Part shown: positions 1 to 64,000 of the stretch, piece by piece
Layout of the letters: each line of letters opens with the position of its first letter
Numbering within the stretch: the first letter of the stretch is position 1
NCBI RefSeq assembly: GCF_963921235.1
Contig: NC_086120.1
Span: forward strand, 23,126,001-23,190,000
DNA length: 64,000 nucleotides
Origin: Mobula hypostoma
Lineage: Eukaryota
Reading direction: 5' to 3'
Made by a program: the position numbers and the translations under genes
The notes under the pieces: generated by a model
What the model saw: the letters and a program-made list of their open reading frames with translations, nothing else
The model's database searches: none
What the model was told of the DNA's origin: nothing

Positions 1-224
1 TACATTCAATGAAAAGTCACGTAATAGGCTTGTCATAAAGATTGAAAGCTATTGATAAAATTAACTGCAGTGGCATAGGTAGGCATTGTAATTGGCTAAG
101 CAGAGAGTAGCAATTGGACGGAAGGGAAGTGTACAGTGGGTTTTCCAGGGGTGGTTACTAGGACAACTGTGTTTCTTAATACATACTTATCGCAAATGAG
201 AGGGATCAAACAATTAACACGTGT

Positions 225-1310
225 GCACCTCAAGGATGCGTGCTTGGCCCATCGCTCTGCTCTCTCCACACTCATGACCGTGTCTGGGCCCAGCAGAAAC
301 ACCACCTATAAGTTCACTGTTATGTTGGTGCGTGGCCAAGTGGTTAAGGTGTTTGTCTATTGATCTGAAGGTCGCTAGTTTGAGCCTCAACTGAGGCAGT
401 GTGTTGTGTCCTTGAGCAAGGCACTTAACCACACATTGCTCTGCCACGACACCAGTGCCAAGCTGTATGGGTCCTAATGCCCTTCCCTCGGACAACATCG
501 GTGGTGTGGAGAGGGGAGACTTGCAGCATGGACAACTGCCAGTCTTCCACACAACGTTGCCCAGGCCTGCACCCTGGAAACCTTCCAAGGCGCAAATCCA
601 TGGTCTTACGAGACTAACGGATGCCTAGAGAAAGTTCACTGTTGATGGCCGAGTCTCAGACGGTGACGATGAGGTGTGCAGTAGTGAAACGGACGGGCTG
701 GTGGAGTGGCGTCACGACCACAACCTTGCTCTCAATGACAATAAGACCAAGGAACTGATCGTGGACTTCAGGAAGGAGAAGTCGAGGGAACAACAGCGGT
801 CCTCATTGAGGGACCAGCAGTGGAAAGAGTGAACAGTTTCACGTTCCCGGGTGTCAACATCTCAGAAGATCTATCCTGGGCCCAACATATCGATGCAATG
901 ATGAAGAAGGTACACCGGCAGCTAGATTTCATTCGGGGTTTTTAGGAGATGTGGCGTATCACTAAAGACTCCAGCAGATTTCTGCAGAGAGCATTCTAAC
1001 TGCATCACTGTCCGCTATGCACAGGATCAATAAATGCTGCAGGTGGAGAAACAGGACAATGGTGCTGGGATGGGATGAGTTGGACAGCTTCCCAACTCAT
1101 CCCATCCCAGCACAGTGTCCTGTTTCTCCACAGCAGCTAGAGCCACCTATATTTGTACCCATGTACACTCCCTCAATTTTTTTCCTTTTTGTCCTGTTTA
1201 ATTTTTATATTTCTTGTAATTTATGTATTATTATGTATTGCATTGTACTGCTGCTGCAAAATAACAAATTCCATGGCATATGCCAGTAATATTAAACCTG
1301 ATTCTGATTT
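225..1310 (+). mobile_element. Degenerate Rex1/Babar-type LINE, RT region plus 3' tail, interrupted by a SINE at 322-631
   Basis: Translates to APQGCVLGP..., TTYKF, LVEWRHDHNLALNDNKTKELIVDFRK and ERVNSFTFPGVNISEDLSW; 3' tail ...aaacctgattctgatt at ~1295-1309. Confidence 0.8.
322..631 (+). mobile_element. tRNA-derived SINE (family A) with an RTE-like 3' tail
   Basis: A-box-like tggccaagtggttaagg and degenerate B-box agtttgagcc; flanked by direct repeat aagttcactgtt (310-321 and 632-643); second copy at 18802-19085. Confidence 0.85.
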
Positions 1311-1319
1311 CATTCAATG

Positions 1320-1600
1320 ATCCTTCCCTGCTTGCCATCTTCACCCTTTCCACCATTAAACCCCATTTGCTGCTTCCCCTCATCATACTCGTCCCCATTT
1401 CTCAGCACATCTGTCCTTTCCCTACACTGTCCCAATCCCAGCTTGCATCCCCCTCTCCTTCACCCCACTCTCCCCTTCTCGCTGCCACCCCACATCGTCC
1501 TCCTCCCCTCCCTCATCCTCAGTTGTTATATCCTTCCCCTCCCTTTTTCTTGCCCACCCTTTTCTCTACCCCACCTCTCTCTCTCCCTGCCCCTCACCAC
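1320..1600. repeat. Low-complexity C/T-rich (polypyrimidine) tract
   Basis: Strong C/T bias seen directly; the Pro/Leu/Ser-rich ORFs here are compositional artefacts. Confidence 0.8.
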
Positions 1601-1903
1601 AGTTCCCTCTAAGCTGTGTGGGTGAGCGGCCGCACAGTAACTGAAATGCTCGCGTGTACATAGCCTTTGTAGCCAGGCAGCTAGAGAAAGTCTATGAAAC
1701 ATGGAAGATCTTCTTTGTTGTTTTGTATTTCATTATACCCTTCAATTAATAAATAAAATCAAAATTATGTGATTTTTCAATTATTTTAGTGGTATGTATA
1801 ATACAAACATTTAAAATGCCGCGCAGTTTTCAGGCCCTGTAAAAATTTCCTGTTCAGAGCAATGACTGGTCTTAGAAGTTGTAAAAAAATAAGGGGAACA
1901 TTG
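1597..1903. mobile_element. Probable hAT-type MITE
   Basis: Imperfect terminal inverted repeats cagttccctctaa / taaggggaacattg; no clear TSD. Confidence 0.45.
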
Positions 1904-2339
1904 TTACCCTTCTTAGTCCCGTTTCTGCACCCCATCCTTCTCCCCCAGGGAAGGAGTAGATGTTTCTTTGGCCAAGGAATCTAAAACCAGAGCACACAAT
2001 TTCAAAATAGGGAGGTTGTTTAAAAGCATGACAAGGAGGCATTTCTTCACTTTGATGATCCTGAACCTTTGAAATTCTCTGTCCAGGAGTGCTGTGGCTG
2101 GCCAGACGCTATTTTCATTCAAAACACAGATTTCTTGTTATTAAGGGAAACGAGGATAGTACTGAAAAGTACCGCTGGACTATAAATTCAGCCGGATTTC
2201 AGTGATTGAAGACCAAGTTTCAATGCCAGATGGCCTATACCTACTCCTGTTCCACATGTTGTTTCATCTTGCCCACATTTTCCTCCTTCCTCGCCTGTAT
2301 CTCCTCCACCTCTCTCCAGTCTCTGCCCTCGTAGCCCCC

Positions 2340-2650
2340 TTTATCCTACAGCACGCTGCCGCATAGCTCCAGCGACCCACGATTTGATCCTGACCTTGGG
2401 TGCTGTCTGTCCGAAATTTACATATTCTCCCCTCCAGCCACATGGTTTCCCTCCGGATACTCCGTTTCTTCGTCTACCTTAGGCTGCCGGCTACTGTAAA
2501 TCTCTCTGGCAGTCGGCTGGTAGTTACAAATAAGAATGAAAGGGGAGCTGAGCGGAGTGCGCTGGGGAGAGGAGGTTACCTGGTTTAGGAGTAGGCTAAT
2601 GGGGGTGGTAGCAGAGCTCTGATGGCTGGCATAGACTCAAAAGGGCGAAT
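2340..2650 (+). mobile_element. Degenerate V-SINE (HE1-like)
   Basis: Core ctccagcgacc...tttgatcctgacc...gctgtctgt...ttctcccc...ggtttccctccggatactcc. Related copies at ~21140-21395, ~30560-30760(-), ~43560-43870, ~48110-48355, ~59440-59720(-) and ~61670-61880. Confidence 0.65.
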
Positions 2651-2689
2651 AACCTCCTTTTACGGCATTAGAACACACGAAATAAAATA

Positions 2690-3340
2690 ATCCCTACGGT
2701 AGACGAAGGGAGGGGCGAACGCTGCCTCTTCCCAATTCTTCCACCATTCTATTCCGCACTTCCGTATAAAGGAAGCGCTCAATGCCGGGCGGTAGCACAG
2801 CAGGAGAATAAGGTCCGCCCCCCTGTCTGCCCCTGATTGGACGGATGACCCAGACGCTCAGGATCGCCTCCTTTCCTGTGGTCCTTCGAGCCATCAATCA
2901 GCATCCCCGCAGCCAGCGGGCTCGGCGACGGGAAATCCCGCCTCCCCGCGGCGGTGATTGGCGCGGCCCCGGAGGCTGGCCCCGCCCCGCCCGTCCCGGA
3001 TTGGCCGCCGCGACGTTCTGTTTTGGAACGTTGCCGAGTGTCAGTGTAACAAATCGGCGGTGTTTCCGCTGTGGGAGAAGTCGACTCGATACAATGCGAG
3101 CGTGAATTAGGAGGAGGTTGAGGGAGAGGCAGCGGTGCACAAGCAACGCCATGGACAATCAGGTAGAGGCGCCGCAGGCCGGGCTGCAGCCCCGCTGGAA
3201 GCAGCACCCCCTCCCTACCCCTTTCCCCTGCCCTGTTGTCTCGCATGCATTTCGAGTCCCGATCCCTCGGGCCTCCTGCACAACCTCAGCGACGCGTACA
3301 GCACAGCGTGAAAGTGCACCGTGCTCACTGGTGGAATTTT
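2690..3340 (+). promoter_or_regulatory. MLLT1: CpG island / promoter and 5' UTR of MLLT1
   Basis: Sharp rise in CpG and GC content. Inverted CCAAT boxes (gattgg at ~2835, ~2957, ~2999), GC boxes (ccgccc at ~2815 and ~2982-2992), ETS-like cacttccg at ~2757, E2F-like ttggcgcg / tcccgcc; directly upstream of the ATG. Confidence 0.85.
3151..3162 (+). CDS. MLLT1: MLLT1 (ENL) coding exon 1, M-D-N-Q
   Basis: Kozak gccATGG, then ATG GAC AAT CAG followed by donor gtagag. Spliced to 62389 it gives [24 protein letters not shown], the ENL N-terminus (AF9/MLLT3 begins MASSCAVQV). Confidence 0.93.
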
Positions 3341-4899
3341 GAAAAATCACCACCGGTTTCGTTTGGAAAGTTTTGTTTTATTTAAATCATAGACCAATGC
3401 AGCGAATCAAATGTTGTCGTCTTCTCAGCTAAACTACAAAGAGCTCTGCGATATGAATATAATCTATTTAGGTTTAGTTGACAGGTACATGGTTTGAAAA
3501 TGCACTGTACTGTACATCTTTAAGGAAGGCCATTTACAGTCTCTGGAGCCAGGCTGAGAGATCCTGAATTTAATTATGTGTTTGAGGGTTGTAGGTTGAA
3601 CATTTAAGAAAGGAAGCATTAAGCTTTTAAGATATCTGTTTCAATATTAAACTTTAAGGTTTGGAGATGGAGGAGTTGGGAATAATACAAAATTGAGGCA
3701 AGGATTTTTTCCTTCAGGAGGATCGCGACAAAAAAAATTAAAATAGCAATTACGTTTATATATATCAAAATCATATTGGAAAGCTATCAGCATACTGTCT
3801 TGTGCCCTTTAGGATATTAAAATTATTAATAGTAATCACTTTAAGCTATTTCATGAAGCCTTTTCAGGGGAATCTTGACGTACATATTGGGTGTTGAAGC
3901 ATTGTCCATACAGGATTGCAAGATTGCTTTATGTCTTCTACATTAAAAAATGTTTTTTTGCTCAAAGCATTTTCAGCATCCTCATCTATTGGTATTCAAC
4001 AAGTTGACACTCTTGCAATCCATTGAAATTTCCAAAACAATAAAAAAAAATCTGAGTTGTTTTACAAAGCAAACTTTGGTAGATGTGTAAATAGGCAGCT
4101 AATGTTTGGGTTTGGTACCTTTATGATTTTGAATTCTTAGCCATCATTTAACATTTCTAAGATAGTGTGTATGCTTGTGTAGGTTAGGACAATCATTAAA
4201 CAGCACTGGCCGCTGGGAAGTTGATTGCTGTGACATTTTAAATTCTTTCCAGTACTGCGCAAACACATCTCCAGTTGGCGGTACTAATTTTACAAGGCGA
4301 AGCAGATTTGAATTTGGATCAAAGGGTTATATTTTCCTGCTTCTTTTGTAATATTGTCTGTGAAGATACTAATAACAGAAAACCAAGCAGCTTCATCATT
4401 TCTCTTGCATTTATTAAACATACATCCTTTTTTTTAAGAGCTCAAAATCAATGCCAGCTATGATAAGTAGAATATTTTCTGGGCAGTCATTTGATTTGAA
4501 GGATTTCTTCCTAGGTGAAATTGACTGTAATCAACTTGTGTGTTGTTAGCCTTGTGCTGTCTCACAGGGACCTACTAATGGTGCTGTAGTCTTTGCGTGA
4601 GATAACTGCTTCGATGTTTTTGATAATAGACTTGAAATAAAACCAATTTTCTTGTTTTCAAACAAAATTCTATTCTAAATTATAATGGCAGTTTTAGTTG
4701 CCTCTTCAAGTGGACAATCATTATTTTTGGACAAGGATAATGTCCATTAACAGTTTGGGGATTCTTCAGCCTGAATGTGTGGACACTCCATGGCTGCTTC
4801 TAGCTGATGTGTCCAGTAGAGATTGCTTAACTGAATTTTAAGCCAACCTGTTTTTTTAAAATGCCCCCTTTTATCAAATGGCAGTAAGGATTTAAGGAT

Positions 4900-5305
4900 A
4901 GAATATTGAGTCTTGCTTAATGAAGTTTTAATTCAAGCCTTTCTGACAGTGCCTGAGCATATTTACTAAGCTGACAGTCCAGAGACTGTGGAGTGCTATA
5001 CTAGAGATACCTTATTTTAGATGAGGTGTTAAACTAAGGCTCCATCTGCATTCGGCTCGCTCAACCGCTGACACGGTGTAAAGGTCCCATCATGTTATTT
5101 AAGATACTTGAAAGAATTTGAAGAGGTCCAATAATTATTCTTCAGCTAGCAGTTTGAAATAAATGAATTTGTTGTTTATTCCACTCCAGCCAGCAGGATC
5201 TTGCTATGTCTTTCTGTTATTTCTCTATATTACAATAAATATACTTTAAAAACATGTCATGAACCTCTTAGATGTACTGAAGTTCTGAATAGCACTGCAA
5301 GTCTG
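4900..5305 (+). mobile_element. Ancient Deu-domain SINE (SacSINE1/AmnSINE1-like)
   Basis: gagcat...aagctgacagtccag...ggagtgct...agatgaggtgttaaactaaggctccatctg...gtaaaggtcccat, and tail ggatcttgct...tattacaa...tgcaagtct; these follow the recalled Deu-SINE consensus in order. Confidence 0.6.
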
Positions 5306-6269
5306 CCATCTTACAGTGCAAGTATTTTTTTTGATTTAGGTTCTGAAAATTTACATGGAGCCCAAGAAAATATGTCCAAAATTTCCATATATATGATACA
5401 TATTAGTTAGAAGTGAGTGTTTATAGCTTCTAAAGATAATAGATTTAGTATTGGATTTTCAAATTGGATTACAGCTGGGTACAGATTTTAGATTTGATTT
5501 ATGGAACAATATACAGTTTTAATAAACTATTCTGGAAAAATTAGATTATTTGCTAAAGAGATGGTGGTTTTGTGGGCATTTTTATTTACAAATGTAACCT
5601 TGCTGCAATACTAAATTGTAGAATCCTTTAGAATCTTTGTGTTATTAAGCATGTGTAATTTAGTGCTGTATGTTTGATTATATTCAGTTAGGTCTTCCAA
5701 AAGTCATGCCTGGGAGCAATTAGTTTCTGCAGACTTGTATGGGACCAGGAAATCTATAATAACCTGTAAAAGAATGTTTAAGATTCACTTCTCCCTCCCC
5801 CCCCCTTTTGTTTCAGTTTTCTTTCTTCAAATGAAGGCGTGCACCTAGAGTAAGATTTTAATTAAAAGTGAGATGTGTCATCACGCATGAATTTGCAACA
5901 GGATGTTTTTAGTGTTGCCAACATTTTGATGTAACGAACGTTAAACCAGGTTTGGGATTTTCGCCCATGGAGGATCCGGGTGACTGTTTATGTTGAAGCA
6001 TTGTGTTTAATGTGAAGTGAGAGCTCTGGATTAAGCATGGGGGATTATTGGGAGGAAGAAGAAACAATTGTGTGGTTAAGGCGAATGTTATTAATGATCT
6101 CTGACAGCGTGGTAAAAGGACTGAAGAAATGGATTTGTGGACCTGTTCCAGGGAGTTTCAATCGGCTTTACACAAGGCATGTTGAGAGGTACCAGGTCTG
6201 TGTGTATGTAGTGTAGTTAGTCTGGATAAAGGAACCCCAATGGACCAGTCCTTGTGATTGAAAACTTTG

Positions 6270-6610
6270 ACAAACTTTCATAGCTACACAGTGGAGAGTA
6301 TCCCAACTTGTTGCGTCACAGCCTGGTATGGAAACAGCAATGCCCTGGAATGGAAAAGACTACAGGAAGTGGTGGACATGGCCCAGTCCAGGTGAAACCC
6401 TCCCTATTGAATACATTTACATGGAATGTTGCCACCAGAAGGCAGCATTCATTATCCAAGACATCCTCTCTCCAGGCCGTGTCCTCTTCTCTACCATTGG
6501 GCATGAGGCATAGAAATCTTTTATCACACAAACATGGCTAGGCAGCCTGGTGTTGTAGGATAATGATCGTTCAGGAACAGTTATTGCCTTATAACTGTCA
6601 GGCTCCTGAT
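6270..6610 (+). mobile_element. Rex1/Babar LINE 3' fragment
   Basis: TVESIPTCCVTAWYG...KAAFIIQD...GRVLFS motif series. Confidence 0.7.
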
Positions 6611-7119
6611 CTGGCATGTGCATCGTTTGATAATGAATTTACTTTGAGGAGTGAAGCAGCTGGTGCTGAATATATGCTTCACTCTCTTTAACTTCGGAGG
6701 ACTCACAAACGAGAAACTTTCCAATTCTTGGTTTCAGAGGGATGAGGCAATATTGAAGAACAGTGGCCAAGTTTACTAAGGAGGCAGTGAGGCTGGGGTA
6801 GTTTGCTTCAAGGCTCAGTTTTGAGCCTTGGTTGAATTCCATGATCTTGGAAGATTTGTGTATGTATACCTCTTGGTCTACCTGTTCATGAACTTATTTG
6901 CTTGTATTTTGCTCCTTTACACAGTTCGTTTGTTTCCTCCTCAGCCTGTTTCTGTCCTGTTTGCTACAAATGAATCTTGTGTCATCTGCTTGCTTTACAG
7001 TTGTATCCTGTAGGAGCAGATGCTGCCATTTAACGTGCATCAAAAGGAGGAGTGGCTGCAATGGTCACTGGGGGGGGGGGGGAACAGCCTCTACGCTGCA
7101 AAGGAGTAACACCTCAGCG

Positions 7120-8235
7120 ATGTCCTGGGTACTTTGTAGGGCACCTTCCATCTGGGTAGCCTCCAACCTGATGACATTCACATCAATTTCTCGAACTTCC
7201 GCTAATGCCCCCCTTCCCCCCCCCACCATTTCCCATTCCTGTTTCCTCCTGTCACCTTATCTCATTACCTGCCCATCACCTCCCTCTGGTGCTCCTCCCC
7301 CACCTTTCTTCCACGGTCTTGTGTCCTCTCCCATCAGATTCCCCCTTCTCCAGCCCTTTATCAGAAACAGAATCAGGTTTATTATCACCATCATGTTGTG
7401 AAATTTGTTAACTTAGCAGCAGCAGTTCAATGCAATATATAATATAGAAGAAGAAGAAAAAAAAATAAGTAAATCAACTACAGTATACGTGTATTGAATA
7501 GATTAAAAATCATGCAAAAACAGAAATAATCTATATTTAAAAAAAAGTAAGGCAATGTCCAAGGGTTCAATGTCCATTTAGGAATCGGATGGCAGAGGGG
7601 AAGAAGCTGTTCCTGAATCGCTGAGTGTGTGCCTGTGTGCCTTCAGGCTTCTGTATCTCCTACCTGATGGTAACAGTGAGAAAAGGGCATGCCCTGGGTG
7701 CTGGAGGTCCTTAATAATGGACACTGCCTTTCTGAGACACCGCTTCCTGAAGATGTCCTGGGTACCTTGTAGGCTAGTACCCAAGATGGGGCGGACTAAA
7801 TTTACAACCCTCTGCAGCTTCTTTCGGTCCTGTGCAGTAGGCCCTCCATACCAGACAGTGATACAGCCTGTCAGAATGCTCTCCACGGTACATCTATAGA
7901 AGTTTTTGAGTGTTTTTGTTGACGTACCAAGGAAGTATAGTCGCTGTCTTGCCTTCTTTATAACTACATTGATGTGACCAGGTTAGGTCCTCAGAGATGT
8001 CTTTATCTCTTCACCGATCAACTTCCCAGCTCTTTACTTCGCCCCTTTCCTCTCTCCCAGTTTCACCTATCACCTGCTACCTTGTACTTCTTCCTCCCCT
8101 CCTTCCCCCCCCCCACCTTACTCTGACTTCTTTCTTTCCGGTCCGGATAAGGGTCTCGGCCTGAATCATCATTCCTGAATCACCATAGATGCTGCCTGGC
8201 CTGCTGAGTTCCTCCAGCATCTTGTGTGTGTCTGC
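7120..8235 (+). mobile_element. Penelope-like 3' fragment, split by an antisense Rex1/Babar 3' fragment (7362-7995, - strand)
   Basis: ctgggtagcctccaacctgatg (LGSLQPD) and a pyrimidine-rich pLTR resuming at ~8000. The nested minus-strand ORF reads MESILTGCITVWYG...GHALFSLLPSGRRYRSL with an atcagaatcagg tail. Confidence 0.75.
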
Positions 8236-9409
8236 GAAGGCATTGTTCACCACTTGTTCTCTGCAATCTTCCTACAAATAGAGGAGCTGAGAACTTTACT
8301 GAGAAGGTTTTGGGGATTGGGATTAGGAGGGATAAGACCTCAGTGGCATTTGAATGAGAAGATGGGCATTTTTCAAGTAAGGCTTTGACAGTAATGGGGT
8401 CAGCAAGACATGAGGACACAGGTGAATTAATATATTTAAACAAAAAATGCCGCAGATGCTGGAAATCTGAAATAAAGAGAAAACTGCTGGAAAACTCAGC
8501 AGATCGGGCAATAACTGTGTAAAACAAACAGTAAATGTTTCCATTCTGGAATCCTTTGACGGAACCGAGGACGAGAGAGAGAAACCAGTTGGGTAGCAGA
8601 ACAGATGGTAGCAGTACACTACACAAGGAAACTTAAGTGCCACATTATTTCACCCAGTCAGAGAAGTTCCCCATGGAGATAGGAGTCTGCAGATATTGAA
8701 TTCTGGAATGAAGTAAGATCAAACTCCTGGAGGTTAACAGGGCAGGCAGTATCTGCAGAGAGAAATGGACAGTGGACATTTTGGGCTGAGACCCCTCATC
8801 TGAAATTCCTTGCGCCTCATCCATTGCCCTCCCTCACCTTCTCTGCTACCTGGACTGGTTTGTTACTCTTTGTTAGTTCTCAAGTGGCGTCCCAGTCCCA
8901 AAATGTTACCTTTTCTTTTCTTCTCACGGTTGCTGACCGACCTGCTGGGGTTTTTCCAGCCTTTTTTCTGCTTTATTGTAGTGTCGATACAAGTGTCAGT
9001 CAGAGCTCCAGTAGTCTGCTTCCGTACTCCTGGGTCTTTAAGAAACAATCGCTGCATGTTTTGCGTGTTCCAAATTAAGGGATTTTCCACGTTTTCGTTA
9101 TTTTGTGGGAAACTGCTGCTTTACTGCTTGATGCCAACAAAAAAATGTTGTTCCTGTCAGCTGTACTGTGGTTAGATCAGTGTGCAAATCCACTAATCAG
9201 ATGGGACCTCAGTTTCTGCTGATTTTAGTGACAATGAAACCAGAGACTCTGGACCAATAAACAAGCGGTTGTGAACTTTGTGGTTTTGCTCTGAGTTGAG
9301 CTTGTTTACAGCATGGCAGCTCAAGCCCTTCGACTGAGACAAGTTGCCAGGTTGCTCAGTTGGTCTCTGCGATTGTTTGGTGCCCTCTGCAAATCTGGGC
9401 ATTCGGAAA

Positions 9410-9735
9410 AGCACACAAAATGCCCGAGGAACTCAGCAGGCCAGGCAGCGTCTGTGGAGAAGAACCAAGATCTTATCAGGGTCTCGGCCCAATACGTCAG
9501 CTCTTTATTCTCAAACAAGAAAAGATCTGCAGATGCTGGAAATCCAAGCAACACACGCAAAATGCCTGAGGAACTCAGCAGACCAGGCAGTGTCTATGGA
9601 GAAGAACCAAGATCTTATCAGGGTCTCGGCCCAATATGTCAGCTCTTTATTCTTCTCTGAGCTGCTGAGTTCCTCCAGAATTTTGTGTGTGTTGGTCTGG
9701 ATTTCCAGCACCTGCAGAATCTCTTGTGTTTGTTC
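9410..9735. repeat. Penelope terminal segments: ~142-bp tandem duplication closed by an inverted copy
   Basis: gaggaactcagcag...gaagaaccaagatcttatcagggtctcggcccaata starts at 9426 and again at 9568; inverted end gctgagttcctccag...tctcttgtgttt at 9660-9732. Confidence 0.8.
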
Positions 9736-11567
9736 ACAGAAATGTTTGCTCTTAATATTTTAATAGCACGTGTTGTTTAATAGCAGGAGAGGTCTGGGGA
9801 AAATCTCAGTGAACGTAGGACTGATTTTAGCTGTCTTTTGATCAAAAGCCCACCAGCACTTGCTTCCCAAACCTCTCGATCAAGAATGGATATTTGTGCC
9901 AGAGTTCATTTGTGGGGTGTGGGTATGATGGAGGAGGGGAGGGTGAGTAAGTGAGTGGAGAAGAACAGGAAAATGGGAGGGGATAAAGATGAACAACTGA
10001 CAGTGCCTCTACAGCAAGGTGGGATTACATGGCACTAGTTAACAATAAATTATCATCAGTTAGGGTTATTGGTGAAATCCAAAATTGGCACATGTGGTGA
10101 TTGAACCCAGGCCTGCTACTGGTTTCCAGAGCACACGTCCACTGAACTACCAGGCAAAATAGCATGATGTCACTTAAATACTATCAGTGGGTCAGGCTGC
10201 GAGTCAACACTGCTCCTTATTTTGCTTTGGCTTTACATTCAAGCCCCTCGCAATCAGAGCCTGGAACAGGAATCCACTGTGATTGGATGGTAGCTGCCTT
10301 GGAAATGAAGCCAAATCAGTAACAGTTGTCTGGACTTTCTCAGAAAGCTCACGGAGAAGGTGGCTAACAGTGTGTGCAGGGAGTGGGGTGGCACAGGACG
10401 AAATAAAACTATAGTTGGTTGTGCTTTATATGGGGATGGGGGCAAGGCAGGTAATGTTTAAAGTAAATTTATTATCGTAGTACATATGTCACCATACACT
10501 ACCCTCAGATTCCTTTTCTTGCCGGCATTCACAGAACAAGGGGCAATAAAATCAATGAAAAACTATGACCATGAATAATGAAAGCTAATGAAGAGCATTA
10601 CTGAAAATATTTTTTAATGTATCAATCTGGCAGTTTTCATGACCATTTCCCTCCCCTTGTTAACCCCCAAATTACTGGATTTATTGAATTTGTTTTTCTC
10701 ATTTGCTATGCTGTGATTTGAACCTCTAACCTTTGACTAAGATCCATTGTATCCCTTTATTGTTTTCACATCCAATCCAATTCTGGCATGTTTGCTACTC
10801 CCAATTTTTGGATTATATTGCCTGGGAAAATCTAAACTATGTTATCAAGTCCTGGCATTGTCACTAATTTCAGATTCTTTGTGCTTGCTGACCGATAAAG
10901 GCTGGGTTGAGCAAGAAGCTATTATTGGAAGAGTGTGCGGTCAGACATTGAAGTACCCTTTTAATCATGTTAACTTGGATACAGTGTGAAGTGTATTTTC
11001 CAACATCTGCTTTGGGGGAGATGTTGACCTTGGATATCATTGGTTACTGTATCTTTCTGGATCTGTCATTTGACTTTTGCCAGTTGACGATTTTCAGAGC
11101 TTTTTATAATAGAAGAGTTTTATAAAAGCTCTGAGACGCTGGTCCTGTTTAATATTAGTATACAACATGAAATTCTTACTCTTCTCAGACATCTACAGAA
11201 GAAAATCCTGAAGAACGAGTGACAGAAAAAACGTTAGAGACCCCAATGCTCCCCTCTCATACACAAACAGCATCAAAGCATCACCCCTCCCCTTTCCCCC
11301 ACTTGTTCTAGTCCAGCTGTCCCCAACCACTGGGCCTTGGACCGGTACCGGGCCGCAAAGCGTGTGCTACCGGGCCGTGAGGAAACGATATGTGTCAGCT
11401 GCATCTTTCCTCATTCCCTGTCATGCACCGTTGAACTTGAACATGGGGTTGCCAACTGTCCCATATTTGCCGGGACATCCCGTATATTGGGCTAAATTGG
11501 TTTGTCCCATATGGGACCGCCCTTGTCCCGTATTTCCCCCGCTAAGGTAGAGTGTTCCTATGAAACA

Positions 11568-13320
11568 CTCAGCTATGTGCGGAACCAAAGGAAATGGGGG
11601 AGATCTTAAATAGGTTTTTTGCGTCTGTATTTACTAAGGAAACTGGCATGAAGTCTGTGGAATTAAGGGAATCAAGTAGTGAGATCATGGAAACTGTACA
11701 GATTGAAAAGGAGGAGGTGCTTGCTGTCTTGAGGAAAATTAAAGTGGATAAATCCCCGGGACCTGACAGGGTGTTCCCTTGGACCTTGAAGGAGACTAGT
11801 GTTGAAATTGCGGGGGCCCTGGCAGAAATATTTAAAATGTCGCTGTCTACGGGTGAGGTGCCGGAGGATTGGAGAGTGGCTCATGTTGTTCCGTTGTTTA
11901 AAAAAGGATCGAAAAGTAATCCGGGAAATTATAGGCCGGTAAGTTTAACATCGGTAGTAGGTAAGTTATTGGAGGGAGTACTAAGAGACAGAATCTACAA
12001 GCATTTGGATAGACAGGGACTTATTAGGGAGAGTCAACATGGCTTTGTGCGTGGTAGGTCATGTTTGACCAATCTGTTGGAGTTTTTCGAGGAGGTTACC
12101 AGGAAAGTGGATGAAGGGAAGGCAGTGGATATTGTCTACATGGATTTCAGTAAGGCCTTTGACAAGTTCCCGCATGGGAGGTTAGTTAGGAAAATTCAGT
12201 CGCTAGGTATACATGGAGAGGTGGTAAATTGGATTAGACATTGGCTCAATGGAAGAAGCCAAAGAGTGGTAGTAGAGAATTGCTTCTCTGAGTGGAGGCC
12301 TGTGACTGCTGGTGTGCCACAGGGATTAGTGCTGGGTCCATTGTTATTTGTCATCTATATCAATGATCTGGATGATAATGTGGTAAATTGGATCAGCAAG
12401 TTTGCTGATGATACGAAGATTGGAGGTGTAGTAGACAGTAAGGAAGGTTTTCAGAGTCTGCAGAGGGACTTGGACCAGCTGGAAAAATGGGCTGAAAAAT
12501 GGCAGATGAAGTTTAATACAGACAAGTGTGAGGTATTGCACGTTGGAAGGACAAACCAAGGTAGAACATACAGGGTTAATGGTAAGGCACTGAGGAGTGC
12601 AGTGGAACGGAGGGATCTGGGAATACAGATACAAAATTCCCTAAAAGTGGCGTCACAGGTAGATAGGGTCGTAAAGAGAGCTTTTGGTACATTGGCCTTT
12701 ATTAATCAAAGTATTGAGTATAAGAGCTGGAATGTTATGATGAGGTTGTATAAGGCATTGGTGAGGCCAGATCTGGAGTATTGTGTTCAGTTTTGGTCAC
12801 CAAATTACAGGAAGGATATAAATAAGGTTGAAAGAGTGCAGAGAAGGTTTACAAGGATGTTGCCGGGACTTGAGAAACTCAGTTACAGAGAAAGGTTGAA
12901 TAGGTTAGGACTTTATTCCCTGGAGCGTAGAAGAATGAGGGGAGATTTGATAGAGGTATATAAAATTATGATGGGTATAGATAGAGAGAATGCAAGCAGG
13001 CTTTTTCCACTGAGGCAAGGGGAGAAAAAAAACAGAGGACATGGGTTAAGGGTGAGGGGGGAAATGTTTAAAGGGAACATTAGGGGGGACTTCTTCACAC
13101 AGAGAGTGGTGGGAGTATGGAATGAGCTGCCAGATGAGGTGGTAAATACGGGTTCTTTTTTAACATTTAAGAATAAATTGGACAGATACATGGATGGGAG
13201 GTGTATGGAGGGATATGGTCCGTGTGCAGGCCAGTGGGACTAGGCAGAAAATGGTTTGGCACAGCCAAGAAGGGCCAAAAGGCCTTTTTTTGTGCTGTAG
13301 TTTCTATGGTTTGTATGGAA
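11568..13320 (+). mobile_element. 5'-truncated young CR1-clade LINE
   Basis: Uninterrupted ORF2 portion; 3' microsatellite tail tttctatggtttgtatgg; approximate TSD tatgaaac / tatggaaac. Confidence 0.93.
11594..13243 (+). CDS. CR1 ORF2 reverse transcriptase domain (549 aa open; endonuclease lost by 5' truncation)
   Basis: KSPGPD, NYRPVSLTS, QHGF, YMDFSKAFD, GVPQG, SKFADDTK, ERRRMRGDLIEVYKI and FFTQRVV motifs. Confidence 0.93.
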   Translation: MGEILNRFFASVFTKETGMKSVELRESSSEIMETVQIEKEEVLAVLRKIKVDKSPGPDRVFPWTLKETSVEIAGALAEIFKMSLSTGEVPEDWRVAHVVPLFKKGSKSNPGNYRPVSLTSVVGKLLEGVLRDRIYKHLDRQGLIRESQHGFVRGRSCLTNLLEFFEEVTRKVDEGKAVDIVYMDFSKAFDKFPHGRLVRKIQSLGIHGEVVNWIRHWLNGRSQRVVVENCFSEWRPVTAGVPQGLVLGPLLFVIYINDLDDNVVNWISKFADDTKIGGVVDSKEGFQSLQRDLDQLEKWAEKWQMKFNTDKCEVLHVGRTNQGRTYRVNGKALRSAVERRDLGIQIQNSLKVASQVDRVVKRAFGTLAFINQSIEYKSWNVMMRLYKALVRPDLEYCVQFWSPNYRKDINKVERVQRRFTRMLPGLEKLSYRERLNRLGLYSLERRRMRGDLIEVYKIMMGIDRENASRLFPLRQGEKKNRGHGLRVRGEMFKGNIRGDFFTQRVVGVWNELPDEVVNTGSFLTFKNKLDRYMDGRCMEGYGPCAGQWD

Positions 13321-14919
13321 ACCTCTCGTGCCAAAATGGCGTGACGTGAAGAAGCAATTACCATTAATTTATGTGGAAAAATTTTTTGAGCATTCCCAGA
13401 CCCAAAATGACCTAACAAATCATACCAAATATAACATAAAACCAAAAATAACACTAACATATAGTAAAAGCAGGAATGATATGATAAATACACAGCCTAT
13501 ATAAAGTAGAAATAATGTATGTACGGTGTTGTCGGGAAGATGAAGGTAAAACCGATCTGTGGGGGGAAAATTCGGCACGTTAGCACATGCGCACATCACA
13601 TGCGCACACAGGTGCCTGCGCAAGGCTTCATGGTCATGGTAGTCTTTCTGCGGTAAAGTGTCCCGTATTTGACTGCTATTTTTGTCCCTTATTTGGGAGT
13701 GAGAAAGTTGGCAACCCTAACTGGAAAGGTGTTGAGGTGAGTTTAACCCTACTTGAACACCCCCCCCCACCCCTGGGTCGGCCGGTCCGCAAGAATATTG
13801 TCAATATTAAACAGGTCTGTGGTGCAAAGCAGGTTAGGGACCCCTGTTCTAGTGGGAAGTATCAGCACCCACCACCAAGCAACCAGCAGCAAGCCCCCAA
13901 AGAGAGACCACGATCTTCAGTCCAACAAAAACCTTTGTTCCCCTAACAATCTGACATGCCACAGGCGCTCTCTCTCACCAACAAGGGACAGAGAGGTGTC
14001 GCCCCTTCCACAGCAAGACCAAGAAACAGCTTGCTGTTATGATGCGGCAGTCCATAGTGTTGCTTCTTCACTGAATTTTACTGGGCCGTTCAGTGATGAT
14101 CTGATCCAGACTCTTGTCCATTTTCAGATACAAATCCAGACAGGACATTCATCTACTATTTAAGAATGATGAAATTAAACAGCACGTTCTTTGACACAGA
14201 TGTCTGAGTTCCAGAAACTTTGAATTTTGTAGCTCCCAGGGATGAATTTTTTTCTCCCTTCTCACTTTCCCCCATTCTTGCAGAAAAGAGTTGCCTAAGA
14301 AAGCCACTAATTTAATACCCGGGGAATTGCATCACCTTTAGATAAATTTTCAGCTTTCTTTTAACACGCAAAACCTTACTTGCAAGCCGTCTAAAAGTCT
14401 CTAGAAGTTGCTTCTATTTTCAAAGTTCAAAGTAAGTTTATTTTAAAGTGCGTCTATGTCACCATATATTACCTTGAGATTAATTTTCTTGAAGGCGCTC
14501 TCAGTAGAAGAAAGAAATACAATAGAATCAGTGGGAATAAAAATACACATAAAGACTGGCAATCAACCAATGTGCAAAAGCAGACAAATTGCAAGTACAA
14601 AGTAGGCATAATAAACAGATAATACCAAGAACATGACTCCGTGAAAGTGCGGCCATGGGTTTGAGTGTGTGCATGAGAGGTAACTGGTTGAATGTTAATT
14701 TTGGCTTGTTTACAAGAGTTTGGTTTGAATAGTGGACCAGAAGCATGCACGCATAGAAAGCACGCTGGCTGTCTGCGAGGTCGTTGGATAGTCTGGTCTT
14801 TCTCCTCGGCAATGTTCTCTGAGTAATCGGGGAAACGGCTGGCAGGCTGACCGTGGTGGAGGCGTTGGGGTGCTGCAGTGCAAGGAGCGGTAGCAGTCTA
14901 ATTTGATAGTTGCTTTCAT

Positions 14920-15455
14920 CCTTTTGTTAGTAGAAGAGTACCGCACAGGAGGAGGCCATTCAGCCCTCTGCATTTTCCTGAACCAGCTAAAAAGCAAATG
15001 AAACACACCCAAACGCTCGTCCGTCCTACCTACCCAGTGTCCATACCCCTTCATCTTCCTTACATCCGTGTGCCTATCCAAACGCCTCTTAACGTATTTG
15101 CCTCTACTACCATACCAGGTTGTGCTTTTCAGGCCCCCTCCACTCTCACCCCCTTCTTGAACCTACCCTCTCTCACCTTCAATGCATGGCCTCTGGTATT
15201 AGACATCTCAACCTTAGGAGACAGATACTCCCTGTCTGCTCCATCTGTGCCTCTCATAATCTTATAAATCTCTGTCAGATCTCCCGTCAACCTCGGGTGC
15301 TCCAGAGAAAACAACCTGAGTTTATCCAGCCTCTCATGCTAGCAAGTGCCCTCTAAACCAGGCAGCATCCTGGTAAACCTCTTCTGCACCCTCTCCAAAG
15401 ACTCAACATCCTTCTTATAGTGGGGCGACCACAACTGTATGCAGTACTCCAGATT
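14920..15455 (-). mobile_element. CR1 LINE 3' fragment
   Basis: Minus-strand LEYCIQLWSPHYKKDVESLERVQKRFTRMLPGLE and GDLTEIYKIM...NTRGHALKVR. Confidence 0.85.
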
Positions 15456-15669
15456 TTTAGTGTACTTTACCATTACCTGCTTAAGTTTTCAGCTTTTTTA
15501 AATCTCATGCAATCCTCCTGTGACTCTTGCAATTGTTCTGTCTGACTTTTGATACTAGCAGTAGTATGTGATACGGACCAGAAGGTTAATTCAGATACTC
15601 CCTAAACTAGGAGCTTTTGGAGAGTGGTTTAATTTTAAGCTTTACCTTACTGAAATTCCTCCTGTGAGG

Positions 15670-16690
15670 AGACCATAAGACGTAGGAGCAGAATTACACC
15701 ATTTGGCCCATCAAGTTTGCTCCACCATTCTACCATAGCTGATTTATCCCTTCCAATCCCATACTCCTGCTTTGATGCCCTGGCTAATCAAAATCCTATC
15801 AACCTCCACTTTAAATATACTCACTGACTTGTCCCACACAGCCATCTGTGGCAATGAATTCCAGATTTACATTCTGTAGTGTATTTGAGTTAAAGAAATT
15901 GCTCCTCAGCTCTGTTCTAATGGACGTCCCTCTATTTTGAAACTGTACCCTCTGGATCTAGATTTCCCCATGATAGGGAACTTCATGCCCACATCCACTC
16001 TATCTAGGCGTTTCAATATTCGACAGTATTTAATGAGATATCCCTCTTAATCTTCTAAACTCCAGTAAGCACAAGCCCAGAGCCATCAAACACTCCCCGA
16101 CATTAACCCTTTCATTGCCAGGATCATTCTTGTGCACCTCCCCTGAACCCTCTCCAATGTCAGCACATTCTTTCCTAGACAATTGGCCCAAAGCTGCTCA
16201 CAGTCCTTGCCTTGTAAGCCCTCAGCTTTACATCCTTGCTTTAATTTTCTGGGTCCTCTTAAACAGGAATGGTAACATTGCATTTGCCTTCAAGTGCCAG
16301 CTCAACTTGCAAGTTCACCTATGGGGAATCCTGCAAGAGGACTCCGAAGTCCCTGTGAATCTCTGATTTTTGAATTTTGAAAATAGTCCACACCTTTATT
16401 CCTTCTACCAAAGTGCATGCCTTTTTTGGATGCCTTTTCTATCTCGCGTTGTAATTTGTAGCCCTCATCCTGCTTACTGTTTGGAGGTCTGTAAATAACT
16501 CCCGTCAGGGTCTTGCCCACAAGGACACTACACCTTCTGATCCTATGTTACGTCTTTCTAAGCATTCGATTTCATTGTTTACCAACAGAGTCACCCCAGC
16601 CCTCTGCCTGCCTGCCTGTTCTTTGATAAAATGTGCATCCTTGGATGTGAAACTCCCAGCTATGATCTTCTCTCAGCCACGATAGTGACG
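15670..16690 (-). mobile_element. CR1 LINE with large internal deletions (endonuclease remnant joined to the 3' end)
   Basis: Minus-strand GVIYRPPNS (APE endonuclease) runs directly into MHFGRRNK, LERVQGRCTRMI and a CR1 3' UTR. Confidence 0.7.
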
Positions 16691-17164
16691 CACTGAGAAT
16701 CACTGAGTCGGAACACAGAATACTGGGGATGCACGGTCTCAGATATGAAATCCAATCATTCCCTTGTTTTATACTAAACATTGTCAGTGTACAGGACTCA
16801 CTGAGTGTGTAATTTGTGAGGGTTTCTCAACCTTCCAAATGAGACAATTCCTTTAGTCAAGTTTCTACATTAATTTCCTGGTGGACGTTCTAGAATATTC
16901 TGAAAAGATTTGGTACCTGATTTGAACCTTGCTTCTTGGCAGTCTAGATGCTAGAAGTTCTGCTGTTACATTAGCAACTAGTATTACCGTATAAATTCAG
17001 TCCCTACAATGAGGATTATAGGGTGATTTCAGTCCCTCGCTGCTTGCTGCTTTTTAGGAGCTTTTGCAGGGCCTCTAATCTGTTTCTTCAGGAGTGACAA
17101 CCATTGCACACTTAAGACAACCCAGGAAATGAGATGTTCTGAACATAACGCTTGATAGGGCAGC

Positions 17165-17500
17165 GCGCACAAATTGCTGGAGGAACTCAGCAGGACAGGC
17201 AGCATCTGTGGAAGTGAATAAACGGTTGACGTTTCAGACCGAGAACCTTCATCAGGACTGGAAACGGAGGGAGAAGGAGCCAGAATAAGAAGGTGGTGGT
17301 GGGGGTGGGTGGTGTGTTGGAGGGAAAGGGTAAAAGCTGGCAGGTGATAGGTGAAGCCACGTGAGGGGGGAAGGTGGGTGGGTTGGGGAAGGGGAATGAG
17401 TGAGAAGCTGGGAGGTGATGAGTGGAAGAAGTCAAGGGCTGAAGAAGGAATCTGATAGGAGAGGATAATGGACTAGGGGAGAAAGGGAATGAGGGATAGG
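17165..17500 (-). mobile_element. Penelope-like pLTR fragment with a hammerhead-like core (17223-17260)
   Basis: Reverse complement reads ccagtcCTGATGAaggttctcggtctGAAAcGTCaaccg. Confidence 0.7.
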
Positions 17501-18230
17501 GGCCTTTTATTAGGCAAATCCCTTGTTTAACTCTTTCATCTTCATTATCCCAGCTGTCCCGCCAACCCCTCAGATTTCCATCCAGTTCAAAACTGCACCC
17601 CACCTGCCACTTGCCTTCCCTCTTGGTTTTGATCCTGAACCCAGTGAATCTTTGGCTATCCAAACCCGCGATCCTGGCCTCTGCCTGGCAGTACTCCCCT
17701 CAGTGGAAAATGTACAATACCTGTTCAGGGGGAGAGCTTGTGACCACAGTAGTCACTGGTACACTCGAATCTTTGGTGCAGAAATGTGTCCTTTTTAGCC
17801 AAGGTTGTGAAAGACTGATTAGCCAGCCATGACCTCATTGTTTATGAGGCAATTGGTTACTGCAGTTGCCAGGATGTTAATTGACCATACCTCGTAGCTG
17901 GCTATAAAGCATCTTCCTGAGGAAATGAAAGGGCAGCGATGGACTGGTAATTACTTTTCTCTGATTTGCATTCCCTGCCTTGCCGTCATTCATTTGTTTG
18001 TGTATTATTTAGAAGGTTTTCTAATAAAAGGCATGGTTATTTTGTTCAAAGCAATCAGAGAACACCATGTTCTTGTTTTCTTCAATGTGATACACAGCAC
18101 TTATCTGTTGTAGTTGTCTCTGGTGGATGAGTTTAAGCAGTGTGCGATTGCAAGGTATTTGACTGCATGGGCTGGGGAGGGAAGGGACAGTGAGGTGCCA
18201 TATCTGGTGTTTCTTCTCTTGCATGTTGTA

Positions 18231-19672
18231 CAGGGGATTCTGGTTAATTGGGGCAGCCGCTTATTTGGTATAACATTTTTTTAAAAAACAAAAACTAATC
18301 GAGGAAGTGCCTGGGATTCCCTTCAAGAGCAGGACACAAAAAATTGCTGGAGGAACTCAGCAGGTCACACAGCATCTATGGAAATGAATAAGCAGTCGAT
18401 TTTTCAGACTGGCACCCTCCATCAGGACTAGAAAGGAAGGGGGGAAGAAGCAAGAAAAAGAAGCTGGAGTTGTTTATTTGGAACACTTTGCTGCTTAATT
18501 GGGACAGGAGGGGGTGGCACAGTGGTTTCTAACTAGCCTCAGTCATGTGCACTTGCATGTCTGTTAGATACTACACTGTGTAACACAGAAAATGCTGGAG
18601 GAACTCAGCAGGCCAGGCAGCATCTGTGAAAAGAGTACAGTCAATGTTTCAGCCTGAAACAGGGTTTCAGTCCAAAATGTCGACTGTACTCTTCCTAGAC
18701 GCTGCCTGGCCTGCTGAGTTCCTCCAGTATTTTGTGTATGTTGCTCAGATTTCCAGCATCTACAGATTTTCTCTTGTTCGTGATGAGGTACTACACCGTG
18801 TGTAGGCACGTGGCCAAGTGGTTAAGGCATTGGACTAGCTACCTGAAGGTCGTGAGTTCGAGCCCCAGCCGAGGGAACGTGTTTGTGTCCTTGAGCAAGG
18901 CACTTAATCACACCTTGCTGTGTGACGACACTGGTGCCAAGCTGTATGGGTCCTAATGCCCTTCCCTTGGACACCATCGGTGTCGTGGAGAGGGGAGACT
19001 TGCAGCATGGGCAACTGCCGGTCTTCCATACAACCTTGCCCTGGAGAGTGAAGACTTTCCAGGCGCAGATCCATGGTCTCGCAAGACTACGCCGTGTTTA
19101 GAGTAAACAGTTTTTAAGTAGCACCAATTGTGAGTGTTTGTATTTTTTTTTAAAAAGGAGTGATTTTTTTTTGCCACTGAAGTTGGTGAGAAGTAAGCAG
19201 GAAGGCAATTCAGAATGGTTTTGCTCATTGTGGTTTGAAGTGTTCTGGCTCGGTGATGCCAGAAACGGCCAGGAGTGAAAATGGAACGATTTCACTACTT
19301 CAACAAGTTTGGACCTATGAAGAATTTAAAGGTACCGACAATCATCTTGAATGTTACAATGAAAGTGAAGATTTGGAGGATGTGGTCGTGAGAAGTATCG
19401 GATGAAGACAGTCCATTATCTGCACTAGGTGTCTGTGCTGCTTCTGTTCCATTACAGTCAATCAGAAGAACACTGAATATACATTTTTGTATTTTAGTAG
19501 CAATGGTAGTGTTCTAATTTGTTCTGTATTTCATTTAAATACATAATTTGTATCTCAGTTAAATAGTTTGACTTTTTAACTATTTTCATGAAACTTTGTC
19601 TGATTAGGGCAGCTGCTTAATTGAGTGAACATGTACTGGTCCTGATGTGCCCCAACTAACCTGAATCCAATG
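18231..19672 (+). mobile_element. Tigger/pogo-like non-autonomous element with nested Penelope ends and a family A SINE (18802-19085)
   Basis: TA-flanked TIRs caggggattctggttaattgggg / ccccaactaacctgaatccaatg; nested SINE TSD actacaccgtgt / actacgccgtgt. Confidence 0.7.
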
Positions 19673-21567
19673 TATATAATCCATTACCTTTAACTGGCAG
19701 CAGAGTGGCTTTCTTGTTCCAGGTTTAAAAAATTCCTGTTATTCCATCTGGCTGAGAATTGGTGAGGCTTGACTTGGAAAATTCAGGCCACACCATATCT
19801 GCATAGCTCATCAAGCTCTAGAAGTCATGTTGTTGTTTCAGTCTGCACCTCGTCGTGCAACCTTGTCGTTTCTTTAGCATTTGTTTTTTTTTACGAGGCC
19901 GAGTTGCTAGCTCGACGCTTAACCCAGCACTGATGGAATGCGTGCAAGGAGCCGGCCGGATTCAATCCCGGGACTGCTCATCTCGAAGTCCGCTACACCA
20001 TTGGCTGGCTGTCTTGAAGTACAACACACACAAAAAGCAGTCAGGCGGCATCTGTGGAGAGGAATAAACAGCTGAAGTTTCAGGCAGAGACCCTTCAGGA
20101 CTGGAAAGGAAGGGGGAACGAGGCCACAATAAGATGGTGTGGGGGGTGGGGGGAAGGAGTGCAGGCTGAAGAATGATAGGTAAAGCCAGATGAGAGAGAA
20201 GAGGGGAGAATAAAGTGGTAGTGAGGGAAAAAAATTGTTCCATCTGTGAAGAAAGGATTGCATAAATATTTCAAGCGGAGGAAATGACAGAAGGGGGCAG
20301 TAGGTTTAGGATTGGTTGCTTTGAACCGGAATAGCAATAAGCTAAAAGACACCAGCCAGTGTTATAATCCTTCATAGTGCCATCTTAAGCAAAAGTGGCG
20401 TCATGTTTGCTGAGCCAAGTTTCCACGAATATAAAAATATCTGTGACCTTCTGTGTCCCTGAAATTTGTAAAATATTAATTGTTCTTCCCAGTAACACCA
20501 ATCTGAACCATTGCCTGTTTTACCACATCTTCTGGCTCAAGTCGGTACTGGTATATTTATCAATCAGCCCACTGGATTAACATGGTGGCCCCTATTCTTC
20601 AATTTTATTCATTAAAAGAATTTTTCGGACAGGTTTGTTGCTGGGAAGTGTCAATTTACTGTTGTACTCATCTTAACTTTGTACTATTTCAGTAATGTCC
20701 CACTAAGGCAACCACTTGCCCTGTTTTAACTGCTCATAATTGTGAAAAATCATACAATATATCCCTTCGGTTTTTGAAATACTAATTGAGACTTTTATCA
20801 CTTAAAATCTCTTTATACAACTGAAACCACCTACTACTTCCCCCCACCCAATTCCTATGCCACAGATATCCGATGAGTAGCTTCAATTTATGAAGTTATT
20901 TTTTCCACTGCTTTTGTATCTTTATAATGGGGTGCCCAACAGAATACTGCAATATGCTTAAAGTAACGTCTTGCGTAAAATTAAGGTTACATTTTTATTT
21001 TTGTGCTCAAGGCTCTTTAAGTCCAGTTAAATTCTGTGTTGCCGTAGGCACCAGTGCCGCCAAATTTAATCTATATATCCGCATGCCACAACCAATCCAT
21101 TTTGACGTGAGTTTCCTCCGCCTGCTTGAGAACACCTGGCACTTCAACATGGTAGTGCAGCAGTTAGCGTGCATTTTACAGTACCAGCTACCTGGGTTCA
21201 TTTCTGGCCACTGTGAGGAATTTGTACGTAGAGCCCGTGACTGCATGGGTTTTGTCCAGCTGTTCGGGTTTCCTCTCGCAGTCCGGGTTGGTAGGTTGTT
21301 TGGTCATTGTAAATTGTCCCGTGATTACGCTGGCGTTAAATCGGCGGGATTGCTGGGCGGTGCAGCTCGAAGAGCCTGTTCCATGTTGTATCTCAAAACC
21401 TTTTGCTCAATAGGTGCCTATTGGTCTCCGATTTAAAAACCAATTGACTAAGCTTCAGTACCTGACAGCAGGGGAGAGTCTGAAGGTCTCCCATCTTAGC
21501 TGGTCGTCTTAGTTCTTAATATAGTTGACAAGTGCAATTGCTCGTCGCACATGATATTCTCCTAAAG

Positions 21568-21647
21568 AAGGGGTTTCCAACCTTTTTTATGCCATGGACC
21601 AATACCATTAAGCAAGGGGTCCGTGAACCGCAGGGTGGGAACCCCTG
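21568..21647. mobile_element. 80-bp hAT MITE
   Basis: TIRs aggggtttccaacc / ggtgggaacccctg; perfect 8-bp TSD tcctaaag; second copy at 23153-23234. Confidence 0.85.
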
Positions 21648-22899
21648 TCCTAAAGAATTATTTTCTTAATGGAGAACGCCTGTGCGTGACTGTATCTAAT
21701 GCGGGGAAGCTGATGCATTGGCGGCCACCACACAGTCCTTGACACATCGAGGTCATGGTCCAGTGGCGTGGAATGCAGGTTGACTGGGCCTTCCTCCGCC
21801 TTTACTGCCATTCAGATGTGTCGTCGTCTTCTGCCAGCTCCACCGTTGAGGTCTAGTTTGGATCGCTGTTTGTCCGCAACCTGCCCCATGGGCGCCCCTC
21901 CTAGGAGGCTAAGCTCCAGACAGCATCGCGCTTGGGATCTCAGGATCTCTCAAACCTCTCCAGCACAACAAGGTGGGAATCCTCGGAGAAGGATATTGTT
22001 GACTGAAGACCTGACGGACCCCTCTCTCCTTTATCAGTACCCTCTTTTCAGTTAATATTTGATATTTGTTTCTTTAATTTTCTGAATTCCAGGGACTGCA
22101 AGGTTACTTTTGTGTAATTACTTCTTGCAATCAGGAAGCATTAATTTATGGAATAACATAGTACAGACCACATGAATCTATGAAACAAGATTCCTGAAAT
22201 AGAACCTGAAAGTGTAGGATAGGTGATCAATAGCTTGGAAAAACAGGTGATATTTTAGAGTGTTTAAAGAGAAAAGGAGCATCACAAAAAGTGCTGGATG
22301 AACTCGGTCAGGCAGCATGTGTGGAGGAAAATGGACAGTTAGTGTTTTGGGTTGAGTTCCTCCTTTGGGATTGGAAAGGGGGGAGTTATAAAGGTGGAGG
22401 AAGGTGTGGGCCAAGGGCTGGCAGGTGGTTGGTGAATCCAGGTGATGGGATTCATAGAATCTCAACCACCCTTCTCGCCACCTGTTTCTCCTCTTTCTTT
22501 CCAGTCCCAATGAACGATTTCAACCCAAAACCTTAGCTGTCCATTTCTTTCACTGATGACTCGCTGAGTTCCTCTTGTGCTTTCCTTTTGTTGCTCCAGA
22601 TTCCACACTCTCTCGTGCCCCTCTAAAAAGAAAAGGGAAGTGCTTAAGGAGCAAAGTTTAGACCTTGTGGTCCAGATGACTGATGACCTTGCCACCAGCG
22701 GTGAGGCAATGACAGATCAACCATCCACAGAAGGCCAGAGATGGGAGAGTGTACCTAGAACAGGATTCTGATACTGGAGGTAGCTTCGGGATACTGAGAG
22801 CATGGCTGAGCAAAAGTACCTGGCACTCATAATCAGGAGTCAATCTAGGTCTGTGAATGAGATGAGACTTCCTTCCTAGCATGTTGTACCAGATGGTCA

Positions 22900-23132
22900 G
22901 CCATTCTTATCTGGCGCGTAGTGGCGGGATTGGTCTCCTTTCAGATTAACCGGGTCACGATATGAACGTTCCTGACTCGACCCTTGTTTTTCATGAGGCC
23001 GAGTGGCTAGCTCGACGCTCAACCTGGCACGGATGGAAAGCGTGCTCGGGGGTTGACCTAACTTGGATTCGAACTCGGGAACCTTCGCTCCGAAGTCCGG
23101 CGCTGATGCCACTGCGCCTCCAGCCGGCGACA
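22900..23132 (-). mobile_element. tRNA-derived SINE (family B)
   Basis: Reverse complement: ggctggaggcgcagtggcatcagcgccggacttcggagcgaaggttcccgagttcgaatcc. Other copies at ~19890-20010(-), ~41150-41292(-) and 52757-52942(+; TSD ttctcaagtYacttg). Confidence 0.8.
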
Positions 23133-23242
23133 TGAGACTGTAGATGCTTATGCAGGGGTTCCCAACCTCCTTTATGCCTAGGACCAAAACCATTAAGCAA
23201 GACGTCCATGGACCCCGGGTTGGGAATCCTTTTGCTCTAGAG

Positions 23243-24407
23243 CAGGGGTCAGCAACCTTTTTGCCTCTGTGGGCTGGATCATGTATTAATAAGCGGACGG
23301 TGGGCCAGATAAATGCCATAAAAAAACTTGAAATATCTGAATTATTCATTTAAATACATCTAGTTATGTTTTGCCTCAAATTAATAAATAACACTCATGC
23401 TAGAAAATCATTTGTGCTTAACCAAGGATGCCAATTAGTAATCAAAGAACTCAGTTTAGTTTTTCTGTCCCACCATTGCTGGTGCCCCATCAGTTGTGAT
23501 GCCAATTAGCTTCGACACATTAAGTTTCATTTCTGACATCATTTTCAACAAAGCTTCAAAAATGTCTGCTCCAGTAACTGTGTCCTTCATAGGAATTAAT
23601 TGAATAAACTCTGCAAAAATTTGAAAAGTTGAGGTCACTCCTCGCACAAACACTGCAAGTTGAGCAGTGTCTCTCAAGTCTGTACTCTCATCAAGCACAA
23701 TTGAAAAAAAATGCAGTTCGTTGCAGGCATCCCTTAAACAACATCTGCTGACATTTCTTCAACTTGCCCTGTGATCGTTCTTGCTGACAGGCTGATAGAT
23801 GCAAATTAAGATTTCTTTTCAGGACAAACAATATCCACCACTGCCAGTAAACATTCTTTGACAAACTCTCTATTTGTAAAAGGCTTCATCTTTTCTGCAA
23901 TAAGTTTTGAGACTTCGTAGCTGACGGGTATTTCCTTAATTTTCGCTGCTTTCTCGGCGCTCAGTGTCTACCTTCCTGCGTTTTGCATTCATTGCCATTG
24001 GAATTTTTTTCTTTGATTTTATTTCGAAACGAGTTATTCAACAAGTATCGTAGCACATGGAAATATCTGGATATTTAACGTGGATTTCTTGTTAAAACAC
24101 AATGACGCTGTTTCTGTTTACAAATTTGAGTGATCCCATCTGAAAACCTGCGTGTGCACAGAGAGTATCTCATACATATTAATAAGGTAGTCTGCCTTCC
24201 CGTTGTTCGTATATACCAGTGTTTGGTTAAGAACAAAACGGAACCTGGAGCCAGTATAACAAGACGCCATGCATGTCCATCAGTGTGGTCGCATGAAACA
24301 CTCAGAATAAGGAAAAATCGCTCACGGGCCGGATAAGCATAGTATCCCATTTGCTTGCGGATCGGTCAAATACCATTGGCCCGCGGGCCGTAGGTTGCCT
24401 ACCTTTG
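23243..24407 (-). mobile_element. hAT (Charlie/SPIN/GTF2IRD2-like) transposon, internally deleted
   Basis: TIRs caggggtcagcaacct / aggttgcctacctttg; perfect 8-bp TSD ctctagag; transposase remnant LDESTDLRDTAQLAVFVRGV...TDGAPAMVG (23456-23698). Confidence 0.9.
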
Positions 24408-25789
24408 CTCTAGAGCAAAAACAAACTGCTGGATGAACTTGGTGGGTCAGTCAACATCTGTGGAGACAGAGGTGTGATCACTGCCCTCAGCCTGAAGCAT
24501 CTCTCCATAGATGCTGCCTGACCTGCTGAGTTTCTCCAGCATTGTGTGTGTGTGTGTGTTGCTGCGGGGTGGTTTGTTTGAATTCTGATAAAGCAGGAAT
24601 GTCGGGAAGGATGGCCTGGATAGGCAAGTCCAGAGATGGAGTGGCACGGATGAGGACTGCAGTAGTAGATAGGAGTGTTGACACCCGTTGCTGGGGCAGT
24701 AGACTGGGGTGGGGGTGCTTTATTTGTAATGCTCAGGGTCACATGGTGATAAGATTGCACCCCAGGCTGTGGCTGGCAGGGTGAAAGAGTCGTAACAATA
24801 CATTTGGCCTTCCTAATATTTAACTGGCAGTTTTCCTGTCTCCCAGTCAAAGATTACTTTCTATTTCTAAGATTGTTTTACTTCCTGGGAGAGGTCTTGC
24901 TTGAAGCTTGCAAATTTTTATTTGTAAGCATCAGGCATTCTCTGCTTATTCCTGTCGGGTATGATTTTTACCTCCATTTTACTTGAATCGCCGTTGACCT
25001 TGAACCCTCCAGCTTCGTACCATCTCTTGAGAAGTTTGGTTTGCACGAGCTCGGATGAAAGCCAGAGGTGTGTGGGTGGTCCCTTGGACTGGTCAAGGAA
25101 ACAGTGTCATTGTAGGAGACAGTTGTTTGTAAGTGCAAGCCCTTTCAAGGATTCTGTGCTTGTTAACTTGGTGTTCCTTCTTCGATAGGCCCACAGGCGG
25201 CTACTGCTTGCTTTGGAGGACAGATACCTCAGATTGATTTAGTGTGTGAGGTCTGTGACTGTAATTGTTGTATTAGACAGGTGTTCAGCCAGAAGATTAA
25301 TTTAATTATTAGAAAATTATAAGGCTGTTTACATTAGAGATTGAATTCACAGCTGAAGTTATGTGAGCAAACATCTTTGGAATGCTGGAAAAAGCTATCC
25401 ATGTGGATTAGATATCTTATTTACTCTTTGTTTTGGCATCTTTTCAAAGAAGAAAAAAACGAGGGTCATTTCAGGGACCTTGTAGAAACATGCATTAGTG
25501 GAAGAACCTTATTTCAGGGACCACTTTTTTTTCCATAAGATAAGAGATTGCTAATAAATTAGTTGAAAACTTCAATCTTTCTTGAACTTTGATAATGAAT
25601 GACCCTGTTCGCTGTTCTGTGACGTTCGCTGGTCCTGGTTCACCTACTGAAGCCAGGAGGCGGTCTAGGAGTCATCTGCGTTCAAGATTTCCCCAGGGGT
25701 TCAACCTGCATTCATTCAGCTATTGGGTGGCTGAAGGCTACAGCTGCTGCTTGTAGGGGTGGGGGTTGCTTCTCAGAGATGGTGAATCA

Positions 25790-26250
25790 AAGTATCAGAG
25801 TTAATTTATTATCACAGTGCATATCCGTCACGATATACTACCCTGAGATTCATTTTCTTGCAAGCATTCACAGTAGAACAAAGAATTACAAGAGTCGATG
25901 GAAAAACTTCACACAAAGACTGTGCAAATATATATTTTAAAAAATAAGTAAATAAATAGTACTGAGAGCGTGTAGAATCCTTGAAAGTGAGTCCTTAGTT
26001 TGTGGACTCAGTTTAGAGTTGAGGTTATTCAGGGGTCTGGTGGTTGAGGGGTAATAACTGTTTTTGAACCTGGTGGTGTGGCACCTGAGGCTCCTGTACC
26101 TCCTTCCAGATGGCAGCAGCGAGAGGAGAGCATGGCCTGGACGGTGAATGCTGCTTTCTTGTGCCAGCGCTCCTTGTAGATGTGCTCATTGCTCGGGAAG
26201 GATTTTCCTGTGCTGGGCTGGGCTGTCTCCACCCCTTTTTGTAGGCTTTA
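25790..26250 (-). mobile_element. Rex1/Babar LINE 3' fragment
   Basis: Minus-strand IYKERWHKKAA and ctgccatctggaaggaggtacaggagcct (PSGRRYRS), followed by the typical 3' UTR. Confidence 0.7.
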
Positions 26251-26913
26251 CGCATAAGGTCCCAGAAATGTGAGTGCAATAAGCTAACACGTCAGAGCGC
26301 TAGGGCTCAGGATTGAACCCAGGTCACGGGAACCGTGAGGCAACAGCCCTCTAATCTGCACCACTGCGTCAGGAAGAGACAGTGGCATTCCCGAGCTTCG
26401 TGCTGCAGTACCGTCTGAACTTTAATTTTCAAGTCAAGTCACCTTTTATTGTCACTTCGACCAAAGCTGCTGGTACAGTACAGAGTAAAAATGAGACGAT
26501 GTTTTTCAGGACCATGGAGCTACATGAAACAATACAAAAACTACACTGAACTACATAAAACAACACAAAAACCACACTAGACTACAGGCCTACCCAGGAC
26601 TGCACATTTTCAAAGAACAATAGAAAATGGCAATGCGGGTCGACAGTTCAGTTTGTTATGCCTAGCAGCAGAAAGAAAGGATCAGTCCATCCTTCATGTG
26701 CCTTGTCAGTAATCTTGCAGCTCATGGTGTTTTTTTCAAATACTTTTTAAATGTGATGAGGTTTTCTGTCTCCGGCTCCCTTTTAGGCAAAGAGCTCCTA
26801 GGTTTCTTCAGTATCAATAAGTATCATAACTGGGTCAATCTTGCCCCACTAACTTAGATCTAGCCTGGTGCATTCTGTGTCTGTCTTGCACGTAGTTATT
26901 ATGCACATAGGAA

Positions 26914-27520
26914 GTAGGCAGCCATCGGTCCCAGGAGATCATGGGTTTGTGCCTCCGGTGGACTGTGTCCTCTCCAGGGCGCAAGCCTGGGTGGGAAGAT
27001 TTGAAGAACCGGTTGTTGCCCATACCACGGGTCCCCCTCTCCACGTCACTGATATAGTCCAAGGGAAGGAGAAGTGCCAGTACAGCTTGGCACCAGTGTC
27101 ATCACAGAGGTTGCCAGAGTGAAGTTGTAAACAACATCAAACTGCCCTAGGGTCCCCGGCTCCAGATTTCTTCCTCAGGGTTTACTCCTGAAGCCTTTCC
27201 CATGGGTGTGTATGGCCACAAGGCAGTGGAGGTTTAAAATCAGAGTTTTCCTTCTCCGAGACGGGCTGCTGTCCAAGGCTGACGAACCTCACCTGCCCGA
27301 AGCAACTGGTTTTGAGGTGCCACTGGTCTGCCTTTGCCCCTTCTCTTGTCAGTAGAGACAGTTCCACCGGGCCTGGTAGCTAAGCCACACATGAAGGCCA
27401 AGAGATGGACTTGGTTGTCAGAGGCTGTGAGAGAGGCACGCCATTTGGAGCACTTTATAGGTAGTGGGAGCTTATCCCCACTACCACCCCCCCCCCAGCT
27501 ATGACAACCTTAGGAACCTA
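26914..27520 (-). mobile_element. Non-autonomous RTE-like element (5' UTR fused to the 3' tail)
   Basis: Its 3' ~200 bp align colinearly with the tail of SINE family A; the remainder resembles an RTE 5' UTR (cagcccgtctcggagaaggaaaactctga). Confidence 0.55.
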
Positions 27521-28289
27521 TGCATGTAATTACCCCGAATAATTTTCTGGTTCAAGGCAAGAAGCACTAAAAAATACCTCAAAATTAATATAGTCAAGGC
27601 AGTGAATTCTGTCTGTTTCTAACCACAAGAGGCTTCCTCACAGTTAATAGAATTTATTTAAAGGACTATCCTTTTAGTCCCCTAGGCTTAGCACTTTACA
27701 ACAGAGACTGCTTTTCCATCCGCTATCAGAAAATGTTGGAAACACTTAACAGGTCAGGCAGCATTGGTGGAAGAAAGAAATCAAGTTGGCATTTTGTGTA
27801 CAAAATGCTTGATCAGAACTGGTAAAGAAAGGAAATGGTTAGTTTTAATTTGCAGAGAAGATGAGGGGGAGATGGACTAGGGTTCTAAATCTGCCTGACC
27901 TGTTTGCAATTCCTTGTGTGTTGCTCTGGATTTCCAGCTCCTGCAGAACCTCTTGTGGTTTAGTGTGGAGATCACTTCCCCTCCACTATTTTGCCCCTGT
28001 AACAGAGCAGATTTCATCTGACGACAACAGTATTGTACAGTCCAGTCCATCCCATCGGCCAGTTTGGCTCTGAAATAATAGACCTGGGTTTTTTTTTATT
28101 AAACAGTTGGTTAATTAAATTTGTAAATAATAAAAGCACTGATTCTGTTTGTGTTCTGAAAATTGGGACGGTCTTGGAGAGCTGTATAAAAATACACACA
28201 GTGCTTTTCCCAGATATCAAAGAACTAGAGGGTATAGGTTTCAGTTGAGAGGGGAGAGATTTAATAGGAACCAGCTTTTTAAACTATAG

Positions 28290-29587
28290 ACACAAGGAAA
28301 TCTGCAGATGCTGGAAATTCAAGCAACACACACAAAATGCTGGTGGAATGCAGCAGGCCAGACAGCATCCATAGGAAGAAGCACCGTTGACATTTCGGGC
28401 CGAGACCCTTCGTCAGGACTAACAGAAAAAAGTGATAGTAAGAGACTTGAAAGTGGGAGGGGGAGGGGGAGATCCAAAATGTCAGGGGAAGACAGGAGGG
28501 GGAGGGATGGAGCTAAGAGCTGGAAAGTTGATTGGCAAAAGGGATACAAGGCTGGAGAAGGGAGAGGATCATGGGACGGGAGACCTAGAGAGAAAGAAAG
28601 GGGGAGGGGAGCACCAGAGGATGGGCAAGGAGTAATTGTGAGAGGGACAGAGGGAGAGAAAAGAGAGAGGAAAAATAATAAATAAATAAGGGATGGGGTA
28701 AGAATGGGAGGAGGAGCATTAATGGAAGTTAGAGAAGTCAATGTTCATGCCATCAGGTTGGAGGCTACCCAGACAGAATATAAGGTGTTGTTTCTCCAAC
28801 CTGAGTGTGGCTTCATCTTGACAGTAGAGGAGGCCGTGGATAGACATGTCAGAATGGAAATGGGACGTGGAATGAAAATGTGTGGCCACTGGGAGATCCT
28901 GTTTTCTCTGGCGGACAGAGCGTAGGTGTTCAGCGAAACGATCTCCCAGTCTGTGTCGGGTCTTGCCAATATATAGAAGGCCACATCGGGAGCACCGGAC
29001 ACAGTATATCACCTCAGCCGACTCACAGGTGAAGTGTCACCTCACCTGGAAGGACTGTCTGGGCCCCTGAATGGCTGAATGGTGGTGAGGGAGGAAGTGT
29101 AAGGGCATGTGTAGCACTTGTTCCGCTTACAAGAATAAGTGCCGGGAGGGAGACTGGTGGGAAGGGATTGAGGGACGAATGGACAAGGGAGTTGTGTAGG
29201 GAGTGATCCCCGTGGAAAGCAGAAAGGGGGGGAGGGAAAGATGTGCTTGGTGGTAGGATCCCTTTGGAGGTGGCGGAAGTTACGGAGAATTATATGTTGG
29301 ACCCGGAGACTGGTGAGGTGGTAGGTGAGGACAAGGGGAACCCTATCTCTAGTGGGGTGGCGGGAGGATGGGATGAGAGCAGATGTGTGTGAAATTGGAG
29401 AGATGCGTTTGAGAGCAGAGTTGATGGTGGAGGAAGGAAAGCCCCTTTCTTTGAAAAAGGAAGACCTCTCCTTCGTCCTGGAATGAAAGGCCTCATCCTG
29501 AGAGCAGATGCGGCAGAGACGGAGGAGTTGCGAGAAGGGGATGGCATTTTTGCAAGAGACAGGGTGGGAAGAGGAATAGTCTGGTAA
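28290..29587 (-). mobile_element. Penelope-like element, 5'-truncated (RT thumb, GIY-YIG endonuclease, pLTR with hammerhead motif)
   Basis: ORF 28719-29012 IYCVRCSRCGLLYIGKTRHRLGDRFAEH...LGSLQPDGMN; thumb remnant KNAIPFSQLLRLCRICS; hammerhead-like motif at 28385-28423. Confidence 0.9.
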
Positions 29588-30910
29588 AAGTGAGTCAAGT
29601 TTTTAATGACTGCAGAAGCAAAAAACTTGCCCACCTGTGAGTGGTGCATCACCATCCACTGTGAGCACCACCACAGATAGCTAACTGGAATGTATTCAAC
29701 TCTAAAAACACTGTGTCCTTTGAATTTCCTGTTGATGTTTCTTCATTTTAGTAGTTAAATTGGAATCTTGTTTTCCATTGACGGTTTGAATCAATGTTTA
29801 ACTTCCAAGTAAATATGTAGCTTCAGTAATGATTTATAGTTGGTGGGGACCTGTGGAGGGAGGAGTTATGGGCTGACTAGGAAAACTTTATTAAGCCAGT
29901 CCTGCTGTTTTTTTTCAGTAAGGCAGCCGGTCCGAAAGGCATTGCTGAAGTGACAACCTCTAAGTTGGGCTGGTGAGCAAGCTTGGACAGGAATGAGTTG
30001 CGAATCAAAGTTGCCTGCAGGTGTGTGCTTTCCTGCAGGGTTGAACAGTGCCATCTTTTCCAGTGACAGAAACAGGTGCTAGTTCTGGGCGTTACTGATA
30101 TTATAAAAGAGGAAGAAGTCTTCAGGGAATGCTGAGTATACAGTTGTTGTATTTTGGCAATAGGTTACTGACTTTATAAGTGAGTTTAGTAACTTTTTGT
30201 TTCTTTACTGGTATGCTTTGTCTATTTAAAATGCCAGACTGAAGGTAAAATGATCTTTTAAAAAAGTGGAATAGCAGGATTTGCCTTTAGTGTCACACTG
30301 CACAGAAAGAGGCTCTTTACCCAACCAAGTCTGTGCTGACATCTATCAAAATCAGAATCGGATTCAAGTTTAATCTCGCCGCCGTATGTCGTGACACTTT
30401 GCAGCAACTGTACAAGCAATACATGGTACAATATGTATGAAAAATTAAATTACAGTAAGTATATCTACGTATTAAGTAAATTAAATAAGTGCAAAAATAG
30501 AAGTAAGAAGTATTCATGGGTTCAATGTCCATTCAGAAATTCCATTATCCTAATCTCACTGTATTCTCTTTAATTCTCTCTCCTCCCACCCCTTCTTCCT
30601 TTAACCTGTGTATCTTCAGTCAGTGGGGCTATGGGAGGAAATCAGAGCACTTGGAGGAAACCCAGGGAGTACAATCAACATTTACATAGACAGTACCCAA
30701 AGCCAAGATTGAACCTGGGTCTTTAGTTCTGTGGACAGGAGATCTACTAACTGTACCACCAACACTTTTTCCCTAACAAGATGCTGTAATGGGCTCGGTT
30801 GATCAGACCGAAAGGACCCAAACCAATTCAAGTATCCAGGAGATGTGGTAATAAGCGTAACCAAGTAGTTTTAAGCCTAATTTATTATCATAAACCACAC
30901 TAAATATGTA

Positions 30911-32445
30911 CAGGTTTCCCCTGCCATCCAAAGGTAGAGTGTTCCTATGAAACAGTTCGTAAGCCGGAAGGTCATAAAGCGAAGAAGCAATTACCATTTA
31001 TTTATATGGGAAAATTTTGTGAGCGTTCGCAGACCCAAAAATAACCTACCAAATCATGCCAAATAACACATCAAACCTAAAATAACAGTAACATATAGTA
31101 AAAGCAGGAATGACATGATAAATACACAGCCTATATAAAGTAGAACTACTTCTCTACAATCATTGCCGCACTGTTCTCTGTAGTGAAAATCTCACGCAAG
31201 CGCTGTCGGCAAAAATACGGCGCAAGTGCTCTCCAGTGACCTTTAAGCTATGAAAAGCTGCCAAATCACACCAAATAACACATAAAAATACACAGCCTAT
31301 ATAAAGCAGAAATAATGTATGTACAGTGTAAGTATCACTTACGAGAATCGGGAAGACATCGAGCACACGGATGGTGTGTTAGGCTGAGTCGGAGGTTGGG
31401 GTGGTGCAGTGGCCCCCACCCTCCGGGCAGTGAACCGATACTGATCCGCGAAGCATGCAGGGGCGCAGTGGTGGCCGGGACGCATCCAGCACATCTTTAA
31501 GAAAAAAGCCGAAGTAAACAAGCTAATTGATTAGGTGCCGGGTGGCACCTAATTAATTAGCTTGTTTATTTTGGCTTTTTTCTTAAAGATGTCTTGGGTG
31601 CCTCCTGGCCACCGCTGAATTCTCCGTGACCCGGCTACCGCTGCATTCTCCGCGAATCGGTATCTGTCCGCGGCCCGGGTGTTGGGGTAGTGGGACACTG
31701 GGGTGTCATCTCGTCGTCTGTTTCCATGAGGGCAGGCAGGTCATCTTCTATGTCTGCCTGCCTCGATGTCAAGGTTCGTCGTCTGCTGTGGCTGATGCGG
31801 AAGGCTTGCTTGACTGCTTAGCCTCGCGCATTTTTCTAACATACAGTTCTTTGTAAGGACTCAAACCATTTTGCAAATATGCCCAAAATTAAAGTCGTAC
31901 TTATCATTGCAGTGAAAATCTCACGCAGTTGCTTCACGTTCAGTTCCTGGATGATTTCACTTCCCGTCTGTTCGCCGCTGTATTTGGTTTCGATTGTTAT
32001 CCTTTCCTCTTCCAATTTCATCAGGTCTTCATCTATCAGTTCTTGGTCATGGGATGCCATAACCTCTTCAACATCATCTTCGTCGACTTCCACAAGCCAA
32101 ATTCACTTTGTCCTTACTTCGTTCACCACGATCGAAACACTTAATTATGGTCTAGTTTTACGCTAAGTGTAACACCCTTACGAGCTCTTTTAGGCTTTTC
32201 CGATACCTTAGAACTCATCTTGCAAACAGTTGCTCACAGGCACGTGTTTAATCAATGCCGGCGAGAATGCTGTTCTGAATCCGGAGGAGGAGCGGCTGCT
32301 TTTTGTCGCGTGCTGCTTTTTCCGCACGCTGCCTTTTTTCGTAACAGTGAAAACGCCTTCTGTTAATGAAAACAGGGTACTAATGTCGGTCTTTCGTAAC
32401 AGTGAGGTTTCGTAATGCGAACGTTCGAAAAGTGGCGGACACCTG
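30911..32445 (-). mobile_element. Tigger/pogo-like non-autonomous DNA transposon, copy 1
   Basis: TA TSD; TIRs caggtttcccctgcc / gtggcggacacctg; Tigger C-terminal remnant EVDEDDVEEVMASHDQELIDEDLMKLEE; internal palindrome. Confidence 0.85.
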
Positions 32446-35177
32446 TAGTTACAAAGATTTCAGGACTGGCGTTTCTTGGCTTCCACCTGATTTGCTGCTG
32501 TTATTGGGGGGCTTGATTGTTGCCGTTGTTGGGGGAACTCAGAATTCCGACTCCTGAAATCACCATGGGTCCGTCCTTGGCTCTAATCGATAGTGATTCC
32601 TGGGTCTAGGTGAATTCCCAGGAACGGAGAGAAAAGTGCTTCAATAAATAGGAGTTCAATCCACAAGCACTGACAGAGACACAGAAACAGACAAATTCTT
32701 TGGTCTCTGGGTTCTTGTGACACTAGTGCCTGAGGCCAAAGAGGATCCGGCCGCTATTAGCAAACGTTTAGCAAACCTACAGTGTAAGAACAAGAAAAAA
32801 TTCTGCAGGTGCTGGAAATCCAGAGCAACACACACAAAATGCTGGAGGAACTCAGCAGGCCAGGCAGCATCTACGGAAAAGAGTAAACAGTCGGTGTTTC
32901 GGGCGGAGACCCTTCAGGGTCGCTGGGGTAAGAATTCAGCTGCTGTTAGTAAACATTTATCAAACCTGCGGTGTTTAACTTGTACAGAGATCTTGCATGC
33001 TGTGCGCTCATTAAGAGTTAAAATGTCACTTGGAATCATTCAGACTTTCATCTAGTATTTTTACAAAATTTAATACAACACATTTCACCCCTTTGAATGT
33101 TTGAATAAGCCACCTGCTTGAAATGAATATATTATTAATATCCTTTGGATGATTGAAAACTAATTTTATGAGGGGGGGAAAAATGGAAATTTATACAGAT
33201 TCAATGATTAACCTCAATATTCACATTAAATTATATGCTGTCATTGTTAAGGTGTGTTAACATCTGTTGACAATTAAAACAGAATGGGTAAGATTTAAAA
33301 ACACACGTCGTGATCAGGGATGCAAGAGTCAAATTACAACTAATTTGGCACTGTACTTATTTCACAGGAAAAAGTCATAGTAGGCCAGTCACTCTAGGTT
33401 TACAACGTTCTTTCACACCTATAGGTCCCTAATTAGCGCATGTCACATAATGTGCATTTTTCTCAAAACAATAATATCATTTTCACAAATCACAAGGTTA
33501 TCAGTGGCATGTCGGGTCTCAGCAGAAATCTGACATCCAATAAAACACAAGACAAGCATTAAAACAGAACAAAGCAACATTCCAGCAGGAACCTCTGAAA
33601 ACAAAAGCAGGGAGATGGTTAGAAATGTTTACATTCTCTCTTAGTCAGTTTACCCCTATCCATACATGCAGGATGGGTCTGTCATCGCACCATCACCCGG
33701 TGTGTATTTCCTTGCCTGTCAGCAATAATCTCACCCTCTGGAGGGGATGTCACAGACATTTACCGCCCCTTGCAGAACTGAATCAGCATCTTCAGTTGTG
33801 CCATCAGGAACAAAAGGAATAGGTTGTACTGTCATTAACAAAAACAGGTGGTTGTTCAAATTATCCAAAGCACGGGGAAGGACAGGTAACTGTCCGGGTA
33901 AGGTCTGGGCATGAGTAAGTAAACAAATTTGTTGTTTTAATAGGCTATTCATTCGTTCAATCAGACCACTGGCCTGAGGACAATAGGAGACGTAAAAGCC
34001 CCACTGTACGCCATTAGAGACAGCCCGCTTTTGTACCCTGGAACCCGTAAAAGTGTGAACCATTATCGGATTGGATTTCGAGGGGATCGCCGTAAGCAGA
34101 AACAAGATTTCCTAATCCCCAAAGCTACCATCCTGATTACCTTTAACAGTCAGGATTGCCATCAAAAGATACCTGCCATGGTGAGGGAGAACTGGAATCG
34201 CTTCTGTAAAGGAAGAGGAGGACAACATAATCTAATTGTCAAATCTGAGCAGGGGCACGCCCACGGCAAATGGCAGCCAAGGGTCGTTTTGAAAGCTATT
34301 GATCCTTAATTTCTGAACATAGCACACAATTCCCCACTGCTGTATGAACTAAGTCAGTGGGAGGGAATAATCCTCAAGGCCTGGACCACTCCACGGTACC
34401 CTGTACCCCCAAATGACCAGAAGACTTGGGGACATTCTGAGCAAGTGGCAATAGCAGTATTTGAGGCTGGGGGCTAGGTGTCACCCTGTCAATGCAGGCG
34501 AGTGTCAGCAAAGTTGTTAACTCTTGTCACCAGCGAATCAACTTTCAAATGGATGTCGACATGGTAAACTGTAATGGTAACATGTGGCGATTGGCTCCAA
34601 ATGTCCCTCTATAACTCCGCTCCCCATAAGGGATGCCCCCTAACAGTCTCGGGCTGCCGGTTCTACGGGGGCGACCAGACAGCAACAGGAATCCGTACAA
34701 GGGGCTTCGGTTTCATGCATATTCAGTGTGCACTGCTACAAGCTCTGCATATTGACCCAGCCCTTCACAGCTTTCCTTCTTTAGAACTTGCTGGGAGAGA
34801 GGGTTAAAGGCAGCAGCCTTCCAGCAGCGAGAACCATTCTTCCATATTGCGGAGCCGTCGGTGAACCGGGTGTGCTGCTGCTGAGTTCAAAGGGAACTCC
34901 CCACACGGCACGCGAGACTTTGACCGGAGGCATGGGTGACATGGCCTGAGAGGGACTCGGTTCATGTATTTTACTAACTCTGTCCTGTCCCTTTGGTCGT
35001 TCAGAAATGTACCCCTTCCACCTGAGAACTGAACTCTGTGTCACATGCCCTACCTGATGGGTGAGTGTGTCAGGGAGTACCCATCGCATAGTGGAAAGGT
35101 CAGGGTGGGGGGGGGATGAGAGAATCCCCCATCTGTGTTTCAGTCTCTGTCAAAGCCCAGCAGCAGGCAAGAAGCTG

Positions 35178-35353
35178 CAGTTGGGTTGAGGTTTTGGTGT
35201 TGGTGTGCAGTGCCCTTTTTCCTCCAAACATAGCAAGGTGCATTTCTGCTGAAAAGTTCAACTTTTGTCTCCTCTGTCCACAGGACACCGTCCCAGAGCA
35301 TTGTGGAACATCTAGGTGGTCTTTTGCAATCTTGGGACTTGCAGCAATGTTTG
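35178..35353 (-). mobile_element. Isolated Tc1 transposase fragment inserted in the ERV pol
   Basis: NIAASPKIAKDHLDVPQ..., a frameshifted WTEETKVEL and HQHQNL(N)PT; it splits the ERV motif YTAF / QLLACCWAL. Confidence 0.75.
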
Positions 35354-36032
35354 CCAAATGCAGTGTATCTGGTGGCAGCATCAGGAAACTTTTAGGACCT
35401 AAAACCCAGAGGCAGATTCCTTCTTCCATGCTTCTGCCACAGGCTCCAGATAGCCATATCATCTGTAGCAGGAACTTGCTGTTCAAGGGGGAGGCCTTCT
35501 CAATGAGGAGAGGAGTAAGGCTGCAGCAGTGGCCTCCTTTGCAGCATCAAAAGCCGGTAGTTGCCCGGAGCTGTAAACAAAACTAAATTTCTTTCTGGTC
35601 ACGGTGCACAAGAGTCAAAGGAGGATAATCATATGGGGTGTGTGGCACCACCGGTATCCCAAAAGGGATTCCAAACCGCTGGGCTTCTTGTTTTGTTGTA
35701 GGGGGTGCAATGTCTAGGATCATATTTCTGACCTTATCCAAAATTATCCTATCGCCCTTGGTCCATTGTATTCCCAGAAAATGAACAGTGGTAGCTAGTC
35801 CCTGTATTTTATCGGGGTTAATTTCCTATCCCCTCGATCGCATGTGATCAATCAAGGAATTAAGGGCTTTGGAAACTTTCTCTTCAGAGAACCCCCACAA
35901 TAGTACATTGTCTATGTAGTGAGTCACTGGGAGATAGATCACATTCACACAGATCCTGTGCCACCACACTAGGGACTATGTATGTATCCCTGTGGAAGCC
36001 AAGTAAAGGTGCACTGAAGGCTGTTCCATGTA

Positions 36033-37692
36033 CAGAGGTGCTAGGAAGTTTGTGAACCCTGTAAAAATTTCTCTGTTTCTGCATAAATATGACCTAAAAT
36101 GTGATCAGATCTTCACCTAAGTCCTAAAGCTAGAAAAAGAGAACCTAATTAAATAAATAAGTAACGCAAATACTTGTTCTTTTACTTATTGAGAAAAATG
36201 ATCCAATATTACATGTATTTGTTGGGGAAAAGTATGTGAACCTCTGCTTTCAGTAACTGGTGTGACCCCATTGTACAGCAATAACTTCAACCAAATGTCT
36301 TCGGTAAACCCCCCCCCCCCGCCGTACCCATTCCGTTATTTATTTATTTATATACACACATTCTTTCTCTCTCTCTTCTTTTTCTCCCTCCGTCCCTCTC
36401 ACTATACCCCTTGCCCATCCTCTGGGAATCCCCCCTCCCCCTTTTCTTTCTCTCGAGGCCTCCTGTCCCATGATCCTCTCATATCCCTTTTGCCAATCCA
36501 CTGTCCAGCTCTTGGCTCCATCCCTCCCCCTCCTGTCTTCGCTTATCATATCGGATCTCCCCCGCCCCCTCCCCCTCCCACTTTCAAATCTCTTACTAGC
36601 TCTTCCTTCAGTTAGTCCTGACAAAGAGTCTCGGCCCGAAACGTCGACTGCACCTCTTCCTATAGATGCTGCCTGGCCTGCTGCGTTCACCAGCAACTTT
36701 GACGTGTGTTGCTTGAATTTCCAGCAGCTGCAGAATTCCTCGTGTTTGCGTTTTTAAATTCACTACTGCGCAGCCTGTTCCGGTGATGCCTACACCGAAG
36801 AAAAAGTTTAAATCTTCTCTTTGGGAGTTCAGTGAAACCATCTCTCACTGCTCCCCATCTGTAATTTCTTCGGCTCTTCAACTTTTCGATCACATTTTGA
36901 CTCAGACTCGCTATCACAGCCATATATCCTTGTTTGTTTTTGAGAGCAGTGGTTTCTTTTATAGCATCCTTCCTTGAAAACCATGTTTGTTCAGTGTTTT
37001 TCTTATAGTGGACACATGAACAGAGACTTTAGCAAGTTCTAGAGATTTCTGCAGGTCTTTTGCTGTTACCCTTGGATTCTTTTTCACCTCCTTCCGCATA
37101 GCACATTGTGCTCTTGCTGTGATCTTCGCAGGATGCCCACTCTTGGGGAGAGTAGCTATAGTACTGAATTTCCTCCATTTGTAGACAATTTCTCTTTCTG
37201 TGGACTGATGAACACTCTGGTCTTTAGAAATGCTTTTGTAGCCTTTTCCAGCCTTGTGCATCTCTACAATTCTTCTTCCTATGTCCTCTGAAAGTTGTTT
37301 TGATCGAGGCATGATGCCTTAAGCAGATCTTTCTTAAGAGCAGACTCTGTCAGTAACCTGACTGTGTGTGTATTTTTTTATATATAGAGTAGGGCACCTC
37401 TACAACCCACATCTCCAATCTCATCTCATTGATTGGAACACGTGACTCCAAATACTTTTGTAGAAGGCATTACCCCAGAGGTTTTCATGTACTTTTCCAA
37501 CAAATACACGTAATATCGGATCACTTTTCTTAATAAATGAATGAACAAGTCTAATGTTTTTTGTGTTATTTATTTAATTGGGTTTCTTTATCTAGTTTTA
37601 GGACTTGCGTGAAGATCTGATCACATTTTAGGTCATATTTATGCAGAAATAGAGAAAATTCTGCAGGGCACACAAACTTTCTAGCACCACTG
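36033..37692 (-). mobile_element. Tc1/mariner transposon with ~200-bp TIRs, inserted in the ERV RT; its DDE region is replaced by a Penelope insertion
   Basis: TIR ends cagaggtgctaggaagtttgtg / cacaaactttctagcaccactg with TA at the left end; paired-like HTH ORF MPRSKQLSED...GKGYKSISK...TIRKTL (36959-37312). Confidence 0.9.
36300..36930 (+). mobile_element. Penelope-like pLTR plus start of ORF, nested in the Tc1
   Basis: Same pLTR as the 28290 and 44010 copies, in opposite orientation; hammerhead remnant 36609-36650; continues into MPTPKKKFKSSLWEFSETISHCSPSV...TQTRYHSHIS, interpreted as the ORF N-terminus. Confidence 0.8.
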
Positions 37693-39310
37693 TTAAAGCA
37701 AACTGATCCTGGGACTGCGCAGTATTAGGAATACAGAATAAAGCATTAGCCAGATCAATAACAGCATAATAACTGTCAGTCTCAATGGAACAGTCCCCAA
37801 TCAGGGTCACAATGTCTGGAACAATTGTGGCCAGCGGAGGGGCAAACCGATTTAACTGGCGATAATCAACGCGCCACGAACCATCAGGTTTCCAAACTGA
37901 CCAGACGGGATGAGGCAGGACGAAGGGCGCCCAGGTTAGAAAGGGACTCGACTCTCACCAATTTCCTTGCCCTCCTGGGATGCAATATTGCTTGGCAATT
38001 ACTATTTGTGATGGCAAGAATATAAAGACAGGTTCCCACTCTGCCCTTCTAGCTCGAATAGATGCGTTCCTAATACCAAAAGCAAATTTGCCAAAGGGTG
38101 TTGTGATAGAAGTTCCCCTTAACAAATCAATTCCCAGAATGTTTTCAGGTACCTGGGAGATGGGCAAGGGGACAGACCGAGGAGGTCCCTTGCTAGTAGC
38201 ACTGCGGACCTTTGTTCGTACAGCATCTATAACCAATTTCCCTCCTATCCCTAAATACACACTCACTTCGGGTCTGTATATAGATCTGGATTCCCAGGCA
38301 ATGAGGTACCCTCAGCCCCAGTGTCCACCAGGGCGATTTGTCGCTGTTTATAGCCATGTGACCACCAAAGGGTAGGCCTCAGGTCTCCCTCTGGGACACC
38401 AGAAATGTGTGTTGCCATAGTAACAGCAGTGGTCCCGGAGCCCTGGCCACACCCCTAGGCCATGGGCTGGGTAACCCGCCAGCTGGGATCTAATTCATTC
38501 AAGTTTAGATATAACCGAGGAACATCCTGCTCTTTGGGGTTAACATCATAGTCCTCTGTGGAAGGGCAACTGGTTCCTTTGGGCTATCGAATGCAACACA
38601 CCTGTGTTGCAGTGCTCACTGTATGACACGTAGAACACCAGCAGGTGCACTCTGTCGATTCTTTCCTTATCCAGCCCTGCCCTTGGCAGGGATAGAAACA
38701 TTTCCTTCCTGCTAAGCTAGAAGAGGAGCTTTTCGATACTGACTGCTGTCGGCCGCTTTGCAGCATGCCGGGATTTAAAAATGGCCTTAACCTGCACGAG
38801 CCTGATCTACACCTGACCCTTCAAGTTGGGCCGATAGACGGCTAGTCTCAGCAACAGTCTGGCCCTAACAGACACCTTACCACCGAGAGGGTTGTCATTC
38901 CATCAGTTGGGTGCATGTACCAAGAGAAAAGGGGACTTCTTTGACCGTTAAAGGCATTATAATTAATAAATATAAATGGCAGATTGTGTTGCCATATCAC
39001 AGAGGCATGAAATAGCTCCAGGGGCGAGGAAACTCCTCCCAATCCAAAGGGGCAGGACAGCGAGCACAAACAGCTGTATAGCCCCTGCCCACAGCCCCGT
39101 CAGCTTGACCAGCCTGCAATTCAGACAATGGATCTGCCGTAAGTGAACCAGACGGACTTCATTCATTAACACTTTTAAAGAACACGGTTGGGAGGCTTCT
39201 AACTCCCATAGGCAGGTGAGCTAGTTGTGCAAGGATTTTTTTCCTGTCTTAACTGTAACGCTTCATATTTCTCAGTATTAAGTTCCATCTTCCACTTGTT
39301 TATTCCACCA

Positions 39311-42300
39311 TGTTATGTTTATGTAACTTCAAAACATTAAGCTAATTCAAACTAAGACACAGGAGTCCGAAATGTGAGTCTAACTTTGAGGCGTGTACAT
39401 ATCACTTGGTAGTGTGATGATGTATGCAGTTAACATATTTTTATGAATAACCTGTTGTGAATTATTTAAATGATTGAATACACTACACTCCTCCCTGCTT
39501 AGCTATAAACTCCAACTCAAGGAGAGAATGCATCTGAACTAAATACTCAGCATATTATATCATCCAACCACTATATACAGACATTGACAGCATACCAAAT
39601 TTAAAATTGTCCCACTCAGGCTTAAAGATTTAATTGCTGAGGAGGGTTTCTTACTCCTGTGGGATAATGTTTTTCCTGACAAGGGCGATCTCTCTGCTCG
39701 GCAGGTGAGACTTCAGACTGTGAAACAGTCTCGGGTTCTGGGGCCTCCTCCGTGCTGGTTGTAGGAATTGACTCTGAGACTGCAGGAAGTGGTCTGACAG
39801 CTCTGGGCTCCTTTCCTCTTTTTTTCTTTCTGGATCTACTTCGATCCCTTTTTTATTTTTCACGTTCTTTCTCTTTTTCATACTTCTTGTTCACATTATT
39901 TCTCTCCATCTCTTCCTCCTTTTTCTTCCAGCTTGTGTGTCTTGATCTTGGGTAGGTGCATTACATTCACTGGAGTATTCTCTTATTAGTCCTTCTATTG
40001 CTGCCATTACGACCTGATCTCTCCTCTTGGTTTCCTCATCCAGAACATCGTCTGATGTTCATATCTCTGTGGACTACTTTTTTTTGCATCTTCCGTTCAG
40101 CCAGCTGGTCTTTGCAACTGCTTTTACAAGCAGATTTTTGTCTTCCATTTGAAGTTCATGCAATAACCTTAATGCACCCAGAGTAGATTCTGGGTTTTAT
40201 ACTCACAAAAGCTGATTGCTTGCAACTTTCCTGAAGCTTGCTCAACTCTCTTCCAGCTTAAAACCAAGCCACATTTCCCAAGTAACTGCCTGATTAACAT
40301 ATCAGAAGCTTTCTCAGATATGTTGCCTACAAAAACTGTTGTAGTCGGACCACTGCTTTCAACACTTTCACACTTCCTCTGAGTAGTGTGGTCCTTCCTT
40401 GGTCCAGTATGCTTTCCAACCAGAGACTGGCACCAACACCTGTTTGTCCTCTGTGGGGCAATGGTTCATGGTGTTTGGCATGGAGACAGTTGTGGCATCA
40501 TCCTGTATCTTTCTTAATTAACTTTCAGTTGGCTTCATTGCAGGCAATGTAGCTTGCAAATGGTGGATGGCTCTCCAATCAAGTTGTAGTTGTCTCTGCC
40601 AATCATGACCCCACAATGCTGGTTCTTCTGCTTTTACCACATACACGCTCAATGTGGCTTGTTGGTTGTTGTATTTCACTGTTACAAATATCATTCCCAC
40701 AAGAGTTATCTTTTCTCCTGTATAAGTTCTTAGATGGCTGTCTGCAGGCCTCAATTTAGCATCTTTGAAATGCCATTTAGTATCTTTGTGGAATAATGGA
40801 AACTGCTGAACCAGTGTCCAATTCCATTTTAATAAATTTGCCATTTACTTCTGGCGTAAACCATGTTGCTTGTTTATTGTTAAATTTCACACTATAAATC
40901 TCAAGGCTACGCAAATCTGTGTTACTCTCGTCAGATTTTCCGTTAACAGTGTGCAGATTAGTGCTCTTGACTTTTTATCTTTATCTCTTCCCTGTTCAGT
41001 CTATTTATTCTTGTCTGTCTGACATGCTGCTTGTATGTGCTCTTTGTTGCATTTTTTGCAAGTTTCACCCTTAAATTTACATTTATTTGGTATGTGAGTT
41101 CCTGCCACATAGTTACGCAGTTTGTTCGGCTGGGCAGGGTTCTGTTTGTTGTGGTCCGTTGTGGCACATCGGGTACTATCGGGTGCCTTTTCCTTACCTC
41201 AACCCAGCACGGATGGAAAACGTGCAAGGATTTGAACCCAGGGCCATTGGCCTTGAGGTCTGGTGCTGATGCCATCACACCTCCAGCCAGCGGCTCTTGC
41301 TTAGATGTTGCAATTTTGTTCAAGTTCACTTTCATACCTGACTGCAACTCAATTGTGTCTCTGTCTGTGGTTTCCATTGAAACAGCAATTTTCACTGGTC
41401 ATTTGAATGTAACCTGAGCTTCAGTTGGGAGCCATTTTTGAATGCTTCCTTGTAAGATTCCGCAAAGTAAATGATCTCTTAGTGCATCATTAAGACCATT
41501 ACCAAACTGACATTGCTCAGACAATCTCTTCAAATCAGCCACAGACACTAAAATGAACTCCCCTTCCTTTTGAATCCACTTATGAAACCTAAAGCATTCG
41601 GCAATCAACAGTGGCCTGTGTTCTCAATGTTCCTGCATCTCTGTGACAATAGCAGCAAAGTTCATTTCTGATGGTTTAGATGGAGCCGTCAAACTTAAAA
41701 GCAAACTGTACGCCTTTAAACCCAAAATTGCACTCAGCAAAATTGGCACTCACTTCTCACTGGTTATTTCATTTGCTTGAAAATAGTGTTTCAGTAGTTC
41801 AGTAGTCATGAGCCAGTTACTTGTTGTGTAATAAACTTATCTGTTTTTCCGATGTTGCCAGCCATTTCTGATTTTTTTTTAAAAAAGTGATTGTTATCAC
41901 CCAGTACTCACTCGATGAGCCTGTGAATTCTTCCATTTACGGAATTTTTTTTTTTACTTCATCGCGTCTTCCCTTCCGAAGAACACGGGCATTTTGTAAC
42001 TCGATTGTTTCTCGCTGAGTTTTATTTTATTTCGAATGTCTCGCTCCACTTTAACAGGTTGGTAGCTGTGTTGGGCTCATTTTAAAATACCTCGTCGCCA
42101 ATGTTATGGTTTGTAGTTTCAAAGTATTAAAAGAATTAAATAAACTAAGACACTGGGAGTCTGAAATGCGATTTGAACTTCGTCTTTACTTTCAGAGAGG
42201 TGCGCACGTATCACGAAGTAGGGTGATGTATGCTGTTAACATTTTTACATAATAATCTGTAATTATTTAAATGACCAAGAATAAATAAATATATATAATG

Positions 42301-42390
42301 GCCACTGAGTATAGACTGGCTGGTGTGTTGTGTATTTAATATTTGAATAATTATATATTCAAAGATTATTGAAATACTAAATACACAACA
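39311..42390 (-). mobile_element. Non-autonomous Gypsy LTR retrotransposon carrying a captured RBM25 cDNA
   Basis: LTRs 42102-42390 and 39311-39487 (tgt...aca, homologous but diverged); PBS tggcgacgagg (42090-42100); PPT agggaggag (39488-39496); TSD cacca / aacca; decayed gag from ATG 41865 (IAECFRFHK..QKEGE, CQFGNGLNDALRDHLLCG); protease (MELDTGS, LRTYTGE, WGHDW); integrase C-terminal tail 39627-39818. Confidence 0.9.
39819..40484 (-). pseudogene. RBM25: Processed (intronless) RBM25 fragment: RRM and following coiled-coil / RE-rich pieces, frameshifted
   Basis: Minus strand: VLVP.VS.VGKHTGPRKDH; GPTTTVFVGNISEKASDMLIRQLLGKCGLVLSWKRVEQASGKLQAISFCEYK; [frameshift] PESTLGALRLLHELQ; LDEETKRRDQVVMAAIEGLIREYSSECNAP; KRDRSRSR. 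These are colinear with vertebrate RBM25 as recalled. Confidence 0.9.
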
Positions 42391-42403
42391 AACCAGCCAA
42401 TCT

Positions 42404-42912
42404 ATACTCAGTAGCCATTTTACTAGGTGTACTTGTACGCCTGCTCATTAATACAAATATCTAATCAACCAATCGTGTGGCAGCAATTTGATGCTTAAAA
42501 GCACACAGACGTGGTCAAGAAATTCAGTTGTTGTTCAGACCAAACATCAGAGTGGGGAAGAAATGTGATGGTGGAATGATTGTTGGTGCCAGACAGGTTG
42601 GTTTGCGCATTTCAAACTGCTGATTTCCTTTTCACACAGAACAGTCTCTAGAGTTTACAGAGAATGGTGCGAGAAACAAAAAAAAATAGTGAGTGGCGGT
42701 TCTGTGGGTGAAAATGCCTTGTTAATGAGAGAGGTCAGAGGAGAATGGCCAAACTGGTTCAAGCTGACAGGAAGACGACAGTAACTCATATAACCAAGTA
42801 TTACAATAGTGGTGTGCAGAAGAGCACCTCTGAATGCACAACTTGTTGAAGCTTGAAGTGGATGTGCTACAACAGCAGAACATGTAATCTGGCCGCTTTA
42901 TCAGGCACTGAG
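42404..42912 (+). mobile_element. Tc1-derived non-autonomous element (ctcagtggccacttt-type TIR); second copy ~49607-50107 on the - strand
   Basis: Terminus ctcagtagccatttt and transposase 5' remnant atcagagtggggaagaaatgtgat; the reverse-complement copy at 49680-50100 has cactctgtggccacttta and aaagtggccactga termini. Confidence 0.7.
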
Positions 42913-44009
42913 TGACCATCCCCTTGGAGGACATTACTACCTTCCTAATAATGAGTTACCATGGGTTTGATTTTTACCTGCAGTTCCCTGTGCACCCAAA
43001 TGAATGTATAACAATAAAGGACAAGTTGCCCTGGTACTGACCTCACAGTACATTTGCTTCAAGTCCAAAATAACTTTCTACTGCTGCTGCTTGTTCCTGA
43101 TTAGCAATTTTCTTTACTTGCGGTGACAGCCCCTTTTTCCATGGCCTTTAGTCTTGCTGATAATTATAATGTACCATCTACCGTATGTCCTTCATCTCCT
43201 TCCTGTTATTTCAACAAACTCTATCAAGTTGGATTAGATTTTAACAAGTCCATGCTGGGCTCTCTCTCTAATCAATGCACTTATTTAAACTCATCCTTGA
43301 TTGTGGTTTCCAGAACTTGCCCACTTGCAGTCAGTAGGTGCTGGGGTTATCCTCGCACCCTTAAAGCTTCTTCATGCCTCTCTGTCAGTGCATTGCTTTT
43401 AGTCACTTCTTGCCAAGAGCAGACTGGATGGGCCGAATGGCATGCTTCTGCTCCTGTGTATTATGAGTCTGTTCCAGCACGACTCAGCACCTCACACACT
43501 ATCCAGAACAAAGCAGACTGCTTGATTGACACCTCATCCAGCGGCCTAAACCTATTTGGATGGCACAGTGGCACAGCTAATGCAGCTGCAGTCTCAGGCT
43601 CCAGTGACTGGGTTCAACTTCCAGTGCTCCCTGTGTGGAGTTGCCCCGTTCTTCCTGTGGCAAAGTGTGTTGGCTTCACGTGTCCCACTTCCATGTATCA
43701 AAAATGTGTGGATAGGTAGCTTAGTAGATGGAGTGGCCAGATCTAGCAGGGAGATGATGGGACTGTGAAGAGAACAATGATAAACTGGGTAAGATTATTG
43801 TTTTAAAAAAAACAGGTGCTGAATGGCTAGTATGCTCTTTGTGGGCCAAAGGGCCTATATCTGTGCTTAGTTCTCACTCTGACTACTCCCTGCATCTTTT
43901 GACACTCTGTGGGTGTAATATGCTTCTGCCAAGGCTTCTTTGGCAGAACCTTCCGGATGCTTGACTCTTGACCTCAGTCACCATAAGGACAGAGGCTAAT
44001 GCTGCAGCT

Positions 44010-45278
44010 CACACAAAAAATGCTGGTGAACGCAGAAGGCCAGGCAGCATCTATAGGAAGAGGTACAGTCGATGTTTCGGGCCGAGACCCTTCGTCAGGA
44101 CTAACTGAAAGAAGAGATAGTAAGAGATTTGAAAGTGGGAGGGGGAGGGGGAGATCGGAAATGATAGGAGAAGACAGGAGGGGAGGGATGGAGCTAAGAG
44201 CTGGAAAGTTGATTGGCAAAAGGGATACGAGGCTGTAGAAGGGAGAGGATCATGGGACGGGAGGTCTAGGGAGAAAGAAGGGAGGTGGGAAACCCAGAGG
44301 ATGGGCAAGCAGTTATAGTGAGAGGGACAGAGTGAGGAAAAAAGAGGGGAAAAAAGGGGGAAAGAAAGATAAATAAATAAGGGATGGGGTACGAAGGGGA
44401 GGTGGGGCCTTAGCGGAAGTTAGAGAAGTCAATGTTCATGCCATCAGGTTGGAGGCTACCCAGACAGAATATAAGGTCCTCCAACCTGAGTGTGGCTTCA
44501 TCTTGACAGTAGAGGAGGCCGTGGATAGACATTATCAGAATGGGAATGGGATGTGGAATTAAAATGTGTGGCCACTGGGAGATCCTGCTTTCTCTGGTGG
44601 ACAGAGCGTAGGTGTTCAGCAAAGCGATCTCCCAATCTGCGTCAGGTCTGGCCAATATATAGAAGGCCACATCGGGAGCACCGGACACAGTACATCGCCC
44701 CAGCCGACTCACAGGTGAAGTGTCGCCTCACCTGTAAGGACTGTCTGGGGCACTGAATGGTGGTAAGGGAGGAAGTGTAAGGGCATGTGTAGCACTTGTT
44801 CCGCTTACAAGGATAAGTGCCGAGAGGGAGATCAGTGGGAAGGGATGGGGGGACGAATGGACAAGGGAGTCGTGTAGGGAGCGATCCCTGCGGAATGCAG
44901 GGGGGGGGAGGGAAAGATGTGCTTAGTGGTGGGATCCCGTTGGAGGTGGCGGAAGTTACGGAGAATTATATGTTGGACCCGGAGGCTGGTGGGGTGGTAG
45001 GTGAGGACAAGGGAACCCTATTCCTACTGGGGTGGCAGGAGGATGGGGTGAGAACAGATGTGCGTGAAATGGGAGAGATGCGTTTGAGAGCAGAGTTGAT
45101 GGTGGAGGAAGGGAAGCCCCTTTCTTTAAAATAGGAAGACATCTCCTTTGTCCTGGAAAGAAAAGCCTCATCCCGAGAGCAGATGCAGCGGAGATGGAGG
45201 AATTGTGAGAAGGGGCTGGCATTTTGGCAAGAGACCGGTTGGGAAGAGGAATAGTCCAGATAGCTGTGAGAGTCCTGC
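44010..45278 (-). mobile_element. Penelope-like element, 5'-truncated, with 12-bp TSD
   Basis: TSD aatgctgcagct (43998-44009 and 45279-45290); DSHSYLDYSSS..CQNASPFSQFLHLRCICS; GIY-YIG remnant ...GLLYCQDEATLRLE..LGSLQPDGMN; hammerhead-like motif 44066-44107. Confidence 0.92.
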
Positions 45279-45728
45279 AATGCTGCAGCTGTCAGGTACA
45301 CTGCAATTCACGATCTCCTTCCAGTCCCGTACACTGTTAAGTATTTTGCTCTTCCGGTGACGGTTCTTGATCAGAATTTAGCACACCCTACCACAACGGC
45401 AGCTTTGTTGCGTGGGGAGGAGCAGCTCAGCGTGGCGGCTCGCCATTGCCTTTTCCGGGGACAGGGGCGAACAGTGCTTGAACCTTGTGTTATGTCGAAC
45501 TTTCTCCTTGTTTTGCTGAAGGGCCAGCAACCTGAAACAGTGACTCGGTACCTGTGGAGAGAGAAGCAAGCCCTGCCCTTCCGTTTGGGGCATTTTCTGT
45601 TTCTATTTACAGAATGGCAGTTCAAGAATCTGGTTTATTGTCACTGATGCAAGTCACGAAACTTTCTGATTTGTGGAGGCATAACAAATTACTATAAGTT
45701 GTAATAAATAAATAGTGCAAAAGAGGTA

Positions 45729-47299
45729 CAGGTTTCCCCCGCCATCCGAAGGTAGAGCGTTCCTATGAAATGGTTCGTAAGCCGGAATGTCGTAAAGTGA
45801 AGAAGCAATTACCATTTATTTATATGGGAAAAATTTGTGAGCGTTCGCAGACCTAAAAAGTAACCTACCAAATCATGTCAAATAACACATAAAACCTAAA
45901 ATAATAGTAACAGCAGGAATGATATGATAAATACACAGCCTATATAAAATAGAAATACTTCTCTACAATCATTGCACACTGTTCTCCGCAGCGAAAATCT
46001 CACGCAAGTGCTCTCGGCAGAAAATCTTACGCAAGCGCTCTCGGCAAAAACACTCTCCGGTAACTTTTAAACTATGAAGCTGCCAAATCATGCCAAATAA
46101 CGCATAAAAATACACAGCCTATATAAAGTAGAAATAATGTATGTACAGTGTAGTATCACTTGCGAGAATCAGGAAGACAGTGCAGAGCACACTGATGATG
46201 GTGTGTTAGGCTGAGTTGTCGGAGGTTGGGGTGGTGCAGTGGCCCCCACCCTCGGGGCAGCGAACCAATACCGATCCGCGAAGAACGCAGCGGTAGCTGG
46301 GATGCACCCAGCACATCTTTAAGAAAAAAGCCGAAATAAACAAGCTAATTAATTAGGTGCCGCCTGGCACGTAAATGTCGGCCCAAATCAGAGGGGACAA
46401 TCGGCTCTGATTTGGGCCGACATTTACGTGCCGGGTGGCACCTGATTAATTAGCTTGTTTATTTCGGCTTTTTTCTTAAAGATGTGCTGGGTGCGTCCCG
46501 GCTACTGCTGCATTCTCTGCGACCCGGCTACTGCTGCATTCTCTGCGGCAATGTATCGGTCTGCGGCCCGGGGGTCGGGGTGGTGGGACACTGGGGTGTC
46601 GGCTGTTTCCATGAGGGTAGGCAGGTCATCTTCTTCTATGTCTGCCTGCCTCGATGTCGAAGGTCGAGGTTCGTCGTCTGCTGTGACTGATTGGAAGGCT
46701 TGCTTGACTGCTTAGCCTCACGCATTTTTCTATCATACAGTTCTTTATAAGGACTCAAACCATCTTGCAAATGTGCCCTAAACCGACGTACCTTTTCAAA
46801 ATTAAAGTCGTACTTTATCATTGTAGCGAAAATCTCATGCAGTTGCTTCACGTTCAGTTCCTGGACGACTTCACTTTCGGTCCATTCGCTACTGCATTCA
46901 GTTTCGATTGTTATCCCTTCCTTTTCCAATTGCATCAGCTCTTCATCTCTCAGTTCTTGGTCGTGGGATGCCAAAACCTCTTCACATCATCTTCGTCAAC
47001 TTCCACAAGCCAAACTCACTTTGTCCTTACTTCGTTCACCACGATCGAAATGCTTAATTATGTCTAGTTTTACGCTAAGTGTAACACCCTTACGAGCTCT
47101 TTCAGGCTTTTCCGATACCTTAGAACTCATCTTGCAAAGGGCTGCTCACAGACGTGTTTAAGCAATGCTGGCGAGAATGCCGTTCCGAATCCGGGGGAGG
47201 ACCGGCTGCTCGGGGCGTGTGCTGCCTTTTATTGCGCGCTGCTTTTTTCGTAACAGTGAGGTTTCGTAAAGTGAATGTTCGAAAAGCGGGGGACACCTG
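45729..47299 (-). mobile_element. Tigger/pogo-like non-autonomous DNA transposon, copy 2, inserted in a Rex1 3' fragment (45625-47660)
   Basis: TIRs caggtttcccccgccatccgaa / ttcgaaaagcgggggacacctg; homologous to 30911-32445; ASHDQELRDEELMQLE remnant. Confidence 0.88.
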
Positions 47300-48559
47300 T
47301 GGGAGGTTGTGTTCATGACTCATTCGGAAATCTGATGGCAGAGGGGAACAAGCTGTTCCTAAAACAAAATGCTGAGTGGAGGTTTTCAGGCTCCCTTATC
47401 CCCTCCGTGATGGTGGCTGTGAGACGAGGGTATGACTCATTTGGTGAGGGTTCTTAACGATGGATGCCACCTTCTTGAGGCACCACCTGTGGGGAAAATG
47501 TCTTGGATGGTAGGGAGATCTGTGCCCGTGATGGTGCTGGCTGAGTGTGCAGCTCTCTGCAGCCTCTTGTGACCCTGTGCATTGGTGCCTCCATACCAGG
47601 TTCTGATGCAACCAGTCAGAATGCTCTCCAACCTACATCTGCAGGGACTTGCTGGAGACTGTGGTGACGTGTCGATTACCAAGGAGCGACAGATCGTACA
47701 GGCTCTGCTGCTAATGAGCACATTTTATTTCTGAGCAAAGTGCCCTCCAACAGGAAGCCCTGTCCAGGTAATTCCAACACCATTCAGGACAAAGTGGTCA
47801 AGTTGACCACTGTCCTTCTCAGCACCTTAATATTGTCTTCCTCCAGGACAGGTACTCTGTACCCTCCACAGAATTCAATGCCGTGACCTTGAGCACACCC
47901 AAGCGATCTATTCGTCTCTTCTGCTGGAACCAGGGCAACTCTATCGGCATCTCCTGTAGCTACAGCTTCAAGCAGCACCCAAGAAGAGCAAGGGCAGTAA
48001 GTGCTTATGGGTCACTCACCTTTCTGATCACCGATACCAGATCGTCATTGACACCCGCTTGCAATCCTGGGGCTCGCTGCCCTGACAGAAAGTACCTCCA
48101 CCAAAACGTGGTGACGTTGCAGTAGTTGGCGTGACACTATCACAGTGCTGGCGGCCTGGGTCCAATTCCGCCGCCATCTGAAAGGAGTTCGTACGTTCTC
48201 CCCATGACCATGTGGGTTTCCTCCAGGTGCTCTAGTTTCCTCCCACAGTCCAAAGACGTATGAGTTGGTAGGTTAACTGGTCAGACGGGGTGTAATTAGG
48301 TGGCGCAGGCTCACTGGGCTGGTAGGGTCCGTTACCATGCTGTATCTCTAAATAAAACATCCCTAGCGGTTCAGGGGGTTGGCATCACCCTTTTCTGGAG
48401 GGTAAATGCTGCCCTTGCTAATGATATCCACAACATTAACAACGAGTGACAAGTAGACCTTAAGATGTAGGCGCCATTTGGCCCATCAAGCCTGTTCCGC
48501 CATTCAATCTTGGCGATCCCTTCTGTACTTTTATTTACTCCTCTCTGCTCTGGTCCCGC

Positions 48560-49010
48560 TACTGATTGGGCCGCCAGAATGACACGGAACGCCTGTGAAG
48601 CTCTCCTTTTAAACGAGCGCCGCTGACCTATGCGAATCCCTCCTCGCTGTGCGCTGCTCCCGCCGCTGACTAGGCCTGCGATGCTTACTTTTAAACAAGC
48701 ACTGCCAACCTACACGAATCCCTCCTTGCTGTGCGCTGCTCCCGCCGCTGACTTGGCCTGTGATGCTCTTCTTTTAAACGAGTGCTGCCAACCTACACGA
48801 ATCCCTCCTCACTGTGCGCTGCTCCCGCCGCTAACTAGGCCTGTGATGCTCTTCTTTTAAACGAGTGCTGCCAACCTACACGAATCCCTCCTCGCTGTGC
48901 GCTGCTCCCGCCGCTGACTAGGCCTGCGATGCTTACTTTTAAACAAGCACTGCCAACCTGCGAGAATCGTCCTCTCTTGTGTGCTGCTCCTGTCACTGAC
49001 TAGGCCGCTG
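48560..49010. repeat. Minisatellite, 82-83-bp unit, about 5 copies
   Basis: The aaac of the ttttaaac anchor recurs at 48611, 48693, 48776, 48859 and 48941. Confidence 0.9.
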
Positions 49011-50218
49011 GAATGACCAAGTCATTTAACTAGTAGAATGTGAGGAGAAAGGGAAATGAATGAGGGTGGAGAACAGTTGGGAATGATTATTAGCATTTGC
49101 CGTCATGTGTGCTTTATGTTCCAGTGGGCAGACTACTAAACACATAATGAAGTGAGGTATGATGCAAATCCTCTGGTTTCCGTAGATAGAAATATCCTCC
49201 TCGCACTGAATATCACCTCTTCCTGAAGAATGAGAGATCTTGCTCCTTTACATACCAATCTTTACATCAATGTTCGCTGTAGACTTCTGCTGACTTCCTG
49301 TGAGTCACAGGCCTGGACCTGCTGTCTGCACTTTCTTGTTTTTACATCCAAGCTGGCAGCATCTTCCGTGGAACACTGGTGCCTGTACTTCCCTCGTCGG
49401 GATTTCACCAAAGGCCTGTTGACCAAACACGACGACAGCTTCTTTGGGAGTGTAATCTTGGCAGACACTTCATGTTGGACCAGGATGAAAAGAGTCAACA
49501 CTTCCATAATGGGAGTCTGTGTTGTTTTTGTTTTTCTGAGATGAAATAACGAAATGCTTCATGCCCTCAGTCATTGTTGGAAATTTCTACAATTAACACT
49601 GAAAATATACACTCTGTGGCCACTTTAGTAAGTACCTCCTAAACCTAATAAAGTGGCCACTGAATATATTTCAGTACGTTCGTGGTCTCTTCTGCACACC
49701 ACTGTTGTAACATCTGGTTACTTGAGTTACAGTCACCTTCAGCTTGAACCAGTCTGGCCGTTCTCCTCTGACCTCTCTCATTAACAAGGTGTTTTCACCC
49801 ACAGAACAGGATTTTATTTTTTTGTTTATCGCCCTATTCTTTGTAAACTCTGGAGACCGTTGTGCATGAAAATCCTGGAAATCAGCAATTCCTGAGATAC
49901 TGAAACCACCCCATCTGGCACCAACAGTCACTCCATAGTCACAGTCACTTAGGTCACATTTCTTCCCCATTCTGATGTTCAGACTGAGCAACAACTGAAC
50001 CTCTTGACCATGTCTGCATGCTTTTATGCACTGTTGCTGCCACATGATTGGCTGATCAGATATTTGTATTAACAAGCTGGTGTACCTACTAAATAGCCAC
50101 CGAGTTTATTTCACACGGATGACTTTTAGCTTGTTTTAAAGTATCAACGAGCTGAACTCATTACCAATTCCCTACCACTTCCTTCTGTGTGTTTTCCTGC
50201 AATTGTAACTCAAGATAG

Positions 50219-53200
50219 TGTAACACCCTGATTACGATTTTTACCGCTGTGCTGTAGGCATTTCATTTTAGCAGTTCTGTAAGAGCAGTCTGTTCTGCTT
50301 TCAGCTTGTTTGGGTTTGAGCCAAGCTGAATGGTTTTGTTGTTCCACTTAGGAATGTGATGTCAGCCAGTCAGGGTGGTGGAATTGGGAGAAAGTTCTAG
50401 AGAATGCTGGGTGGAGAGGTTTTGTGAGGGCCACAGGTGTGGGTTGAGGTCTTTTTTGGCGGGAGTTGGTAGAAGACAGGAGGGAAGATGGCGGAGGATG
50501 CTGTTCCTGTTGCACGAGGTGCTTTGTGCAGATGAATGGCTTCAGGGAGGAAGGACCAATACTCCTGTGGGGGAGCCCGTTTGTTCGAGATGGATTTCGA
50601 GCCACATTGGGAAGGTGGTGTGTGCTTTCACGCAGACTGATGGTTAGAGTGTGAGTTACAGGCAAGTTCAAGATGAGCTCCAACTTGTGTGCACATTTGA
50701 CTGTTTAATTATAATAGGCTCTTTTTGCTTTTTTTCCTCCTTTTTTTTCTTTGACAACTATTTGGTTAAGTTAAAGTTCATAAATATACTTTCTTTATAA
50801 TTGTATGCAGTGTGCAATCTTATTTCTTGCTGACGGGCAATTGCAAGGAGGTAGTGAATCACATAGCAGTCACTCAAACTGGGGTTTGGGTGGGTGAGAT
50901 GTCCCAACCTTAAGGGTTTGGCGGGACTAAAGTCACATGCACCCTGGACATGTGGAGTCTGAGAAAGGTGGGTTTCTTGCTGTGGAGTCCAGTGGCCGTT
51001 AGCGAGGGGCTAACGAGCCACATTTCCAGAGACACCCAGTAAAAAGGGGTTTCATTGTGGGGGCTTGTCTGGGATTGATTTTGTTAACTGCTCTGTGGTT
51101 GCCCTAAGAATTGATTAAGTGGGTTTTATGTTTAAGCCTGTGTTGAACTATTGGCTGGGAAAGTGATTACGATATGTGGTTATGCATGCCGCAGGGATTA
51201 AGTGTCAGTGCGATTCAGAGATTACCTGTAAATCATGCTTGTGTTCAGAGTAGGGTGGATACCCGTAGTCCCGATGAATTGTTGATTAGGGTTTTAAGTG
51301 CTGTTGGAGTATTAGGGAAAGTTATGGTCATGGAATGGCAATTTGTCTGTGCGGTGGGGAAAAATGAGTTAGTTCAGCTAGCGCTGACGTAATGGGAGTG
51401 GATCTGCCTGTTACCCTTGCAATACCCACAGAGGAGGGGTCATGGGCCATCCGAACTTTCAGAGAAGAGGGGAGATGGGTGAGGGTGCCAAGTTGAAAGT
51501 AGAGTTTCCCATAGCTGAGGACGGAGACTTTAAAGGAAAGTTGCTCTTGTTTCTGCAGAGTCAGGGGAAGGAGTTGTGAAAGGTCTACTGAGTCCTTCAG
51601 CTGCTGGTTTAAATCCTGAACTCATGTTGGCTATTACATCGCTGGTTGATAAATGCAGAAGTATACCTGTGGAGAGCCAAAGTTATTGTAAGCTGGGAGT
51701 ATTCTCTGGAGTCAAACCCACACCCAATGGGGAAAGAGAAGATGAGGTTTGGGCTGAGCGGACATCTCAGTCACTGGGAGAATGGCAGTACTCTGATAAT
51801 ATGAAAAGATTGAGACTGGTAGAGAGCTTAACGGGGCCGGCACCTGATATACTGAGGTTCCTCAAGGCGGAAAATCTACTAGCCACATCAGCTAGTTACC
51901 TGCAAGCTCTGGAAGGTGCTTTTGGCACTACTGGAAGTGTAGCTGACCTTTGGGTGAAGTTTAGGCACAGATTTCAGGGGGAAGGAGAGAAGTTGTCTGC
52001 CTGTACTTGCAGGTTGAAGCTGCTGCACTGCTTGAGCCAGAGGGGGCATTCAACTGCCTGAGAGAAATTGCTTGAGGGTGGAGCAAGTGGTGAAGGGCAG
52101 GCTGTCATGTGATGTGATTGCTCTACTTATTCGAACGACCCACAAGATGTGCCCTCCTCCATTTTTTACCGAGTTACTCGGAGAGGTTAGAGAGGAGGAA
52201 AACGCGTTGGAGAAGTGGGAGGCTTCCGTCGGCAGGGCACTGTCCTCGGTAGTAGCCTCTGTTGCTACAGCGACCCCTGATTCTACACAAGCGGGGGTTT
52301 TGCAGGATGTTGAGAAAGATCTGGGAGCCAAGGTATTCCGGATGATGTTGGTTGGTGCTGCCACCAAGCCTGACAAGGCCAGTACGAAGCCAGACCCGCT
52401 GGTGGGGCCTACCAAGGCGAGGGCTGCTGCTGACCAGAGAAGTGACTGGTATTTTCTGTTACAACTGTGGAGAAGATAGACATTTCCAGCGGGAGTGTGA
52501 AAGACAGCAAAAATCTTCACAAGGTAAATCAGCGGTTAATCAAACAGCGAAGGAAAGAGGTAAAACTACAGGGGGACCCAGTAAAGGAAGGGGCTGACTT
52601 TTCAGAGAGGATACATTCCCATCAGTGTATCAGGGAAAATACTAAAGTACCAAACACAATTCCTGAAGGTTTCATGGGACCAAGCTATGATGTATCCATA
52701 CAGATTGAAGGCAATTATGCTAGAGCTATACTGGACACAGGTTCTCAAGTTACTTGTCCCGCTTGGTGGCGCAATAACATCAGCGCCGGACTCCGGAGCG
52801 AAGGTTCCCGAGTTTGAATCCAAGTCAGGTTGAGTGTCGAGCTAGCAACTCGGCCTGGTAAAAATAAGAATAGCTTGCTGTGGAAACACCGATAAAAGAC
52901 GGTGCCCCGATAACTCCACTGCTGTGTTAAGGGCTATTCTTCTTCTCAAGTCACTTGGCTTTATAGATCCTTTTACAACCAGTATTTGACGCATTTACCA
53001 TTGATGCCACTCAGTGTCCCTGAGACTCGAGGGCTTAGTACTGATGAGTACCTGTACGATGGTTACTTGTCGTTGAAGCTGAACTTTTCGGAAGTAGATG
53101 TTGGAGGAACTAAGACTATTGACACACCCATGTTGGTCTGCCGGGATCCGATTGAAAAGGGTGGGGTTTCCATTCTTGTGGGGACAAACACTGCCGTTGT

Positions 53201-54602
53201 GAGAAGGCTCCTGGGAGCATGCAAGGAGAGAAATGGAGAGAACTGTTTGAAAACTTTGTCCATCCACCCCGTGTTCAGAGCTGCTTTTGAGAAGGTGCAA
53301 GTTCCTCCTAAGTGGGATGGTAAGCAGAAACCAAAAACTGTGTGGTACACCCAGTCTAAACCTGTCATGTTACATCCTGGAGGAGTAGCTGGAGTGACAG
53401 GAACCCTGAATTTGCTGGAATCTCCGAGAAATGGAGAAGAAGCTTAACTGAGAAGATGTTGGGACACGAAGATACGTTTTCTACTGACGAGTCTGATGTT
53501 GGTTATGCCAGGAGTACTTGCCACACCGTTGGAGTGACCGAGGACACCCCTTTCCGAGAGAGGTCTCGCCGGTTAGCACCAACGGAGGGTGAGGATGTTT
53601 GGCTGCATCAGCTTAAACGGGCGGAAGTTAAATTCAGTCATGGAGCGGGAGGACATGAGTCGCCGGAAGACATCAATGATAGACAGGGAGGTGCACTCTC
53701 TAGTAGACAGGGTCACAAGGGGTGGTTGAAGCTGGAGGAGCTGAAGGTGGGATAAAGAGGTCTCAAACCCCCAGAGAGGCTGGCCTGTGACGCACGGGGG
53801 GAACATCATCCATGTAGTGAGAAATGTCACTACCATTCATAAATAGATTGGAGCTCCTGACATCAGGAAATTCCTTTGAAAACCCTTGATGAGTTTCAAA
53901 GTCATGAGGACATGACTGTTTTAGCTGGGGGAGAGAGTGTAATGCCCTGGTTACGATTATTACTGCTATGCTGTAGGTATTTGATTTTAGCAGCTCTGTA
54001 AGAGCAGTCTGTTCTGCTTTCAGCCTGTTAGGGTTTGAACTGAGATAAAAGGCTTTGTTGTTCAACTTAGGAATGTGGTGTCAGCCAATCAGGATGGTGG
54101 AATTGGGAGAAGTTCTAGAGAACGCTGGGCTGAGAGGTTTTGTGAGGAACACTGGTGTGGGTTGAGGTCTTTTTTGGTGGGAACTGGGAGAAGACGAAGG
54201 GAAGGTGGCTGCGGATGCTGCCCCTGTTGCACAAGGTGCTTTGTGCAGATGAATGGCTTCAAGGAAGAAGGACCAATACTCCCTCGGGAGACCCATTTGT
54301 TTGAGATGGATTTCGAGCGACATTTGGGAAGATGGTGTGTGCTTTCACGCAAACTGAGGGTCCAGCACGCGAGTTACAGACAACTTCAAGATGAGCTCCA
54401 ACTTGCATGCATATTTGACTGTTCAATTATAAAGGAGCCTTTTTGTTTTTTTTTTGCTTTCTTTTCTTTAATAACTCTGGTTAAACTGACGTTCATAAAT
54501 ATACTCTCTTTATAATTGTATGCAGTGTATGATCTGTTATTTCTTGCCGACGGCGATTGCCAGGGGGGCAGTAAATCACACAGCATTCACAGAAACCGGG
54601 GT
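50219..54602 (+). mobile_element. Gypsy LTR retrotransposon with PNMA-like gag, internally deleted
   Basis: 5' LTR 50219-51054; tRNA-Pro-like PBS tgggggcttgtctgggat (51058-51075); gag YCKLGVFSG..PTPNGE...RLVESLTGPA...YLQALEGAFG; knuckle CYNCGEDRHFQREC; protease AILDTGSQVT; RT start TPFRERSRRLAP; PPT then 3' LTR from 53938, truncated at ~54602. Confidence 0.9.
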
Positions 54603-54982
54603 AACTCGTGCATCGCAGTGACACAGACTACAGCAACTGTGATTGGTCCGCTTGGTAGCGTCGCATTTCCTCCTACGCATTTCCAGTTGCTCTTCTCCGC
54701 CATGTCTGTACACTGATGCGAAATAAATGGTTGGAAACGATGAACCAAATCGTCAAATCTACCTGCCGACATCTGAAAGTATTTGAAATACATTTCTTCG
54801 TCCTTGTCTCTCACGAAGAAACTCAACACAGTGGCATAGAAACCCCACCGCCAACTAGCGTTTTGGCGGTGAATTGCAGAGCGACGCAGACACAACTACG
54901 CATGCTCGCTACAGCATAGGGCTATGCAAAAGTATAAATCAGGCCAACGGTGTAGCCCGTATGCATAAGTATAAATCAGCCT
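54603..54982 (-). mobile_element. PIF/Harbinger-like fragment (one end only)
   Basis: Terminus aagtataaatcagcct; remnant [20 protein letters not shown] resembles a Harbinger transposase N-terminus. Confidence 0.55.
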
Positions 54983-56009
54983 TTACTCTGCTAGTGGTCT
55001 GTGTTGGTGATCTCTCCCCTGAGCCTGCTACATAGGTCAAAACTGCCAAGTGTACAGGAGGGCAGGGGTCACTTCTGCTCAGTGGACCATGGATCTTGTA
55101 CGGGTTCAAGATCATTATCTTCAGACATTCAGACCTCCAACGGCAGTAACGGGTGCGGCACGCAGTTGGAGCATGTATTGTTTCAGTATGGTGGGATCTC
55201 TCTGTGTCTGTTGTGGGCAGAGTGTATGTGGAAGAGTGGTGGTGACAATCTTTGCTGTGGTCAGATCGCTAGAAGTTTGAGTGTTACAGAAGGGCTGTAC
55301 GAGTGTTTCAAAATGCGCGAATATCAGAATCACCGTCATATGTTGTGAAATTTAATAGCTTTATGGCAGCAGTACAATGAAGTACATGATAAATATAGAG
55401 GGGGGAAAAAACTGAATTACAGTAAGTATATTTTTACTCCTTTGCAGTTTTGGTTCTCAGCTGCAGCAGGCTAAAACGAGAATATTTGATGATTTCCATC
55501 GTTTTTTGATGATTTCCATTGTTTAGCGCCCCGGAAGTTATTGGGGCTGGAGTGCTCTTTACCTGAGGTGATTGTTGGGTGGGTGATGGAGCAGTTGGAC
55601 ATTTGTTGATGTATTCACTACCCACACCTAAGAGACGAATACATCTCTTCTGCTGGAGCCATGTCCTGGGAGCATCAGCTCTGGCCACCATCTCTCAAGG
55701 GCAGCATTTGATGTTGGGGCTTCTTTTGACTCTTGAGCCTGCAGGGCGGCCTGACCTCTGCTGTGCCTGCTTTGCAGTTGCCGGAGTTTGTGCAGGATAG
55801 TTTTGTTGGTATAGGTTTATTATCGGTACGTGTACCAAGGTACAGTGAAAAGCTTGCCCTGCATGCTATTCGTACAGCTCAGTTCATTACATGGTGTACT
55901 GAGGTAGAACATGTAAAGTCAAGTGAAGTTTATTGTCACTTAACTACATACCTGTATATAGCATATATGGTGTATATAGAAACGAGACATTTCTTTAAAC
56001 CAAGGTGTA

Positions 56010-56512
56010 AAGCACCGGAAGAAGCTGCAGAAGATCGTGAACACGGCGCAGCACATCACACAAACCAATCTTCCATCCTTGGACTCACTTTACACCGCAC
56101 GCTGTCGGAGCAGTGCTGCCAGGATAATCAAGGACACGACCCACCCAGCCAACACACTTTTCGTCCCTCTTCCCTCCAGGAGAAGGCTCAGGAGCTTGAA
56201 GACTCGTACGGCCAGATTTGGGAACAGCTTCTTTCCAACTGTGATAAGACTGCTGAACGGATCCTGACCCGGATCTGGGCCGTACCCTCCAAATATCCGG
56301 ACCTGCCTCTTGGTTTTTTTGCACTACCTTACTTTCCATTTTCTATTTTCTATTTATGATTTATAATTTAAATTTTTAAAATTTACTAATTTTTACTATT
56401 TTTATTATTTAATATTTGTAATCCAGGGAGAGGGAAGCGCAGAATCAAATATCGCTGTGATGATTGTACATTCTAGTATCAATTGTTTGGCGACAATAAA
56501 GTATAAAGTATA
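56010..56512 (+). mobile_element. Rex1/Babar LINE 3' end
   Basis: KKLQKIVNTAQHIT..LPSLDSLYTARCRSSAARIIKDTTHPANTLFVPLPSRRRLRS..NSFFPTVIRLLN; aataaagtataaagtata tail. Confidence 0.85.
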
Positions 56513-56579
56513 ACACACATTAATTTATGAAGGTAAGGATAAAATCTACAGATGAATCACACATAAATAACAAACTAAA

Positions 56580-57590
56580 GTGCATTAATATTAAATAGAA
56601 CAGAGTAACCAGTGACACTTCGAATAAGATGCGGCAGAGATTTCAGAAGCCTAATGGCCTGTGGGGGACTGTTCTCATCCTGACCATTCTTGTCTTTATG
56701 CATCCGAGTCTCCTGCCTACTGGTAGAAAGTCAAAGAGGATGTTGGATGGATGGGTGGGATCCTTAATAATACTAAGATAGTCCTGATGAACGTCCCCAG
56801 TGGAGGAAGAGAGACCCCTATGATGCTCTCAGCTGTTCTCACAGTCCTTTGTTGGGTCTTCCAGTCCGATGCTCGGCTGCTCCCATACCAGATGGAGATG
56901 CAACTTGTCAGGGCGCTCAGAGTGGTGTTCCTGTAAAGGGTCTCAGCCCGAAACGTCGACTATACCTCTTCCTAGAGATGCTGCCTGGCCTGCTGCGTTC
57001 ACCAGCAACTTTGATGTGTGTTGCTTAGGGTCAGAGGGGGTGGTGAGAGCTGTGCTCGCCTCCATCTTCTTAGGAGGTGGAAGCACTGCTGTGCCTTCTT
57101 GTTCAGGGAGGTGTTATTAAGGGACCAGGTGAGGTAATCCGTGATGTGAACTCTCAGGAACTTGGTGCACTTAACTCTCTCTATGGAGGAGCCATGCATT
57201 TGCAGAGGGGAATGGTTCGTCTGCACCTTCCTGAAGTCCACAATGATTTCCTTTGTCTTCTCCACTTTCAGGCTTAAGTTGCTCTTCTCACACCAATCCA
57301 CCAGCCGCTTCACTTCCTCTCTACTCCGTCTCATCATTATTCTTGATGAGGTCAACCACTCTTGTGTCATCAGTAACTTGATGACACGGTTTGAGCTGGA
57401 TCCTTCGGTACAGTCATACATCAGCGACGGGCTGAATACAGCGCCTTGGGAGTGCCAGTGCTCAGTGTAATGGGACTAGAGATGTTGCTGCACACACAGA
57501 CTGACTGTGGCCTTACTGTTAAGAAGTCCAGTATCCAGCTGCAGAGGGAGGTGTTGAGACCCTGCGAGGACAGTTTCCCCACCAGTTTAA
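56580..57590 (-). mobile_element. Rex1/Babar LINE fragment with a short Penelope-end insertion (~56935-57025)
   Basis: [50 protein letters not shown]. Confidence 0.8.
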
Positions 57591-60388
57591 AATAATAACA
57601 AAGCAGAATGAAGTATAAAAGCTGCCAAGCTCCACTGCAGGTAAACCAAGTGCAAGATCGCAACAAGTTAGATTGAGGCCCAGAGTCTGTCTTGTCGTAC
57701 AATAGGTCTGTTCGAGGATAACAGTGGGCTAGAAGCTGTCCTTGAGCATGTGAAATGTGCTGTTAGGCTTTTGCATCTTCTGTGTGATGGGAGGAGGGAG
57801 AATGTCCCTAAGACATGAGGGCAGAATTAGGCCATTCGACCCATTGAGTGGGCTCCACCATTCCATCATGGCTGATCCATTTTTCCTCCTGGCCTCCGTC
57901 TCCTGCCTTCTCCTTGTGCCCAGGTTGGGTGGGGTCTTTGATTATTTGGCTGCTTTACTGAGGCGTTGAGAAGTATAGATGCAGTCCATAGAGAGTAGCC
58001 GGTCCCTGAAGTTGCTCATGGTTTGAATGTACATTGTGGACAAGACCTTGTTTGCAGTTGGTGGTTGGCCCAGACCCAGTGGGCCGAAGGGCCTGTTTCC
58101 ATTGACTCTGTGAAATTGCAGTTGTGTGCATTAAAATCCTGCCCCTCAGACAGAGTCATTTTAGTATTAACCTTGCTGAGTTGTACTAGTAATGAAAAGC
58201 GATATTTGCCTTATGGAAGATGTTTGAAAATGATTCCTTAACACTGGTGTATAACTGGGATCACGGCTGGGTAGCTTTCCTTGTCCAAATGCTAAGCTGA
58301 GAGCATTCCAGCATTCCTCCTTGTGACGTGGCAGGGAAATGCTTTTCGCAGTTACCCTAGGCTTTTAAAAAAAGAAACAAATACGAGCATCAGCAGGAAG
58401 TCTGCAGTTCAAAACACCATGCCTGTGTATTAAAGTATGAAAACCATTAACTTTTTGGGCTTGACTGCTTCAAAGCAAATGGCCAGACATGAAAGAAATT
58501 CTCCAGGAGAAATAGAGCCATTTGATGAATGATGTTAATATCATGATTAATTTGATAGCCAGGTCAATTAGAACCACAGTTGCTATTTTCTATTTTTGGT
58601 TCTTAATCAAAGGGAAAGACAGTTATTCACATTTTTAGCATTTGCAGTTAAATTCCCTTATTTTTCTTCTTATTAGCCAATGAAGTGACATGCATCATGA
58701 AGCCCATTTGGTTTAAATTCAGCTCTGTTTTCCTGGTTTGTGTAATGCTTGTTTGACCAACACCAGTGCTGTTCATGGTCTTGTGATCCTATTGCTTAAA
58801 ATTTAAATTCCGCGTCATCATCTTCAGATCACTTCTAACCTCACTGAATTCTTCTCCAGTCTTTCATGTTTCTGGCTCTCTGACCTTTGGCCTTTGACTT
58901 ATTCCACTCCCTTGTGCTCTATTGGCTGCAGAGCCCTTGGCCAACAAGGCCTTTTCCTCCCCACCCCAAACTTCTAAGCTTATCCCTTCAAGGAACCTTT
59001 TTGGTCCTTGTGTCATAGCTTTAGACTCCTGTATCCTGCCTTAAACATTTTCCTTTTTTTGACTCTTTTTCACTCCTCCCCCCCCCCGCTGTATCACCGC
59101 TAGCCCTCCCTATCACTGATGCAGTGATGATGGTATGTTTTTACTTCTAAAATCTCTCACTATGTGCAGTGTTTGTCATGAGGGTGGGGTTTGGATGTTC
59201 TTGGGATTTTTACTTGTGCTTGCTGTGCAGATCTAGAACATAGATTGGTACAGCACAGTATGGGCCTTTTGGCCTACGATGTTGTACTGACCTATATAAA
59301 TCTACCCAAATCTAACCTTCCCTCCTTCACAGCCCATAACGCTCTTTTTTTTTGGCATCCATTTGCCTGTCTAAGAGTTCCTTAAATGTTTCTCACGTTT
59401 CAGCCTCAACACCATGCTTAACAGTGCTAATTTAAAGATTAAAGAAAGATTAACTTTTTGTTTGTCACACGTACAGTGAAGTGCATCGTTTGTGTCAAAT
59501 CAGGACTGTGGTGGGCAGCCTGAAGTGTCACCACCGATTCACTAACCTTGACTGTGCGTCTTAGGAACGTGGGAGGAAACCAGAGCACCCGGAGGAAACC
59601 CACGAGGTCTCGGGGAGAGTGTGTGTACAAACTGCTTGCAGACTGTAATGAGAATGGAGTCCCGACTTGCCGCAGGCGCTGCAACCGCGTTATGCTGACC
59701 GCTACGCTACTGTACCGCCCTGAACCACTAATGAATAGCCCATGACGCCAAAGATCGGTCTTTATTGTGTGAGGAGAGGTTTGGGATTCCTGTGTGGTGA
59801 CTGGAATCTCTGACTGGGGGAGCCCGGGGATTCCTGTGGGGAGTACAGCGAGGGCTGGAAAACGCCCGTAAAGCTTGCCTGAGTAACTACAGCAAAAGTG
59901 GCTCCTCTTCCCACTTCTGATACTGCAGGCAGGATCCATCCCCCAGCCCCCCCCCAAACATTGAGATAAGTGACCTCCTTACTGCTTTCATCCTTGTTGG
60001 GTACAGTTCGTTGGAGACTTTTGCCCAGATTTCTAACGTTGCACCAGATTTTGCTAAACATTGCAAGCTGATGGAGGTTGGCATTTCAAATATAGTCAGT
60101 GCTTTTAAGCAGCCCATTGGCATGGGTTAGGTTCTGATTTTACCTTTCCTATGTCTGAATTTACCAATGAAACTGCGAGTGTGGGGAGGGAGGGGAAATT
60201 TTAACTGTCACTTTGTTCTCAAATTCAGTAATGTTCTTCAACCTTTGCACGTGTCAACTAATGATTAAGACATAGTTAAGCATTTTTGGTCTGTGTTTGT
60301 GTTGGGAATACAGAGGCAAGTGTTGGGATTGTTTTATGGAAACTGGGCACTATCTAAGCATTACCTCTGTTTAGTAATTCACTACTAA

Positions 60389-61364
60389 GGCTATGTCCAC
60401 ACTACGCCGGATAATTTTGAAAACGCCGGTTTCGAGTAAAAACGATAGGCGTCCACACTAAACGTTTTTCAAAATATCTCTGTCCACATTAGACGGATAT
60501 TTGGGCGAATTTCCTCCTACTGGGCATGCGCAGGACACACAGAAAACAAGCGAAGAGGAAACGATATGCTTGGTGCGCGTTTGTCCAGTTACAGAGTAGA
60601 AAAACTTAAAAGGAACTGCTCTTGGCTCTCGCGCAGGAGGACTTAAAACTGAAAAAAAACAAATACTGGAGCGTATGGAGGCAACCGACAGGGAGCTCAC
60701 AGACAGTATGACCCGGCTGATGACGAACATTGAAAAACTGACTAGCTCTATTGCATTAATAAAGCACCTTGTTAAATATATAAAACATGTCTGCATCAGT
60801 GTTATCTTGTATATCCATACAATGTTACATTAGGTTGTTACACATATATTGTCAGAGAAGTACTTGCATAAATAGGTAAACCATCTTCATACAAGCAAGG
60901 ACAGAAAACAGGGCAAAGTGAGTATACTTATTTATTCAGTAAGCTATGGGTCAAAGTATTTGGTGAGTACATTTCTAACTCTTCTGGCTTCAGTCTCGTT
61001 GCCGTCTGTTCTGAAATTGTTAGGTTCTGCGAAGTGCAGAATCAATTATCTATGTGATGATTGTACACTCTAGTATCAATTCTTTGGCGACAATAAAGAA
61101 GTAATAATAATAAGAAGAAAACAATGAAATGCCGGGCTGTCGCCATCTGTTCCGGCACGTCATGACAGCGGTTTTAAAAAGCTCTGGTTACCCCGTACAC
61201 ACTGCAACGGATATTAGGCGTTTTCAGATTTATTCACTCTGGAGACCGTTTCTGAAAATCTCTGTTTTCGGGGGCTGAAAACGCCGTTTCAGTGTGGACA
61301 GAGGATCAAAACGAAGAGAAAAGGCTTCGTTTTCAAAATTATCCGGCATAGTGTAGACGTAGCC
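60389..61364. mobile_element. PIF/Harbinger-type MITE
   Basis: ~37-bp TIRs ggctatgtccacactacgccggataattttgaaaacg / cgttttcaaaattatccggcatagtgtagacgtagcc with TAA TSD on both sides; contains a ~70-bp Rex1 tail (61030-61100) matching 56435-56500. Confidence 0.88.
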
Positions 61365-62388
61365 TAAATTATCTTGGCGAGACTTGTACAAGCCTTCCCA
61401 TTTGCAAAGCCTCATTTGGTAGTTTTGACACTGTTCTGTCAGGGCATTGTCTTAGACCCAATCCCATAATCACTTGGTTGGTTAATGTACCATGAGATTA
61501 AAAGTAAAGACTGTGTGGGCATTGGTGGACTCTGTTTAAATTAATCTGCAACAACTCCACAAGTGAAGCAGTCCTTGTCTGTGCAAGGCCTGGACAACGT
61601 TTGGGGCTGGACTAATAGGTGACAAATAACATTTGACCCACTGAAGTGTTTTTCAGTAACAATCTGTAATTGGCAGTTAGCGTAATGCTGTTACAGTGCC
61701 TGCAACCCGGGTTCAGTTCTGCTGCCTGCGAGGAGTTTGTACGTTCTCCCAAACATCACACGTTTCCTCAGGTGATCTGCTTTCCTATCACATTCCAAAG
61801 ATGTATGGGTTGGTAGGCCAATCACATGGGTGCAATTGGGTGGCATGGGCTTGTTGGGCCACAAGGCCTTGTTGCTGTTCTTCGCTCAAAGGTTTGTCTG
61901 TCATTTGTTTTTTTTTAAAATCTATCTTTTCTAATAACCAGTTTTAGAATTGACGTCCCAATAAACATGACACAGTAAACCCTTACTGCAGGAGGTGCAT
62001 TTAAGCAGCAGATAATTCGCATTTGCTGCAAGCAACCAGGTGGTATAACGCACTCCACCGGGAACTACAACAGCAGTAAGTCAGATATTGAATTGGCCAT
62101 CAGCTGACAGTCGTCTAGGATAAGTGTGGGGAGTTGGTCTCTGAAGTCTAAAGGCAAAAGCCAAGCAGATCTTCCGATCCAAACTGCAGTAGCTGAAGGG
62201 GGAGTTGCCTCAGACAGGTGGTGAATAGTATTCAGACTAATTTTGGAAGCAGTTTTACATAACCCTAAAGGAAAAAGTACAGCTCCTTGGCAGGAGAAAG
62301 AGTAAGCACGGATGCCACTGATGGTTGTAATGGAATGCGTCACACCGGTCTGCATCTTTATTGTTTTTCTTTCTGTGGTTGTTTACAG

Positions 62389-62569
62389 TGCACCGTGCAG
62401 GTAAAACTGGAACTAGGCCATCGAGCCCAGCTTCGGAAAAAGCCGACTAATGAAGGATTCACCCATGACTGGATGGTGTTTGTTAGAGGACCAGAGCAGA
62501 GCGATATTCAGCACTTTGTGGAAAAGGTGGTTTTCCGGTTGCACGAGAGTTTTCCGAAACCTAAACGGG
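62389..62569 (+). CDS. MLLT1: MLLT1 (ENL) exon 2, N-terminal YEATS domain (181 nt)
   Basis: [60 protein letters not shown]; acceptor tttacag; donor G|gtgagt at 62570. Confidence 0.96.
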
Positions 62570-63699
62570 GTGAGTGGAGCTTTTTAATAAGTGTTTACAA
62601 CATCTGCCTTGTGTCTAAAATCGCTTTGCTGATTTCCCCCCACCCCAGTGATTCTTGTTTCTAGGATTAAGATAACTGGCACTGAAGAGAGGTTTAAGGA
62701 AGCACCTGTAGCATTCAGTCAAAATTGTTGGGGTTGGTTACGTGGGACAAAACTATAAGCTAATTTCCAGTGTTTCTTTGGTTCCTCAAATAATTGTGAC
62801 TGTCAGCCTCGGTGGTGCTGACAGGAATTGCTGGTGCTCATGTATGCACCCTCCTTAGGACAGGCTTTTTATTCCACAATTCTTGTGATCGCAGTCAGTA
62901 GATCGTGAAAGATGTGGTCTTTTGTTTAATGATCAATTTATCCAAAATAAATCTGCTTTCAAGTGTTTGCCTTGCTGCCTGGATCTCTTCTCAAGTCCTA
63001 TTCACTCATCACCCTTGTGCTCTGTGTCCTAGACCCCTCTACAGTCCACCTAAGGCCTTGAAAATAATGTATGAAATCTTAGTGCTTGCACCTCTCCGTG
63101 GCCATTACAACCTCTCTCTGCAACCACCTTCTGTAGGACTGTAACCCTCCTGTCTCCCCCAATTATTTCTCCTCTTCCCCCACCTGCACATTACAATATG
63201 CCTTGAGTAATGAATGTAACCAATGCCTTAACCCTGTGCTAACCCCTTCCAGCCTCCACTCCTTCAAGATGTTCTTCAAGGTCTGCTTCTTTGCCCAAGA
63301 TTTTGATTAAAAGTCATGTCTCTAATATCTTGATGCCAGTTTTGTGTCTGGCTTGACTCCTATGAGGTCCCTTTTGGATATTTTAATAAATTTGTCATCT
63401 CATACAATATTTGTTTCCTTCTGTTGTGTGGTTCTCTGTATTTCCCTTTTTGTTTCTTGTCCCCATTTCATGAGGCCATTTATTTTCTCTTCCGTTGTAC
63501 ATCTCCCTCAGGTTTTCACCCTTTTATTTCTGTGCCTGCGCCTAATTTGTCTTTTCTCGCTGTCCCGTTGTTTATCATTTTGTTCCGTAATGTCTTGCTC
63601 TTCCTCCACAAACTGCTGAGAGTGCATTTATTATCAAAGTACATGCGCTGTGTTCAAGCTTGAGATTCGTCTTGCAGGCAGTCACGAAACTAACGCAAG

Positions 63700-63801
63700 A
63701 GAAGCAACACACACAGAATGCTGGAGGAACTCAGCAGGCCAGGCAGCATCAGTGGGAAAGAGTACAGTCGACGTTTCGGGCTGAGACCCGTCATCGGCAC
63801 T
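63700..63801 (-). mobile_element. Penelope terminal fragment with hammerhead remnant
   Basis: Reverse complement reads gtgcCGATGAcgggtctcagcccGAAAcGTCgactgtact. Confidence 0.75.
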
Positions 63802-64000
63802 CAATCCCTTTTTAAAAAGAAAACCCACACAACAAAAGCTGTCAACGTGGAACCTGTCCAGGAGTCCATTGGCCACAGGGCAACGACTGGCTGCGTGGGA
63901 CCCCAGACTCCTGCACCTCCCGCCCAATGGTAGTAGCGGGAAGAGAAAGGAGACTAGTCAAATGCAGGCAGACAGTACTGAGCACCTGTTCATTTTCTGT

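Follow-up and report, generated by a model that had tools for sequence, protein, structure and literature searches.

An RBM25 cDNA in place of the pol core of a decayed Gypsy-type element, probably one copy of a large non-autonomous family

Oncogene-transducing retroviruses acquire host sequence by template switching at microhomology and have a defective genome that needs a helper. LTR-mediated retrocopies were described by Tan et al. 2016 (PMC5131818), who, in the available text of that article, found 3, 7 and 10 of them in all in mosquito, zebrafish and chicken, respectively, and also proposed their secondary spread as non-autonomous elements. For plants, the accessible portion of a review (PMC7264820) places transduced ORFs in one or a few copies. 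No publication on an RBM25-carrying LTR family was found in a literature search that lay outside subscription journals, Repbase and Dfam, and the word ‘RBM25’ is absent from the main text, as far as it was available, of a 2026 ray-genome preprint.

The window analyzed here is a stretch of 64,000 nt, and positions are coordinates within it. On its minus strand, from 42390 to 39311, lies an element of 3.08 kb that is very probably a decayed copy of a non-autonomous Gypsy-type family, in which a spliced RBM25 cDNA replaces the RT-RNase H-integrase core. The family likely goes back to one capture by two microhomology-guided switches, followed likely by spread to ~2,000 sites through the enzymes of its relatives. 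The features are listed in the order in which the element is read, with RBM25 exons in our own numbering and identities relative to the host gene.

42391-42395, minus strand: upstream target-site copy TGGTT, a 4/5 match to the downstream copy; the fold-back arm retains TGGTG beside the LTR start
42102-42390, minus strand: 5' LTR (TG...CA), carrying a 58-nt fold-back duplication of its own start and flank
42090-42100, minus strand: primer-binding site (PBS) TGGCGACGAGG, at a position that fits a PBS
40980-41865, minus strand: gag, with ATG at 41865, stops and frameshifts, and a zinc-knuckle remnant near 41075-41020
41134-41300, no strand assigned: ~150-nt insertion within gag, private to the window copy
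40498-40900, minus strand: aspartic protease and pol linker, with D-T-G at 40818; Pfam gag-asp_proteas at E 4.7e-5, below the cut-off
40491-40497, minus strand: 5' switch point TGCCACA (7 nt), common to parent pol and host exon 3; the join keeps the reading frame
40488-40497, minus strand: last 10 nt of RBM25 exon 3, 10/10 identical to the host
40440-40487, minus strand: 48-nt in-frame RBM25 exon (host C1:99832633-99832586), 87.5%
40277-40439, minus strand: RBM25 exon 4, where the RRM begins, 91%
40219-40276, minus strand: RBM25 exon 5, 88%
40066-40218, minus strand: RBM25 exon 6, 83%
39927-40065, minus strand: RBM25 exon 7, up to the common exon 7-to-exon 9 deletion, 85%
39830-39926, minus strand: RE-rich remnants of exon 9, up to the exon 9/10 join
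39812-39829, minus strand: first part of exon 10, with the 3' switch zone; the word GAGAAGAAA is decayed in the window copy
39622-39819, minus strand: pol/integrase C-terminal tail, in a reading frame that differs from that of RBM25
39488-39500, minus strand: polypurine tract (PPT)
39311-39487, minus strand: 3' LTR, which falls ~70 nt short of the LTR of another copy, L117 (247 nt)
39306-39310, minus strand: downstream target-site copy TGGTG

RT, RNase H and the integrase core are absent from the window element, and RBM25 cDNA stands in their place. The initial annotation, made from the letters alone, had named both LTRs, the PBS, gag with its zinc-knuckle remnant, the protease, the integrase tail and the PPT; all were recovered on the minus strand, so that the cis signals it considered to be kept (LTRs, PBS, PPT) are indeed present. 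Its description of the copy as old and dead agrees with the stops, the frameshifts and the two LTRs, which differ at 33 of 168 aligned sites. The 5-bp target-site duplication (TSD) that it reported is real but imperfect in place: the copies agree at 4 of 5 positions (TGGTT and TGGTG), and the duplication is accepted because the fold-back of the LTR start and flank keeps the fifth base. The two fold-back arms (42294-42351 and 42365-42422) measure 58 nt each and enclose a 13-nt loop; they are spanned by a contig from another organism (B, below), so the fold-back duplication is old. We take the PBS to match tRNA-Ser, and the insertion within gag is, by eye, presumably SINE-like. Four sub-threshold Rfam matches were put down to chance or to the fold-back.

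Other repeats are visible in the window. Directly outside the 5' LTR, at ~42400-42900, lies a very high-copy repeat whose summed contig depth, a quantity distinct from copy number, is 20-30 times that of the insert; we assume its end to be Tc1/mariner-like. On the plus strand, a 559-codon stop-free LINE-type reverse transcriptase frame at 11564-13243, presumably CR1-like, suggests a young insertion, and remnants of a second, different LTR-type element occupy 51534-53447, with frames that we take to be gag- and protease-like.

The insert was identified as RBM25 by domain and protein searches. A 98-aa stop-free frame gives an RRM_1 match above the Pfam cut-off; the insert has 227 protein database matches, and among the 120 listed, all that are informatively named are RBM25, the rest being unnamed or hypothetical, with a shark RBM25-like protein as the best of these 120 (69%). 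A PDB search returned generic RRMs only. The host RBM25 gene, located by a C-terminal protein query, lies on the minus strand at G000:C1:99.79-99.84 Mb; a PF01480 search of the same genome gave three matches, RBM25 not among them, which to our eye look like SRRM1 and PRPF3. Six exons of this gene align with the insert at 83-100% identity, with a zero-base gap at all five joins; beyond them lie what is left of exon 9, the exon 9/10 join and the beginning of exon 10. The matched exons extend over 29 kb of the host gene. Host introns are absent, which together with the exon joins bears out the origin from spliced mRNA already proposed for this segment. Exon 8 and most of exon 9 have been lost from the window copy through internal deletion.

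The 48-nt exon (G000:C1:99832586-99832633, locus L041) encodes a peptide identical at 14/14 positions to the start of the shark protein, and this peptide is present in 1 of 115 fetched RBM25 proteins and absent from 114. Its match to a shark protein, in one of 115, points to a cartilaginous fish as the donor; judged from the sequence comparison, the exon is possibly specific to cartilaginous fish or alternative.

The parent elements explain what was replaced. A total of 322 loci match the 22 nt leading into the switch but not the chimera sequence beyond it; of 20 that were fetched, 17 read on into pol and three into unrelated sequence. Extended parent copies contain, in this order, RT (RVT_1, below the cut-off), RT_RNaseH and the rve integrase (both above it), and the chimera's LTR is also present on parent copies. 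In parents, RT, RNase H and integrase occupy the 2.6-3.1 kb between the chimera's two switch points, which makes the insert a replacement and not an insertion; as the initial annotation had stated, it has neither a poly-A tract nor a TSD of its own. From its anatomy and Pfam types, the family is assigned to the Gypsy type: the order PR-RT-RNase H-integrase, TG...CA LTRs, a 4-6-bp TSD and the lack of space for env, with a pol stop ~120 nt ahead of the PPT, are all Ty3/Gypsy features.

Both joins lie within short words shared by the two templates. The 5' switch occurred inside TGCCACA, so the insert starts ~10 nt earlier than annotated, with the last 10 nt of exon 3; both junctions do fall within pol as had been claimed, but the 5' one does not follow DDATTV at ~40485. 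The 3' switch occurred in the 9-nt word GAGAAGAAA, common to parent pol and host exon 10, and this join puts the pol tail out of frame with RBM25. Microhomology of at least 7 nt is expected at 0.06%, and of at least 9 nt at 0.005%, of random switch points, and the two words uphold the double template switching suggested from the first reading. A comparison of the protease-linker region in 59 chimeras and 14 parents gives both groups the same divergence, 0.126, and a tree in which they are intermixed: the two amplified together. The exact chimera-type motif occurs 202 times and the parent motif 322 times; from these counts, made with patterns of unequal strictness, the chimeric portion of the family comes to about one-third to two-fifths.

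Amplification after capture, which the initial annotation had proposed to check by a search for the junctions, is well supported. Used as a DNA query against the genome, the insert returned 2,897 first-look candidates; 39 others that were scored are 76-82% identical, and all 29 other matches fetched are collinear with Gypsy sequence and share the same 5' join. The 30-nt join was found at 614 loci with at most two mismatches (69 exact), whereas the reversed control gave 0. When 38 copies selected on their insert were put through the 614-locus filter, 12 passed, and the family is therefore estimated at ~1,900 copies (95% 1,260-3,500), or ~1,500 with a smaller calibration (12/30 passing), the calibration set being small and biased. 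Of 68 copies that were extended, 23 yielded both ends. All 23 left flanks are distinct; the TSD matches at 4-5/5 positions in 12 of them (chance 2%), and the matches of 3/5 or less in the remaining 11 can be explained by decay and end-calling error. The LTR pairs of 12 copies have a median divergence of 0.168. A few groups of near-identical neighbors (L016/L030, L017/L019, L018/L022 and, at G000:C76:4.5-5.0 Mb, L172-L175) stem from segmental or tandem DNA duplication and not from transposition, and were dropped from the copy set.

The copies also record the extent of the capture. Exon 8 is retained in 7 of 66 classified copies (5 of 71 were unclassifiable), and the original capture therefore ran from exon 3 to exon 10. 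The exon 7-to-9 deletion is found in 54 of the 66, 29 of which have a further short form. No large common deletion was seen in gag-protease in 64 copies, a pattern that fits a need for Gag in cis without amounting to proof. A simple subfamily tree was discarded, as deletion classes do not follow point variants; the mismatch suggests that co-packaged copies recombined or that the same repeats were sites of deletion more than once.

Three other organisms (B, C and G, from three studies) each yielded many contigs across the insert. In organism B, contigs cross both element-flank borders with ~2% differences, which indicates that the window insertion is shared. The longest pieces from C and G, which cross no element-flank border, differ by 7-9%, against 18% for paralogues, and on this divergence are likely orthologues of the window copy. 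The burst is likely older than the splits from B, C and G, and the host range supported is cartilaginous fish only. An absolute date from a shark rate of 7e-10 (PMC10587355, in the part of the article available) was rejected, as that rate refers to generations and leads to an age that is impossible. In run X8, which is RNA only by guess, three short contigs at a depth of 4-6 are identical to the window copy and do not count as evidence of expression.

Aligned over 414 codons, from the ATG of gag to the join, 17 copies show 0 common-stop codons in the join frame, against 45 and 33 in the other two frames, and no common indel was found in the next 195 RBM25 codons; the amplifying form could thus have encoded a Gag-protease-RRM protein. 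For the analysis of selection, 71 of 100 copies were kept; the other 29 were truncated, aligned poorly or were duplicates and were set aside. Measured against the commonest letter of each column, the 71 copies diverge by 0.109, 0.105 and 0.101 at codon positions 1, 2 and 3, and a single copy is free of both stops and frameshifts. The synonymous fraction is 0.248, against 0.26 (0.24-0.28) in a neutral simulation, and no synonymous excess was found in any sharing class, all of which lie inside the neutral range or on its margin. A low pN/pS of 0.64 among variants present in 4-7 of 48 copies was no longer apparent once judged against a simulation of neutral change that used the mutation spectrum seen in the copies. 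Since insertion, decay of the RBM25 part has been neutral, and an intact captured ORF under purifying selection, of the CrocERV29/31 kind, was not found. The earlier statement that the family ‘spread a splicing-factor RRM’ therefore holds for the DNA, with no detectable selection on the RRM frame. During the burst itself selection is hard to see because the star-like tree has almost no internal branches. All 17 near-fixed differences between family and host are synonymous and may lie on the host or the element side; ~15 host synonymous changes are predicted over the same period from the copies' own synonymous divergence, and the closeness of 17 to this expected host gain places the capture shortly before the burst.

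The origin that we favor begins with a spliced RBM25 mRNA that would have been co-packaged with element RNA in a germ-line particle. Minus-strand synthesis would then have jumped from the pol tail to exon 10 and, later, from exon 3 to the protease linker, at the observed common words, with the loss of 2.6-3.1 kb of pol. The product retained LTRs, PBS and PPT; it may have supplied its own Gag and protease as a Gag-PR-RRM polyprotein and borrowed RT and integrase. Its copies have their own TSDs and are equal in age to RT-bearing relatives, and common deletions are confined to the purine-rich 3' part of the insert. The RBM25 part would have been a passenger filling the RNA; only one of the copies sampled has that frame unbroken. 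We infer co-packaging, trans-complementation and translation of the fusion from the sequences. Dispersed identical joins with their own TSDs, together with a contemporary autonomous partner that has the same LTR, are the features of a non-autonomous LTR family.

A different role for the captured RRM can be considered, in which the in-frame Gag-protease-RRM protein aided packaging, export or escape from splicing, silencing or RNA surveillance and so drove the success of the chimera. The in-frame 5' fusion would fit, although chance alone would put a third of joins in frame, and so would the whole gag-PR-RRM frame, which is clear of common stops and indels. Common deletions occur only after the RRM (exon 7-to-9 in 54/66, none large in gag-protease in 64 copies), but the deleted part is rich in purine repeats and deletion-prone regardless. 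The share of the chimera in the family (202 against 322 exact motifs, about a third to two-fifths) could likewise reflect a shorter genome, which may aid replication by itself. With no synonymous excess over neutral simulation, and with the two linked variants found in the 71 copies both non-synonymous, we regard a useful RRM as unlikely; if true, it would be the retrotransposon counterpart of oncogene capture, with a gain for the element instead of cell growth.

Domestication by the host, with at least one copy turned into an RBM25-derived gene or a regulatory RNA and all others left as debris, is very improbable. The KIT-ligand ORFs of CrocERV29 offer a precedent (PMC4299795, in the portion available), and 13 of the best 150 of 5,555 protein-level candidates are stop-free in the matched stretch, but a few such stretches are expected by chance among thousands. 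These best 150 are only 64-85% identical to shark RBM25, and none stands out as preserved, whereas the host gene is 87-100% identical to the same protein per exon. Among 42 database candidates (154-492 aa), no chimeric protein with a natural junction-spanning frame was found, a weak test. It is barely credible that a LINE-made RBM25 processed pseudogene landed in a resident Gypsy element and the composite spread afterwards: what we take to be LINE-like RT sequence is plentiful in the window, but poly-A, an own TSD and an unbroken target, the features of such a pseudogene, are all lacking. The insert stops inside exon 10, both joins lie in microhomologies, and 2.6-3.1 kb of pol is missing, not pushed apart. 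Observations that the initial annotation had listed as contrary to its reading (a best match other than RBM25, RBM25 introns, marks of a LINE-made retrocopy) did not occur.

Capture by template switching followed by spread as a non-autonomous family means that when an LTR element captures a host mRNA, that one event can give rise to a major vertebrate repeat family. Its thousands of copies, dated deletion series and co-amplified parent provide a natural test of cis-preference and helper dependence. The copies also preserve, in fossil form, an ancestral RBM25 transcript of cartilaginous fish, the 48-nt exon included, and the shared insertions are usable as presence/absence markers for the group. 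In these genomes, thousands of RBM25-like matches can inflate gene-family counts and mis-map RNA reads.

All tested features of LTR-mediated retrocopies are found in the RBM25 chimera: it is intronless, replaces part of internal ORFs, has microsimilarity at its joins and lacks a poly-A tract and an own TSD. As far as the text of PMC5131818 extends, its cases likewise consist of partial intronless mRNA in place of part of the internal ORFs, are often in frame, lack poly-A and an own TSD and bear signs of further retroposition; microsimilarity is present at both joins with a median of 6 bp, compared with 7 and 9 nt here. Those cases are young and in few copies, whereas the RBM25 family stems from one ancient capture, with 614 loci counted, ~1,900 copies estimated and amplified deletion derivatives. 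Maize Bs1, in the available parts of PMC5131818 and PMC7264820, resembles it in captured host exons, switch points that are the same in all copies and secondary retroposition, but is a plant element with three donor genes and one to five copies. CrocERV31 with nectin3 and CrocERV29 with KIT-ligand (Chong et al. 2014, PMC4299795, as far as available) are, similarly, ancient vertebrate LTR elements that acquired host mRNA and later multiplied. They are, however, retroviruses in 6 and 9 copies, in which the capture either replaced env or removed nothing and the ORFs are intact and under purifying selection, in contrast to the Gypsy-type anatomy, replaced pol core and neutral decay of the RBM25 chimera. 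The capture of FAM8A1 by HERV-K, as cited in the available text of PMC5131818, shares template switching at microhomology and a defective, helper-needing genome; unlike it and the oncogene-transducing retroviruses, the RBM25 chimera has no env, amplified within the cell and gives no sign of a selected captured protein. The mechanism is thus already known as LTR-mediated retroposition. What is unusual is an in-frame Gag-protease-RRM fusion without a sign of selection and, since the precedents compared have 1-9 copies in the texts available, the scale, which exceeds theirs by two orders of magnitude.
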